From assembly GCA_964363695.1 (NCBI GenBank), contig CAYIJI010000001.1:1-33942 (forward strand): a stretch of DNA of 33,942 bases, read 5' to 3'. This document shows, in pieces, positions 1 to 33,942 of the stretch. The translations under genes and the position numbers were made by a program. The notes beneath the pieces were generated by a model, which worked only from the letters and a program-made list of their open reading frames with translations, searched no databases and was not told the origin of the DNA. Within the stretch, counting starts at the first letter, position 1; each line of letters starts with the position of its first letter. Source of the stretch: an uncultured Candidatus Saccharibacteria bacterium. GTDB lineage: Bacteria > Patescibacteriota > UBA1384 > XYA2-FULL-43-10 > 1-14-0-10-43-13.

Positions 1-1094
1 GTACAACCTGATTCTTTCATTTCTTTTACTAAGCTTTCGTCAAGCTTGTCTACTCTAGTCTGGCAACCCCACTCAATGTCTTCTTCTTTCAAGTAATTAA
101 AGATGTCCCTGACACTTTCTCTGGAACGGGTTCCATCTTTGCTAAATGCTGTGAAAGTGCTGTCATCAAAGAAAATTGCTTTATATTTTTGTTCTTGAGC
201 TGCTTTAATCTCTTTGATTACTCGATCTGCACTAGAATAATTGAAGCGCTTAGTTTCAGAGCAATATTCACATCCTCCTTTGCAGCCCCTGCAAGACATG
301 ATTTGAGCTGTTTTAACATCCCGGCCATTTTTTTTAAATATGCCGTAATATTTACTCCATTTTTCTTCAAGCAAATGGCGTGGCATGATTGGTAATTGAT
401 TAAGATCAATATTTTTACCACTCAAATTAACGGATTTGTAGTCATCGCCTTGAAGAAAGGATAATTGGCCTTTGCCCTCAAGCGTTGAAAATTCATCTGC
501 TTTAGAGGCAACTAGTTTTTTGATTTCTTCTGGGCTAGCATCTGGATTTGAATAAATTAGTTCCAAAAGCTTATCTAACATATACTCACCATCGCCTGCA
601 GCTGAAAAGTCCATCATATCTGTTCTTTGAATGGTTTTTGTCTCAACATCTCGCTCATGTGCGCCACCAACTATTGTTATGATATCTGGATTAATCTCTT
701 TTGCAATTTCAGCAATTTTGCGAGCTTCAAGCGAAGAGGAAGTGGTGCAACTGATGCCGATGACCTTTGGATGATTTTCTTTTATATATTTTTTAAGATC
801 GTTGTAAAATTTATCATCGTTTGCCGCAGGGTTCATAATCTTCATCTGATTGTCTTTAAGACCTTCTATTTGATTTCGATGCACTTTGTCGGCAAAGACG
901 GAGATTGCGTACATTAAACTAGTCGGTTCGCCTCTAAATTGAACAGCATCGCCGCCATAAGGCGCTTGAATAAAAAGAGCTGGAGGCAATTTCTTTTCAG
1001 CTTCCTTTGTCTCTTCTTCTGGATTGCTTTGCTTTTCAATTGGTTCTTCTTTTATTCCGAGTTCTTCTTCGGAAATAAGTATTTCACCGCTCAT
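1..1094 (-). CDS. B12-binding-domain radical SAM protein; the C-terminal part lies outside the window
   Basis: My own minus-strand translation starts at ATG complement(1092..1094), with AAGGAG 4 nt upstream, and stays open to base 1. It is absent from the ORF track because it has no in-window stop. Sequence: MSGEILISEEELG...KVIGISCTTSSSLEARKIAEIAKEINPDIITIVGGAH (cobalamin-binding-type segment) ... IMSCRGCKGGCEYCSE (CxxxCxxC radical-SAM motif). Confidence 0.6.
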   Translation of the reverse strand, partial: MSGEILISEEELGIKEEPIEKQSNPEEETKEAEKKLPPALFIQAPYGGDAVQFRGEPTSLMYAISVFADKVHRNQIEGLKDNQMKIMNPAANDDKFYNDLKKYIKENHPKVIGISCTTSSSLEARKIAEIAKEINPDIITIVGGAHERDVETKTIQRTDMMDFSAAGDGEYMLDKLLELIYSNPDASPEEIKKLVASKADEFSTLEGKGQLSFLQGDDYKSVNLSGKNIDLNQLPIMPRHLLEEKWSKYYGIFKKNGRDVKTAQIMSCRGCKGGCEYCSETKRFNYSSADRVIKEIKAAQEQKYKAIFFDDSTFTAFSKDGTRSRESVRDIFNYLKEEDIEWGCQTRVDKLDESLVKEMKESGC

Positions 1095-1206
1095 TGTTCT
1101 CCTTTATAATACTTTTTCATTATAGCAGAACCTACTTGTTAGGGAATATTGACAGAGTTTTTCTAAAATGTTACATTAGATGTGCTATAACATTAGCGAG
1201 TAAAAA

Positions 1207-1416
1207 ATGAAAAATATTACAACTAACAAATTGCAGAACGACCTTTCGAAAGTTATTAAGGAAGTTGAGAGCGGGGAAGTTTATCAAGTAGCTCGGTACT
1301 CAAAACCGGTGGCTTATTTGGTTTCAAAAGAAGAGTTCGAGAGTCTTATTGGGGGACAGGATTGTAAGAAGTGTGTTAGTGATTTACGAAAAATCGCCAA
1401 GAACATCAAAGGCTAA
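1207..1416 (+). CDS. Phd/YefM-type antitoxin-like small protein; no partner toxin ORF seen
   Basis: 69 aa. The N-terminal pattern (LSKVIKEVESGEVYQVARYSKPVAYLVSKEEFESL) is typical of the Phd/YefM antitoxin fold. AT-rich repeats follow, not a toxin ORF. Confidence 0.5.
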   Translation: MKNITTNKLQNDLSKVIKEVESGEVYQVARYSKPVAYLVSKEEFESLIGGQDCKKCVSDLRKIAKNIKG

Positions 1417-1529
1417 TTTTCAATTTAAAATTTAGAATTTAAAATCAATTTAAAAAAATTAAATTTTAGAATTTAAAAATTAAGTCATTTGTTATTCAAT
1501 TTAAATTATAAATTAGTAAATTTTAAATT

Positions 1530-2978
1530 ATGAAAAGAATATATCTAGATAATGCGGCGACTACAAATACTGATCCAAAAGTAGTTGAAGCGATGAATGA
1601 ATCGTACCAGTTTTTTGGCAATCCATCGTCTTTACACACTTTTGGGCAGGAGGCTAGAAAATTGGTTGACCAATCGCGAGACAAGATCGCGGAATTTTTG
1701 AACTGCAAGCCAACAGAGGTGATTTTCACTTCAGGTGGATCAGAATCGGATAATTTGGCTATTAGAGGGGTAGTCGACAGTATACAGATAACAGATAACA
1801 GTAAAAAGCCCCATGTGATTACGAGTGCGATTGAGCATCACGCAGTGTTGCACACAGTGCAGGATTTGGAAAAAGAAGGTAAAATTGAAGCAACCTATGT
1901 AAAGCCCAATAAGTTTGGGGTCATACAGACAGAAGATATTAAAAGTGCTATCAAGGACAATACTGTCTTGATTTCGGTTATGTATGTGAATAATGAAGTT
2001 GGCACTGTGCAGCCAATACGGGAAATCGGGCAGATGATTGAGCGCGAGAACGCACTTCGCGCTAAGAATACAGATAACAGAATACAGATAACAGGGAAGG
2101 ATAGAGATTCTGTCTCCTGTATACTGTCTCCTGTATACTTCCATTGTGATGCGGTGCAGGCTGCAGAGTTCTTCAATATGGACACAAAGTATCTCCACGT
2201 TGATCTGTTAACTCTAACAGCTCATAAGTTCCACGGTCCAAAAGGAATTGGCGTTTTATTTGTTAAAAAAGGAACTCCAATTGAGCCGCAAATTGTTGGC
2301 GGCGACCAAGAATTTAGATTTAGAGCAGGGACGGAGAATACGGCCGCAATAAGCGGCTTGAAAGCCGCAATTGCGGAAATTACAAAATCCAATCCGCCAG
2401 CTGGCGGACAAATATCAAACCCGCCTACCGGCGAGGCAGGTAAAAATCCAAATATAAAAAATCAAAACAATACAGACAGTCATTCTGAACCCGAATTTAG
2501 TGGTGAAGAATCTAGTAGCAACGCTACGCTAGATCCTTCGGCTTTGCCTCAGGATGACAAAAAAGATGTTCAGCATGACATTTTTTTTGCTCGAGATGAC
2601 AACTATATAAAAATCAAACAATTGCGGGATAAATTAGAACAATTTATATTAAAAAATATACCTGAAACATATTTAAATGGTGATAGAGAGAAGCGAAGTC
2701 CAGCCATTTCAAATATCAGCTTTAAAAATGCTGAAGGGGAGGCAATTATTTTAAACTTGGATTTCTTGGGGATTGCTGTGTCGTCGGGTTCTGCTTGCAC
2801 GGCTAGAAGTCTTGACCCAAGCCATGTCTTAATGGCGATGGATCTTCCCCGCGAATTGTCTCACGGTGCAATCAGATTCTCTTTAAGCCGAGAAACAACA
2901 GAAGAAGAGGTTGATCGAGTGATTGAAGTGCTGCCAGGAATTATTAAAAAACTGAGAGAGATGAGCCCTTTTAAATAA
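1530..2978 (+). CDS. iscS: Cysteine desulfurase (IscS/NifS family) with three in-frame repeat insertions
   Basis: Family hallmarks: IYLDNAATT, the PLP-lysine region AHKFHGPKGIGVLFV, and the active-site Cys loop SSGSACTARSLDPSHVLMAM. At 482 aa it is about 80-100 aa longer than usual because of low-complexity segments (see repeat features). Confidence 0.9.
   Translation: MKRIYLDNAATTNTDPKVVEAMNESYQFFGNPSSLHTFGQEARKLVDQSRDKIAEFLNCKPTEVIFTSGGSESDNLAIRGVVDSIQITDNSKKPHVITSAIEHHAVLHTVQDLEKEGKIEATYVKPNKFGVIQTEDIKSAIKDNTVLISVMYVNNEVGTVQPIREIGQMIERENALRAKNTDNRIQITGKDRDSVSCILSPVYFHCDAVQAAEFFNMDTKYLHVDLLTLTAHKFHGPKGIGVLFVKKGTPIEPQIVGGDQEFRFRAGTENTAAISGLKAAIAEITKSNPPAGGQISNPPTGEAGKNPNIKNQNNTDSHSEPEFSGEESSSNATLDPSALPQDDKKDVQHDIFFARDDNYIKIKQLRDKLEQFILKNIPETYLNGDREKRSPAISNISFKNAEGEAIILNLDFLGIAVSSGSACTARSLDPSHVLMAMDLPRELSHGAIRFSLSRETTEEEVDRVIEVLPGIIKKLREMSPFK
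2067..2137 (+). repeat. Hairpin-type element in frame in iscS: two tandem 14-mers, a spacer, then two tandem imperfect inverted 14-mers
   Basis: aatacagataacag occurs twice (2067-2094). ctgtctcctgtata occurs twice (2110-2137), and its reverse complement tatacaggagacag matches the first unit at 10/14. Encodes NTDNRIQITGKDRDSVSCILSPVY. Confidence 0.7.
2479..2559 (+). repeat. In-frame copy of the GTCATTCTGAA...TCAGGATGACA palindromic element inside iscS
   Basis: Shares termini and internal blocks (gaagaatctag, tagatccttcg) with the intergenic copy at 26785-26879. Translated as SHSEPEFSGEESSSNATLDPSALPQDD. Confidence 0.7.
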
Positions 2979-3089
2979 CCAAGGAATTTCCAACACAGAT
3001 CTATTACGCAGATCGACACAGATGGCACAAGAGAATCAGCGAATATCAGTGTGATTAATCAGCGTTGGAATTACTTTGAAAGGAAATTT

Positions 3090-3473
3090 ATGGAATATAC
3101 AGAAAAAGTAATGGATCACTTTGCCAATCCCCGCAATGTCGGCGAAATAGAAAATGCTGACGGAGTGGGCGAAGTCGGCAATCTTAAGTGTGGCGATGTG
3201 ATGCAGATATCGATCAAAGTCGGCAAGAGAGCAGGGGAAGAGTATATCGAAGATATTAAGTTTAAGACTTTGGGATGTGCGGCAGCGATTGCTTCTTCCT
3301 CAATGACTACCGAGCTAGCTAGGGGCAAGAGTCTTGAAGAAGCCCAAAAGATTTCCAAAGATGATATCAACGAAGCTTTGGGTAAATTGCCGGCGCCAAA
3401 ATACCACTGTTCGATCTTGGCGGCTGAGGGAATTAAAAAAGCTATTCTTGACTACAAGAACAAGCATAAATAG
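3090..3473 (+). CDS. iscU: IscU/NifU-type Fe-S cluster scaffold
   Basis: MEYTEKVMDHFANPRNVG, GNLKCGD, LGCAAAIASSS and KYHCS supply the three conserved Cys ligands. I prefer the ATG at 3090 (AAAGGA upstream) to the ORF-track start at 3051. Confidence 0.85.
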   Translation: MEYTEKVMDHFANPRNVGEIENADGVGEVGNLKCGDVMQISIKVGKRAGEEYIEDIKFKTLGCAAAIASSSMTTELARGKSLEEAQKISKDDINEALGKLPAPKYHCSILAAEGIKKAILDYKNKHK

Positions 3474-3639
3474 GAAATTACAACACAGAAATATATTGAC
3501 GCTTGACACTAGATGCTAGAAATTAGAATTTGAAATTAGAAACTAGACATTCGAACTTCAGCCTTCTAACTTCAAGATCAAACTTCCAGTTTCGAGAGTC
3601 TAGCCTCAATAACTTAAAGATCAGTGTTGTAAATACATT

Positions 3640-4437
3640 ATGAAAAACTATTTTGACGGTAAGAAGATTAGAGATGAAATAATCGAAGATCTGAAAAATA
3701 AAATAGAAAAAATGGAGCGGAAGCCTGGCTTAGCTGTTTTTTTGATTGGAAATGATGTTATTTGCGAGAGGTATGTTGCTCTTAAAAAGCGAATTGCTGA
3801 GAAAATCGGCATTTTTGTAAGAGTCTACAAATTCGATGAAAATAGCGAGCAGCAAGAAATTATTTCTAAAATAAAAGAGCTAAACACTGATAATACAATC
3901 GATGGAATAATGGTCCAAATTCCTATCCCAAAAAACTTTGATAAGTATGAAATTATTAATGCTATTAGTCCGGAGAAAGACATTGATGGATTGCGCTTTT
4001 GTGCGGGATTTCACTCTCATTTTACTCCGCCAGTCGTTCTTGCAATATTAAAAGCAATTGAGTTAGCGAATAAGGATATAGAAGAATGCAAAGTTTTGGT
4101 GGTTGGCAGAGGTTTACTAGTGGGCTGGCCGGTGGCTCAGTGTATGGAAGAGGCGGTTAAGGGTCTTGTAATTGCTGATGGGAGCACAAAGAACTTGGAA
4201 AATCTTACGGAAGATGCCGATGTGATTATCTCTGCCACCGGTAAATCGAATTTGATTAAACCAGATATGATTAAAGAAGGCGCCGTTCTAATTGATGCCG
4301 GCACTTCGGAGGTTGGGGGAGAGCTTTTGGGCGACATCGATCCAGAGTCTTATAAGAGAGCCTCGTTCTACACGCCGGTTCCGGGTGGAATTGGCCCTGT
4401 TACAGTGGCAATGTTATTGAAGAATTTAGTTGGATAG
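3640..4437 (+). CDS. folD: Bifunctional methylenetetrahydrofolate dehydrogenase/cyclohydrolase
   Basis: DGIMVQIPIP, KDIDGL, VVGRGLLVGWP, ATGKSNLIK and VPGGIGPVTVAMLLKN are FolD hallmarks. Confidence 0.85.
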   Translation: MKNYFDGKKIRDEIIEDLKNKIEKMERKPGLAVFLIGNDVICERYVALKKRIAEKIGIFVRVYKFDENSEQQEIISKIKELNTDNTIDGIMVQIPIPKNFDKYEIINAISPEKDIDGLRFCAGFHSHFTPPVVLAILKAIELANKDIEECKVLVVGRGLLVGWPVAQCMEEAVKGLVIADGSTKNLENLTEDADVIISATGKSNLIKPDMIKEGAVLIDAGTSEVGGELLGDIDPESYKRASFYTPVPGGIGPVTVAMLLKNLVG

Positions 4438-4490
4438 TTAGTTTACAAATATCTTTTGAGAAGTACTGTTAAAAATTGTGCCGTCCGTGC

Positions 4491-4519
4491 TTGACAGGTT
4501 GGTAATTTTAATGTATAAT
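4491..4519 (+). promoter_or_regulatory. Consensus sigma70-type promoter of the DGR target gene
   Basis: TTGACA (4491-4496), an exact 17-nt spacer, then TATAAT (4514-4519). Confidence 0.65.
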
Positions 4520-4680
4520 AGCGCCCAGTTTAGTAATTTGACAATTCCTTTCCTTGGAGCTTAATTGGCTAGCTCACGTAAGATAGCCGGTTAAGCTCTA
4601 AGGAGCAAGAAAGGCGCAATAAATCCTCGAGCATTTGTATTTTACGATTTGCCGAGTAGCGCACGAAGGAGACGGTCGGA

Positions 4681-5604
4681 ATGGCTAAGACCATCGGAAC
4701 TGCAGGCTTCACAGAAATAACGCATGAAAAGTGCGGCAAGGGGATCGCTAGGGTAATAGACGGCGTCCCGCATGTTGAGTGCACACGGAGAGGTTGCCGA
4801 GAATGGGTGCCTCTTCATGGTTTGGTCCAGATGAGTGATATTCAGCAAGTGCTGGCTCTCATAGGATCAGGTCAGGTTTCGTTAGCCGATATTATGGCGC
4901 TAGCAGACCCGTTCACCGCTTATCGGCAGATCGATGGGCTATTCGTGGTTGGCGCGGCGGAGCTGGATCAGCTTTTCCGAACGGAATCTAATCCGCTTGG
5001 ACTCGATTCTGGCTGGGTTCCACAAATACCTGTTCCGAGTGATTTGGATCAGTGGATCCGTTCTGAGCAGTGGCGCACAGACAAGAATTGGCAGACTCGT
5101 GCTGCTCTTGTGTTGGTGCCACCAAAGATCGGGGATTTCCCATCCAGCCTGGTCAGCCAAAGCTATCTGCTTGGAGTGAGCCATGATGGAATCCCCCCTG
5201 GAATTATCCGCTCAGATGTTCTCTGGAGCAACTACTTCGTCCAGCCTAAATACAACTGGGCGATGGAACCGGCAACAGCAGAGTGGCAATGGATGCTCGT
5301 ATACGAGCATCCAGTCTTCATCACGCAGAAGGATTGGGACAAGCAACAGGGAATCGCGCGACAATATAGGATGCCGATTTCCACTGTTGCGCAAGACGCA
5401 TGGGGACTTAATATGGTTCATGCCGTTTACGGTGTTAGCCTCCGTTTGTCAACGTGGTCACGGACAAGTTCCCTCTGCGATGGCAACCCGCTCTACGTCC
5501 GCTCGATCGACGGCAGCGTCAGCGTCTATCAGGGCTGGGATCCTCGGTTTGCGGGCGGCGTTGTGGCGGCTTCCGTCCAGGGAGTTCCAGCACTTGATTG
5601 TTGA
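4681..5604 (+). CDS. DGR variable (target) protein; the C-terminal 38 codons are the variable repeat
   Basis: 307 aa, with AAGGAG 9 nt before the ATG. The 3' end (5472-5585) is the VR. I recognised no signal peptide or TM segment. The N-terminus has a Cys/His-rich stretch (EKCGKG...HVECTRRGC). A C-type-lectin-like fold of the VR domain is expected from DGR biology but cannot be verified by eye. Confidence 0.85.
   Translation: MAKTIGTAGFTEITHEKCGKGIARVIDGVPHVECTRRGCREWVPLHGLVQMSDIQQVLALIGSGQVSLADIMALADPFTAYRQIDGLFVVGAAELDQLFRTESNPLGLDSGWVPQIPVPSDLDQWIRSEQWRTDKNWQTRAALVLVPPKIGDFPSSLVSQSYLLGVSHDGIPPGIIRSDVLWSNYFVQPKYNWAMEPATAEWQWMLVYEHPVFITQKDWDKQQGIARQYRMPISTVAQDAWGLNMVHAVYGVSLRLSTWSRTSSLCDGNPLYVRSIDGSVSVYQGWDPRFAGGVVAASVQGVPALDC
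5472..5585 (+). repeat. DGR variable repeat (VR)
   Basis: Aligns without gaps to 5932-6045 at a constant 460-nt offset. There are 19 mismatches, all where the TR has A. The 3' 24 nt (tgtggcggcttccgtccagggagt) are identical to the TR and GC-rich, as for an IMH (initiation of mutagenic homing). Confidence 0.9.
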
Positions 5605-5633
5605 TAAATTGGCCTTTTTGGGTCTTGATCTTC

Positions 5634-5655
5634 GGGGTCGGCGGTAGCCGACCCC
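5634..5655 (+). terminator. GC-rich hairpin downstream of the VR (DGR homing-associated stem-loop and/or terminator)
   Basis: ggggtcggc / ggta loop / gccgacccc forms a 9-bp perfect stem 48 nt after the VR end, followed by attttc. Confidence 0.55.
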
Positions 5656-5931
5656 ATTTTCATGCCCTAGATTTGTCTTTTTTGTAATTTTTGTTATTAT
5701 ATATTCGAAAGTAGGTAGAGATTTTCGATTTACGAATCGGGAGCGCCGAAATCTCTGAACTTCAATTAGTCAGAATCTGTTAATCCAAGGATTAATGGAG
5801 AGAATGAACGAATGTTTGGAAACTCCGTGCCTGTTTTCTAGAGTAGGTGTTCGGGTTAACCGAGCTACTATCAAATAAAATACAGCTCCAAGAGAAATCA
5901 AAGAGCAGTGCACATAGGTGGAAAATAGGCT

Positions 5932-6045
5932 AATCTACGATGGCAACCCGCTCAACGTCAACTCGAACGACGACAGCGTCAACGTCAATCAGAACTGGAA
6001 TCCTCAGAATGCGGACGACGATGTGGCGGCTTCCGTCCAGGGAGT
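5932..6045 (+). repeat. DGR template repeat (TR), non-coding
   Basis: Adenine-rich counterpart of the VR. In the VR frame it reads AAC/AAT/GAC codons at the variable positions. It lies 30 nt upstream of the RT start. Confidence 0.9.
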
Positions 6046-6075
6046 CTCTAAACTATACAAAAGCATCCTAAAAAG

Positions 6076-7203
6076 ATGCTTTTGTTGCTTTTAACCAACC
6101 GCCTAACATTCTGCCGATTTCTTGCAGTTTTTCTTCCAGAAAAAGATATTTTTTCACAGATTATTAGTATTGAAAACTTATACGAAAGTTGGGCTGAATT
6201 TAAATACGGCAAGCGCAAGAAAGGCGATGTCCAGGCTTTTGAAAGAAAACTGGAAGATAATTTGTTCTCTTTGCGATACGATTTAAAGAATAGAACGTAC
6301 CGACATTCGGATTATACCTCATTTTACATCACTGATCCAAAATTACGCCATATTCACAAAGCGGAAGTACGAGATCGGATTGCGCATCATGCGATTTATA
6401 GAATTTTATACACAATATTTGATAAAGGTTTTATTTACGATTCGTATTCTTGCCGATTAGAAAAAGGCACGCACAAAGCTGTTGCTCGACTTAAAAATTT
6501 TACTCAAAAAGTTAGCAAAAACAATACAATTCCCTGTTATGCTTTGAAATGCGACGTTAAGAAATTTTTTGATTCGGTTGACCATGAAATTTTGCTTTCG
6601 TTAATCAAGAGAAAAATTGCTGATCCAGATACATTATTGTTGCTTGAAGAGATTATCGAAAGTTTTAGTAAACCAACTAAAACCGCTGGTGTTCAGCTAG
6701 ATCTTTTTGATTTGCATCGCGCAAATCGAGAGAGAGAGAGAGAGAGAGAGCTGCAGCCTTCGGCCGCTAGCGGTAAGGGAATCCCAATTGGCAATTTAAC
6801 CAGTCAACTTTTTGCCAATATATACATGAACGAACTTGATCAATTTGTTAAACACAAGCTGAAGATTAAATACTATCTTCGCTATTGCGATGATTTTATT
6901 ATCCTGGGTAATCAAGAGGAAGAGCTGCATAAAATCGTGGAAAGAATTGGCGAGTTTCTTTTCAATAATTTAAAGCTTTCTTTACATCCTAATAAGGTCT
7001 CAATACGAAAATTGAATCAAGGGGTAGATTTTTTAGGCTACATCGTATTGCCGTATTATACAGTTTTAAGGACAAAAACAAGGAAAAGAATGTTGAAGAA
7101 AGTCAATAAAAAGAATTTGTTTTCATATTTGGGGCTTTTGAAGCATTGTGATGGGTATGAGCAGTCCAGATTGATTCTTGATAAAGTAAAGCAGTGCGAA
7201 TGA
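6076..7203 (+). CDS. DGR reverse transcriptase
   Basis: SYSCRLEKGTHKA, LKCDVKKFFDSVDHEIL, GIPIGNLTSQLFANIYMNELDQF (the DGR-specific I/LGxxxSQ motif), YLRYCDDFIILG (YxDD) and LSLHPNKV...GVDFLGY. Contains an in-frame (GA)11 tract. The start codon is uncertain because the ATG at 6076 lies inside a hairpin. Confidence 0.9.
   Translation: MLLLLLTNRLTFCRFLAVFLPEKDIFSQIISIENLYESWAEFKYGKRKKGDVQAFERKLEDNLFSLRYDLKNRTYRHSDYTSFYITDPKLRHIHKAEVRDRIAHHAIYRILYTIFDKGFIYDSYSCRLEKGTHKAVARLKNFTQKVSKNNTIPCYALKCDVKKFFDSVDHEILLSLIKRKIADPDTLLLLEEIIESFSKPTKTAGVQLDLFDLHRANRERERERELQPSAASGKGIPIGNLTSQLFANIYMNELDQFVKHKLKIKYYLRYCDDFIILGNQEEELHKIVERIGEFLFNNLKLSLHPNKVSIRKLNQGVDFLGYIVLPYYTVLRTKTRKRMLKKVNKKNLFSYLGLLKHCDGYEQSRLILDKVKQCE
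6728..6750 (+). repeat. (GA)11G dinucleotide microsatellite inside the RT gene
   Basis: gagagagagagagagagagagag, translated RERERERE, lies just upstream of the IPIGNLTSQ motif. Confidence 0.95.
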
Positions 7204-7244
7204 GACGGATTTGTGATACGATGTTTTGCAGATGGAAACATTAA

Positions 7245-8507
7245 ATGAAAAATAAAATAAAGAAAATAGTTGATATTCCACCTCACCCAGCCTCTCCTTG
7301 GAAAGGAGAGGAGAAGATTCGAGTAGCTATTGGAATGTCTGGCGGAGTTGATTCTTCTGTTGCGGCAAAAATTCTGAAAGACCAAGGATATGAAGTGATT
7401 GGTTTTATGATGAAGCTTTGGCCTGGGTCTGACCCGTCTGTCTGCGACAGCCGAGGCAAGGACAACGCTTGCTGTGATATTGACGGACTTCAGGATGCAA
7501 AGCGGATTGCGGCAATTTTAGATATTCCATTTTATGTCGTCGACGTAAGGGAGAAATTTAAGAAGGAAGTTGCTGATTATTTTATCGAAGAATATAAGAG
7601 CCTGCGTACTCCAAATCCATGCGTCCGCTGTAATGAGCGAATTAAATTTGGTTGGCTCTTGGACTTTGCCAAACAAACCGGATGCGACTATTTAGCGACT
7701 GGACACTACGCTCGCATAGCGAGCGATTTATCATTTATCAATTCTCATTTCTCATTGAATGAAAAATTATCAAATGACCAAATGAATGAAAAATGGAAAA
7801 TGGTCAATGGAAAATTTCATCTTTTGCGTGGCAAGGATGATAAAAAAGATCAATCATATTTTCTCTATCGCTTGAACCAAGACCAGTTGAAGCATATTAT
7901 TTTTCCAGTAGGCGAATTTATTAAAGAGGAAACGCGGGCTTTGGCCAAAAAGTGGAATTTGCCAGTCCATGAGAAAAAGGAAAGCCAGGAAATATGCTTT
8001 ATACAGGAAAAGGATTACCGTGATTTTTTGAAGAAAAACATTTCTGAAGAGTATTTTAAAGAAGGGGACATTGTTGACATGGACGATAATGTAATCGGAA
8101 AACATCAAGGGCTTATCAATTATACAATCGGGCAGCGTAAAGGCATCGAACAGATATCAGATAACAGATATCTGATAACAGTAGATAAAAGGCCAATGTA
8201 TGTTGTTGGGTTTAATGTAGAAAAGAACCAGTTGATTGTTGGTGAAGATAAGGATATCTATAAAGATGAAATGATTATTGGTGATTTATCATGGGTTCAG
8301 AGTACAGATAACAGAATACAGGTGACAGATAACTTATCTGTGAAAATCAGATACAGGCATCCGGCAGTTAATTGTAGAATTAAGAATACAGATAACAGTA
8401 GACAGATAACAGTAGAGTTTTTTGAGCCGCAGAGAGCAATTACGCCAGGCCAGAGCGCGGTATTCTATTTGGAGGATGAAGTGCTTGGTGGAGGCATAAT
8501 ACAATAA
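7245..8507 (+). CDS. mnmA: tRNA-specific 2-thiouridylase MnmA with several in-frame repeat insertions
   Basis: VAIGMSGGVDSSVAA (PP-loop), NPCVRCN, GHYAR, KDQSYFLY and the C-terminal PGQSAVFY. Confidence 0.9.
   Translation: MKNKIKKIVDIPPHPASPWKGEEKIRVAIGMSGGVDSSVAAKILKDQGYEVIGFMMKLWPGSDPSVCDSRGKDNACCDIDGLQDAKRIAAILDIPFYVVDVREKFKKEVADYFIEEYKSLRTPNPCVRCNERIKFGWLLDFAKQTGCDYLATGHYARIASDLSFINSHFSLNEKLSNDQMNEKWKMVNGKFHLLRGKDDKKDQSYFLYRLNQDQLKHIIFPVGEFIKEETRALAKKWNLPVHEKKESQEICFIQEKDYRDFLKKNISEEYFKEGDIVDMDDNVIGKHQGLINYTIGQRKGIEQISDNRYLITVDKRPMYVVGFNVEKNQLIVGEDKDIYKDEMIIGDLSWVQSTDNRIQVTDNLSVKIRYRHPAVNCRIKNTDNSRQITVEFFEPQRAITPGQSAVFYLEDEVLGGGIIQ
7727..7820 (+). repeat. In-frame AT-rich palindromic repeat in mnmA (TCATTT/AAATGA, CCATTTT/AAAATGG word family)
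   Basis: Encodes LSFINSHFSLNEKLSNDQMNEKWKMVNGKF between the conserved GHYAR and KDQSYF blocks. The same word family fills the intergenic regions 25455-25620 and 25860-25965. Confidence 0.5.
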
Positions 8508-8529
8508 TATAAATTTGAGGAAATATTAA

Positions 8530-10839
8530 ATGGATCTAGAGACTAAAATTCAATACCTATCTGGAGTGGGGCCGAAAATGGCAGCAAAGCTTAATCGGCT
8601 TGGGGTTGAAACGGTTTCGGATCTTATTTTTTATTACCCAAGAACATACAAAGACTTTAGTAATATAACTAGAATCTCCGATATTCGATATTCAAACAAG
8701 GAAGCGATCTCAATTAAGGGGACCATACTTGGCATTGCCAACAAAACAACCAGTCGAAGGCGTTTTACTGTTACTGAAGCCGTAGTAGAAGACGGTACAG
8801 GAAGCCTGAAGGTAATTTGGTTTAACCAGCCTTTTTTAGCTAAAATGCTTACTCCTGGCCGAGAGGTTATTTTAAACGGGAAAGCGCAATACAACTTTTT
8901 TGCGAAAGAAGTGGTAATGGAGTCGCCTGATCGTGCTCTTCGCGAAAGCATCGTTTCGATTTATGGCGAAACAGCAGGGATAACAAGCACCTATATTCGA
9001 AAATTAGTATCAAATATTAAGGATCAAATATCGAGTATTGGAGAATGGCTACCGCAGGAATTGCTACGTCATTCCCGATTTAGTCGGGAATCTACTAATA
9101 GTGATACTATCCTGGATCCCCGCCTTCGCGGGGATGACATAGGAGAGGGCAGGGATGACAATTGTTTGAATTTGCTTTCGATCCAAGAAGCATTAAATAG
9201 CATTCATCAGCCGAAAAACACAGAAATGTTGGCGCAGGCGAAGCGAAGAATTGCTTTTGATGAACTTTTTATGATTGCTTTACGAGCGAATTTAAGCAAG
9301 GAAGAGATTAAAAAAGAGAACGCTCCTATTATTGACATTAATGATAAAAATCTTGCTATCGCTAGATTTTTATCATATTTACCATTCAAGTTAACTGATG
9401 ACCAGAAAAAGTCGGCTTGGCAAATTGTTAAAGATATTGGGCAAAGCAAGCCGATGAATCGTCTTTTGAATGGTGATGTCGGGAGCGGCAAAACTGTTGT
9501 GGCTGCAGTTGCCGCTTTTGTGGCAGTTAAAGCAGGCTTTCGAGTGGCTTTTATGGTACCGACTGAAATCCTTGCACAGCAACATTTTAAAACGTTTTGT
9601 GAATTGTTCGATGTGCAAAATATAAGCATTGGACTTTATACTGCAAATTGCAAAGATAATTTTAAATTTAAAATTCCTGCCTTGCCGGCAGGCAGGTCTA
9701 ATTTAAAATCAATTTCTAATTCTAAAATTTCAAATAAAAGACAAAAAGAAGCTGAAGTGTTGAGTTCTGACATAGTTATTGGTACGCAAGCACTAATTCA
9801 AAAGGATGTTGAGTTAGAGAATATAGGATTGGTGATAGTCGATGAACAACATCGGTTTGGAGTTGTTCAGCGTCAAGCGCTGAAGCAGTTGGGTGTAGGG
9901 AGCGGGGAACAGGGAGAAAAAACTTCAAACTCTCATTCGAGTCTGAGCCTGAGGGCTCTTCCCTCAGAGTCGAAGACCAAACTCCAAATTCCTCACTTCT
10001 TGAGTATGACCGCAACGCCGATTCCCAGAACATTACATTTGGCTTTATTCGGCGACTTGGATATTTCTGTAATTTCACAAAAGCCGGCCGATAGAAAAGA
10101 AATCAAAACGCGGGTAGTTGAGGAAATTAATCGCTATAAGGCATATGAATTTATTCGTAAACAAATTCAATTAGGCAGACAAGCATTTGTTATTTGTCCC
10201 TTGATAGAACAGGTTACAGATAACAGGATACAGATAGCAGAATTATTTGCCGAAGAAAAAAAGACGGTGATTAGCGAATATGAGAAGCTACAAAAAATAT
10301 TTCCTGAGTTCAGAATAGGGATGCTGCATGGACGGCTTAAGGCAAAAGAAAAAGACGCAGTTATGGAGGAATTTTCCGAGAACAAGATTAACATCCTAGT
10401 TAGTACATCGGTGGTCGAGGTTGGGATTGATGTGCCTAACGCGACCGTAATGGCCATCGAAGATGCCGAACGTTTTGGCCTGGCTCAGATTCATCAGTTT
10501 CGAGGACGAGTAGGCAGGGCCGAACATCAGTCGTTTTGCTTTCTGTTTTCCTCTACAATGAATCCTCGCGCAATTAAGCGTTTAAAGGATCTCGAAGTAA
10601 CTTCAGATGGGTTTAAGCTGGCAGAAATTGATCTGGAAACTAGGGGGCCAGGAGCAGTGTTTGGCACTGAGCAATCCGGCCTTTTGGATTTAAAGATGGC
10701 AAACTTTAGTGATAGAATGTTAATCGAACAGGCAAGCTCAGCTGCAAAAGGGATTGTTGAAAACGATCCTGAACTTAAAAGCCACCCTTTTCTTAAAGAA
10801 AAAATCGCTGACTATTTACAGAATAAACACTTGGAGTAG
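8530..10839 (+). CDS. recG: ATP-dependent DNA helicase RecG with at least four in-frame repeat insertions
   Basis: The N-terminal YLSGVGPKMAAKLNRLG...YYPRTY, Walker A GDVGSGKT, DEQHRFGV, TATPIPRT and the QFRGRVGR motif. Confidence 0.9.
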   Translation: MDLETKIQYLSGVGPKMAAKLNRLGVETVSDLIFYYPRTYKDFSNITRISDIRYSNKEAISIKGTILGIANKTTSRRRFTVTEAVVEDGTGSLKVIWFNQPFLAKMLTPGREVILNGKAQYNFFAKEVVMESPDRALRESIVSIYGETAGITSTYIRKLVSNIKDQISSIGEWLPQELLRHSRFSRESTNSDTILDPRLRGDDIGEGRDDNCLNLLSIQEALNSIHQPKNTEMLAQAKRRIAFDELFMIALRANLSKEEIKKENAPIIDINDKNLAIARFLSYLPFKLTDDQKKSAWQIVKDIGQSKPMNRLLNGDVGSGKTVVAAVAAFVAVKAGFRVAFMVPTEILAQQHFKTFCELFDVQNISIGLYTANCKDNFKFKIPALPAGRSNLKSISNSKISNKRQKEAEVLSSDIVIGTQALIQKDVELENIGLVIVDEQHRFGVVQRQALKQLGVGSGEQGEKTSNSHSSLSLRALPSESKTKLQIPHFLSMTATPIPRTLHLALFGDLDISVISQKPADRKEIKTRVVEEINRYKAYEFIRKQIQLGRQAFVICPLIEQVTDNRIQIAELFAEEKKTVISEYEKLQKIFPEFRIGMLHGRLKAKEKDAVMEEFSENKINILVSTSVVEVGIDVPNATVMAIEDAERFGLAQIHQFRGRVGRAEHQSFCFLFSSTMNPRAIKRLKDLEVTSDGFKLAEIDLETRGPGAVFGTEQSGLLDLKMANFSDRMLIEQASSAAKGIVENDPELKSHPFLKEKIADYLQNKHLE
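9068..9160 (+). repeat. In-frame GTCATTCCCG...GGGGATGACA palindromic element in recG
   Basis: gtcattcccgatttagtcgggaat plus ggatccccgccttcgcggggatgaca, the same family as 21386-21410, 21987-22011 and 24251-24275. Translated HSRFSRESTNSDTILDPRLRGDDIGEGRDD. Confidence 0.7.
9657..9735 (+). repeat. In-frame copy in recG of the AATTTTAAATTTAAAATT-type AT-rich repeat with a central palindrome
   Basis: aattttaaatttaaaattcctgccttgccggcaggcaggtctaatttaaaatcaatttctaattctaaaatttc. The same word family occurs in the intergenic regions 1416-1525, 21860-21910 and 24690-24960. Translated NFKFKIPALPAGRSNLKSISNSKIS. Confidence 0.6.
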
Positions 10840-10924
10840 CTGGTTAAAATATGTGATAAAAATATTGTGACCGCGCAAAAATTATCACATCGGTTTAACT
10901 CGAAACCGTTTTTTCAACTTAAAA

Positions 10925-11482
10925 ATGACAAGTAAAAATTTAAAATCTGAAGAATTGATTAAAAAACTAGAATCTTTTGTTGAGAAATATCGTTTTTTTG
11001 TAGGAAGCGGGTTAATAGTATTGATTTTAGCAGGGGCTGGGATTTTGTTATGGAGGGAGAATTTTGCGAAGCAAAATCCAGAATCAAGAATCGCGAATCT
11101 TGAATCAAGAATCAGCCGGCTGGAAGCCGACAATAATCAAGAAACAAGAAGCAATAACCAAACAAATTCCAATATTCAAGAAGATAATATCCAAACTGAT
11201 CAAGGGCATGTGGCGGGAGCAAGCAGTCAGAATACAGTCGAACAGATAACAGATAACAGTAAACAGACGACAACCAGTCAGCCAGTGAACAGCAAGATCA
11301 ATATCAATACCGCTTCTGAGTCCGAGCTCGATTCACTTCCTGGGATTGGTCCGACTTATGCTAAGAGAATAATTGAATATCGAAATGCCAACGGCGGGTT
11401 TAAGAGTATTGAAGAAATAAAGAACGTAAAGGGAATCGGCGACAAAACTTTTCTAAAATTCAAGGATAGAATAACGATCTAA
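10925..11482 (+). CDS. comEA: ComEA-type DNA-binding competence protein (N-terminal TM, C-terminal helix-hairpin-helix)
   Basis: TM segment FFVGSGLIVLILAGAGILLW. C-terminus ININTASESELDSLPGIGPTYAKRIIEYRNANGGFKSIEEIKNVKGIGDKTF. Confidence 0.85.
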   Translation: MTSKNLKSEELIKKLESFVEKYRFFVGSGLIVLILAGAGILLWRENFAKQNPESRIANLESRISRLEADNNQETRSNNQTNSNIQEDNIQTDQGHVAGASSQNTVEQITDNSKQTTTSQPVNSKININTASESELDSLPGIGPTYAKRIIEYRNANGGFKSIEEIKNVKGIGDKTFLKFKDRITI

Positions 11483-11483
11483 C

Positions 11484-11593
11484 GTAACCATTCACTGTTC
11501 CTGTTGTCATCCCCGTGAAGACGGGGATCCAGTGCTCAGATTTATTATATTATTTCTGGATTCCCGCCTGCGCGGGAATGACAGTGAATGATT
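11484..11593. mobile_element. MITE-like nested palindromic element with a 10-bp target-site duplication
   Basis: The direct repeat acgatctaac occurs at 11474-11483 (it contains the comEA stop codon) and at 11594-11603. Outer inverted repeats are gtaaccattcactgt / acagtgaatgattac. Inner hairpins are gtcatccccgtgaagacggggatccag and ctggattcccgcctgcgcgggaatgac. Confidence 0.75.
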
Positions 11594-11644
11594 ACGATCT
11601 AACTCATTGAAAAAGAACGACAATCAAGATATAATATCGATGTT

Positions 11645-11728
11645 GCGGGTGTGGTGAAATGGTATACACGCCAGTCTTAGGAACTGGTGCCGCAAGGCGT
11701 GGAGGTTCGAGTCCTCTCACCCGCACCA
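11645..11728 (+). tRNA. tRNA-Leu (anticodon TAG), CCA encoded
   Basis: Acceptor gcgggtg/cacccgc. Anticodon arm ccagt-cttagga-actgg. Long variable arm gccgcaaggc. T arm ggagg-ttcgagt-cctct. Confidence 0.9.
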
Positions 11729-11735
11729 AGAAAAA

Positions 11736-11891
11736 ATGATGAATAAACATAAAGATCAAAAAAACTATGAGCTGGATGAAATTGAGGAGAAGCTGATTAA
11801 GGAAGATGAAGAAAAGAGGAAGCTCCAGATGCCGGTGGCTGGGAGAAGCGTTTTTGAGATCAAAAGAATAAAAAATACGAAGAAAAAATAG
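11736..11891 (+). CDS. Possible 51-aa charged small protein (below the ORF-track cutoff)
   Basis: My own translation: MMNKHKDQKNYELDEIEEKLIKEDEEKRKLQMPVAGRSVFEIKRIKNTKKK. No homology recognised and no clear RBS. Confidence 0.25.
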   Translation: MMNKHKDQKNYELDEIEEKLIKEDEEKRKLQMPVAGRSVFEIKRIKNTKKK

Positions 11892-12020
11892 TTATTGTTC
11901 GAATATTCATGAGAACTAATTTATTTCAAAGTTCTCGCTTGTGCTCGAACAATAAATTAAAAGATTTCTCAATGGCATTGACTAAATCTAAGGTCAGTTG
12001 TAGTTTTTGTGCCTAAAATA

Positions 12021-12049
12021 TTGACAAATCGTTTAAAATAGTGTATGGT
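12021..12049 (+). promoter_or_regulatory. Sigma70-type promoter driving the riboswitch-like leader
   Basis: TTGACA (12021-12026), a 17-nt spacer, then TATGGT (12044-12049). Confidence 0.55.
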
Positions 12050-12056
12050 TAAAGCA

Positions 12057-12189
12057 ACAAAGTCGAAGATCGACAAAGGCAAACCAGTCGAAAGGCTGGG
12101 ACGCAAAACTATAGGGCCTTCTTGAGAAATCAAGGGTGGCAGCCAGTTGCCGAAACTTCAAATGAGCTCGGGGTTGAACTTCGTCTTTG
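12057..12189 (+). promoter_or_regulatory. Candidate c-di-GMP-I (GEMM-I) riboswitch
   Basis: The core at 12073-12153 reads ACAAAGGCAAACC-AGUC-GAAA-GGCUGGGACGCAAAAC...CUUGA-GAAA-UCAAG...GGCAGCCAGUUGCCGAA. It matches the conserved GEMM-I blocks as remembered from the Vc2 aptamer (GGCAAACC, a GAAA-capped hairpin, GGGACGCAAAG, AGC.GGGUUACCGA). GGCAA (12078-12082) can pair with UUGCC (12147-12151). Confidence 0.65.
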
Positions 12190-12217
12190 TAATACACTCC
12201 TTTAGGGGGATATTGCA

Positions 12218-12691
12218 ATGAAGAGTCGTATTATTAAAAATCAGTTTCTGGAGCGCGCATTCCGCACACATGTGAGGGTTTCGGAAGATATATTCGGCAG
12301 AGGCCGGATAAATATTCTGAAGCTGCTAGAACAAGAATTTCTTGCTAAGACAGAATCAGAAAACATTATTGAGGTGCAAGAAATTCCTGTTCTAAGGAAT
12401 GGGCATACAATGAAGTGGATACTCGGAGATCACAAGGAAGGCGAAGAAATTTGCCTGACGTGCGATCAGTGCGGATGGGTAAGTTTACCCATTCACATAT
12501 TTAAAGAGTATTTCCACTATTCCTCGTTTAGGGCCAACCTTCCAGAAGATGAGCGGGCACTTATGTCTGCTCGTATGCACTTGACGGAAGTGATGGGAGG
12601 CAAAGTAAGAAGTTATTGTCCACACTGTAAGAAACATTTAATTGCAGTGTTGGACACAAGGAAAGAAGAACGCCAGCCCGAACAGGGCTAG
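12218..12691 (+). CDS. Hypothetical zinc-ribbon protein (CxxCxxC ... CxxC)
   Basis: 157 aa, with AGGGGGA as RBS. Cys clusters are CLTCDQCG and CPHCKKH. No family recognised. Confidence 0.6.
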   Translation: MKSRIIKNQFLERAFRTHVRVSEDIFGRGRINILKLLEQEFLAKTESENIIEVQEIPVLRNGHTMKWILGDHKEGEEICLTCDQCGWVSLPIHIFKEYFHYSSFRANLPEDERALMSARMHLTEVMGGKVRSYCPHCKKHLIAVLDTRKEERQPEQG

Positions 12692-12705
12692 GCGCAAAAG
12701 ATCAG

Positions 12706-12737
12706 AAAGGACCGGCGAATATCGCGGTCCTTTTCTC
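12706..12737 (+). terminator. Intrinsic terminator between convergent genes
   Basis: aaaggaccg...cggtccttt stem followed by ttttctc. Confidence 0.6.
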
Positions 12738-12750
12738 TTGCGTAAAAAAG

Positions 12751-13548
12751 CTATTTTGCAGTAACGGTTCCGTCTTCCTGATTGATTTCATACTGGAATC
12801 CAAAAGGATCTGGCGGGATAGCTTTTAAGATTCGGGCGGATACAAGATCGTTTAGATCGGAAGGATACTTTTTGTTTACCCCATAGTATTGTTTTGAGGC
12901 TTCTTCCAACAAATCCATTATTTCGAGATGGACTAGATAATTTTTCGCTCTTTCTTTCACTATCTCGTCGTTAGTCGTTTCATAAATTCCACTCCAGATT
13001 TGTTTGGTTTGCTCTCTTTTGTCTTTTTTCGAACCATATCTGGCAGAGACTTTTTTAATCCCATCCGGAACGCCTGGCGTGTTGGCGGCGACATCAAAAT
13101 ATTTGGCGGCATTGACCGGATCATTTTTATTTATATGATATGTTACGGCGAGATAGTAGGGAATCTTCCAATCCGGTTTTGAATCGGCAATACCCTTCTT
13201 GGCCAATTCTATGCCTTGATCTGGGTAGCCGATGCTTGGCAAAATCAATGCTCCGAATGCGTAAGGGTAGGCAAATTTGGGGTCGAGATCAGATGTTAAG
13301 AACAAGTAGCTGGGAAGTTCTTTGTAGGTTTTACTCTCGCCTCCGCCAAAATATTGAATAGCGGAAAGCCAAGTAAAATCTGCCGCCGCATTATTTAGCC
13401 CGAGATCGGCGGCTTTAACTATTTCCGGTTTTAGGACGAGAGGTTCTTTGAATTGAGCCTTTTTTTTCTCAGTGTCATAAAAATACTGAACGGAAATAAT
13501 TCCGCCTAGGCATATTAAAAGTAGAATGGCAGTGAAATATTTTTTCAT
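12751..13548 (-). CDS. Hypothetical exported or membrane-anchored protein, helical-repeat (TPR-like) appearance
   Basis: N-terminal hydrophobic segment MKKYFTAILLLICLGGIISV. The body is repetitive and helical (PYYLAVTYHINKNDPVNAAKYFDVAA). It is last in the ABC gene string. Confidence 0.55.
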   Translation of the reverse strand: MKKYFTAILLLICLGGIISVQYFYDTEKKKAQFKEPLVLKPEIVKAADLGLNNAAADFTWLSAIQYFGGGESKTYKELPSYLFLTSDLDPKFAYPYAFGALILPSIGYPDQGIELAKKGIADSKPDWKIPYYLAVTYHINKNDPVNAAKYFDVAANTPGVPDGIKKVSARYGSKKDKREQTKQIWSGIYETTNDEIVKERAKNYLVHLEIMDLLEEASKQYYGVNKKYPSDLNDLVSARILKAIPPDPFGFQYEINQEDGTVTAK

Positions 13549-13646
13549 CTTATTGATTGTGCTATTCTAGTTATTCTTCGAGTATGGCGAGAAGTTTGAA
13601 TCATATAGTTCTCACTTTGTTCGAACAATAAAGAGATCTTGTTTTT

Positions 13647-14408
13647 TTATAAATCTTGTTTCTTTAAGGCTTGGATTGCCAAAGAAAGCAGGATTGTTGT
13701 GAAAAGGACAGAATAAATAATAGGGTAAATTATTTGGGCTGAATTGGGCAGAGAACCATAAACAACGCTATTTCTTAAATTAAACTTTTCGAGATTAGGG
13801 AACACATAGTACACGATCAGAAGCAAATATTTTACAAAAGGACTAGCTTTTTCAATAAACCCTTTAATTAATCCAATTGAATGGCCGATGTAAAGAACGA
13901 TGATAGTATAAATTGTTCCAGCCAGAGGAGTTGTGATTGTGGAGAATACAATAGTGAGGGAGATGAAAATCGAGAGCTCAAAAATTAAAAGTAGAATGGC
14001 AAATAGAGAAGCATAGTCAAATCCGCCGCCTTTGATAAGAACAATGGCTATATAAATGGCTGTCATAAAAAGAATATTTAATATGACACTAAACCAGAGA
14101 CCGAAGAATTTGCCTAAAATGAACTGGAACTCGGAGACTGGCTTGGAAAAAATAACATAGAGAGTTCTTTTCTCCAGCTCCTTGTAAATGAGTGAGGTCC
14201 CAAGAAAAATAGCGATTATTAAACTAAAAATATAAATGCCGGCTAATCCAAAATCTTTAATAACTTTCACATCTTCTCCAAGAGAGATTGAGCCAAACAT
14301 TGTTGTGGAAATTAGGAAAAGAAGGGCAAAGCAGAGGATGCCATAGAGAATTTTGTCTCGAATGGTTTCTTTGAAAGTATTTTTTGCGATTGTTAAAATT
14401 ATATTCAT
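13647..14408 (-). CDS. ABC-2-type transporter permease
   Basis: 253 aa with about six hydrophobic spans. It lies downstream of the ABC ATPase gene on the same strand. Confidence 0.7.
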   Translation of the reverse strand: MNIILTIAKNTFKETIRDKILYGILCFALLFLISTTMFGSISLGEDVKVIKDFGLAGIYIFSLIIAIFLGTSLIYKELEKRTLYVIFSKPVSEFQFILGKFFGLWFSVILNILFMTAIYIAIVLIKGGGFDYASLFAILLLIFELSIFISLTIVFSTITTPLAGTIYTIIVLYIGHSIGLIKGFIEKASPFVKYLLLIVYYVFPNLEKFNLRNSVVYGSLPNSAQIIYPIIYSVLFTTILLSLAIQALKKQDL

Positions 14409-14429
14409 AATTTTTAGCCTTTAAGCATA

Positions 14430-14833
14430 TAAGCATTTAAGCAAGCAAGCCCTTTTAAGTTAGTATCTTTGTGATTTTTTCCAGCTGTTTAATAATTTGC
14501 CGACTTCTTCCATTTTAGCTGAAACCTCGTTAAACAATTCTTCTTCGATGTATTTTAAGTCTTTCGATAGTAAAATTTGATATTTAAGTTCTTCAAGCGA
14601 ACCTTCTGCAATTATGTAAAATCTTTTGCTGTCATTTAATGATTTTCGAGCAAATCCTTCAGCAATATTGGATGGAACGGAAACAGCGCATCTTCTAAGT
14701 TGGCTGACTAAATTAAATGTTTCCGATTTTGGTAGATCATTTGTAATTTTGTAAATTACTAAAGCAATTTCATGGGCTTTCTGCCAAGCAATTATTTCTT
14801 TGAATGATTTAATACTCATAGCTTAAATGCTTA
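14430..14833. mobile_element. Inverted-repeat-flanked cassette carrying the four-helix-bundle gene
   Basis: A perfect 13-bp inverted repeat: taagcatttaagc (14430-14442) and gcttaaatgctta (14821-14833). The left copy ends 17 nt outside the gene and the right copy begins 1 nt past its start codon. Each copy lies within a longer TAAGC-word array. Confidence 0.6.
14460..14819 (-). CDS. Four-helix-bundle protein (23S rRNA intervening-sequence protein / Avd family)
   Basis: IAWQKAHEIALVIYKITNDLPKSETFNLVSQLRRCAVSVPSNIAEGFARKS...FYIIAEGSLEELKYQILLSKDL matches the TIGR02436/PF05635 pattern. That family includes the DGR accessory protein Avd. Confidence 0.8.
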   Translation of the reverse strand: MSIKSFKEIIAWQKAHEIALVIYKITNDLPKSETFNLVSQLRRCAVSVPSNIAEGFARKSLNDSKRFYIIAEGSLEELKYQILLSKDLKYIEEELFNEVSAKMEEVGKLLNSWKKSQRY

Positions 14834-14838
14834 CCAGC

Positions 14839-25967: not shown

Positions 25968-26717
25968 TCAGTGTGCTTCTGCTGAATGGTCTGTAATTGC
26001 CATCTTTATAAATACCAGTGTTAACATTGTAAATACAAGCGCTTGGATGAATCCGACAAAAAGCTCCAAGCCATAAAAGGGAAGCGGTCCGACGAAAGGC
26101 AGGAGCATCGCGATGACAGCAAGAAGCACTTCTCCTGCAAAAACATTGCCGAATAACCTGAAGGAAAAGGAGATAATTCGGGAAAGTTCGGAGATGAATT
26201 CCAAGATTCCGACAAAAAACATAATCGGGCTGGAAAAATTTAAAAATTTACCGCCGTATTTAATGGCTCCTATCGCTAGTATGCCAAAGATTTGAATTGA
26301 AATTACAGCAATGATGGCCAGTGCTAAAGTAGTATTTAAATCGGCATTTCCTGATCTCAAAAGCGGTACAAAAACTTCTTTTCCATTATGAATTTCATGC
26401 AAACCGATTGTACCGATGCCGGGAAGCAGTCCTAGCCAGTTATTGGTTATAATGAATAGAAAAATGGTGGCGACTAAAGGAAAATATTTTTTAGACTGCT
26501 CTTTGTTGTCCATCACACTGTTGACAGTACCGATGAGGAATTCAATTGTCAGCTCAAAGAAGTTCTGGATTCCCTTTGGGATTTGTTTTAATTTCCGGGT
26601 TGCAAAAAGTGTGAGCACAATAAGCAAAAGAGTCGCGATCCAGCTTGTTAGCATCGAGTTTGTAATTGGCATTGGGCCAATATGTCCAATTTTTTCAGCA
26701 GCTAAAGATATTTCCAT
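25968..26717 (-). CDS. atpB: Fo ATP synthase a subunit
   Basis: Polytopic, with SFSFRLFGNVFAGE containing the conserved Arg. Confidence 0.9.
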   Translation of the reverse strand: MEISLAAEKIGHIGPMPITNSMLTSWIATLLLIVLTLFATRKLKQIPKGIQNFFELTIEFLIGTVNSVMDNKEQSKKYFPLVATIFLFIITNNWLGLLPGIGTIGLHEIHNGKEVFVPLLRSGNADLNTTLALAIIAVISIQIFGILAIGAIKYGGKFLNFSSPIMFFVGILEFISELSRIISFSFRLFGNVFAGEVLLAVIAMLLPFVGPLPFYGLELFVGFIQALVFTMLTLVFIKMAITDHSAEAH

Positions 26718-26784
26718 AATTTTCTAAGTTATCAGTTCTCAGTAAATCAGTTGTCAGTTAATTATTAATATTTATAGGCATCTT

Positions 26785-26879
26785 GTCATTCTGAATCCGA
26801 ATTCAGGATGAAGAATCTAGCGAAGCGTTACTATTAGATCGTTTTACTAGATCCTTCGCAAGCTCCACTCAGGATGACA
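26785..26879. repeat. Intergenic GTCATTCTGAA...TCAGGATGACA palindromic element
   Basis: gtcattctgaatccgaattcaggatgaagaatctag...tagatccttcgcaagctccactcaggatgaca. Its in-frame homologue is at 2479-2559. Confidence 0.75.
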
Positions 26880-26889
26880 GATGATTATA

Positions 26890-27144
26890 TTAATTGTTAT
26901 TAAATTCTTTTATCGCCTGTTGTACGATTTTTCTTAAAGTAAAATAAACAATTATTGTAGCAAGACACAAACCAGCCAGTAACAAATAAGGGGTTGTCCC
27001 CAATTTATTATCCAAGTATCTTCCCAGAAGACTAAAGAAAACCAAGGGAAGAGCAGTTGCAAAACCAACCTGCCCGATTAATGAAAAAGAAAAAATTATA
27101 CTCTTTTTCAAAGAATCATCTTTTTTTCTTTCATTTTTATTCAA
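26890..27144 (-). CDS. AtpZ/AtpI-like small membrane protein preceding the atp operon
   Basis: 84 aa with two TM segments (SLIGQVGFATALPLVFFSLLGRYLD ... YLLLAGLCLATIIVYF). Apparent TTG start. Confidence 0.55.
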   Translation of the reverse strand: MNKNERKKDDSLKKSIIFSFSLIGQVGFATALPLVFFSLLGRYLDNKLGTTPYLLLAGLCLATIIVYFTLRKIVQQAIKEFNNN

Positions 27145-27289
27145 ATCTAAGTTTAGGCTATCATCTCCACCAATCGAGTGTCAATATAGGGGACGGTTGA
27201 CGGGAATATTAAAATATGTTAAGAGGTTGAATAATTAAGGTAAATTCTGTAAGCTATAATTTATTAAAAAATATAATGAAGGGAGCAAT

Positions 27290-27694
27290 ATGGAGCATTT
27301 GCATTCATGGGATGTTTTGGCTGTCAGCTGTATAGACGGCAGGTTTATTAAGAGAACAATCGATTGGATTTCAAATAAAACCAAAGGAATTTTTGATTTT
27401 AGGACAGAAGTAGGGGCTTCTAAGGCTATTTTAGACTCAGAGGAAGACAGGGAGAGATTTTTTGGCGTAGTCGAGACATCATTAAAACTTCATAATATTA
27501 AAGAAGTCTGGTTAATTGATCATATTGATTGCGGCGCGTATGAAGGAAGCAAAAAGCATAGCAGTGAAGAAGAGGAAGAAAAATTTCACGTCGAGAAGCT
27601 TAAGGAAGCAGGAGAAATCATTAAAGCTAAGTATCCGCAGCTTTCAGTGAAAAAAGTGTATGTCGATTGGAAGACGGTTAATGTTATAGAATAG
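27290..27694 (+). CDS. Hypothetical protein with a beta-carbonic-anhydrase-like CxDxR ... HxxCG zinc motif
   Basis: SCIDGR, GIFDFRTEVGAS and LIDHIDCGAY resemble the beta-CA ligand pattern. At 134 aa it is shorter than canonical enzymes. RBS GGGAG. Confidence 0.4.
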   Translation: MEHLHSWDVLAVSCIDGRFIKRTIDWISNKTKGIFDFRTEVGASKAILDSEEDRERFFGVVETSLKLHNIKEVWLIDHIDCGAYEGSKKHSSEEEEEKFHVEKLKEAGEIIKAKYPQLSVKKVYVDWKTVNVIE

Positions 27695-27795
27695 GGAGTT
27701 ATTAGACAGGCTCTTAGACATCTCCTTTTTTGTGTTCTTCCTACTGCTCTGGAAAGCTCAGTAGCAGAGAGCGCAACTTCAAGGAGGAAATGTAA

Positions 27796-28434
27796 GTGTC
27801 AAAAGAAGTGGCGGGAGTGTTTTTGGGTTGTTCGGATCCAAGAGAAGAAGTGGATAGTAAAATCATCTGCCGAGGGGCTAGTCTGCTTTGCAAGCCTATG
27901 CCGGGAGTCGACTTTGGCGATCCACACAAACTCTTGGAGTACTGGAGGGAGTACGCAGATCCGGAGTGGGTGGCCATCTTTGGCCCTCACAAGGAGTGCC
28001 ATTGGCATCCGACTGAGGATGCTGCGGTAATGCATGCATGGGACTACGCCGAGCATTTCAACAGGAACGGCGTGTCATCTGCGTGCGTTCTGCTGGGCGA
28101 CCAGCCCGAGATGGTTTTGAATCACCTTAACGGGCATCCAATTGAGGAGCGGCTCCATGGGTTGTTCAAGAAGTCGGGTTGGGGGCTCGTCCACGGCGCA
28201 TATGCCGAAGCGGTCCATATTGGACAGCACTTCAAGTCAATGTGCTGGCCTCGGGTCTTGCGTCTTTCCAGCCCGTTCATCACGGACGCGATCGTGTCTC
28301 GGATTGGCAAGGTGCTGGATACTTTCCGGCGCGATCAGGTATTGCCTGTTCGTTTCTCGGAAGAAGTATCCGTTGACGAACGCCAGCGGTTAATAGAGCT
28401 CTTTTTGAGCCACGAACTACCGGTAGCAGCATAG
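27796..28434 (+). CDS. GC-rich hypothetical protein (GTG start)
   Basis: 212 aa, with AAGGAGG 8 nt before the GTG. It is much GC-richer than its flanks. The N-terminus has GCSDPR ... GPHKECH, a weak echo of the neighbouring gene's motif. Its 3' end is duplicated at 30026-30141. Confidence 0.65.
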   Translation: MSKEVAGVFLGCSDPREEVDSKIICRGASLLCKPMPGVDFGDPHKLLEYWREYADPEWVAIFGPHKECHWHPTEDAAVMHAWDYAEHFNRNGVSSACVLLGDQPEMVLNHLNGHPIEERLHGLFKKSGWGLVHGAYAEAVHIGQHFKSMCWPRVLRLSSPFITDAIVSRIGKVLDTFRRDQVLPVRFSEEVSVDERQRLIELFLSHELPVAA

Positions 28435-28466
28435 CTTTGCTGCATCATCTCTTTTAGGGGAAATAT

Positions 28467-28501
28467 GAGGCTGCCAATCTGGCAGCCTCTGTTCTGTTTT
28501 T
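28467..28501 (+). terminator. Intrinsic terminator
   Basis: gaggctgcca / atc loop / tggcagcctc forms a 10-bp stem, then tgttctgttttt. Confidence 0.65.
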
Positions 28502-28582
28502 ATTAAGATAAAATTATTTTGTTGCACAATAAAATTGTTTAAATGTATGCTAGAACAGATAAATCAAAATAAAAGGGGATAA

Positions 28583-29944
28583 ATGAGAAAATTTAAATTC
28601 GCTTTGCCAATAATCGTTTTATTATATTTTTTTATTGGAGCTTTCTTTTTTATTTCTCCGTTTTCAGCAGATGAATCGGAAATCCCAATGAAACCGATAA
28701 TTTATGGTTTTGGAATATATGCACTTCTTGATGAAAGTCCTGTTTTTGGTGTTGAATTATATAATCCGCCATTGAATTTGGCAGAATATCCAGAGAACTC
28801 AGATGCATGGGTTGGAGAAAAAATTTGTTCTATCGATACAAGCCTAACTTTCCCAAAAGATTTAGTTGAGATTCAATCAGTTAGTTTTATAGTAGATGGC
28901 GCCAATAATTATTCAAATGAGACAGGAACAATAAATTTCAAAGGAACTCTCTCCGGCTGTAAAACAGAAATGTTTATTCCTCTTTTCAGTGTAATATTTA
29001 AACCAAAGCAAGTTAGTCAAGGTGAAATTCATTTCACAAAATTGGTGGTCACAGGAGGAAGTGACGAATCAATTGTGATTTCGAGTGAAATGGGCGGGGA
29101 TGCGCATGTTGAAATTGCTTCAGCCGATGCATATAATCCGAATCAGGTGACTGAAGATCCTCTTCCAGAACTTCCGGCGAATATTCCTGCGCCTATACCC
29201 AAAACAGAGACCAAGTCTGCCCCCAAAAAAACTACTAGTTCCTCGAGTGCTTCGACGAAGACCGAAGCAAAAACTGAAAACAATGCTTTTAAGACTCCGA
29301 CATTAACCGAGCTGGAATTCAGTGCAAACGCAGTGTTAGATAAATCAATTGGCAAAAGTAAAGGGGTAGTTTTTACGGGAACAGCTGAGCCAAATAGCAA
29401 AGTTTATCTTTTAATTAATAGTCAAAGTGAACTATATACCGACACGATTTCTGGAGCCGATGGTGTTTGGTCTAAAACAGTTGATAGTTGGCTTGAAGAT
29501 GCTACTCATACGGTAACAGTTTGGTCGGAAAAGGATAATAAAACCAGTCCAAAATACAGTTCAAAGTTTGTAGTTTCAAGCTTTTCAAAAAGTCAGATAG
29601 CAATAGGTGATACCTATCCAAAAGTACAAGTTGAAAATACAGCAAATACAGATTCAACCACTAAGAAAAAGAGCAAATTAGATACTCTGATTAAGAATAA
29701 ATTTTTCTGGGTCTATATTGGCATCGGATTGATCCTAATTGTCATAATGATTATTTTATTTGTTAAATCTCGCAGTAAAAAGAATGACTCTGATGATAAC
29801 GATCCAAATGGCGGGATAGGCGGCGGTATTTCGTCTAGCCTGCTGCCGCAAAATATGTCGCCCCGTAATCCAGCTATGCATGAACAAGCGAATACCACCT
29901 ATCCTAATCCTAATCCTAATCCTAATCCTAATGCAGATCTCTAA
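28583..29944 (+). CDS. Predicted surface protein: signal peptide, S/T/K-rich linker, Ig-like segment, C-terminal TM anchor, (PN)5 tail
   Basis: N-terminus FKFALPIIVLLYFFIGAFFFISPFSA; linker PKTETKSAPKKTTSSSSASTKTEAK; GTAEPNSKVYLLINS...DGVWSKTV...THTVTVWS; TM segment FFWVYIGIGLILIVIMIILFV. Confidence 0.65.
   Translation: MRKFKFALPIIVLLYFFIGAFFFISPFSADESEIPMKPIIYGFGIYALLDESPVFGVELYNPPLNLAEYPENSDAWVGEKICSIDTSLTFPKDLVEIQSVSFIVDGANNYSNETGTINFKGTLSGCKTEMFIPLFSVIFKPKQVSQGEIHFTKLVVTGGSDESIVISSEMGGDAHVEIASADAYNPNQVTEDPLPELPANIPAPIPKTETKSAPKKTTSSSSASTKTEAKTENNAFKTPTLTELEFSANAVLDKSIGKSKGVVFTGTAEPNSKVYLLINSQSELYTDTISGADGVWSKTVDSWLEDATHTVTVWSEKDNKTSPKYSSKFVVSSFSKSQIAIGDTYPKVQVENTANTDSTTKKKSKLDTLIKNKFFWVYIGIGLILIVIMIILFVKSRSKKNDSDDNDPNGGIGGGISSSLLPQNMSPRNPAMHEQANTTYPNPNPNPNPNADL
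29903..29932 (+). repeat. (CCTAAT)5 hexanucleotide tandem repeat, in frame (PNPNPNPNPN)
   Basis: Five perfect units, read directly from the sequence. Confidence 0.95.
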
Positions 29945-29962
29945 TAGTGAAATAAATAACCC

Positions 29963-30141
29963 ATGAGCAAAGTAGCTAAAATATTTTCAGCGGCGACGGT
30001 TGGACTGGACTCATATCTCGTTGAGGTGTCAACCGACGAACGCTAGCGTTTAACAGAGCTCTTTTCGAGCTACAATTTACTGGTAGCAGCATAGCATTTG
30101 TTGCTTCGCTTTTAGGGTACTGCCGATTCTTGGCAGCCTCT
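29963..30141 (+). pseudogene. Chimeric remnant: a copy of the comM 5' end fused to a copy of the 3' end and terminator of gene 27796-28434
   Basis: 29963-30028 (MSKVAKIFSAATVGLDSYLVEV) parallels 31049-31114 (MNKVAKIFSAATVGLNSFLVEV). 30035-30141 parallels 28375-28490 at roughly 80% identity and has an in-frame TAG (cgc tag cgt). Confidence 0.7.
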
Positions 30142-30176
30142 ATTTATTTAAAAAGCATTTATAGTACAATAAAAGC

Positions 30177-31052
30177 ATGCAAAATAATGAAATCGCATTA
30201 TTTGAAAAAAGAAAAATCAGAAGAGTTTGGCACCATGAAGAATGGTGGTTTTCTGTTATTGATGTGTGTGAAGCGCTAACAGATAGTGTTGACGCTGGAG
30301 CGTATTGGAGGAAATTAAAACAAAGGCTATTAAAAGAAGGGAGCGAGGTCGTGACATTTTGTCACGGACTGAAATTAGAGGCTTCTGACGGTAAAAAATA
30401 TGAAACTGATTGTGCCAATACTGAAGGGATTTTCCGAATTATTCAGTCCATTCCCTCGCCAAAAGCAGAACCATTTAAGCGATGGCTATCCAAAGTTGGT
30501 TATGAAAGGGTGCGAGAAATAGCCGATCCTGAATTGGCGATGAATCGGGCTAAGGAATTTTACAAGAAAAAAGGGTATTCAAGAGAATGGATAGATAAAA
30601 GACTTCGTGGAATCAATGTAAGGCAAACCTTGACCGACGAGTGGGACGACAGGGGGATTAAAAATAGCATGGAATATGCAATTTTGACAAACGAAATTAT
30701 GACTGGTGCTTTCGATATGGATGCGCGGAATTACAAAGAGTTTAAAGGATTAAAACAGGAGAATCTTCGCGACCATATGGATGACATGGAATTAATTTTA
30801 ACGATGTTAGCCGAGGCAACGACTACAAAGTTGCATCGAGATCGTGATTCCAAGGGTTTTGTGAAAATTAAAAATGATGCAAGCGACGGCGGGCGGATTA
30901 CGGGAGAAACTCGCAGAAAAATTGAAAAAACTTCAGGTAAACCCATTTCTACAAGTAATAATTATTTAAACAAATCCGAAATGTCGGATCGAATTTCATT
31001 AAAGTCTTCTACAAATAGGTTAAAAAGTGAACGGCAACAGGAGGATGGTTGA
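30177..31052 (+). CDS. Bro-N domain protein (phage antirepressor / DinD-like)
   Basis: FEKRKIRRVWHHEEWWFSVIDVCEALTDS...NTEGIFRIIQSIPSPKAEPFKRWL is a typical Bro-N pattern. The stop codon overlaps the TTG start of comM. Confidence 0.75.
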   Translation: MQNNEIALFEKRKIRRVWHHEEWWFSVIDVCEALTDSVDAGAYWRKLKQRLLKEGSEVVTFCHGLKLEASDGKKYETDCANTEGIFRIIQSIPSPKAEPFKRWLSKVGYERVREIADPELAMNRAKEFYKKKGYSREWIDKRLRGINVRQTLTDEWDDRGIKNSMEYAILTNEIMTGAFDMDARNYKEFKGLKQENLRDHMDDMELILTMLAEATTTKLHRDRDSKGFVKIKNDASDGGRITGETRRKIEKTSGKPISTSNNYLNKSEMSDRISLKSSTNRLKSERQQEDG

Positions 31053-32584
31053 ACAAGGTAGCTAAAATATTTTCGGCGGCCACAGTTGGGCTGAATTCTT
31101 TTCTTGTTGAAGTTGAGGTCGACATTGGAGCCGGGCTTCCTTCTTTTACTATAGTAGGGCTTCCCGATAAGGCGATTGACGAAAGCAAAGAAAGAATTCG
31201 GGCGGCGATCAAAAATTCCGAAGTCAATTTTCCCCAGCATCGACTTACTATCAATTTGGCGCCGGCCGACGTTAAGAAAGAGGGGCCCAGTTTTGACCTG
31301 CCGATGGCGGTCGGGATATTGCTCGCCGGTGAGCAGCTGGAACAGGTTGCTGAATACAAGAAATCTTTTTTTGTCGGTGAACTTTCACTCAATGGCGAGC
31401 TCCGCCATGTGAATGGAATTTTGCCGATCGTATTATTTGCACTAAAAAATGGCTACGAGCGGGTTTTTTTGCCGGAAGTCAATGCCTACGAGGCATCGCT
31501 CATTACGGGAATTGAAATAGTGCCGGTTAAATCTTTGAAACAGTTGATTTCACATTTAAGGAGCGAAGAAATCATAAAAGCTCATAAGCATGTAAGCAAG
31601 AAAGCAAGTAAGCAGGAAAGCGGAGAATATGATTTTTGCTATGTTGCGGGGCAGGAGCAGGTAAAAAGGGCGCTGGAGATTGCAGCAGCTGGGAATCATA
31701 ATATTCTTTTATCCGGGCCCCCGGGGTCGGGTAAAACTTTACTGGCCCGCAGTATCACAACCATTCTGCCCGACATGGATGAAGAGGAAATGCTCGACGT
31801 TACAAAGATTTATTCAGTTGCAGGGATGTTTAATGGCGACAGGGAAACTTTGATATCAAGGCGGCCGTTTCGTTCTCCACATCATACAACTTCGAGTGTG
31901 GCCTTGATTGGCGGAGGGCAATGGCCTCGGCCCGGAGAAATTAGTCTTTCTCATCGAGGTGTTCTGTTTCTAGATGAATTTCCTGAGTTTCCAAGAAGTG
32001 TGCTAGAAGCGTTGCGTCAGCCGTTGGAAGACGGAGTTGTTACAGTCTCAAGAGCTCAAGGCAGCTTAACCTTTCCGGCGGAATTTTTGTTGGTTGCAGC
32101 GCAAAACCCTTGCCCTTGCGGCTATCAATCTGATCCCGATAAACGGTGCATTTGCTCTCCGATCCAGATAATGCGGTACCAGAAAAAGATTTCCGGTCCG
32201 CTTTTGGATAGAATTGACATCCATATTGAGGTCCCACGGCTTAAGTATGATAAATTGACTAGCAAAAAAGTAGCCGAAGAGTCTAAAAATGTTAAAAAAA
32301 GAGTTCAAGAGGCGAGGGATATCCAAGCCAAGAGGTTTAAAGGTTTGAAAACAAAGGCGAATTCAGGGATCAGCGCACGGGAAATAAAAGAATTCTGTAA
32401 ATTAGACAAGGAAGCGGAGAAGATCATCGCAAATGCGGTTGAGCAGATGAAGCTTTCTGCTCGGGTTTACCATCGTCTATTGAAAATCGCCCGAACAATT
32501 GCCGACCTAGAAAAAACGGAAAATATTCAAGCGAACCATGTTGCGGAAGCCCTCCAATATAGACCTAAAGAGAAAGTTTATTAA
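31049..32584 (+). CDS. comM: Mg-chelatase-like ATPase ComM/YifB
   Basis: The N-terminal Lon-protease-like part (GLPSFTIVGLPDKAIDESKERI), Walker A GPPGSGKT, Walker B VLFLDE, a Zn-ribbon-like CPCGY...CIC and the C-terminal HVAEALQYR. Apparent TTG start. Contains an in-frame TAAGC array at 31577-31621 (KAHKHVSKKASKQES). Confidence 0.9.
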   Translation: MNKVAKIFSAATVGLNSFLVEVEVDIGAGLPSFTIVGLPDKAIDESKERIRAAIKNSEVNFPQHRLTINLAPADVKKEGPSFDLPMAVGILLAGEQLEQVAEYKKSFFVGELSLNGELRHVNGILPIVLFALKNGYERVFLPEVNAYEASLITGIEIVPVKSLKQLISHLRSEEIIKAHKHVSKKASKQESGEYDFCYVAGQEQVKRALEIAAAGNHNILLSGPPGSGKTLLARSITTILPDMDEEEMLDVTKIYSVAGMFNGDRETLISRRPFRSPHHTTSSVALIGGGQWPRPGEISLSHRGVLFLDEFPEFPRSVLEALRQPLEDGVVTVSRAQGSLTFPAEFLLVAAQNPCPCGYQSDPDKRCICSPIQIMRYQKKISGPLLDRIDIHIEVPRLKYDKLTSKKVAEESKNVKKRVQEARDIQAKRFKGLKTKANSGISAREIKEFCKLDKEAEKIIANAVEQMKLSARVYHRLLKIARTIADLEKTENIQANHVAEALQYRPKEKVY

Positions 32585-32597
32585 GAGGACAAGCAGA

Positions 32598-32621
32598 AGC
32601 CGTGACGGATGTGCCACGGCT
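32598..32621. terminator. Shared hairpin between the convergent comM and 32648-33010 genes
   Basis: agccgtg ... cacggct forms a 7-bp stem. A T-run follows on the plus strand (tctttttg). Confidence 0.5.
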
Positions 32622-32647
32622 CTGAGTAGTTCTTTTTGACTGACCAA

Positions 32648-33010
32648 CTATGGTCCAGCCAATGACTTGGCGGCGTACGGAGCACCGCAAGGTGCAAGGC
32701 TTCTCCCAAAGGGAGTTGCTTCGCCTTTGCACCGAACGTGGTAAAGGAGCTTATCCTCCACCTGTACGCAGTCGAGAATGCACTTGCCGCCATCGATGAT
32801 GGCAGACAAGCCGGCTTTCATCGGCCGTATGAGCATCTCGACTGCCTTGAGATACGCCAGCTCGCTCGGGATCACAATCCTGCCGGATTGTGATGATTCC
32901 ACGACCTTAATTGCTTGGTCCAGCTTTTTGGGGAGAACTATCTCCTCACGACTGGTTCCTGCAACTAAGGTACTCATCGATACACTTCCCGCTTTCCCTG
33001 TAACTTCCAT
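32648..33010 (-). CDS. GC-rich hypothetical protein
   Basis: I prefer the start at MEVTGKAG (AGAGGGA RBS 5 nt upstream) to the ORF-track start at 33055. No family recognised. Confidence 0.55.
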   Translation of the reverse strand: MEVTGKAGSVSMSTLVAGTSREEIVLPKKLDQAIKVVESSQSGRIVIPSELAYLKAVEMLIRPMKAGLSAIIDGGKCILDCVQVEDKLLYHVRCKGEATPFGRSLAPCGAPYAAKSLAGP

Positions 33011-33028
33011 GTTATCCCTCTTTCGACT

Positions 33029-33043
33029 CTGGCAGTCTGCCAG
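33029..33043. promoter_or_regulatory. Perfect 15-bp palindrome in the leader of gene 32648-33010 (possible operator)
   Basis: ctggcagtctgccag lies between the predicted -10 element and the RBS. Confidence 0.35.
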
Positions 33044-33057
33044 TTGATATAGCAAAA

Positions 33058-33086
33058 AGAATACCGATTCTTGACCAGTTTGTCAA
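33058..33086 (-). promoter_or_regulatory. Sigma70-type promoter for gene 32648-33010
   Basis: On the minus strand: TTGACA (complement 33081-33086), a 17-nt spacer, then TATTCT (complement 33058-33063). Confidence 0.5.
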
Positions 33087-33109
33087 TTAGTGCGTTTGCT
33101 GATTAATTT

Positions 33110-33448
33110 CTACAAGGTTTGAATATTGGCGATTTTGTAAATCCAATCGCCGAACGAGCTTAGAACATTGGTTTTTGATCCGAGGAAATAGATTACTATG
33201 AAAATCAAAGACAGGAGGAAGATGATGAATACTATCTTTCTCACATCTTTTTTCACATGCTTTGAGTGTGAGTATGATTCATCGGTATTTTGTGAATGAG
33301 TTTTTTCCGCAGAAATTTGCTTGCCTGAAATTGAATCTTCAGCCATAACGGGATCAGAAGAAGTAAAATCTGTTGTTTCCATTCTTTCGGGTTGAGATGA
33401 CAGCTGCGGTTTATTTTTCTTAAATTTCCTGGTTTTCTTTTTAGACAT
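33110..33448 (-). CDS. Hypothetical single-pass membrane protein
   Basis: Basic N-terminus (MSKKKTRKFKKNK) and TM segment IVFIIFLLSLIFIVIYFLG. Confidence 0.5.
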   Translation of the reverse strand: MSKKKTRKFKKNKPQLSSQPERMETTDFTSSDPVMAEDSISGKQISAEKTHSQNTDESYSHSKHVKKDVRKIVFIIFLLSLIFIVIYFLGSKTNVLSSFGDWIYKIANIQTL

Positions 33449-33473
33449 AATATTTTAATCCATTTAGACAAAT

Positions 33474-33547
33474 TGGAGGTCTGGCCCGGACTTGAACCGG
33501 GGTACGCGGTTTTGCAGACCGCTGCCTAACCACTCGGCCACCAGACC
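33474..33547 (-). tRNA. tRNA-Cys (anticodon GCA), CCA encoded
   Basis: The reverse complement reads ggtctgg...gcggt-ctgcaaa-accgc...cccgg-ttcaagt-ccggg-ccagacc-t-cca, with discriminator U as expected for Cys. Confidence 0.85.
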
Positions 33548-33666
33548 TTGGTGTTTTATTCGGCGGTGCCACGTGAATCGAGCCGTAACTGTGCTTATTA
33601 GCCCCGTAAAATGGCAAGCCATCACGGGGCACGTAAAAATTTCGCTTATAACGCTCGATTTTTACG

Positions 33667-33741
<75 letters not shown>

Positions 33742-33823
33742 ACGTCGATACCGACGTTATCGTAGCACAAAAGCCTTGAATTTTTCAATAAGATGAACTA
33801 GAATATATTTAGTAAATTAATTT

Positions 33824-33897
33824 GCGGGTATCGTATAGCGGTATTATACGTCCTTGCCAAGGATGAGATACGGGTTCGACTCCCGTTACCCGCTCCA
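33824..33897 (+). tRNA. tRNA-Gly (anticodon GCC), CCA encoded
   Basis: Acceptor gcgggta/tacccgc, anticodon arm cgtcc-ttgccaa-ggatg, T arm acggg-ttcgact-cccgt. I could not resolve the D arm cleanly by eye. Confidence 0.8.
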
Positions 33898-33942
33898 CGT
33901 AAAAAATCGAACCAAAGTGAGATTTTTGAAGTGTCACGTGAG

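Follow-up and report, generated by a model that had tools for sequence, protein, structure and literature searches.

Thousands of diversity-generating retroelements (DGRs) are known from CPR bacteria, and to our knowledge little has been established about the natural control of DGR activity in general. SSR contingency loci of Neisseria, Haemophilus, Helicobacter and Campylobacter include the phase-variable mod methyltransferases (phasevarions). For the DGRs of CPR bacteria an architecture termed B3 has been described, which has the order TR-(avd)-RT, and 29% of the catalogued DGRs lack any accessory gene (Wu et al. 2018, PMC5758913). In the DGR of BPP-1, the synthesis of cDNA requires both Avd and flanking RNA (bioRxiv 10.1101/2023.10.23.563531). 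The RNA motifs RT-1 to RT-19, including RT-16, were reported by Weinberg et al. 2017 (PMC5737381).

Here we analysed a window of 33,942 nt on contig CAYIJI010000001.1 (GCA_964363695.1) of an uncultured Candidatus Saccharibacteria bacterium. The host belongs to the groundwater Patescibacteria, and the assemblies compared come from well H52. The cassette at positions 4491-7203 is likely a chromosomal DGR of a Patescibacteria (CPR) lineage that was disabled or weakened by a deletion of about 300 bp and whose reverse transcriptase (RT) bears a (GA)11 tract. The first-pass annotation had placed a DGR between folD and mnmA; both flanking genes (3640-4437 and 7245-8507) were recovered by Pfam, and the identity as a DGR is upheld by the adenine-specific pair of template region (TR) and variable region (VR), the AAY codon design, the location of VR in the 3'-terminal part of an ORF and the RT itself. 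The standard order of this lineage is a target gene with a 3' VR, a terminator hairpin, a structured RNA, TR, a further hairpin, an opposite-strand avd and the RT gene. Features are located on the plus strand unless stated otherwise.

The target gene (4681-5604) encodes 307 aa and follows, after a leader of 160 nt, a putative sigma-70-type promoter that matches the consensus at 12/12 positions (4491-4519; TTGACA, 17 nt, TATAAT). A weaker promoter-like element (5673-5700; TTGTCT, 16 nt, TATTAT with an upstream TG) precedes the conserved RNA, and a TAnAnT box is found 8-12 nt 5' of helix 1 in many rows of the structured-RNA alignment (A2). The hairpin at 5634-5655, located 49 nt past VR, consists of a 9-bp GC-rich stem and a GGTA loop, with a T-rich run after it. 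This element resembles a terminator of the target gene and is also a candidate for the hairpin used in DGR target recognition; a similar structure is present 3' of VR in the related locus L002. A different hairpin follows TR, whereas an IMH/IMH* pair would be expected to have the inverted repeat past VR only. This second hairpin (6057-6085; 11 bp, then TGCTTTT) lies between TR and the 3' end of the avd remnant, has homologues in L002 and L165 and may terminate the TR RNA and, on the opposite strand, avd. The roles in promotion, termination and RNA priming that we assign within the cassette are those suggested by its sequence.

TR (5932-6045; 114 nt with 32 adenines) and VR (5472-5585; target codons 264-302, corresponding to the last ~38 residues) were recovered by direct comparison and, independently, by a repeat search of the window. 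The gapless alignment at an offset of 460 nt that had been proposed earlier could be reproduced: all 16 mismatches over 5941-6045 fall on TR adenines (5954, 5960, 5961, 5967, 5973, 5982, 5987, 5993, 5994, 5999, 6006, 6008, 6009, 6015, 6018 and 6021), and the extension to 5932/5472 adds three more (5932, 5933 and 5937), so that TR adenines account for 19/19 mismatches, with every C, G and T of TR conserved. The codon table agrees with the proposed AAY design, in which AAC, AAT, GAC, CAG and GAT of TR stand opposite VR codons for Y, R, I, G, S, Y, G, D, R, F, G, G and V. TR holds ten AAC/AAT codons plus GAC, GAT and CAG; its 23 adenine-containing codons allow about 6e17 possible peptides, and no stop codon is reachable through adenine mutagenesis. 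The final 24 nt are GC-rich and identical between TR (6022-6045) and VR (5562-5585), as had been noted, and the homology stops at 6045/5585; this IMH-like segment may act as an IMH, by analogy with the BPP-1 DGR. A search pattern in which each TR adenine is replaced by N has two copies in the window, namely TR and VR (shuffles expect 0), and thus reveals no second VR there. With 19 of 32 TR adenines but 0 of 82 other positions changed in VR, TR-to-VR transfer has occurred in the past, and because non-adenine mismatches are absent, either the latest homing or the deletion should be recent. Own adenine-biased TR/VR pairs are present at 82 of 163 related loci, with a spacing of 465-575 nt. The TR of the same-strain contig L001 is identical to that of the window, and the TR of L166 differs once (G-to-C at 6025). 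The VR heterogeneity predicted in the first-pass annotation is not seen: no VR differences were found among the window, L166 and the 513-bp contig behind P0032, which are consensus assemblies from well H52 with a coverage of ~3 and hence provide weak evidence against ongoing variation.

A conserved structured RNA domain of ~225 nt (5704-5931) is located directly 5' of TR and was found in 94 loci by iterated nhmmer. At least three of its helices covary (5714-5747, 5767-5807 and 5843-5871), compensatory changes occur in 31/31 pairs, and 91.8% of the alignment cells are paired, compared with 61.7% in shuffled and 38-52% in slid alignments. The MFE fold contains a long-range duplex that closes TR into a loop; its 5' strand GUUUGGAAACUCC (5814-5826) pairs with the 3' strand GGAGUCUCUAAAC (6041-6053), which consists of the last 5 nt of TR and the next 8 nt. 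A complementarity test across 53 loci showed that cognate strands match better than non-cognate ones (Mann-Whitney p 1e-11). Rfam yields nothing in the cassette region of the window at gathering level. The motif RT-16 (RF03019) was considered, but it scores 34.7 bits versus a gathering cut-off of 50 and is absent from 17 related loci at gathering level and from 14 loci at E <= 0.05; because of this sub-threshold score and the lack of matches in relatives, the RNA is not filed under RT-16. The RNA of this clade goes unrecognised by Rfam at its thresholds.

The RT ORF (6076-7203, 375 aa; Pfam RVT_1 1e-22) contains both previously noted motifs, PIGNLTSQ and YCDD, and its homology to related RTs begins at ~6154. 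Its best PDB match is 8ub7_A (E 6.5e-44), which we take from length and sequence to be bRT of Bordetella phage BPP-1, with group II/retron-type RTs at about 1e-16 and all other RT structures at <= 8e-17. Motif 4, YxDD and the nearest solved structure point to a bRT-like enzyme of the DGR clade. We found 160 relatives with 46-66% identity, nearly all in Patescibacteria MAGs. Seven RTs without a GA tract (L028, L029 and L031 counted once) contain in-frame stops; an alternative genetic code is no explanation for them, because TAG, TGA and TAA are all used.

Immediately ahead of motif 4 (GIPIGNLTSQ), the RT has a ~35-aa insertion with a (GA)11.5 microsatellite (6728-6750) that is read as RERERERE. 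The (GA)11 tract of the window keeps the RT in frame, whereas L001 from the same well has (GA)10 and a premature stop; the gain or loss of one GA unit thus truncates the RT, and both states are present in the source aquifer. Across the relatives, the avd and RT genes are 11-18 times enriched in frame-shifting repeats. In the DGR core, mononucleotide runs reach 0.23 per kb (versus 0.02) and dinucleotide repeats 0.22 per kb (versus 0.01), without any enrichment of tri- or tetranucleotide repeats, and about half of the DGR clade has frame-shifting repeats in avd or RT. The avd tracts include length variants with (HT)2, (HT)3 and (HT)4, and in-frame and out-of-frame alleles coexist within single aquifer populations. 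We lean towards the view that the B3-type DGR machinery of Patescibacteria is under microsatellite phase variation, with poly-C/(AC)n tracts in the first avd codons or (GA)n in the RT loop stochastically switching Avd or RT. Nothing relevant on repeat-based control of DGRs was found in the literature searched.

It is also possible, though in our judgement doubtful, that the tracts are no switch at all and reflect hot spots of mutation that a surface loop or an N-terminal tail can tolerate, the off-frame copies being dying DGRs or errors of sequencing or assembly. The GA tract indeed sits in a loop that is missing from 8ub7, and 13 of the 16 tracts in RT keep the frame. Mere tolerance is nevertheless difficult to reconcile with an enrichment limited to the frame-shifting repeat classes and with the recurrence of G9-14 runs at a single site, avd codons ~5-8, in 42 loci of AT-rich genomes. 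Other decay is documented at several loci of the target family by the avd deletion described here, the loss of TR in L165 and the lack of a DGR in L003, but the ~110-codon avd body is open in 24 of 26 out-of-frame copies, the ATG-plus-leader is kept in in-frame and out-of-frame copies alike, and ~36% of the copies are in frame, which equals the random-phase expectation. Assembly error is conceivable for the window-strain contigs with their coverage of only ~3; L071 with (GA)10 and L167 and L168 with (GA)9, however, show 0 mismatches over 5582 nt, and the single GA unit that distinguishes L071 from L167 is backed by coverages of 19 and 9.

A full avd gene immediately precedes RT, in opposite orientation, in 146 of the 163 related loci (tblastn with a related-locus Avd query). 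In the window just its final 27 codons KYLFLEEKLQEIGRMLGGWLKATKASF are left (6071-6151, minus strand; tblastn E 7e-8, 67% identity), which match residues 89-115 of the L002 Avd, so the element is not the "complete" DGR of the first-pass annotation. L001, an independent contig, likewise retains the C-terminal 27 avd codons only and shares the identical deletion junction. The deletion seems to have comprised roughly 300 bp, removing about 88 of ~115 avd codons together with the spacer between avd and RT and the start of the RT coding sequence. An RT start 30 nt past TR had been proposed, and ATG 6076 is present at this position within the hairpin at 6057-6085; the native start is deleted, and codons 1-26 correspond to avd antisense. 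Because the deletion took the RT's own N-terminal codons, ATG 6076 opens a 26-residue antisense-avd extension. No hidden avd was detected in the ~326-nt gap between VR and TR, where neither strand has an ORF of at least 50 aa. Place and strand of the remnant, together with the 146 intact related loci, identify the window as a B3 derivative rather than an intact B3 element. Given the hairpin-buried RT start, the foreign N-terminus of 26 residues and the missing cognate Avd, we think that the element has ceased to work or retains weak activity only and that VR is now frozen in its last state; the DGR was probably disabled, or else weakened, not long ago.

It is unlikely, by comparison, that the DGR is complete and fully functional, with TR, VR and RT being sufficient and Avd either dispensable or provided in trans. 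Avd-independent activity is conceivable in view of the accessory-free DGRs in the curated set, but the remnant shows that this lineage once had avd, and the great majority of its relatives keep the gene. Avd might be supplied by another DGR elsewhere in the genome or by a four-helix-bundle paralogue 8 kb away (14460-14819; TIGR02436, 118 bits), the latter scoring 49 bits with the NCBIfam Avd model and thus below the cut-off of 80. The RT ORF is intact across the conserved motifs and an in-frame ATG remains, yet this ATG lies in a hairpin arm, the native start and its upstream region are lost, and the RT is frameshifted in L001. The purely adenine-specific TR/VR pair, free of any other drift, would fit a working element, while the three low-coverage assemblies without VR variation argue against it. 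We give virtually no credence to an ordinary tandem-type duplication or gene-conversion tract, which would account for the existence of a direct repeat and nothing more, as 19/19 differences fall on the adenines of one copy (32 A in 114 nt; hypergeometric P = 1.7e-13), the two copies differ in setting, one forming the in-frame end of an ORF and the other being non-coding beside RT, and the same arrangement recurs at 82 related loci.

The protein family of the target is rare and unannotated, and the cassette adds it to the known DGR targets as a new family. Neither the target nor 42 family members match a Pfam or NCBIfam family; searches of 5.8e9 and of 1.84e9 proteins gave 16 homologues and 64 clusters (50% identity), respectively. 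An AF2 model (pLDDT 84) predicts that the protein begins with a Cys/His-rich beta domain resembling a zinc ribbon, continues through a helical linker and ends in an alpha/beta domain containing VR; inspection by eye revealed neither a signal peptide nor a membrane segment. Foldseek of the model against PDB and BFVD gave nothing significant (best E 0.15). Its weak matches are mostly C-type-lectin-like, many CTLD having a TM of 0.3-0.6 on the target side, and Mtd (1yu0) appears at rank 39, below significance. Profile searches for PDB relatives returned chance-level capsid matches only. The P0004 cluster (52 members) was considered as a record of VR diversification, but its variation is not mappable to a template, because this lineage lost its TR via VR-TR recombination.

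In the mechanism that we propose, transcription would yield a ~385-nt RNA (roughly 5707-6090) that comprises the structured 5' domain, the looped TR and the 3' hairpin. The duplex 5814-5826/6041-6053 would hold TR as a loop, and the RT, normally together with Avd, would copy it into cDNA, misincorporating opposite adenines. Guided by the common GC-rich 3' end, the cDNA would replace VR (5472-5585) and recode up to 23 codons for the C-terminal beta-strands of the 307-aa target. After the later ~300-bp deletion, RT would be made only from the hairpin-buried ATG, with its foreign 26-residue N-terminus and no cognate Avd.

If this reconstruction is correct, the cassette is a clear case of DGR decay via the loss of avd. 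Phase variation, if true, would limit targeted hypermutation to a subpopulation, while most cells hold VR fixed; stochastic on/off switching of a mutator is a concrete hypothesis that is testable with existing metagenome reads. The upstream covarying RNA, paired with the 3' end of TR, suggests a scaffold that is arranged in this lineage unlike the BPP-1 RNP, and such a rearranged DGR RNA bears on the transplanting and engineering of compact CPR DGRs.

Among known systems, the locus resembles the B3 DGRs of CPR/DPANN in its Patescibacteria hosts, the order of target-VR, TR, reverse-strand avd and RT, a VR outside the defined VR classes and a target in which no known domain is recognised. Unlike B3, its RT starts with antisense-avd codons and holds (GA)11, and because avd is reduced to 27 codons, the window resembles the accessory-free A1 layout. 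With BPP-1 (mtd, avd, TR, brt) it shares adenine-specific transfer, AAY codons, the GC-rich common 3' end, a hairpin past VR, the I/LGxxxSQ signature of RT motif 4 and 8ub7 as the best solved homologue. As in the bRT-Avd RNP of BPP-1, pairing of upstream and downstream RNA brackets TR. The large structured RNA of BPP-1 (Sp, Rfam RT-10), however, is located downstream of TR and supplies the primer, whereas that of the window lies upstream and a short hairpin follows TR; moreover, in contrast to the phage-borne BPP-1 system, the element is chromosomal and its target is not Mtd-like by sequence. Like RT-16, the structured RNA is found beside an RT gene, and 5784-5938 aligns with the whole model including the conserved AUAAAAUACAG core, but it stays below the gathering score and the relatives are unmatched. 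The predicted location of VR in the C-terminal strands of an alpha/beta domain is reminiscent of the C-type-lectin-fold variable proteins Mtd, TvpA and nanoarchaeal AvpA, from which the target differs by the lack of a significant fold match (best E 0.15) or of a Pfam, NCBIfam or PDB relationship, profiles included. Finally, the tracts share with SSR contingency loci the position of homopolymers and dinucleotide repeats in the first codons or inside the ORF, the length variation among near-identical strains and the occurrence of mixed frames with a preserved downstream ORF. Unlike in phasevarions, the candidate switch would act on RT and Avd, the machinery of targeted hypermutation in non-pathogenic groundwater Patescibacteria.

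The template region (TR, 5932-6045) and the variable region (VR, 5472-5585) align without gaps at an offset of 460 nt, and our position-by-position comparison recovered the adenine-only mismatches, the AAY codon design and the GC-rich identical 3' end that the first-pass annotation had proposed. All 19 of 19 mismatches are located at TR adenines, with coordinates exactly as annotated, and the 82 positions outside the TR adenines are all identical. The adenines are substituted by G (10), T (6) and C (3) in the VR; the chance that 19 random differences would all hit an A is 1.7e-13 (32 A in 114 nt). The pair was also recovered by an independent repeat search, and the TR pattern with all adenines set to N matches TR and VR alone in the 34-kb window and nothing in shuffled sequences. 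Read in the target frame, the TR comprises ten AAC/AAT codons plus GAC, GAT and CAG; its 23 adenine-containing codons make about 6e17 peptides reachable, and adenine substitution cannot create a stop codon. The final 24 nt are the same in both copies and the homology ends at 6045/5585. The absence of any non-adenine difference between TR and VR is indicative of a recent last transfer. The VR sequence is the same across three assemblies, and L166, a contig of the same strain, differs from the window over 1924 nt at a single site (G6025C), a non-adenine position inside the TR. This difference may be an error, because coverage is about 3; the homologous site is C in the related locus L002.

The annotated reverse transcriptase (RT) motifs IGNLTSQ and YxDD are present as PIGNLTSQ and YCDD in the RVT_1 protein encoded by ORF 6076-7203, and the interpretation of the element as a diversity-generating retroelement (DGR) was right. 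The best solved RT homologue is 8ub7_A (328 aa, “reverse transcriptase”; E 6.5e-44), which we take to be the Bordetella phage bRT; group II, retron-type, Drt and Cas-fused RTs match the window RT with E of at least 8e-17. A search with the RT against metagenome and GTDB genome contigs retrieved 160 loci of 46-66% identity, almost all from Patescibacteria MAGs and many from groundwater; the strain of the window originates from well H52 of the Hainich aquifer. ENA assemblies ERZ1292617 and ERZ1292621 derive from this well, ERZ1292623 and ERZ1292643 from well H51. Our own scan found an adenine-biased TR/VR pair with a spacing of 465-575 nt in 82 of 163 related loci, including L002, whose target is homologous to that of the window and whose roughly 20 TR/VR mismatches are all located at TR adenines. 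With the L002 Avd as query, tblastn detected a full-length avd accessory gene in 146 of 163 related loci, directly upstream of the RT on the opposite strand. This arrangement matches architecture B3, the TR-(avd)-RT layout that accounts for 90% of CPR DGRs (Wu et al., PMC5758913). As a DGR, the element of the window is an unremarkable, derived representative of the CPR B3 class already known, and its target is unclassified.

The 307-aa target (4681-5604) had no hit in Pfam and NCBIfam domain scans, and none of 42 scanned family members contains a Pfam domain. Homologues are rare, with 16 among 5.8e9 clustered proteins and, in a set of 1.84e9, 64 clusters at 50% identity, and a profile search found no solved relative. 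The AlphaFold model (pLDDT 84, pTM 0.73) predicts a small Cys/His-rich N-terminal beta domain joined by a helical linker to a C-terminal alpha/beta domain; the VR corresponds to the last strands of the latter. Foldseek searches with this model gave no significant match; the weak ones were mostly C-type-lectin-like, with Mtd at rank 39, and BFVD added nothing further. The target genes are richer in GC than the host DNA, namely 0.54 vs 0.40 in the window, 0.61 vs 0.44 in L002 (6001-6936) and 0.55 vs 0.41 in L003 (5934-6833), a locus with another target homologue. This excess of 12-17 percentage points spans the whole gene, the VR not being the sole contributor; the RTs of the window and L002 are AT-rich with a composition like that of the host. 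The 160-nt target leader contains a long hairpin (4545-4605) with a weakly conserved counterpart in L002 (about 5880-5945; nhmmer E 1e-4) and apparent compensatory changes between the two. The Shine-Dalgarno region GGAG..ACGGTC..ATG is kept in the window, L003 and the related locus L165, and L002 carries the shorter variant GGAGCGGTC.

The annotation had regarded the DGR at 4491-7203 as complete, which was not borne out, since avd is a remnant and the original start of the RT is gone. What is left of avd (6071-6151, minus strand) comprises only 27 codons with 67% identity to the C-terminus of the L002 Avd (tblastn, E 7e-8). In the alignment of the window with L002, homology extends across the TR, the hairpin behind it and the 3' end of avd and then jumps to RT codon ~8. 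The window has thus lost about 88 avd codons, the original RT start and the divergent intergenic region between avd and RT. The present start ATG at 6076 is located inside the 3' arm of the hairpin 6057-6085, and RT residues 1-26 (MLLLLLTNRLTFCRFLAVFLPEKDIF) are the antisense of the avd remnant. An assembly artefact of one contig does not explain the deletion, because its junction is also found in the independent contig L001 of the same strain. The sole Avd-like gene in the window, at 14460-14819 (minus strand), encodes a generic four-helix-bundle protein (TIGR02436, 118 bits; Avd model, 49 bits against a cut-off of 80). We consider it unlikely that the DGR is still fully active. Accessory genes are absent from 29% of catalogued DGRs (PMC5758913), but cDNA synthesis in BPP-1 needs Avd as well as the RNA flanking the TR (bioRxiv 10.1101/2023.10.23.563531). 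Weighing this requirement against the accessory-free DGRs, we regard the element of the window as probably disabled or weakened.

Decay is also documented in other loci of the target family. In L165, the 3' end of the target is directly joined to the sequence that flanks the TR on its 3' side, with the hairpin and avd following (1200-1320, 2120-2240), and the same fusion characterizes the 52-member protein cluster P0004. Both the structured RNA and the TR of L165 are gone, as expected from recombination between VR and TR, which apparently caused the deletion; its RT is frameshifted at (GA)9.5. The L165 target and the listed full-length P0004 members share the C-terminus VVSKL. The target homologue of L003 is part of a cell-wall gene cluster, with murG and murC on either side, and no TR, avd or RT was found near it.

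The 326-nt gap that separates the TR from the target stop codon is not junk. In iterated nhmmer searches, 5704-5912 was conserved in 94 loci with many different target genes. RNAalifold predicted 31 pairs in three stem regions from a 56-sequence alignment, with compensatory changes at 31 of 31; 91.8% of the cells are paired, compared with 61.7% in shuffles and 38-52% for slid partners, and the covariation score is 0.84 vs 0.27 in shuffles. Moreover, 5814-5826 (GUUUGGAAACUCC) is complementary to 6041-6053, i.e. the last 5 nt of the TR and the next 8 nt. The strands of this long-range duplex vary widely among loci (e.g. GACAAGAC/GUCUUGUC and UUUAGACAC/GUGUCUAAA), complementarity is higher in cognate than in non-cognate pairs (p 1e-11), and MFE folding of 5704-6095 yields the duplex without prompting (z -2.8). 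This pairing of upstream and downstream strands would therefore hold the TR in a closed loop, reminiscent of the bracketing duplexes in the bRT-Avd RNP, although the large structured domain is located upstream in the window RNA and downstream in the RNP. With a promoter-like sequence match (5673-5700) and the putative terminator hairpin (6057-6085) as its limits, the RNA would measure about 385 nt. The Rfam family RT-16 aligns over its full length to 5784-5938 but scores 34.7 bits, below its cut-off of 50, and was not found in the related loci scanned.

Several features lie elsewhere in the window. A c-di-GMP-I-GGC riboswitch (12069-12155; 70.9 bits, above the gathering score) precedes ORF 12218-12691. 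A repeat with a 7-nt period, ACAGATA(ACAG), occurs at 1784-1801, 2065-2139, 8149-8181, 8298-8333, 8388-8416, 10208-10241 and 11241-11267, inside several ORFs including mnmA and ORF 8530-10839 (by eye presumably recG), where it encodes TDNRIQ-like peptides; ACAGAT is found 23 times on the plus and 8 times on the minus strand, with 11 expected per strand. The four-helix-bundle gene is flanked by inverted arrays of the 8-nt repeat TAAGCAnn (14416-14450, 14820-14857), and further arrays are located at 15531-15594, 22331-22370 and 31585-31621.

The only dinucleotide repeat of the window, (GA)11.5 at 6728-6750, is located inside the RT gene and is read as RERERERE. It forms part of a ~35-aa insertion that 8ub7 lacks and that directly precedes motif 4; at this position, a loop of just 4-13 aa is found in most RTs of the clade. 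Contig L001 (H52, 0.2-um filter) differs from the window over 922 nt solely by its (GA)10 (L001 853-872), which cuts off the RT at residue 230, and in L166 (H52, 0.1-um filter) the RT is full-length at 375 aa. A comparable polymorphism was found in well H51, where the RT is intact with (GA)10 in L071 (replicate 1, coverage 19) and split with (GA)9 in L167 (replicate 3, coverage 9) as well as in the MAG contig L168, with no other difference in 5582 nt. GA-type tracts of 5-23 units occupy this position in 16 distinct loci, 13 of them in frame; those of L002 and L165 are exactly one unit out of frame, and the RT of L054 has further stops. Frameshifted RTs are confined to loci with the tract (3 of 17 vs 0 of 139 tract-free loci; Fisher p 0.001). 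In L054, an extra insert of ~110 nt located between motif 3 and (GA)11 contains four in-frame stops (1100-1300). Single in-frame stops occur in otherwise full-length RTs lacking the tract (L025 123, L028 4111, L131 957, L150 4489, L105 4354, L138 4066, L044 4975), with a TAG at the same codon in L025 and L028. Downstream of (GA)n there is often a short GC hairpin whose loop reads CUUCG or CUGCG (window 6750-6775, L086, L102, L008, L009); its core GCCTTCGGC is read in different frames between loci, which suggests a constraint at the nucleotide level.

Our repeat census of all loci (1.07 Mb) placed 34 of 35 dinucleotide tracts of at least 7 units inside avd or RT. The enrichment in the DGR core is confined to the frame-shifting classes, i.e. 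mononucleotide (0.23 per kb vs 0.02 in the flanks) and dinucleotide repeats (0.22 vs 0.01); the values are 0 vs 0.01 for trinucleotide and 0.04 vs 0.04 for tetranucleotide repeats. In 17 loci, avd opens with a short conserved leader (M..KDN/I) that continues directly into (AC)n, which encodes (HT)n, and five of these copies are in frame with the Avd body; L010, L014, L042 and L097 show the tract as (GT)7-14. At avd codons ~5-8, a further 42 loci carry a run of C9-C14 (16 in frame, 26 out), and the ~110-codon Avd body is still open in 24 of the 26 out-of-frame copies; examples are L052, L006 and L116 (G9-14 on the plus strand, ~35-50 nt before the RT). Taken together, about 60 related loci carry a poly-C or (AC)n tract in avd, some 36% of them in frame, and ~76 of ~148 distinct loci harbor a frame-shifting tract. 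Daviesbacteria Avd proteins with (HT)2, (HT)3 and (HT)4 are otherwise identical.

The polymorphic RT repeat belongs to this pattern, which spans avd and RT across the clade, and its most plausible reading is phase-variable control of the mutator; the tracts may be reversible and of adaptive value. A full-text literature search for DGRs with repeat-mediated switching retrieved no paper, with Paul et al. 2017 outside its coverage. The tracts resemble contingency loci in their location at ORF 5' ends, in the proportion of about one third of the copies in frame, in the preservation of the ORF downstream and in the length polymorphism within populations. Compared with the known B3 class, the element of the window goes further in its avd remnant, in a covarying RNA located upstream of the TR and paired with its end and, most notably, in the polymorphic frame-shifting repeat of its RT.

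Follow-up and report, generated by a model that had tools for sequence, protein, structure and literature searches.

The 'clade 2' DGR targets of the candidate phyla radiation (CPR, ultra-small bacteria) reportedly described by Paul et al. in 2017 are said to carry neither a transmembrane nor any other recognisable domain. CPR targets of this type are also treated in the passages most relevant here of Roux (2021; PMC8144416), where their location inside or outside the cell figures as an open question. In multicellular bacteria and cyanobacteria, cytoplasmic DGR-diversified sensors are known in which STAND or kinase domains are fused to lectin-like domains (PMC10907252, PMC7159879). In the Bordetella phage Mtd, Treponema TvpA and FGE-sulfatase-like targets, the variable repeat (VR) lies in the last ~40 residues, the template repeat (TR) is rich in AAY codons and the variable residues alternate with conserved hydrophobic ones, all of which applies as well to the protein described here, whose best structural matches are likewise C-type-lectin domains.

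Like the 'clade 2' targets, this protein is encoded on a cellular contig that probably derives from a CPR bacterium, has its VR at the C-terminus and shows no transmembrane segment, signal peptide or Pfam domain. Established here are a conserved zinc-ribbon-like N-terminal module, a GC excess that extends to the whole family and the frequent decay of the cassette, none of which is mentioned in the passages of PMC8144416 that deal with such targets. Considered as a whole, the evidence leads us, with moderate confidence, to regard the protein as a modular and most likely cytoplasmic DGR target, belonging to a rare family with an old GC trait, whose avd gene has been lost and whose VR is probably frozen.

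The window, i.e., the whole stretch of DNA that was analysed, comprises 33,942 nucleotides, and its relevant features are collected in Table 1. The original prediction had taken the ORF at 4681-5604 for a DGR target, and this assignment holds: the gene is a genuine DGR target. All 17 mismatches between the two 112-nt repeats lie at TR adenines, and all 17 at codon position 1 or 2; together they change 14 residues between aa 266 and 294. The TR contains 30 adenines and has an adenine at position 1 or 2 in 21 codons, nine of which are AAY. Mutagenesis of its adenines reaches no stop codon and gives access to ~10^17.8 possible protein variants. A GC-rich, IMH-like 3′ end (GCGGCTTCCGTCCAGGGAGT) is common to VR and TR and absent elsewhere in the window, in which no second VR was found. 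The RT translation contains IGNLTSQ and YCDD, and its identity amounts to 64-72% with the RTs of related cassettes and to 30-47% with those of 50 viral DGR loci. Within the predicted strands 269-276 and 279-283, the variable residues alternate (i, i+2) with invariant hydrophobic ones, a pattern that presumably places them facing outwards on a beta-hairpin. By adenine-specific mutagenic retrohoming from the TR, the DGR would rewrite these alternate hairpin residues, generating up to ~10^18 variants.

Table 1. Features of the DGR cassette and its surroundings (positions within the window)
Feature	Positions	Strand	Basis or remark
Target-gene promoter with sigma-70 consensus (TTGACA, 17 nt, TATAAT)	4491..4519	+	hexamers matched at 12/12 positions
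Long hairpin in the 5′ leader of the target mRNA	4551..4604	+	inverted repeat with 27-nt arms
DGR variable (target) protein, 307 aa	4681..5604	+	ORF; homologues; AlphaFold model
N-terminal zinc-ribbon-like module, aa 1-47 (H15-x2-C18 ... H30-x2-C33-x4-C38)	4681..4821	+	conserved motif, predicted strands
Conserved alpha/beta ligand-binding domain, aa 81-307; possible divergent C-type-lectin-like core	4921..5604	+	structure model
Variable repeat (VR), aa 265-302	5474..5585	+	17 A-to-N differences from TR
GC-rich hairpin with a stem of 9 bp and a loop of 4 nt, then a T-rich tract; 3′ of VR	5634..5655	+	kept in relatives
Conserved structured RNA between VR and TR	5710..5933	+	63% mean identity, 6 loci
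Template repeat (TR)	5934..6045	+	112-nt repeat pair with VR
Terminator-like hairpin after TR	6057..6085	+	conserved in relatives
avd remnant, last 28 of ~117 codons	6071..6154	-	tblastn
DGR reverse transcriptase ORF	6076..7203	+	RVT_1, 1e-22

The target ORF begins at the first start codon past an in-frame stop; AAGGAG precedes this codon by 9 nt. Near-consensus TTGAC(A/T) promoters can be read in the sequences upstream of homologues at other loci. The leader (4525-4690) has a folding energy of -60.9 kcal/mol (z = -5.3), and its stem is kept, with compensatory changes, at two other loci (L001 and L012). Expression would proceed from the gene's own consensus promoter through this structured leader. 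As originally stated for its N-terminal part, the 307-aa product has no recognisable known domain: searches of Pfam (E<=1), PHROGs, PADLOC and NCBIfam gave no match, and a profile search against PDB sequences gave nothing significant (best E 0.11). The AlphaFold model of the full protein has a pLDDT of 84. In our reading the protein is small and modular: aa 1-47 would form a zinc-ribbon-like adaptor, joined through a short helical linker to an alpha/beta ligand-binding domain (aa 81-307) whose final ~40 residues form a beta-hairpin and a loop.

The Cys/His-rich N-terminal stretch that had been noticed by eye is real (H15, C18, H30, C33, C38) and conserved among relatives. A [CH]-x2-C ... [CH]-x2-C-x4-C pattern, corresponding to two knuckles with Cys/His ligands, occurs in 17/59 family members, and in five of the family (the P0008/P0010/P0014/P0018/P0019 subgroup) the first knuckle is C-x2-C, not H-x2-C. 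Four short strands or beta-hairpins are predicted for the module with only moderate confidence (pLDDT ~70), and its weak structural matches in BFVD are zinc-ribbon proteins; no curated zinc-ribbon model in Pfam or NCBIfam matches it. From these features we infer that the module binds zinc. In two thirds of the family, other N-termini take its place.

The domain at aa 81-307 is modelled with high confidence (pLDDT 89.8, pTM 0.90). In both Foldseek searches its best PDB match is 8oks, the C-terminal domain of Bd2740, which has been described as a C-type-lectin variant (PMC10769870). This match has a probability of 0.89-0.92 and a best E of 0.087, and superposition gives a TM score of 0.58-0.60 (normalised to the target) over 105 aligned columns with 13% identity. 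Bd2740 is a calcium-free trimeric C-type-lectin variant; unlike the target, it forms the tip of a surface-displayed fibre, has 627 aa and is no DGR target (PMC10769870). Lower-ranked matches include LOX-1, rhodocetin, the mannose receptor, DC-SIGNR and Mtd (E 0.5-2.3, with Mtd at 2.3), and none of the fold matches, all statistically weak, falls below 1e-3. Profile-profile comparison by hhalign with two canonical target families (Mtd-like and FGE-like) gave a probability of 0.2%. No FGE-sulfatase or DUF1566 match was found in Pfam (E<=1), which sets the protein apart from the Mtd, TvpA and FGE-like targets, as do structural matches with E no better than 0.087. Its VR consensus, DGxPLxVxSxxxGVxVxxxWxP...AASVQGVP, is unlike those of the Mtd-like and FGE-like families, and the R-G-G motif near the end of their consensus has no counterpart in it. 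The original suggestion had been to test residues ~200-307 for a C-type-lectin fold by structure prediction. The model is confident and its closest match is a lectin variant, but that match is weak; a C-type-lectin-like fold of the C-terminal domain is weakly supported.

The target had also been said to lack a signal peptide, a lipobox and a transmembrane segment, and hydropathy heuristics agree for the protein itself and for its relatives. Within its first 40 aa, the maximal 12-residue Kyte-Doolittle mean is 0.82, compared with 2.8-3.0 for two membrane or secreted proteins in the window, and hydropathy and motif heuristics detect no lipobox or Tat motif. A heuristic scan of the family, restricted to its 59 members with 230 aa or more, found a signal-peptide-like, lipobox or transmembrane-like stretch in none (0/59). 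Because the whole family is without such signals and a third of its members have a zinc-ribbon-like N-terminus, a cytoplasmic location, earlier raised as a possibility, is probably the most economical reading of the sequences. CPR cells may export proteins via routes that leave no recognisable signal.

Of the competing explanations, the one that survives best is that the target is exposed on or outside the cell through a non-classical route (carried along by a partner, via a pilus or a secretion system, or released when cells lyse) and acts as a variable adhesin for a host cell or a substrate. Membrane anchorage and the binding of ligands outside the cell characterise most cellular DGR targets (PMC8144416). 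Structurally, the protein comes closest to the tip domain of a fibre with which Bdellovibrio recognises its prey, and Mtd, which binds receptors, is among the matches too. An adhesin would further suit the CPR bacteria, which live attached to other cells; exposure nevertheless seems unlikely to us, given a family without a single detectable signal, transmembrane segment or lipobox, a Cys/His zinc-ribbon module of a kind typical of cytoplasmic proteins, and the lack of a conserved neighbour gene that might serve as an export partner, the gene contexts being all different. If the protein is cytoplasmic, its ligand, recognised intracellularly, could be an invader or a protein of the host cell. 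The cytoplasmic DGR sensors (PMC10907252, PMC7159879) offer a precedent for such intracellular sensing of ligands by a diversified domain, although they are large proteins with NTPase, kinase or effector domains, whereas the target has 307 aa, a zinc-ribbon-like module and no detected effector.

The cassette is not complete, since of the accessory gene avd only 28 C-terminal codons are left. With the bAvd proteins of three related loci (L001, L012 and L016) as queries, tblastn finds this remnant at 67-71% identity over residues 89/90-115/117 (E 2e-9 to 7e-8), and finds no other avd within the window; relatives have a bAvd of 115-117 aa at the same site. Compared with them, ~285 nt are missing, a loss that covers the larger part of avd as well as the region in which the RT natively starts. 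Homology of the RT to those of relatives starts near 6145, and its first ~23 codons run antisense to the avd remnant. The original prediction made no mention of this deletion. With avd so reduced, diversification may be frozen, and 'hypervariable' may describe the past of this protein, not its present. The VR thus records former diversification and has probably ceased to change, barring a supply of Avd and RT in trans; as the RT ORF itself is undamaged, the cassette may yet be alive. Decay is frequent in the family and takes the form of avd deletion, of VR/TR collapse or of loci without RT or TR nearby. The 52 members of one 90%-identity cluster (P0004) show few scattered differences; ongoing diversification in this cluster was rejected, as there is no hypervariation and its sequences come from loci at which the VR and the TR are reduced by collapse to a single copy.

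Several RNA elements surround the two repeats. The hairpin downstream of the VR recurs in L001, L003, L008 and L012 with different stem sequences and preserved pairing, and is read as a terminator and possibly also as the DGR target-recognition stem-loop. The structured RNA between the repeats, with compensatory changes in 16/36 predicted pairs, is presumed to be the 5′ part of the TR transcript, and a weak promoter-like site lies at 5673-5700. A full-length match to Rfam RT-16 (RF03019) at 5784-5938 scores 34.7 bits (E 0.001-0.005 in local searches), which is below the gathering score of 50 bits. This RNA, which lies just upstream of the TR, shares with RT-16 the blocks CUxCxxGCC, AUAAAAUACAGC and GGCUA; in a larger search, none of its relatives reached E 0.1 against RF03019. 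The TR would be made as a separate structured RNA consisting of an RT-16-like 5′ domain, the TR and a 3′ hairpin.

The family is rare and is found only on cellular contigs resembling CPR bacteria. Homologues of the target number 16 among 5.8 billion clusters; in a set of 1.84 billion, 64 representative clusters were found. One of the relatives belongs to a Saccharibacteria metagenome-assembled genome, and the contig studied here comes from Hainich groundwater (0.1-um fraction). No family match was obtained in phage, plasmid or IMG/VR collections, and a phage or plasmid origin was rejected on these blank searches. An assembly chimera is likewise unlikely, as the identical arrangement is present in a second assembly (L004) and relatives from other samples are alike.

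Base composition divides the cassette. The target gene has a GC content of 54.0% overall and 52.6% outside the VR, with values of 47-67% in its 60-nt lines and a maximum in the VR (66%), in line with the claim that the whole gene, not the VR alone, is GC-rich. The window has 40.1% GC, its 29 other ORFs a mean of 40.2% (sd 4.9) and the RT 35.3%. The contrast with the neighbours had been overstated: folD, put at ~28%, has in fact 39.6%, with 27% only in its first 60-nt line, and the target is richer by about 14 points instead of ~30; it also differs from its own RT. The enrichment is limited to the target ORF and the TR copy, the AT content of the RT and of the avd remnant equalling or exceeding that of the host. 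In four cassettes, RT and avd have 33-38% GC, the RTs being 64-72% and the targets 44-57% identical. At all 15 homologous loci, whose proteins are 41-59% identical and whose housekeeping contexts differ, the target exceeds its flanks by 5.8 to 20.5 GC points (mean 14.2). An unrelated ORFan in the window, located in a conserved gene order, has the same persistent excess in each of three genomes, with identities of 55-70%. A high GC content is a long-standing trait of the target family, maintained independently of the host genome and of RT and avd, both AT-rich.

Recent horizontal acquisition, as originally proposed, would mean that the cassette came from a GC-rich donor and that the target has not yet drifted to the composition of its host. 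The target does lie 2.8 sd above the mean GC of the 29 other ORFs, and the cassette sits between the housekeeping genes folD and mnmA, to which it is unrelated, while its homologues occupy other neighbourhoods, so that the unit must have moved at some time. An offset maintained at 15/15 loci despite such divergence, together with AT-rich RT and avd sequences, does not support a recent event, no member of the family was found in a GC-rich genome or on a phage, plasmid or viral contig, and the ORFan, by keeping its excess in three genomes, indicates that GC excess here is no marker of recent transfer. We therefore consider this explanation very improbable. Horizontal transfer of the cassette as a whole was rejected as the source of the GC excess, since RT and avd are AT-rich in all four cassettes.

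Composition was also compared with that of other DGR targets. Outside the VR, the shift at third positions is symmetric (A -0.11, T -0.11, C +0.10, G +0.12), and adenine-specific depletion was rejected as a cause on this account. Other targets with related RTs exceed their flanks by 1 to 7 GC points at most loci and by 10 to 13 at three, of which two (L059 and L060, +10 and +13) have a low third-position GC of 0.12-0.13. The median for the 33 other loci with related RTs is +5 (many of them are near-duplicates, which makes the Mann-Whitney p-value no more than illustrative), and the nearest non-family targets, of AAA_5 type (L017 and L057), show +1, for which reason a general property of DGR targets was rejected as well. 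That the DGR itself imposes the excess, through adenine mutagenesis or anti-adenine selection reaching past the VR, is hardly credible: GC does peak in the VR, where A-to-N replacement would raise it, and DGR targets generally lie a few points above their flanks, but at third positions outside the VR the loss of A matches that of T and the gain of C that of G, the offset persists at three loci (L002, L013 and L015) with no TR or RT nearby, and the AAA_5-type targets barely depart from their surroundings.

A more far-reaching proposal, to which we assign a low probability, is that a gene-specific GC process not described so far operates in CPR genomes and, separately, that the target is a minimal intracellular receptor made of a zinc-ribbon adaptor and a diversified lectin-like domain. 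Such a process would underlie the excess of this family and of at least one unrelated ORFan in the lineage; it may consist in GC-biased gene conversion at genes prone to recombination, in recurrent exchange of only the target for sequences from a GC-richer pool, or in strong mRNA or codon selection. If the proposal is true, a minimal intracellular receptor of this kind could serve self/non-self discrimination or the sensing of invaders in ultra-small symbiotic bacteria.

In these genomes, GC excess is an unsafe marker of recent transfer, and the locus draws attention to a compositional split within one small genetic element. With a length of 300 aa, a confident model and a metal-binding-like N-terminal module, the family provides a compact test case for the location of CPR DGR targets, and it contains its own natural controls: loci with an intact DGR, with avd lost, with VR and TR collapsed to one copy, and with no RT or TR nearby.

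The 307-aa ORF of the original prediction is present as described (see table), with AAGGAG 9 nt upstream of its start codon, and is a DGR target. The last 112 nt of its repeat-bearing end (VR, 5474-5585) recur downstream as the TR (5934-6045), and the two copies differ at 17 positions; in each case the downstream copy has an adenine and the change falls on codon position 1 or 2. When read in frame, the TR has an A at position 1 or 2 in 21 codons, nine of which are AAY. It allows about 10^17.8 protein variants, with no stop codon within reach; 14 VR residues (266-294) are now unlike those of the TR. The GC-rich repeat end occurs only twice in the window, in the VR and the TR, and the VR is followed by a GC-rich hairpin whose loop has 4 nt. 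The RT ORF downstream of the TR matches RVT_1 (1e-22) and carries the motifs IGNLTSQ and YCDD. A 154-aa ORF within the target gene but in a different reading frame (5183-5647, +) is most likely no gene, being a by-product of a high GC content that leaves few stop codons.

Features of the DGR cassette in the window (L001 to L016, loci of relatives bearing target homologues)
Feature	Position	Strand	Remarks
Leader hairpin	4551-4604	+	27-nt arms; downstream of target promoter; z = -5.3
DGR target ORF	4681-5604	+	307 aa; opens at first start codon past an in-frame stop
Structured RNA between VR and TR	5710-5933	+	equivalents in L001, L003, L008, L012, L016
avd remnant	6071-6154	-	last 28 codons only; E 2e-9

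The lack of a signal peptide, lipobox or TM segment, previously judged by eye, is borne out by hydropathy heuristics. The target N-terminus has no hydrophobic core (best 12-residue Kyte-Doolittle mean over the first 40 residues 0.82; two envelope proteins of the same window give 2.8 and 3.0), neither a lipobox nor a Tat motif was found, and the sole mildly hydrophobic stretch (residues 57-75, KD 1.7) covers two predicted helices and holds D, Q, S and G. The same heuristic approach found no signal-like or TM-like segment in any of the 59 members of the family that are 230 aa or longer. The target is recognised by none of Pfam (E<=1), PHROGs, PADLOC, NCBIfam or a profile search of PDB sequences. 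Targets of clade 2 of the candidate phyla radiation (CPR) have been reported to be typically without TM or other domains, whether they are truly non-membrane-bound being left open (Roux et al. 2021, PMC8144416). The signal-less target is therefore a known pattern, of which the window gene is a new, well-documented member.

The Cys/His-rich N-terminal stretch pointed out earlier corresponds to a motif, H15-x2-C18 ... H30-x2-C33-x4-C38, that is kept among relatives. In a subgroup of family proteins (P0008, P0010, P0014, P0018 and P0019) Cys takes the place of His as first ligand, so that the motif reads C-x2-C ... C-x4-C, a swap that would be expected of a metal site. AlphaFold models this region as four short strands (pLDDT ~70), and its BFVD matches are weak and to small zinc-ribbon proteins. 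Only 17/59 members carry the module, the remaining N-termini being helical or differently Cys-rich, and two further proteins (P0069 and P0071) share it in front of a C-terminal domain different from that of the family; on this sequence distribution, the N-terminus of the family is thus an exchangeable adaptor.

The full-length target model has a pLDDT of 84, and residues 81-307 modelled separately reach a pLDDT of 89.8 and a pTM of 0.90. In the structure check proposed for a C-type-lectin fold, the best match is a C-type-lectin variant: both PDB searches rank first the C-terminal domain of Bd2740 (8oks; probability 0.89-0.92, TM 0.58-0.60 normalised to the target), which its authors describe as a calcium-free variant with Mtd as the sole homologue matching it as a trimer (PMC10769870). 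Its E value is 0.09-0.15; all matches in PDB and BFVD fall short of E 1e-3, and LOX-1, rhodocetin, mannose-receptor, DC-SIGNR and Mtd rank lower in the PDB (E 0.5-2.3). Two canonical DGR target families from phage loci whose RTs are related gave no match in profile-profile comparison (probability 0.2%), and by sequence the target family belongs to neither the FGE nor the Mtd group. A lectin-like fold is thus plausible but unproven. Along the predicted strands 269-276 and 279-283, and in the loop after them, variable and conserved hydrophobic residues alternate, which suggests that the variable ones may lie on one exposed face.

Recent horizontal acquisition of the cassette had been proposed from the high GC content of the gene against about 28% in folD. 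The whole target is GC-rich (54.0%, GC3 55.5%; 52.6% with the VR excluded) in a window of 40.1% GC whose 29 other ORFs average 40.2% (sd 4.9), but folD has 39.6%, not 28%. The GC-rich block comprises the target ORF and the TR copy, and the RT has only 35.3% GC. At 15/15 loci, target homologues lie above their own flanks by 5.8-20.5 GC points (mean 14.2), with proteins only 41-59% identical and in unrelated housekeeping settings (lepA; inside a mur/fts cell-wall cluster; pyrG/glmM; dnaE/rplS/rnhB; plsY/dnaJK; folD and mnmA on either side in the window). In four cassettes with RTs 64-72% identical, RT and avd, the DGR accessory gene, have 33-38% GC versus 51-61% for the targets. An ORFan of 212 aa without family match (27796-28434, +; 54.6% GC) is a second sharply bounded GC-rich ORF; it follows a carbonic-anhydrase-like (Pro_CA_2) gene close to the ATP synthase operon, an order shared by two related contigs, which hold two of its only three homologues (55-70% identity), both richer in GC than their flanks (50-53% vs 34-42%). 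Outside the VR, the shift at third codon positions is symmetric (A -0.11, T -0.11, C +0.10, G +0.12). Taken together, these results reject recent acquisition, and the GC excess is persistent and gene-specific. DGR adenine mutagenesis is ruled out as its cause, since third-position A and T drop alike. At 33 further DGR loci whose RTs are related, the targets typically show +1 to +7 GC points, and those of the closest RT relatives (AAA_5-type) +1. A third GC-rich island (32648-33055, -; 52.9%) is a 135-aa ORF without family match adjoining a tRNA gene cluster (Cys, Phe, Gly; 33474-33897).

The target promoter is a perfect TTGACA-17-TATAAT, and the leader hairpin recurs in L001 and L012, showing compensatory changes, and is absent from other relatives. 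The VR-TR spacer is 63% identical over six loci, with compensatory changes in 16/36 predicted pairs; it aligns to the full length of Rfam RT-16 at a sub-threshold score (34.7 of 50 bits), and a larger search gave no score for the relatives. On the simplest reading, the spacer probably forms the 5' domain of a TR RNA transcribed on its own. Elsewhere in the window, a c-di-GMP-I-GGC riboswitch aptamer (RF03167; 12069-12155, +; 70.9 bits vs a 59-bit cutoff) immediately precedes a 157-aa ORF (12218-12691) whose sole match is a faint zinc-ribbon.

In relatives the order is target (+), a spacer of ~330 nt, TR (+), hairpin, avd (-) and RT (+). The window cassette has lost ~285 nt, a deletion that cut avd down to its remnant and took with it the place where relatives have the RT start, and its RT frame extends (6076-6145, +) antisense across the avd remnant to an ATG within the post-TR hairpin; no further avd was found in the window. 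In the Bordetella phage system, cDNA synthesis needs Avd, so diversification here is probably halted unless Avd comes in trans. Cassette decay is common within the family. At L006 (3560-3660) and L007 (730-830), VR and TR are collapsed into one copy, and the target terminates in TR-flanking sequence (...VQVVSKL) directly followed by hairpin, avd and RT, which looks like recombination between both repeats; a 52-member 90%-identity cluster of this collapsed type has scattered differences only. L003 (4903-5489) and L008 (8809-9401) hold target and TR pairs with 12-17 adenine-specific differences; the flanks covered contain neither RT nor avd, and the RT is either provided in trans or has been lost. 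No TR was found at L002, L013 and L015, and the L002 member (5934-6833), with neither TR nor RT nearby, sits between murG and murC in a cell-wall/division cluster.

The family is rare, with 16 matches among 5.8 billion clusters and 64 representative clusters among 1.84 billion; a single GTDB species representative, a Saccharibacteria metagenome-assembled genome, has a member, and phage, plasmid and viral collections have none. The window also contains a Phd/YefM-type antitoxin gene (1207-1416, +) with no obvious toxin ORF called beside it. As far as checked, the conserved zinc-ribbon adaptor, the persistent GC split within the cassette and the documented cassette decay are new elements. The GC split and the reading of the target as an intracellular receptor, neither of them established, merit follow-up.

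Follow-up and report, generated by a model that had tools for sequence, protein, structure and literature searches.

To our knowledge, DGRs are the only prokaryotic systems known to carry out targeted hypermutation of proteins, and we know of little that has been established about the control of their activity. Ultra-small CPR bacteria very commonly carry them. The other systems relevant here are the contingency loci that contain simple-sequence repeats (SSRs), namely CT repeats in the oipA, sabA and hopZ genes of Helicobacter pylori, poly-G in Campylobacter jejuni and tetranucleotides in Haemophilus influenzae. As far as we know, H. pylori and C. jejuni are both without MutS/MutL. Phase variation through SSRs has been reviewed (PMC11868660, PMC3315296). 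Roux et al. 2021 (PMC8144416) described DGRs as 'active' or 'inactive' by the diversity of their VRs and gave no genetic cause for it; a phase-variable reverse transcriptase (RT) would be one genetic cause of 'inactive' DGRs. Such a case is absent from the 2025 phase-variation review (PMC11868660; 0 mentions of 'retroelement') and from the DGR surveys PMC5758913 and PMC8144416, and no paper describing a GA-tract switch of the RT in a DGR was found.

The window, i.e., the whole stretch of 33,942 nucleotides from an uncultured Candidatus Saccharibacteria bacterium that was analysed, contains the following elements:

4681..5604, plus strand: DGR target gene, 307 aa, with the VR at its C-terminus (ORF list, VR/TR repeat)
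5474-5585, plus strand: VR (repeat comparison with the TR)
5934..6045, plus strand: TR (repeat comparison with the VR)
6065..6160, minus strand: avd stump, of which the C-terminal ~22-30 codons are left (tblastn with bAvd of relatives)
6076..7203, plus strand: ORF of the DGR RT, 375 aa (Pfam RVT_1, E 1e-22; alignment A2)
6778..6807, plus strand: RT motif GIPIGNLTSQ, the DGR-type motif 4 (near-invariant G235, P237, G239, N240, T242, S243 and Q244 in A2)
6883..6894, plus strand: catalytic YCDD (YxDD), predicted to be lost if the GA tract described below is out of frame (conserved Y270, D272 and D273 in A2)

As judged by the RT motifs (GxPIGNLTSQ, YxDD), the RVT_1 match and the mismatches at TR adenines, the locus is a DGR; a comparison of the TR with the VR revealed 16 mismatches, and 16/16 were located at TR adenines. 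The same RT motifs and the same adenine-specific TR/VR mismatches are found in the DGR of the Bordetella phage BPP-1 and in the CPR DGRs (Wu et al. 2018, PMC5758913; Roux et al. 2021, PMC8144416). These systems also resemble the locus in the position of the VR at the C-terminus of the target gene and in the presence of bAvd beside the RT, which here is seen in relatives. In contrast to them, the window contains an avd stump, and no RT microsatellite or frame switch has been described there.

In relatives, a full bAvd is located head-to-head with the RT. A tblastn search with six bAvd proteins of relatives showed that only their last 22-30 residues match at the stump (E down to 1e-8), and a full-length Avd gene was not found in the genome using these six proteins. 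The sole other avd-like match in the genome was weak and corresponded to a four-helix-bundle gene (14472-14819; 25% identity, E 2e-5). The conserved part of the RT starts near position 6160, the first ~28 codons of the ORF being the antisense of the avd stump, and residues 1-18 had a pLDDT <50 in the AlphaFold model of the RT. Because Avd is a stump here and the VR is identical in both assemblies that cover it (the window and contig L247), the local DGR may be crippled or inactive whatever the phase of its RT.

The feature under study is located in the middle of the RT ORF, within a loop that precedes motif 4:

6667..6777, plus strand: disordered and variable loop at the surface, aa 198-234, flanked by EIIESF and GIPIGNLTSQ (homologue lengths, AlphaFold)
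6728..6750, plus strand: GA microsatellite, (GA)11+G, which reads RERERERE; the RT is in frame (ON) here (sequence, TRF)

The tract, GAGAGAGAGAGAGAGAGAGAGAG, consists of 23 nt, and TRF described it as a repeat of period 2 with 11.5 copies and 100% matches. It is in frame with the ORF and encodes the peptide N217-RERERERE-L226; GIPIGNLTSQ begins 27 nt and YCDD begins 132 nt 3' of it. The coordinates, the TRF output and the ORF agree with the original prediction, which had placed a perfect in-frame GA tract of this length within the DGR RT, 5' of IPIGNLTSQ and YxDD. No other dinucleotide repeat of more than 6 units was found in the genome (920,153 bp), where the runner-up has 6 units, and 100 shuffled versions of the window contained the pattern of tract plus motif 0 times. 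The GA tract is not a chance feature.

The loop that hosts the tract is highly variable. Among 113 homologues, the distance between EIIxSF and GxPIGNLTSQ ranges from 2 to 60 residues, and in the AlphaFold model of the RT (mean pLDDT 82.8) residues 203-231 are below 50. Both observations bear out the earlier description of the region as a low-complexity insertion, and most of these related RTs exist without it. A (RE)n peptide is present at the same loop in 23/113 full-length homologues, and other inserts composed of repeat elements are the PSPREGE- and DPRLRGDD-type peptides (L013, L055). In other genomes, the same loop contains poly-G10, (CA)16 or (GA)19, all of them out of frame. The RTs of two relatives (L251, L252) are truncated, their C-terminal half being absent.

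The recurrence of (RE)n at one loop could point to selection on the repeat as a peptide, e.g., as a charged flexible linker of the RT. We regard this as extremely improbable. In six homologues that were chosen at the protein level, all R and E codons of the repeat are AGA and GAG, without synonymous variation, despite the genome G+C of 39%, and the downstream DNA is read in three frames; an RE peptide conserved with varied codons is not what was found. In addition, the number of RE repeats ranges from ~2 to ~8, the tract-bearing alleles are mostly out of frame, most homologues do not have the RE peptide and disorder is predicted for the loop. Peptide-level selection on RE was thus rejected by the codon usage.

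The tract differs in length between closely related contigs. Contig L001, from the 0.2 um fraction of Hainich well H52, matches the window exactly at positions 5876-6799 (922 nt) apart from its tract, which is (GA)10, while L247, from the 0.1 um fraction of the same well H52, has (GA)11, as in the window, and differs from the window only at position 4116 and at TR position 6025 (G/C). The (GA)10 allele reads RERERER-AAAFGR-stop, so that the RT is truncated (P0002) with the stop 7 codons past the tract; as had been predicted, one GA unit lost or gained shifts the frame before YxDD. One-unit differences with 100% identical flanks were also found for L117 versus L083/L131 and for L187 versus L201, and L144 and L180 differ by one unit with flanks that are 99.2% identical. 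Across relatives, the tract spans 10-51 nt with a median of 19 nt. Its length is therefore not uniform in the one well, in the three further contig pairs or among relatives. Since otherwise identical contigs differ in tract length, slippage at the DNA level certainly occurs. Further alleles of the organism were sought via the flanking genes; MnmA led to two contigs and FolD to none. The 90% protein cluster has two members only.

In order to survey the frame among related RTs, metagenomes were scanned for the pattern, which yielded at least 120 RT loci with a GA tract of >=10 nt just 5' of GxPxGNxTSQ; the same pattern of tract and motif gave 0 matches in the viral contigs scanned. At 115 independent related RT loci with the tract, including 11 from GTDB representative genomes, the part downstream was in frame in 31 cases, shifted by +1 in 42 and by +2 in 42, i.e., 27% of the consensus alleles were in frame and 73% were out of frame. 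According to tblastn, 26 of 101 independent clusters were in frame, 38 were in +1 and 37 in +2 (chi-square versus uniform, p = 0.27), and each of the RT halves in these clusters formed one HSP without stops, with one exception. The DNA 3' of the tract is thus read in all three frames, lineage by lineage, and on the RT tree the frame state is scattered, with 19 changes for 20 in-frame rows, the same as for shuffled labels. Related RT loci without the tract were in frame in 77/77 cases, although this set was ranked by tblastn and is a biased control. Among tracts of <=12 nt, 6 were in frame and 2 out of frame, compared with 25 and 82 among longer ones (p = 0.005 at a threshold chosen post hoc), and the median tract length did not differ between the phases (20 and 19 nt). 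As judged from the sequences compared, the in-frame share of 27% shows no sign of selection for the ON state and, taken alone, is no proof of an adaptive switch over a tolerated hotspot.

The contigs themselves were also considered. The tract was located <=100 nt from the contig end in 12 cases versus 8.5 expected (p = 0.15), and contig breakage at the tract was rejected as a sign of heterogeneity, the difference not being significant. Of the metagenome contigs, 3/120 begin inside the tract, which is unusual, and L177 carries an N-bridged duplication at the tract. These last two observations would fit an artefact of sequencing or assembly at a microsatellite as the source of both the out-of-frame calls and the differences in length. 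For the (GA)10/(GA)11 pair of the window's organism, PCR or sequencing stutter is possible because both contigs have only ~3x coverage. As an account of the whole data set, artefact is nevertheless very improbable. Common assembler k-mers and reads exceed 10-35 nt, and tracts of this size are shorter than either. Stutter would be unable to put 73% of the consensus sequences out of frame, and high-quality genomes have out-of-frame tracts on contigs of great length, such as G016 C1 (>724 kb) and G069 C1. The frame offsets of sister contigs match the arithmetic of unit differences exactly, and none of the 77 tract-free loci is out of frame.

Analysis of substitutions gave dN/dS values of 0.08-0.13 for pairs with both members out of frame and the same values for in-frame pairs; both halves of the RT are under purifying selection. 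The production of a split RT as two polypeptides was considered and rejected: the out-of-frame loci have a stop in the downstream frame just 5' of the tract, and no start codon from this stop up to GxPIGN. One lineage bears on a possible link between phase and diversification. Over 2 kb, L117 (ON) has the same sequence as L083/L131 (OFF), and their VRs differ at ~19 positions, nearly all of them TR-adenine sites. The VR is common to both OFF contigs; the comparison concerns n = 1 lineage and consensus sequences only.

These data bear on the assumption that the tract is a tolerated mutational hotspot without a regulatory role and that the out-of-frame alleles are mildly deleterious or neutral accidents in dispensable or decaying DGRs. 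The tolerance of the loop for 2-60 residues and for inserts of other repeat elements agrees with this assumption, as do the in-frame share of no more than one third, the loss of avd already seen in the DGR of the window and the RTs of L251 and L252 without their C-terminal half. Even so, we find it quite improbable. Although 73% of the loci are out of frame, their halves are stop-free with a dN/dS of ~0.1, which is unlike decaying genes. Unselected microsatellites decay through point mutation, whereas the tract is pure and long (median 19 nt) over RT lineages that are only 35-70% identical. Moreover, three repeat types occur at one loop, and the VR has diversified recently in a lineage with both phases.

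The RNA 3' of the tract was also analysed, and one further element was found in the window:

6751..6773, plus strand: weak palindromic segment (CTGCAG / CCGCTAGCGG) (fold, comparison with relatives)

This segment is a degraded version of the GC hairpin found 3' of the tract in relatives. The window fold 3' of the tract has an energy of -6.9 kcal/mol with a z of 0.09 and is not significant, and the L003 homologue folds with -15.7 kcal/mol (z -3.4). In relatives, the 36 nt 3' of the tract have a mean of -6.7 kcal/mol versus -2.0 and -4.7 in control segments of the same genes, a comparison confounded by the PIGN palindrome. A GC-rich hairpin directly 3' of the tract recurs with differing stems, not in all relatives, and some relatives have base pairing between hairpin and tract. 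In view of the z value in the window and its absence in some relatives, the hairpin was treated as an observation and not as a required part of the mechanism.

The hairpin enters an explanation based on decoding of the tract in the RNA, with slippage of RNA polymerase by GA units or of the ribosome by +/-2 nt; AGA/GAG would be re-paired perfectly, and the hairpin would perhaps aid this. Each DNA allele would then give some full-length RT, length and frame would drift neutrally, and the tract would be a dimmer or a recoding site and no on/off switch in DNA. We consider this rather unlikely. It could account for the frame distribution, which is indistinguishable from uniform, and for the dN/dS, which is just as low in out-of-frame lineages, both being expected if the DNA frame is irrelevant. 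The recurrence of a GC-rich hairpin right 3' of the tract, with the mean energy and the L003 value given above, is in line with it too. Precedents are the deletion of two bases at GAGAG motifs by eukaryotic RNA polymerase II (PMC3091519) and the transcriptional slippage that serves bacterial gene expression (PMC1088944). However, the length differs in the DNA between otherwise identical contigs, the transcriptional slippage known in bacteria occurs at A/T homopolymers and at no dinucleotides (PMC1088944), and programmed frameshift sites have one fixed frame relation, whereas here 0, +1 and +2 all occur. The hairpin is absent in some relatives, part of its fold signal comes from the PIGN palindrome and its z value in the window is negligible; poly-G and (CA)n at the site would suit a general site of mutability better than a specific recoding signal. 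A more specific proposal, that the GA tract is a new recoding signal with hairpin-aided dinucleotide slippage, in which every allele trickles full-length RT and the length sets the dose of hypermutation, is likewise unlikely in our opinion.

Taken together, the comparison of sequences supports the original prediction of a slippage switch for hypermutation, given that neither a uniform tract length nor an RE peptide with varied codons was found. We propose that the GA tract is probably a stochastic, heritable and reversible ON/OFF switch of the DGR RT that acts via DNA slippage. According to this proposal, a hypermutable simple-sequence repeat would sit in a length-tolerant disordered loop of the RT, and slipped-strand mispairing at replication would gain or drop GA units. 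The genome, at 89.8% completeness, yielded no MutS_V or MutL domain, and slippage is probably frequent here because of the apparent absence of MutS/MutL genes from this incomplete genome. A change of one unit would uncouple the frame of the catalytic half (GIPIGNLTSQ, YCDD) from that of the N-terminal half, or restore the match. Because (GA)n encodes (RE)n in every frame, without a stop, the repeat itself would be harmless and only the downstream frame would change. The window would be ON at (GA)11; the (GA)10 allele, which would be OFF, was found in the aquifer well that also yielded (GA)11 in L247. The length changes may originate from slippage at a high rate during replication, switching may be reversible within a population, and the arrangement could have been selected as a bet-hedging control of mutagenesis.

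If the tract acts as a switch, one mechanism of localized hypermutation would randomly arm and disarm another, as a second-order evolvability device, and the cost of scrambling the target protein would be borne by a subpopulation only. The repeat is naturally frame-neutral, (GA)n giving RE in all frames, and the loop around it can take up an insert of any length. The switch would also account for many DGR RTs that look split or 'pseudogenised' in metagenome-assembled genomes, and such genes should be retained instead of being set aside as defective. For the window itself less follows: its RT is in frame at present, well H52 also contains an out-of-frame allele and Avd is lost.

The locus was further compared with known systems. 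With programmed frameshifting and transcriptional slippage (PMC5009743, PMC1088944) it shares a slippery repeat between two frames of one gene, sometimes with a hairpin 3' of it, and with 'molecular misreading' (PMC3091519) it shares the motif type, GA-unit deletions at the RNA level being known at GAGAG. Unlike programmed frameshifting and slippage, it has no fixed frame relation (31/42/42), its unit is a dinucleotide, its length is polymorphic in the DNA and the hairpin is absent in some relatives. The phasevarions formed by Type III and Type I mod methyltransferases (PMC5909438, PMC7383803) are similar in that an SSR is located in the gene of a DNA-acting enzyme, whose activity is switched at random with effects elsewhere in the genome; there, the result is genome-wide methylation and gene regulation, whereas here it would be the targeted diversification of one protein.

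The likeness to SSR contingency loci includes a perfect short-unit repeat in an ORF, where the gain or loss of a single unit causes a frameshift and a truncated product, a tract length that differs among otherwise identical genomes and the occurrence of all three phases in nature. Like the hosts of the H. pylori and C. jejuni loci, the host here is apparently without MutS/MutL. In contrast to those loci, the switched gene would encode a cytoplasmic mutagenic enzyme and is no surface or restriction-modification gene, and the repeat is located mid-gene in a disordered loop, while theirs are near the 5' end. Their hosts are host-adapted pathogens, and the hosts here are free-living or episymbiotic groundwater Patescibacteria. 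The site is also kept across RTs with no more than 35-70% identity, and three repeat types (GA, poly-G and CA) have converged there.

The GA tract of the window lies inside the gene of a reverse transcriptase (RT) that belongs to a diversity-generating retroelement (DGR). The relevant features are as follows; the template repeat (TR) and the variable region (VR) were defined by TR/VR comparison.

5474-5585: VR, at the C-terminus of ORF 4681..5604
5934-6045: TR
6065-6160, reverse strand: stump of the accessory gene avd, the last 22-30 Avd codons, all that survives
6076..7203, forward strand: RT ORF, 375 aa; Pfam RVT_1, E-value 1e-22
6728-6750, forward strand: GA tract, GAGAGAGAGAGAGAGAGAGAGAG; period 2, 11.5 copies, 100% matches (Tandem Repeats Finder)
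6778-6807, forward strand: GIPIGNLTSQ motif, starting 27 nt past the tract
6883-6894, forward strand: catalytic YCDD, 132 nt downstream of the tract

These positions and the Tandem Repeats Finder result agree with the original prediction of a perfect GA tract that is read in frame (RERERERE) within the RT, ahead of IPIGNLTSQ; in the RT ORF it is translated as N217-RERERERE-L226. All mismatches between the TR and the VR (16/16) were located at TR adenines, and thus the RT gene is part of a genuine DGR. The tract is the only dinucleotide repeat of more than 6 units in the 920,153-bp genome (66 contigs, 39% G+C), and the tract-plus-motif pattern was found in 0 of 100 shuffles of the window; therefore, it is not a chance feature.

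The RT was aligned with its best homologues (53-67% identical, mainly from Patescibacteria/CPR metagenomes). The segment from the EIIxSF helix to GxPIGNLTSQ varied from 2 to 60 residues, and in about half of the homologues it had only 2-8 residues, which answers the question of whether related RTs lack the insertion. An AlphaFold2 model built from this alignment was confident overall (mean pLDDT 82.8, pTM 0.79), and residues 203-231, which include the RERERERE insert, had a pLDDT below 50, so the tract is predicted to lie in a disordered surface loop. Inserts resembling translated small palindromic repeat elements (peptides such as DPRLRGDD, RENGNP and PSPREGE) were also noted in the RecG ORF (8530..10839, at about 9100-9190) and, in other CPR genomes, at this RT loop (contigs L055 and L013), which suggests that short repeats in general tend to land in the loop. 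In addition, ACAGATA/AACAGAT-type heptamer and 14-mer repeats (1784-2139, 8149-8416, 10208-10241 and 11241-11267) lie within coding regions of the window and yield TDNRIQ-like peptides in MnmA, RecG and ComEA.

At least two RE repeats were found at the loop in 23 of 113 full-length homologues. In six homologues picked at the protein level (P0012, P0029, P0007, P0037, P0047 and P0001), the repeat was encoded by AGA and GAG throughout (6/6), with no CGN or GAA codons. This is the opposite of what selection on the peptide would give, namely an RE segment conserved with varied codons. Past the tract, the frame in which the DNA (CAGCCTTCGGCTG and variants of it) is translated differs between lineages, and all three frames occur: the window gives QPSA, L246 and L215 give SLRL, and L003, L100 and L200 give AAFGC. 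In many relatives, among them L003 (1675-1705), L215, L246, L148, L178, L093, L163 and L187, the tract is immediately followed by a GC-rich palindrome whose loop is TTC or TGC; its stems vary (CAGCC/GGCTG, CGGCC/GGCCG, GGCGC/GCGCC, CCTGCCTG/CAGGCAGG), and the palindrome, too, is translated in all three frames across lineages. In L003 the stem reaches into the tract, where AGAG pairs with CTCT, and in the window the palindrome is degraded (6751-6773). A 93-kb contig from Hainich H43 (L156) carries a long degenerate purine tract of about 75 nt at the site, composed of (GA)n and GAAA units. Two tract-plus-motif copies 120 nt apart and joined by N in L177 probably arose as an artefact of scaffolding across the repeat.

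A metagenome scan for AGAGAGAGAG followed by 0-30 nt and GxPxGNxTSQ matched at least 120 contigs, in which the N- and C-terminal RT halves were placed separately by tblastn. Among the matches listed, 101 independent clusters comprised 26 with the catalytic half in frame, 38 at +1 and 37 at +2 (chi-square against uniform, p = 0.27), and each half aligned as a single HSP, almost full-length for the query and free of internal stops, except in L183. Of 401 species-representative genomes that made up an independent sample of the phylum, 103 had this RT clade and 12 of these the tract; in the 11 genomes besides that of the window, the catalytic half was in frame four times, at +1 three times and at +2 four times, and out-of-frame tracts were also found on very long contigs of high-quality genomes. 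Together, the metagenome matches listed and the phylum sample gave 115 loci (31 in frame, 42 at +1, 42 at +2), whose tracts ranged from 10 to 51 nt (median 19), which speaks against a uniform length among relatives. Related RT loci without a tract, a biased control ranked by tblastn, were all in frame (77/77). Tracts of 12 nt or less were in frame in 6 of 8 cases vs 25 of 107 longer ones (Fisher p = 0.005, with a post hoc threshold).

Nei-Gojobori dN/dS in both halves was 0.08-0.13 for pairs in which both members were out of frame (L084/L085, L161/L189, L083/L121, L098/L179 and L096/L167), and in-frame pairs gave the same values (e.g., 0.10 for L117/L174); the out-of-frame RT genes are thus not dead. 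A FastTree phylogeny of 152 RTs required at least 16 changes for tract presence and contained two deep clades that were wholly tract-bearing. The 20 in-frame rows required 19 changes of frame state, a number that shuffled labels also gave, so the phase flips far faster than the RT protein diverges, with purifying selection on the gene throughout.

Some split RTs of the phylum sample, missed by the GA pattern, have other repeats at the loop.

L249 (G361:C3): G10 run, offset +1
L254 (G078:C1): (CA)16 run, offset +2
L250 (G390:C3): (GA)19, then a long hairpin (GCTGTCGG...CCGACAGC), offset +1

All three were out of frame with intact halves. The presence of different repeat types at one loop suggests that the site itself has some property, be it mutability or a tolerance of mutability, and speaks against a one-off accident. 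The end of another contig, L257 (G387:C21), is a poly-G run at the same loop.

The top match to the window RT, P0002 (230 aa), ends in NRERERER-AAAFGR-stop. Its contig L001 (ENA ERZ1292621, Hainich groundwater well H52, 0.2 um fraction, replicate 3, coverage 3) is identical to window positions 5876-6799 over 922 nt, the sole difference being one GA unit fewer, and the truncation is that expected from the loss of one unit. For this one pair, the low coverage means that stutter could be the source of the length difference. Another contig of this organism (L247; well H52, 0.1 um fraction, 4,802 nt, coverage 3) carries (GA)11, as in the window, and differs from it by two substitutions, at 4116 and at TR position 6025, with an identical VR. 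The difference at 6025 is a single G/C change inside the TR; otherwise identity is 99.96% over 4.8 kb. The 90% protein cluster of the RT contains just two forms, the window RT and P0002.

Steps of one GA unit were also found between L117 (20 nt) and both L083 and L131 (18 nt) and between L187 (15 nt) and L201 (17 nt), with flanks 100% identical over 320-500 nt, as well as between L144 (12 nt) and L180 (14 nt), with 99.2% flank identity. Frame offsets of sister contigs matched the unit-difference arithmetic exactly, which validates the frame calls. In-frame L117 and out-of-frame L083 are identical over 2 kb save the tract (RT N-terminal half, avd region and TR), and about 19 positions, almost all of them TR-adenine sites, distinguish the consensus sequences of their VRs (in L083, VR 8463-8587 and TR 7949-8073). 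L083 and L131, from different samples, share one VR. This single case, based on consensus sequences, shows that a tract-bearing DGR was very recently active in a lineage with both phases; its direction agrees with the expectation that VRs are frozen where tracts are out of frame. Beyond position 9400 the L083 target gene diverges sharply from that of L117, which could reflect a second variable region or recombination.

The main rival explanation is decoding at the RNA level, by transcriptional slippage of GA units or +/-2 ribosomal slippage. With such decoding, frames would be just as uniform and dN/dS just as low, and the GC hairpin frequent 3' of the tract lends the idea some plausibility, as does GAGAG "molecular misreading", which is known in eukaryotes (PMC3091519). 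Several points weigh against it: known bacterial transcriptional slippage uses A/T runs (PMC1088944), the two halves keep no fixed frame relation, the hairpin is missing from some relatives and lacks significance in the window (z 0.09), and length changes are directly visible in the DNA. A simple-sequence contingency switch is the best-supported reading of the tract. Replication slippage would alter the number of GA units, each step shifting the catalytic half out of or into frame and a further step restoring it. In each of the three frames (GA)n specifies (RE)n and creates no stop; the repeat is therefore harmless in a disordered loop, whatever its length. No MutS_V or MutL domains were found in this genome (89.8% complete), and their absence would be expected to raise slippage rates. 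We infer the slippage rate, the reversibility within populations and the selection of the switch as bet-hedging on mutagenesis.

In relatives, a complete bAvd gene lies head-to-head with the RT. In the window, the avd stump directly abuts the conserved RT start, and for this reason the annotated RT ORF opens with ~28 codons (MLLLLLTNRLTFCRFLAVFLPEK...; 6076-6160, forward strand) that are the antisense of the stump; RT residues 1-18 had a pLDDT below 50. The deletion probably also took the divergent avd/RT promoter region. Since avd is reduced to a stump and the genome has only one other, weak Avd-like match (a four-helix-bundle gene, 14472-14819), the window DGR may be crippled whatever the RT phase. 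It is most appropriate to treat the switch as a trait of the family, retained in the window copy and currently ON.

In agreement with the original prediction, which knew of no DGR so controlled, no description of a repeat-gated DGR RT was found in full-text searches that paired DGRs with phase variation, frameshifts or repeats. In the DGR surveys (PMC5758913, PMC8144416), frameshifts or slippage come up solely in connection with TR/VR indels, if at all, and retroelements are not mentioned in a 2025 review on phase variation (PMC11868660). Phase variation by simple sequence repeats is itself known, and the putative switch described here is the same in kind; it differs in its target, the DGR RT, which is new and conceptually interesting.

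Follow-up and report, generated by a model that had tools for sequence, protein, structure and literature searches.

A c-di-GMP-I riboswitch predicted to control a zinc-ribbon-like protein gene in a Patescibacteria genome with no detected c-di-GMP enzymes

[quoted passage not shown] The locus that raises this question is in the window (the whole stretch of DNA analysed here, 33,942 nucleotides), which is contig 1 of the assembly of an uncultured Candidatus Saccharibacteria bacterium (GCA_964363695.1). The assembly comprises 920,153 bases in 66 contigs with 39% G+C and is estimated to be 89.8% complete and 0.42% contaminated; the genomes of the order (n=44) are all 0.5-1.5 Mb in size. c-di-GMP riboswitches are usually read as sensors of a self-made signal. 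The reading that we favor for this locus, and consider quite likely as a whole, is that 12021-12739 form a unit under translational OFF control whose ligand comes from outside the cell or from an unrecognised enzyme. (Below, G, L and P numbers denote genomes, loci and proteins.)

The aptamer occupies 12068..12155 on the + strand in the combined RF01051 and RF03167 alignments. An earlier note on this DNA, made by eye, had placed the GEMM-I sequence blocks in order within 12073-12153, and every block that it listed is present: by direct reading GGCAAACC begins at 12078, GACGCAAA is 12100-12107, and AGCCAGUUGCCGAA ends at 12154. The check that it proposed, a search with the c-di-GMP-I model RF01051, was run over the whole genome with this single family and gives a full-length match (1-87) at 12068-12154 (+) with 72.9 bits, above the gathering score of 35. 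By this score the aptamer is a predicted GEMM-I (c-di-GMP-I) riboswitch, the match being far beyond chance, and per se it is nothing out of the ordinary for this well-known class. Helix P1 (12070-12072 with 12151-12153) has only 3 bp, P2 is the hairpin CCAGUC-GAAA-GGCUGG (12084-12099, with its GAAA loop at 12090-12093), and P3 spans approximately 12110-12146, where the apex of the second hairpin is CUUGAGAAAUCAAG (all +). In Vc2 the bases that contact c-di-GMP are G20, A47 and C92 (PMC4744006, PMC5888326), and the cmscan alignments place G12078, A12105 and C12150, respectively, at these positions. G12078 is the unpaired G that precedes the GC of GGCAAAC, A12105 is the base that follows GACGC, and C12150 is the unpaired C that precedes the P1 3′ strand. 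With a full-length GEMM-I member that carries the canonical G20/A47/C92 pocket, c-di-GMP is the ligand to be expected. The CUAAG/UAUG tetraloop receptor found in L005 and L008 is absent from the window P3, and the GAAA loop on P2 is present. GEMM-I members that have no tetraloop receptor are known. Since P1 has only 3 bp and P3 no such receptor, the affinity of the window aptamer may differ from that of Vc2.

When all Rfam families are searched with cmscan, the family displayed is c-di-GMP-I-GGC (RF03167), with a full-length match at 12069-12155 (+) of 70.9 bits (cut-off 59, E 4.7e-15), since the cmscan table keeps one clan member and picks it by E-value. Could the window therefore be a GGC variant with an altered pocket, and perhaps with a ligand other than c-di-GMP? 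Such a reading would account for the win of RF03167 in the clan competition and for a P3 that is like that of the RF03167 model, with its tetraloop receptor missing, but it is very improbable, as the base that distinguishes the two families is the canonical A, not G, and the RF01051 bit score is the higher one. The two consensus lines differ at a single pocket position (GACGCGAA in RF03167, GACGCAAA in RF01051), at which the window has A; in the RF03167 alignment the consensus GACGCGAA stands against GACGCAAA in the window, and the match line is blank at the differing column. The GGC assignment was rejected because A12105 lies where the RF03167 consensus has G. From the two consensus lines we infer that “GGC” refers to positions 20, 47 and 92, and the GGC label of the window is read as a reflection of its P3 shape and not of an altered pocket, as its P3 is without the CUAAG/UAUG receptor.

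The earlier note had left the choice between c-di-GMP and cGAMP open, and at the level of sequence the answer is the c-di-GMP type. An A at position 20 marks the cGAMP-type GEMM-Ib. The GEMM-Ib fold is identical to that of the window aptamer, and some related leaders (L008, L009 and L014) do have A at position 20, so a GEMM-Ib-type riboswitch for 3′3′-cGAMP was weighed; it was rejected, and is the most improbable of the readings considered here, because position 20 of the window is G (G12078), and the genome searches turned up neither a GGDEF nor a SMODS-type cyclase. The A20 aptamers are those at L008:110-197 (G004), in L009 (G001 contig 2) and in L014 (G013 contig 29), in genomes in which no GGDEF was found. 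Aptamers with C at this position are present at L012:1501-1595 (G001), L138:1226-1319 and L140:573-678 (ACCGCAAAC, AAACGCAAAC), and these three leaders belong to a two-domain zinc-ribbon subfamily. A C here could form a Watson-Crick pair with guanine, and we know of no described natural C20 class of GEMM-I. With A in one of the orthologous leaders (L008) and C in three (L012, L138 and L140), the specificity of the family could be relaxed or shifted.

The gene immediately downstream (12218..12691, +) encodes a 157-aa protein with a C-terminal Cys4 zinc-ribbon-like domain. The earlier description of it as an uncharacterised zinc-ribbon protein agrees with the open reading frame and with its invariant cysteines C82, C85, C134 and C137; a helical insert of about 48 residues splits the Cys4 domain, and some family members carry an extra N-terminal CxxC...CxxC ribbon. 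No Pfam or NCBIfam model scores above its cut-off with the window protein (Zn_ribbon_3 reaches 16.1 bits against 27), and its G001 orthologue reaches 16.6 bits with DZR, below the cut-off of 27.3. As the Cys4 pattern is invariant, yet the profile scores stay under their cut-offs, “zinc ribbon-like” describes the predicted 157-aa protein and is not a family assignment. The family is small: a profile search of 1.84 billion representatives returned only nine proteins, one of them spurious. P0008 (1614 aa), an Rhs/FG-GAP repeat protein with a spurious profile match, was rejected as a relative. A PDB sequence search with the window protein gave no match, and Foldseek with its AlphaFold model gave no usable match (best E 0.23); the model itself is poor, with a mean pLDDT of 56.6 and values of 65-80 in the C-terminal domain. 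A contig-level genome scan with the window protein gave one weak unrelated match only. Among the family members preceded by an aptamer, identity to the window protein is as low as 21-24%. The first ~55 residues (12218-12390) are unrelated to those of P0002 and P0003, two proteins that are 85-88% identical to it over the C-terminal 68% only, and they resemble the distant members L085, P0004 and P0005; this N-terminal segment seems, from the sequence comparison, to have been exchanged. The next gene (12751-13548, -) is convergent and encodes a 265-aa protein with no Pfam or NCBIfam match.

Is the juxtaposition of aptamer and gene peculiar to this genome? The DNA around every family member, L085 and L070 included, was scanned for the aptamer, and a c-di-GMP-I aptamer lies directly upstream of the family gene in the window and in L026, L028, L085, L012/L070, L008, L134, L135, L137, L138 and L140; that of L134 is cut by the contig end, and that of L135 precedes two tandem paralogues. 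L136, whose contig breaks off shortly before a paralogue, stands outside the count. Thus, the aptamer precedes the zinc-ribbon gene in every locus that has enough upstream sequence. The zinc-ribbon gene is followed by the convergent ~265-aa gene and then by an ABC-2 permease gene, and the 265-aa neighbor is present in most of the related loci. In other families of the class aptamers precede small Cys-rich proteins (in G145, G109, G100, G137, G071 and G061). The retained synteny, together with these aptamers before Cys-rich proteins in other families, indicates that the RNA-gene pairing is old and maintained, and the zinc-ribbon proteins would constitute a new riboswitch-controlled family, a narrow and dedicated target.

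The boundaries of the unit can be drawn on both sides. The promoter that had been proposed just upstream of the aptamer is a sigma-70-type promoter at 12021..12049 (+) with TTGACA at 12021-12026, a 17-nt spacer and TATGGT at 12044-12049 (10/12 matches), and it predicts a transcript start at about 12056-12058. An extended promoter block, TTGACAAAT-N5-AAAATAGTGTAT, is common to five orthologous leaders from three genera (the window, L026, L028, L012 and L008); it is also present in L085, and near-matches occur in L137, L138 and L140. The block occurs once in the genome. When metagenome contigs were scanned with the promoter pattern, 102 stretches were obtained, 80 of them as loci, and the leader was present in only two loci. 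The pattern AATAGTGTAT(A/G)nT has six occurrences in the genome (window 12021-12049 and five others), in promoter-like settings, and may be a lineage-specific extended -10 element. Between a tRNA (11645-11725) and the riboswitch promoter lies a 51-codon Lys/Glu-rich open reading frame (11736-11891, +), whose sequence also precedes the leader in L026 and L028. At the other end, direct reading finds a terminator-like hairpin, GGACCGGCG...CGCGGUCC followed by UUUUCUCUU, at 12709..12739 (+), which a terminator scan of the + strand did not flag. This hairpin, between the convergent genes, is the predicted end of a monocistronic transcript. Window 12021-12739 would then be a self-contained unit of promoter, c-di-GMP-I riboswitch, zinc-ribbon gene and terminator.

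How might ligand binding reach the gene? The terminator scan of the + strand found no convincing intrinsic terminator in the interval between aptamer and gene. Its sole match there, at 12169-12183, was rejected as a terminator: the stem is weak and rich in G-U pairs, and the U tract is poor. Given an interval with no terminator, control is probably translational. Two structures lie in this leader in addition to the aptamer. The first is a long-range helix, here called P0, whose 5′ strand CAAAGUCGAAG (caaagtcgaag, 12058..12068, +) is at the extreme 5′ end of the predicted transcript and whose 3′ strand CUUCGUCUUUG (cttcgtctttg, 12179..12189, +) abuts the second structure, overlapping it by 2 nt. 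Both arms of this flanking helix and its 10 of 11 pairs are as the earlier note had given them, except that the 5′ arm lies at 12058-12068 and not one base to the left at 12057-12067; its suggestion that the helix could form an expression platform gains from the conservation of the helix in relatives with compensatory changes. With its extension the window P0 has a predicted energy of -17.8 kcal/mol, reached by 1 of 300 dinucleotide shuffles. All nine leaders compared have a P0 duplex, with energies of -9.4 to -17.8 kcal/mol that 0-17% of dinucleotide shuffles reach, and it is kept through compensating sequence changes (CAAAGCUGA/UCAGCUUUG in G001 and UUCAGAAG/CUUCUGAA in G004). The second structure is a hairpin of ~30 nt, UGUAAUACACUCC-UUUA-GGGGGAUAUUGCA (12188..12217, +), that sequesters the Shine-Dalgarno sequence AGGGGGA (12204-12210, +) and stops one base short of the AUG. 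Its predicted energy is -10.8 kcal/mol, and none of 300 shuffles is as stable; across the nine leaders its stability ranges from -7.8 to -10.8 kcal/mol, 92.5% of cells are paired (38-67% in slid controls), and three pairs in the alignment are changed on both sides. An aptamer nested in a long-range helix that in turn abuts a Shine-Dalgarno hairpin is an unusual arrangement.

Between the aptamer and this hairpin lies a switching segment (12151..12183, +), delimited by direct reading and by the free and P1-enforced folds, in which both strands of P1 have alternative partners, so that the aptamer sits in a 5′ UTR with a platform that competes for P1. An “anti-P1” hairpin is possible in which CGAA of the P1 3′ strand pairs with UUCG (12180-12183) and UUCAA (12157-12161) pairs with UUGAA (12174-12178); the corresponding CCGAA:UUCGG pairing recurs in relatives of the terminator type. 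ACUUC is present twice (12155-12159 and 12178-12182), and the two copies compete for GAAG at 12065-12068, which pairs either with CUUC at 12156-12159 (a “long P1”) or within P0. A single anti-Shine-Dalgarno/anti-anti-Shine-Dalgarno pair was also considered and was dropped, since L028 and G001 have no such pairing, although in some other leaders G-rich linker segments could pair with the anti-Shine-Dalgarno strand.

In the mechanism that we propose, the P1 3′ strand would pair with the downstream UUCG when ligand is absent, and P0 would form. With ligand bound, P1 would be locked, and GAAG (12065-12068) could take the proximal CUUC (12156-12159) as its partner; the P0 3′ strand, freed thereby, would extend the Shine-Dalgarno hairpin across the start codon and lower expression. 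On this model the window switch is probably turned OFF by c-di-GMP. The Shine-Dalgarno hairpin forms in both modelled states, so the switch does not work by simple on/off pairing. When P1 is enforced, the region from the Shine-Dalgarno sequence to the AUG becomes costlier to open in eight of nine leaders, by 0.7-4.6 kcal/mol, and cheaper in none, as the released P0 3′ strand lengthens the hairpin over the start codon. Measured against shuffled coding starts, this effect stands out in only four of the nine leaders, and the window leader is not among them (27 of 40 shuffles reach its value). As a stand-alone duplex, the P0 3′ strand paired with the first codons did no better than shuffles, and this idea was rejected; modelling of the whole leader gives a consistent but small effect. 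Leaders of the terminator type in the zinc-ribbon family speak to the same question. In the free folds of G007, L135 and G100 the P1 3′ strand is the antiterminator, pairing with CUUCGG inside the terminator, and withholding that strand lets the terminator form; as modelled, these leaders have the build of OFF switches. In two leaders of secreted-protein genes (G001 C2 and G013 C29), the P1 3′ strand is the 5′ half of the terminator, which in the models is the build of an ON switch.

The opposite sign, in which c-di-GMP would turn the zinc-ribbon gene ON (for example, if a long P1 dissolved P0 and its stacking), draws on three features: P0 and the Shine-Dalgarno hairpin share 2 nt with no linker between them, the second riboswitch of the genome resembles an ON switch, and the modelled OFF effect for the window leader falls within shuffle noise. 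It is nevertheless the less plausible direction and in our estimate somewhat unlikely, as enforcement of P1 eases opening in no leader and as those leaders of the zinc-ribbon family that have a terminator show the OFF-switch build. The second riboswitch just referred to is on contig 7 of the same genome (G000, 20470-20561, -; locus L002) and has 60.6 bits. It precedes a gene for a signal-peptide protein of >438 aa with sub-threshold Ig-like matches (Invasin_D3, Big_1), and by eye a terminator stem with seven U after it takes in the P1 3′ strand; judged on this reading, the riboswitch has the build of an ON switch, here for a secreted Ig-like protein. With the zinc-ribbon gene read as OFF-controlled, the two riboswitch outputs of the genome would respond in opposite directions. 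Tandem arrangements also occur among relatives: two c-di-GMP-I aptamers precede one gene for a secreted pectate-lyase-like beta-helix protein in L005/L013 (G038 contig 32, 5887-6139), and G091 contig 107 has another tandem pair.

Where the ligand would come from is the larger part of the question. The earlier note had asked for a check of the genome for GGDEF, EAL, HD-GYP and CD-NTase genes. In the ~90% complete assembly no GGDEF, EAL, PilZ, HD_5 (HD-GYP) or SMODS (CD-NTase) domain was found; an unfiltered six-frame hmmsearch of the genome with a profile built from the GGDEF domains of relatives found no GGDEF, a regular expression for the MshEN c-di-GMP-binding motif found nothing in it, and no c-di-GMP-II riboswitch was found there. 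With 66 contigs and 89.8% completeness, the absence of a cyclase from this one genome is not proven, and the argument is the pattern across relatives. Among the 44 genomes of the order, six have the riboswitch, seven have GGDEF and none has both. In a sample of 151 genomes drawn evenly from the class, the riboswitch is present in 16 and GGDEF in 40; only two (G091 and G155) have both, so that 14 of the 16 riboswitch-bearing genomes have no GGDEF. Of all 18 riboswitch-bearing genomes searched, 16 have none. The GGDEF-less carriers include genomes rated 96-100% complete (G001, G004, G007, G054, G061, G078 and G109). Neither EAL nor HD_5 above its cut-off was found in any riboswitch-bearing genome. 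Aptamers of 58-87 bits with their pocket bases kept occur across at least six families of the class, and those of the 14 GGDEF-less genomes of the sample mostly reach 58-86 bits and also keep these bases. The pattern of riboswitches in genomes with no GGDEF is hard to explain by missing contigs and, as far as sequence can tell, argues against decay of the sensors.

In the two genomes of the class sample that have both, the riboswitch lies immediately upstream of the GGDEF gene (L151 on G091 contig 3 and L148 on G155 contig 11), which suggests feedback on the cyclase itself. EAL is present in only six of the 40 GGDEF-bearing genomes of that sample, always as a GGDEF-EAL fusion, and HD_5 exceeds its cut-off in only three of the 151; to judge from these domain searches, most GGDEF-bearing Patescibacteria in the sample show no known c-di-GMP phosphodiesterase.

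Three explanations of this pattern have to be weighed. Under one the cell makes its own c-di-GMP, with a cyclase encoded in the unassembled 10% or belonging to a family missed by both the GGDEF and the SMODS profiles. The state of the assembly (89.8% complete, 66 contigs), the GGDEF genes of other class members (40/151) and the SMODS domain of G004 (36.5 bits) all leave room for it, but 16 of 18 riboswitch-bearing genomes are without GGDEF, some of them 96-100% complete, so that loss from all of them by chance is very unlikely, and EAL, or HD_5 above its cut-off, is in none of them; we regard a self-made signal as a minority prospect. Under another, c-di-GMP signalling has been lost from the lineage, and the aptamer is either a remnant of it or a structured leader that does not depend on a ligand, as might be thought where no known synthesis, degradation or protein receptor is detected. 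This is quite improbable: aptamers in at least six families of the class score 58-87 bits and keep their pocket bases, the P1 3′ strand has likewise retained its alternative partners, and continued selection for switching would be expected to leave just such a pattern.

The remaining explanation looks outside the cell. As no cyclase, phosphodiesterase or PilZ domain was found here, and most riboswitch-bearing relatives have no GGDEF, the ligand would come either from an unrecognised enzyme or from outside, in the simplest case from the host cell on which an episymbiont lives; uptake from outside, an unrecognised synthase and a different natural ligand are the sources that remain. According to one preprint, all cultivated Patescibacteria are obligate episymbionts (bioRxiv 10.1101/2024.11.25.624915). 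That Patescibacteria with no detected c-di-GMP enzymes keep high-scoring c-di-GMP-I riboswitches to read the c-di-GMP of host bacteria, to which they attach and on which they feed, is a tentative idea, to which we give roughly one chance in three. If it is true, contact with the host or the state of the host would turn surface or secreted proteins on and small zinc-ribbon proteins off, a case of interspecies eavesdropping by riboswitch. Full-text searches of one literature library returned no paper in which c-di-GMP riboswitches are connected with Patescibacteria, CPR bacteria or episymbionts.

The unit at 12021-12739 is thus unusual in three ways, namely the nested platform, the narrow zinc-ribbon target family and the lack of detectable c-di-GMP enzymes here, with no GGDEF in most of the class genomes that bear the riboswitch, and it is the context with no detectable cyclases that lifts the finding above an ordinary riboswitch annotation. 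A lineage appears to keep intact sensors wired to a conserved gene set with no detected enzyme to make or break their signal. If that holds, either the episymbiont receives a second messenger from its host as a cue or a c-di-GMP synthase of an unknown kind is encoded in a 1-Mb genome, which for the latter case is a small search space; either would be a first molecular handle on host sensing by ultra-small bacteria.

Among known systems the nearest in structure is Vc2 of Vibrio cholerae (RF01051; PDB 3IRW), which shares with the window the three-helix aptamer, the GAAA loop on P2, the GGCAAAC and GACGCAAA blocks and G20/A47/C92 (PMC4744006, PMC5888326). Unlike Vc2, the window aptamer has a P1 of 3 bp and a P3 with no canonical tetraloop receptor, is nested in a long-range helix, and is carried by a genome in which no c-di-GMP enzymes were found. 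With the RF03167 variant it shares a similar P3 shape and a score that passes the gathering score, but it has A where that consensus has G (GACGCGAA). In the arrangement of sensor and signal, the closest precedent is that of the Clostridioides difficile prophages, whose c-di-GMP-I riboswitches (Sudarsan et al. 2008, as cited in PMC5473149) are carried by a genome that has no synthase of its own and reads the pool of another cell. Here, unlike the prophage, the carrier is cellular and has its own cytoplasm, so the ligand would need import. The c-di-GMP regulon of C. difficile (PMC6200980) includes several riboswitches of opposite sign, with surface or secreted proteins switched on. The genome that contains the window likewise has one signal and riboswitches of opposite predicted sign, although C. 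difficile has many cyclases and phosphodiesterases and none was found here. The OFF target in C. difficile is the flagellar genes, whereas the predicted OFF-type target in the window is a zinc-ribbon-like protein.

Follow-up and report, generated by a model that had tools for sequence, protein, structure and literature searches.

A four-helix-bundle gene enclosed by inverted arrays of short words splits an ABC transporter operon in Candidatus Saccharibacteria and has the anatomy of a 23S rRNA intervening sequence

The window analysed here, a 33,942-nt stretch of contig CAYIJI010000001.1 from an uncultured Candidatus Saccharibacteria bacterium, carries on its minus strand an ABC transporter operon with an upstream ATPase cistron (14839-15525, -) and a downstream ABC-2 permease cistron (13647-14408, -), which are split by a 404-bp cassette. 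The cassette gene (14460-14819, -) encodes a 119-aa protein with a pI of 8.9 that belongs to the PF05635/TIGR02436 ‘23S rRNA IVS protein’ (S23p) family of intervening-sequence (IVS) proteins. An initial annotation had placed a 119-aa four-helix-bundle (4HB) gene between the ABC ATPase and the permease, and all of its coordinates hold. In profile searches the protein matched PF05635 (23S_rRNA_IVP) over the full length of the profile (positions 1-106 of 106) with 131.3 bits against a cut-off of 33.8, and TIGR02436 with 122.9 bits against a cut-off of 24. Its AF2 monomer model (pLDDT 90.5) has four helices, and its best structural matches are 2GSC (Foldseek TM 0.84-0.88, rmsd 1.4 Å) and 2RLD (TM 0.83-0.92), not 4DWL, a structure of Avd, the accessory variability determinant of diversity-generating retroelements (DGRs). 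Judged from codon comparisons with homologues (dN/dS = 0.06-0.16, with synonymous sites saturated), purifying selection acts on the protein. A promoter and terminator scan inside the cassette returned no terminator and no good minus-strand promoter, and there is no Shine-Dalgarno motif ahead of the 4HB ATG. In Rfam, no family covers the cassette arms, and no rRNA was detected anywhere in the window.

The gene is enclosed by two arms built of short tandem words. A perfect 13-nt inverted repeat, TAAGCATTTAAGC at 14430-14442 and GCTTAAATGCTTA at 14821-14833, lies inside arrays of TAAGCNNN just as the initial annotation described it; this repeat extends to 29 nt with 76% complementarity, and when the two flanks were shuffled 2000 times, a score of 13 came up in only 0.05% of cases. 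On the coding strand the 5' arm (14821-14860, -) reads GGATAAGCTAATAAGCAAGTAAGCTGGTAAGCATTTAAGC, a run of five 8-nt xTAAGCxx words that ends 1 nt before the ATG and whose distal words double as C-terminal codons of the ABC ATPase (KLISK) and its stop codon (14839-14841). The 3' arm (14416-14450, -) carries GCTTA-type words on the coding strand (GCTTGCTTGCTTAAATGCTTATATGCTTAAAGGCT), begins 9 nt past the 4HB stop codon and ends 7 nt ahead of the permease ATG. The arms are complementary far beyond chance, with an arm-arm duplex of -37.0 kcal/mol compared to -15.5 ± 3.7 kcal/mol for shuffled arms and none of 1000 shuffles as good, and the arms pair with each other in both the MFE and the centroid fold of the cassette RNA. 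As a whole, the 466-nt cassette RNA folds no better than its shuffles (z = -0.84); only the arm-arm duplex is exceptional, unlike the whole-cassette fold. In the fold of a longer transcript spanning leader, ATPase and 4HB gene, the distal words of the 5' arm prefer to pair with a leader array upstream of the ATPase.

The same words recur beyond the cassette, at 15531-15594, 22331-22373 and 31577-31621, the positions at which TAAGC words had already been annotated. The double word TAAGCNNNTAAGC has 18 matches in the window compared to 0.14 expected (0 of 100 shuffles), and these fall at 14422-14442, 14821-14857, 15531-15591, 22331-22367 and 31585-31597. Immediately ahead of the ATPase ATG, the leader array (15531-15594, -) strings together eight 8-nt words, which are of GCTTA type when read along the operon and complement the distal part of the 5' arm of the cassette. 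An array occupies the same leader position in two related operons, once with ACTTA words (L175) and once in a relative without the cassette (L013), and its persistence in the latter suggests that arrays may have a cassette-independent role. A solo TAAGC array (22331-22373, +) follows a terminator-like hairpin between two convergent genes, and an array of TAAGC and AAAGC words (31577-31621, +) runs in frame inside the ORF of YifB, a Mg-chelatase-like ATPase (31049-32584), where it is translated as KAHKHVSKKASKQES. Inverted arrays of similar words that enclose no ORF also occur in frame inside conserved genes, for example at 2065-2139 in a cysteine-desulfurase-like ORF. The window is rich in 7-8-nt tandem arrays of several kinds.

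Inverted arrays are a property of the gene family and not of this locus alone. Among 89 homologues from many phyla, 81% have an inverted-repeat score of at least 10, with inverted short-period arrays on both sides of the gene, compared to 8% when the flanks are scored in direct orientation, 3-7% with arms taken from other loci, 2.5% for other genes in the same loci and 1.7% for DGR Avd genes in CPR DGR loci. About 19% of the homologues are without a clear inverted repeat, and Firmicutes loci look different. The architecture is found outside CPR as well, in Hymenobacter, Nitrospirota and Planctomycetes. Median duplex energy is -31.3 when a gene's own two arms are paired, -17.2 when an arm is taken from another locus and -15.3 after shuffling. 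The arrays have a period of 7 nt in 31 loci, 8 nt in 24 and 9 nt in 11; both word and period vary by lineage while the two arms of one gene remain matched, and L028, for example, has CAGCA 9-mers. Polarity is constant, the 5' arm being purine-rich in 81% and pyrimidine-rich in none. The arms hug the ORF, and neighbouring genes are mostly co-directional (88% upstream and 78% downstream, at gaps of about 50 and 40 nt, respectively). Across non-homologous contexts, the 6-mer content of the arms correlates with protein identity (rho 0.20, p = 4e-34), and GGTAAGCATTTAAGC is common to the arms of the window cassette and those of L006. An Rfam search of 80 homologous loci placed none of them in an LSU rRNA gene, the sole rRNA match being one distant 16S fragment, and in the publications we searched, inverted arrays are nowhere described around 4HB genes outside rRNA.

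Among relatives of the host operon, the ABC junction is occupied by the cassette in some, by other sequence in others, and is empty in the rest. The initial annotation had proposed to look for empty sites in related ABC operons, and they exist in L013, L009 and L011, whose permeases are 82%, 77% and 73% identical to that of the window; L176 (permease 85%) carries ORF-less, oppositely oriented arrays at the junction, and the 4HB gene is absent from all four of these closest relatives. We dropped a description of the L176 arrays as a stable hairpin because they form only a weak one (-5.9 kcal/mol, z = -0.69), and refer to them as oppositely oriented arrays only. Among more distant relatives, the junction is filled in L008 (permease 69%, 4HB protein 76%) and L175 (permease 68%, 4HB protein 71%), and in L178 (permease 61%) a DUF559 gene takes the junction, with the cassette sitting in the adjoining spacer. 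The nearest homologues of the window protein (81% and 76% identity) sit in contexts unrelated to the ABC operon and have the same kind of arms. These observations support the earlier idea of a self-contained cassette that is mobile on an evolutionary scale: gene and inverted arrays recur together throughout the family, and similar proteins keep similar arm words in unrelated surroundings. Such a presence/absence pattern could in principle stem from repeated loss, the gene being an old resident of the ABC operon and the arrays slippage-prone CPR spacer DNA. An immobile resident of this kind would fit the rough agreement of 4HB identity with permease identity in the two syntenic copies (L008 and L175), as well as the abundance of tandem arrays in the window. 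We nevertheless consider it extremely unlikely given that the four closest junctions all lack the gene, that the L178 copy occupies a different spacer and the nearest homologue an unrelated context, and that inverted arrays accompany 4HB genes so much more often than other genes or CPR DGR Avd genes, inside and outside CPR.

The arms could exert their effect as RNA or as DNA. In a wobble test on 316 mismatches in 70 stems, sense-strand G.U pairs (60) were no commoner than A.C pairs (73, p = 0.30), so the arms could matter as DNA, and we make no claim of RNA-specific selection. At the DNA level, the arrays, whether terminal inverted repeats or protein-binding iterons, would be bound either by the 4HB pentamer or by a transposase or recombinase encoded at an unlinked site; the RNA stem would be incidental, and the unit would resemble a non-autonomous transposon or a recombination cassette. 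Such an element would also accommodate the conservation of word sequences where synonymous sites are saturated, the ORF-less arrays at the L176 junction, and the density of solo arrays of the matching word family in the same locus (0.13 per kb versus 0.009 per kb for the same patterns in other loci), and a transposon origin or mobility function was once proposed for the IVS ORF (Burgin et al., Ralph and McClelland, as cited in PMC4990558). However, we identified no transposase or recombinase for the cassette, and no transposase lies inside the unit. No direct repeat is evident by eye outside the arms; the nearest empty site available for comparison, with a permease identity of 82%, has diverged too far to place the boundaries of the unit and hence any target-site duplication. 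Moreover, the arms keep one orientation towards the ORF, the purine-rich one invariably preceding it, and the cassettes are placed tightly in co-directional operons, both as expected for an RNA-level role, and the rRNA precedent is processed as RNA by RNase III. We regard recognition of the arms as DNA as an unlikely account of the cassette.

Our preferred reading is that the 404-bp unit is probably an IVS-type cassette residing in an mRNA operon instead of rRNA, unrelated to the DGR found elsewhere in the window. It consists of a promoterless 4HB gene between oppositely oriented 8-nt arrays, with purine-rich TAAGC words upstream and GCTTA words downstream on the coding strand, and would be transcribed by read-through of the host ABC operon. 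In the transcript, the arms would form a beaded stem of about 30-47 nt from which the ORF is looped out. By analogy with the ORF-bearing 23S rRNA IVS of Coxiella, RNase III may cut this stem, and such processing would free the 4HB mRNA and separate the ATPase cistron from the permease cistron. The 4HB protein, as a putative pentamer, may bind the arm stem much as Avd binds the DGR RNA stem-loop, and the cassette would presumably spread as a whole unit.

The DGR lies 7.3 kb from the cassette gene. Its variable repeat, or VR (5474-5585, +), is located at the 3' end of the target gene (4681-5604) and differs from the template repeat, or TR (5934-6045, +), exclusively at TR adenines, at about 18 sites. 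The reverse transcriptase, or RT (6076-7203, +), has an intact ORF with IGNLTSQ and YCDD motifs, although its first 25 or so codons are antisense to the remnant described below and are not conserved in relatives. The 27-codon ORF annotated between VR and RT (5795-5878) exists. The accompanying claim that no avd gene lies by the DGR is correct for an intact gene but overlooked a 3' remnant at 6068-6160 (-), which abuts the TR and comprises the last 26 codons of avd (6071-6160, KKYLFLEEKLQEIGRMLGGWLKATKA) plus a stop codon. The remnant corresponds to positions 96-121 of a 122-position profile of Avds from related DGRs (37.3 bits, E = 1.5e-10), and about 95 N-terminal codons have been deleted. 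In 60 related DGRs the Avd gene is adjacent to the RT, between TR and RT, and these dedicated Avds form a distinct subfamily without flanking arrays. Because the 26 codons belong to the lineage's own avd, the DGR is an avd-deletion derivative; it once carried a dedicated avd in the TR-(avd)-RT order of its relatives, and all else of that gene was lost. The deletion spared the stretch of about 100 nt just 3' of the TR. A search of the 34-kb window for a second 4HB/Avd gene found only this stump.

Loss of avd raises the question, posed in the initial annotation, of whether the 4HB protein supplies Avd function in trans, that is, substitutes for the lost protein and keeps mutagenic retrohoming going. 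The DGR lacks the intact avd present in its 60 relatives and has kept its RT ORF with the DGR motifs, its VR differs from the TR at adenines only, and the spared stretch 3' of the TR is where the Bordetella DGR keeps an essential spacer RNA. Apart from the stump, the 34 kb contain no Avd-superfamily ORF but the 4HB gene, whose basic product shares the Avd fold (TM 0.78-0.86 to 4DWL and 8UB7) and passes the Pfam threshold for bAvd (PF22296, 48.5 bits versus 40), a score far below that for PF05635. The protein nonetheless clusters firmly with non-DGR IVS-type proteins, a grouping that the initial annotation had itself named as counting against Avd function; it scores 185.9 bits on a profile of non-DGR 4HB proteins from which it had been left out, but 37.4 bits on a profile of the 60 RT-adjacent Avds, which themselves score at least 110. 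It falls under the cut-off of the Avd equivalog NF033474 (49.9 versus 80 bits), is only 11-14% identical to bAvd, and is structurally closest to S23p proteins, as described above. Its gene lies on the opposite strand to the RT, inside the ABC operon, with six unrelated genes between, and a search of 93 homologous cassette loci found no RT within 3 kb of any of them. L175 and L008 carry the same cassette in the same operon, and the sequence stretches examined around them contain no RT homologue; L170 has a dedicated Avd plus a separate IVS-type 4HB protein. A previous search for distant avd genes in genomes with avd-less DGRs found none (Wu et al. 2018, PMC5758913), and we found no trans-acting Avd described in the published literature. 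A recently disabled DGR is an equally simple reading, and substitution by the 4HB protein is in our estimation very unlikely.

These results bear on how DGRs are annotated, since a match to the Avd superfamily at another place in the genome does not count as evidence of an Avd acting in trans, and flanking arrays together with profile scores cleanly separate Avd from the IVS-type 4HB subfamily. The avd stump beside the TR constitutes a natural avd-deletion mutant of a CPR DGR, and read-level variation in the VR could reveal whether avd-deleted DGRs still work.

For the 4HB family the implications are broader. Since the early 1990s the function of the ORF carried by 23S rRNA intervening sequences has, to our knowledge, stayed obscure, and its non-rRNA paralogues, thousands in number, bear no annotation beyond ‘four helix bundle protein’. 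We find that non-rRNA paralogues keep the IVS anatomy outside rRNA and that the unit comes and goes at orthologous sites, which turns a vaguely defined family into a defined element with testable parts, namely the pairing of the arms, their cleavage by RNase III and their recognition by the protein. More speculatively, and with considerable doubt, PF05635 4HB genes with their inverted 7-9-nt arrays might make up one widespread, apparently undescribed class of IVS-like selfish cassette that has settled in the operon spacers of many phyla, 23S rRNA being no more than a special case of host. Such cassettes might leave behind copies stripped of the ORF, some of them in-frame hairpins within conserved proteins; the pentamer might bind the beaded stem of its own arms, and DGR Avd and the 4HB protein might represent two uses of one RNA-stem-binding module.

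Several known systems share features with the cassette. MITE-like and REP-like elements, such as the Rickettsia palindromic elements, also enter coding sequences, and the ORF-less arrays in frame in conserved genes and at the L176 ABC junction are comparable to them. Judged by word similarity, ORF-less and ORF-bearing copies may relate to one another as non-autonomous to autonomous elements. Unlike MITE/REP-like elements, the cassette has no transposase, and its arms are tandem word arrays instead of unique terminal inverted repeats. The STRR of cyanobacteria are tandem heptanucleotide repeats of unknown function in intergenic DNA, and GGAGTCA heptamers lie next to the 4HB gene of one cyanobacterial homologue, L067 (Dapis); we take this likeness as a lead only, and a literature search that included STRR found no paper linking them with 4HB genes.

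The closest solved relatives of the 4HB protein are XCC0516 (2GSC) and BT_0352 (2RLD), at 40% and 26% identity and rmsd 1.4-1.7 Å, with a sequence E-value of 1.6e-25. Both are S23p-family homopentamers encoded by chromosomal, non-DGR, non-rRNA copies; we found no report in the literature of a function or a flanking-repeat architecture for either. The Avd proteins (bAvd, 4DWL, 8UB7; NF033474; PF22296) have the same fold, a similar length and a basic character, and are remotely homologous. In the Avd pentamer, all five protomers take part in binding a stem-loop of the DGR RNA (bioRxiv 10.1101/2023.10.23.563531), which offers a model for how an IVS-type 4HB pentamer might bind its own arms. Unlike Avd genes, the window 4HB gene is not adjacent to a TR and RT, its homologues are not DGR-linked, and it has flanking inverted arrays of the kind rarely seen around Avd genes.

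The nearest counterpart is the 23S rRNA IVS of Coxiella and Leptospira, in which a PF05635 ORF of about 120 aa likewise occupies the loop of a terminal inverted-repeat stem (PMC4990558). The two differ in host, rRNA IVSs occurring at helix 9, 25 or 45 of the 23S rRNA and the window cassette in the spacer of a protein-coding operon, and in their ORFs, that of the Coxiella IVS decaying and probably untranslated and that of the window under purifying selection. RNase III excision has been shown for rRNA IVSs and is proposed here for the window cassette by likeness. The Coxiella burnetii IVS has a 28-bp terminal stem that is cleaved by RNase III (PMC4990558), and the median stem length among the homologues studied here is 28 nt. 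Ahead of its S23p ATG stand tandem GACAGAT heptamers whose copy number differs between strains (PMC4990558), at the position taken by 8-nt TAAGC words in the window cassette, and the arms of homologue L055 contain ACAGATA, which may be compared with these heptamers. Total size, at about 400-440 nt, is the same in Coxiella-type IVSs and in the window cassette.

As proposed in the initial annotation, the window encodes a 119-residue four-helix-bundle (4HB) protein (14460-14819, minus strand), and ORF and family assignments place its gene between those of an ABC ATPase (14839-15525, minus strand) and an ABC-2 permease (13647-14408, minus strand). In Pfam the protein covers the full PF05635 (23S_rRNA_IVP) model at 131 bits and scores 48.5 bits against the bAvd-like model PF22296; in NCBIfam it scores 122.9 bits for TIGR02436 ('four helix bundle protein') and 49.9 bits for NF033474 (DGR Avd equivalog), under the latter's cut-off of 80. 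It is under purifying selection (dN/dS 0.06-0.16, synonymous sites saturated), is carried on Hainich groundwater metagenome contigs, and has relatives of which Patescibacteria (CPR) are the majority. Searched against PDB sequences, it matched 2GSC (E 1.6e-25) and 2RLD but not the Avd structure 4DWL, and an AF2 model (pLDDT 90.5) likewise ranked 2GSC and 2RLD first, with Avd structures 8UB7 and 4DWL following (TM 0.78-0.86, identity just 11-14%).

The perfect 13-nt inverted repeat reported around this gene (14430-14442 and 14821-14833) is present and lengthens to 29 nt at 76% complementarity, a match reached by just 0.05% of shuffles of both flanks. Both arms are arrays of TAAGCNNN words with an 8-nt period, and the window contains 18 copies of the double word TAAGCNNNTAAGC (0.14 expected), which fall at the five places where word arrays had been noted. 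The predicted arm-arm RNA duplex reaches -37.0 kcal/mol (-15.5 +/- 3.7 for shuffled arms, 0/1000 as good) and is 'beaded', with 2-3-nt internal loops interrupting a stem of 5-6-bp helices. When the 466-nt cassette RNA was folded, the MFE and centroid structures alike had the arms paired and the ORF looped out between them.

Genes enclosed by inverted arrays in this way proved to be characteristic of the 4HB family. The closest homologues share the layout, with purine-rich coding-strand words upstream and their reverse complement downstream: locus L006 (81% identity to the window protein) is surrounded by unrelated genes, L007 (76%) has a giant fn3 protein downstream, and L008 (76%) shares the window's ABC junction. 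Words in the two arms co-vary: the window and L006 use TAAGC/GCTTA, L007 and L008 use TCAGC/GCTGA. For a wider survey, 80 loci from species-representative genomes were fetched and 89 homologues scored for inverted similarity, taking the top ungapped match of the upstream 90 nt to the downstream 90 nt. The median score was 14, and 81% scored at least 10, compared to 8% in direct orientation, 3-7% for arms from different loci, 2.5% of 204 other genes at the same loci, 9% of the cassettes' immediate neighbours, and 1.7% of 60 DGR Avd genes. Array periods are 7 nt (31 loci), 8 nt (24) or 9 nt (11), with lineage-specific words (GTAAGTT, AGACAGC, ATAAGCAAG, GGAGTCA, TTTAGAT, and ACAGATA in L055), and the sense-strand 5' arm is purine-rich in 81% and pyrimidine-rich in none. 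Stems have a median length of 28 nt; the median distance is 15.5 nt from the 5' arm to the ATG and 4 nt from the stop to the 3' arm. Neighbours are co-directional upstream in 88% (gap about 50 nt) and downstream in 78% (gap about 40 nt). Own-arm RNA duplexes have a median energy of -31.3 kcal/mol, versus -17.2 when arms come from other loci and -15.3 when they are shuffled. In none of the 80 loci did the 4HB gene lie within a 23S rRNA gene, and no description of these family-wide inverted arrays was found in the literature searched.

Cassettes can also cluster, with three 4HB genes in 4.2 kb at L028 and two each at L063, L070, L082 and L089, every copy having a separate word family (CAGCA 9-mers and ATAAGCAGA words in L028, for example). 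Firmicutes homologues occur at L047, L050, L053, L077 and L087; the first three carry a C/A-rich upstream array (CCAACTNN, AACTGACC) and flanks in a seemingly direct rather than inverse relation (inverted-match scores 5-7), which may be a different arrangement.

Gain, loss and DISPLACEMENT were examined through junction states in relatives ranked by permease identity to the window. At 85% identity (L176), a 73-nt spacer has no ORF and consists of GTAAAT / ACTTAC word arrays in opposite orientations; at 82% (L013, with glmS-to-recG synteny as in the window), a 44-nt spacer has neither arrays nor gene; at 77% (L009), the ATPase and permease genes overlap; and at 73% (L011), a 94-nt spacer lacks arrays. 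The 4HB gene is thus absent from the four nearest relatives, and the cassette is present at 69% (L008) and 68% (L175). At 61% (L178), the junction holds a DUF559 endonuclease-domain gene, and the 4HB cassette with its arms sits in the next spacer, between the permease gene and a 264-aa gene. This DUF559 (Vsr-like endonuclease domain) gene, 132 aa, stands in place of the cassette at L178 2114-2512 and L179 1461-1859, and the junction seems to attract small inserted genes. The window 4HB resembles its syntenic copies (71-76%) less than it does a copy surrounded by unrelated genes (81%). In pairs of loci whose neighbours are non-homologous, the more similar the proteins, the more 6-mers their arms share (Jaccard 0.025 to 0.077, rho 0.20, p 4e-34), indicating that arms travel with the gene, and GGTAAGCATTTAAGC is still common to the window and L006 arms despite saturated synonymous sites. 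These data support inheritance, gain and loss of the cassette as one whole. The suggestion of a mobile cassette is therefore strengthened and extended by family-wide arms, empty and filled sites, and arm-gene co-travel; a search for a transposase, recombinase or target duplication found none.

The second suggestion, that the 4HB supplies Avd in trans to the diversity-generating retroelement (DGR) of the window, was not supported. That DGR is genuine: its VR (5474-5585) differs from the TR (5934-6045) at TR adenines only, its RT (6076-7203) carries IGNLTSQ and YCDD motifs, and folD and mnmA flank it. A metagenome scan with the RT gave 80 relatives at 48-65% identity, 60 of them with an Avd ORF on the reverse strand adjoining the start of the RT, as at L096 (VR 3000-3105, TR 3489-3594, avd 3599-4000 on the minus strand, RT 3944-5059), an order matching the TR-(avd)-RT 'B3' architecture of 90% of CPR DGRs (Wu et al., PMC5758913). 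Against a profile of these 60 Avds, whose own members score at least 110 bits, the window 4HB scores 37.4; against a non-DGR 4HB profile made without the window protein it scores 185.9 and Avds at most 41.6, placing it with non-DGR IVS proteins, a result which the initial annotation had named as counting against Avd function in trans. Moreover, 0 of 93 homologous cassette loci have an RT within 3 kb, and L170 has both a DGR with its dedicated Avd and, 1.2 kb downstream, a separate IVS-type 4HB (3143-3529).

No intact avd lies beside the window DGR, as first reported, but the Avd profile exposed a 26-codon remnant that had been missed at 6071-6160 (minus strand), encoding KKYLFLEEKLQEIGRMLGGWLKATKA and near-consensus for the last 26 Avd positions (37.3 bits, E 1.5e-10). 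Its stop codon is directly past the TR, about 95 N-terminal codons are missing, and the annotated RT ORF start now runs antisense through the stump, making this DGR a derivative that has lost avd by deletion. The element may have been disabled recently. The intact RT, VR differences confined to adenines, and the preserved stretch 3' of the TR leave a small probability that it still works with a helper in trans. The first ~25 RT-ORF codons (MLLLLLTNRLTFCRFLAVFLPEKDI, 6076-6150), antisense to the remnant, match no relative, alignments beginning at residues 16-26; the true RT start codon is therefore uncertain and may be a product of the deletion. Five RT relatives (L112-L114, L133, L154) with more than 1 kb of upstream sequence have no Avd ORF detectable with either profile, and avd loss may be recurrent in this clade.

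Word arrays also occur alone. A pyrimidine-type array immediately precedes the ABC ATPase start codon in the window (15531-15594), L013 (2509-2548) and L175 (about 1785-1825); its position is conserved, its words differ (GCTTA or ACTTA), and it is independent of the 4HB cassette. It may constitute a leader element by itself. A TAAGC / AAAGC 8-nt array (31577-31621) lies in frame in the linker of a YifB-family ATPase ORF (31049-32584), three words making 24 nt and so keeping frame. Tandem ACAGATA / AACAGAT heptamers, the same word as in the Coxiella IVS GACAGAT repeats and the L055 arms, lie in frame within conserved genes (1784-1801, 2065-2139, 8149-8181, 8298-8345, 8388-8416, 10208-10241, 11241-11267), namely cysteine-desulfurase-like (1530-2978), MnmA (7245-8507), RecG-like (8530-10839) and ComEA-like (10925-11482) genes. 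They translate as TDNRIQIT-like peptides, one inverted pair (2065-2094 / 2110-2139) folds at -21.5 kcal/mol (z = -2.2), and they may be ORF-less relatives of 4HB cassettes. MnmA also has an insertion of about 30 aa (SDLSFINSHFSLNEKLSNDQMNEKWKMVNGKF, 7722-7818) of ATTTATC / ATTTCTC then AATGGAA words; its Pfam HUP domain takes 229 residues to cover 200 model positions, and the insertion's hairpin is weak (z = -0.69). A second, palindromic REP-like family, GTCATCC...GGATGAC, is intergenic in the window (15597-15633, 21818-21850, 21923-22015, 22470-22560) and occurs in L013 (2375-2490, 3353-3385), where one element occupies the empty ATPase-permease spacer; in-frame traces, translated for example as LDPRLRGDD and SHSEPEFSGEE, seem to be present within ORFs 1530-2978 and 8530-10839. 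A c-di-GMP-I-GGC riboswitch aptamer (12069-12155, plus strand; Rfam 70.9 bits, gathering score 59) lies upstream of a 157-aa ORF without family assignment (12218-12691).

By analogy with the 23S rRNA IVS, we infer that the cassette would be transcribed by read-through of the ABC operon, no terminator or good minus-strand promoter having been found within it; the arms would then pair in the transcript, and RNase III may cleave them. In the Bordetella DGR, cryo-EM shows an Avd pentamer gripping an 11-bp stem-loop via flipped-out bases (bioRxiv 10.1101/2023.10.23.563531), making it a reasonable hypothesis that a 4HB pentamer binds its own beaded stem. Several results nonetheless argue against a purely RNA-level reading of the arms: among the mismatches of 70 stems, G.U pairs do not outnumber A.C pairs (60 versus 73), the words themselves are conserved beyond complementarity, and solo arrays occur. 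The ATPase leader array is likewise retained in L013 without the cassette and in L175 with different words, and in a longer-transcript fold the 5' arm's distal half pairs with it.

The closest described counterpart of the cassette is the ORF-bearing 23S rRNA IVS. In Coxiella, this IVS is 428-444 nt long, and its terminal inverted repeats pair into a 28-bp stem, inside which RNase III cleaves; the loop holds an S23p ORF with tandem GACAGAT heptamers, two or three depending on the strain, directly before its ATG (PMC4990558). The window cassette shares its size, protein family and stem-plus-tandem-word anatomy but resides in mRNA; the description that fits it best is an IVS-type four-helix-bundle cassette within a protein-coding operon.
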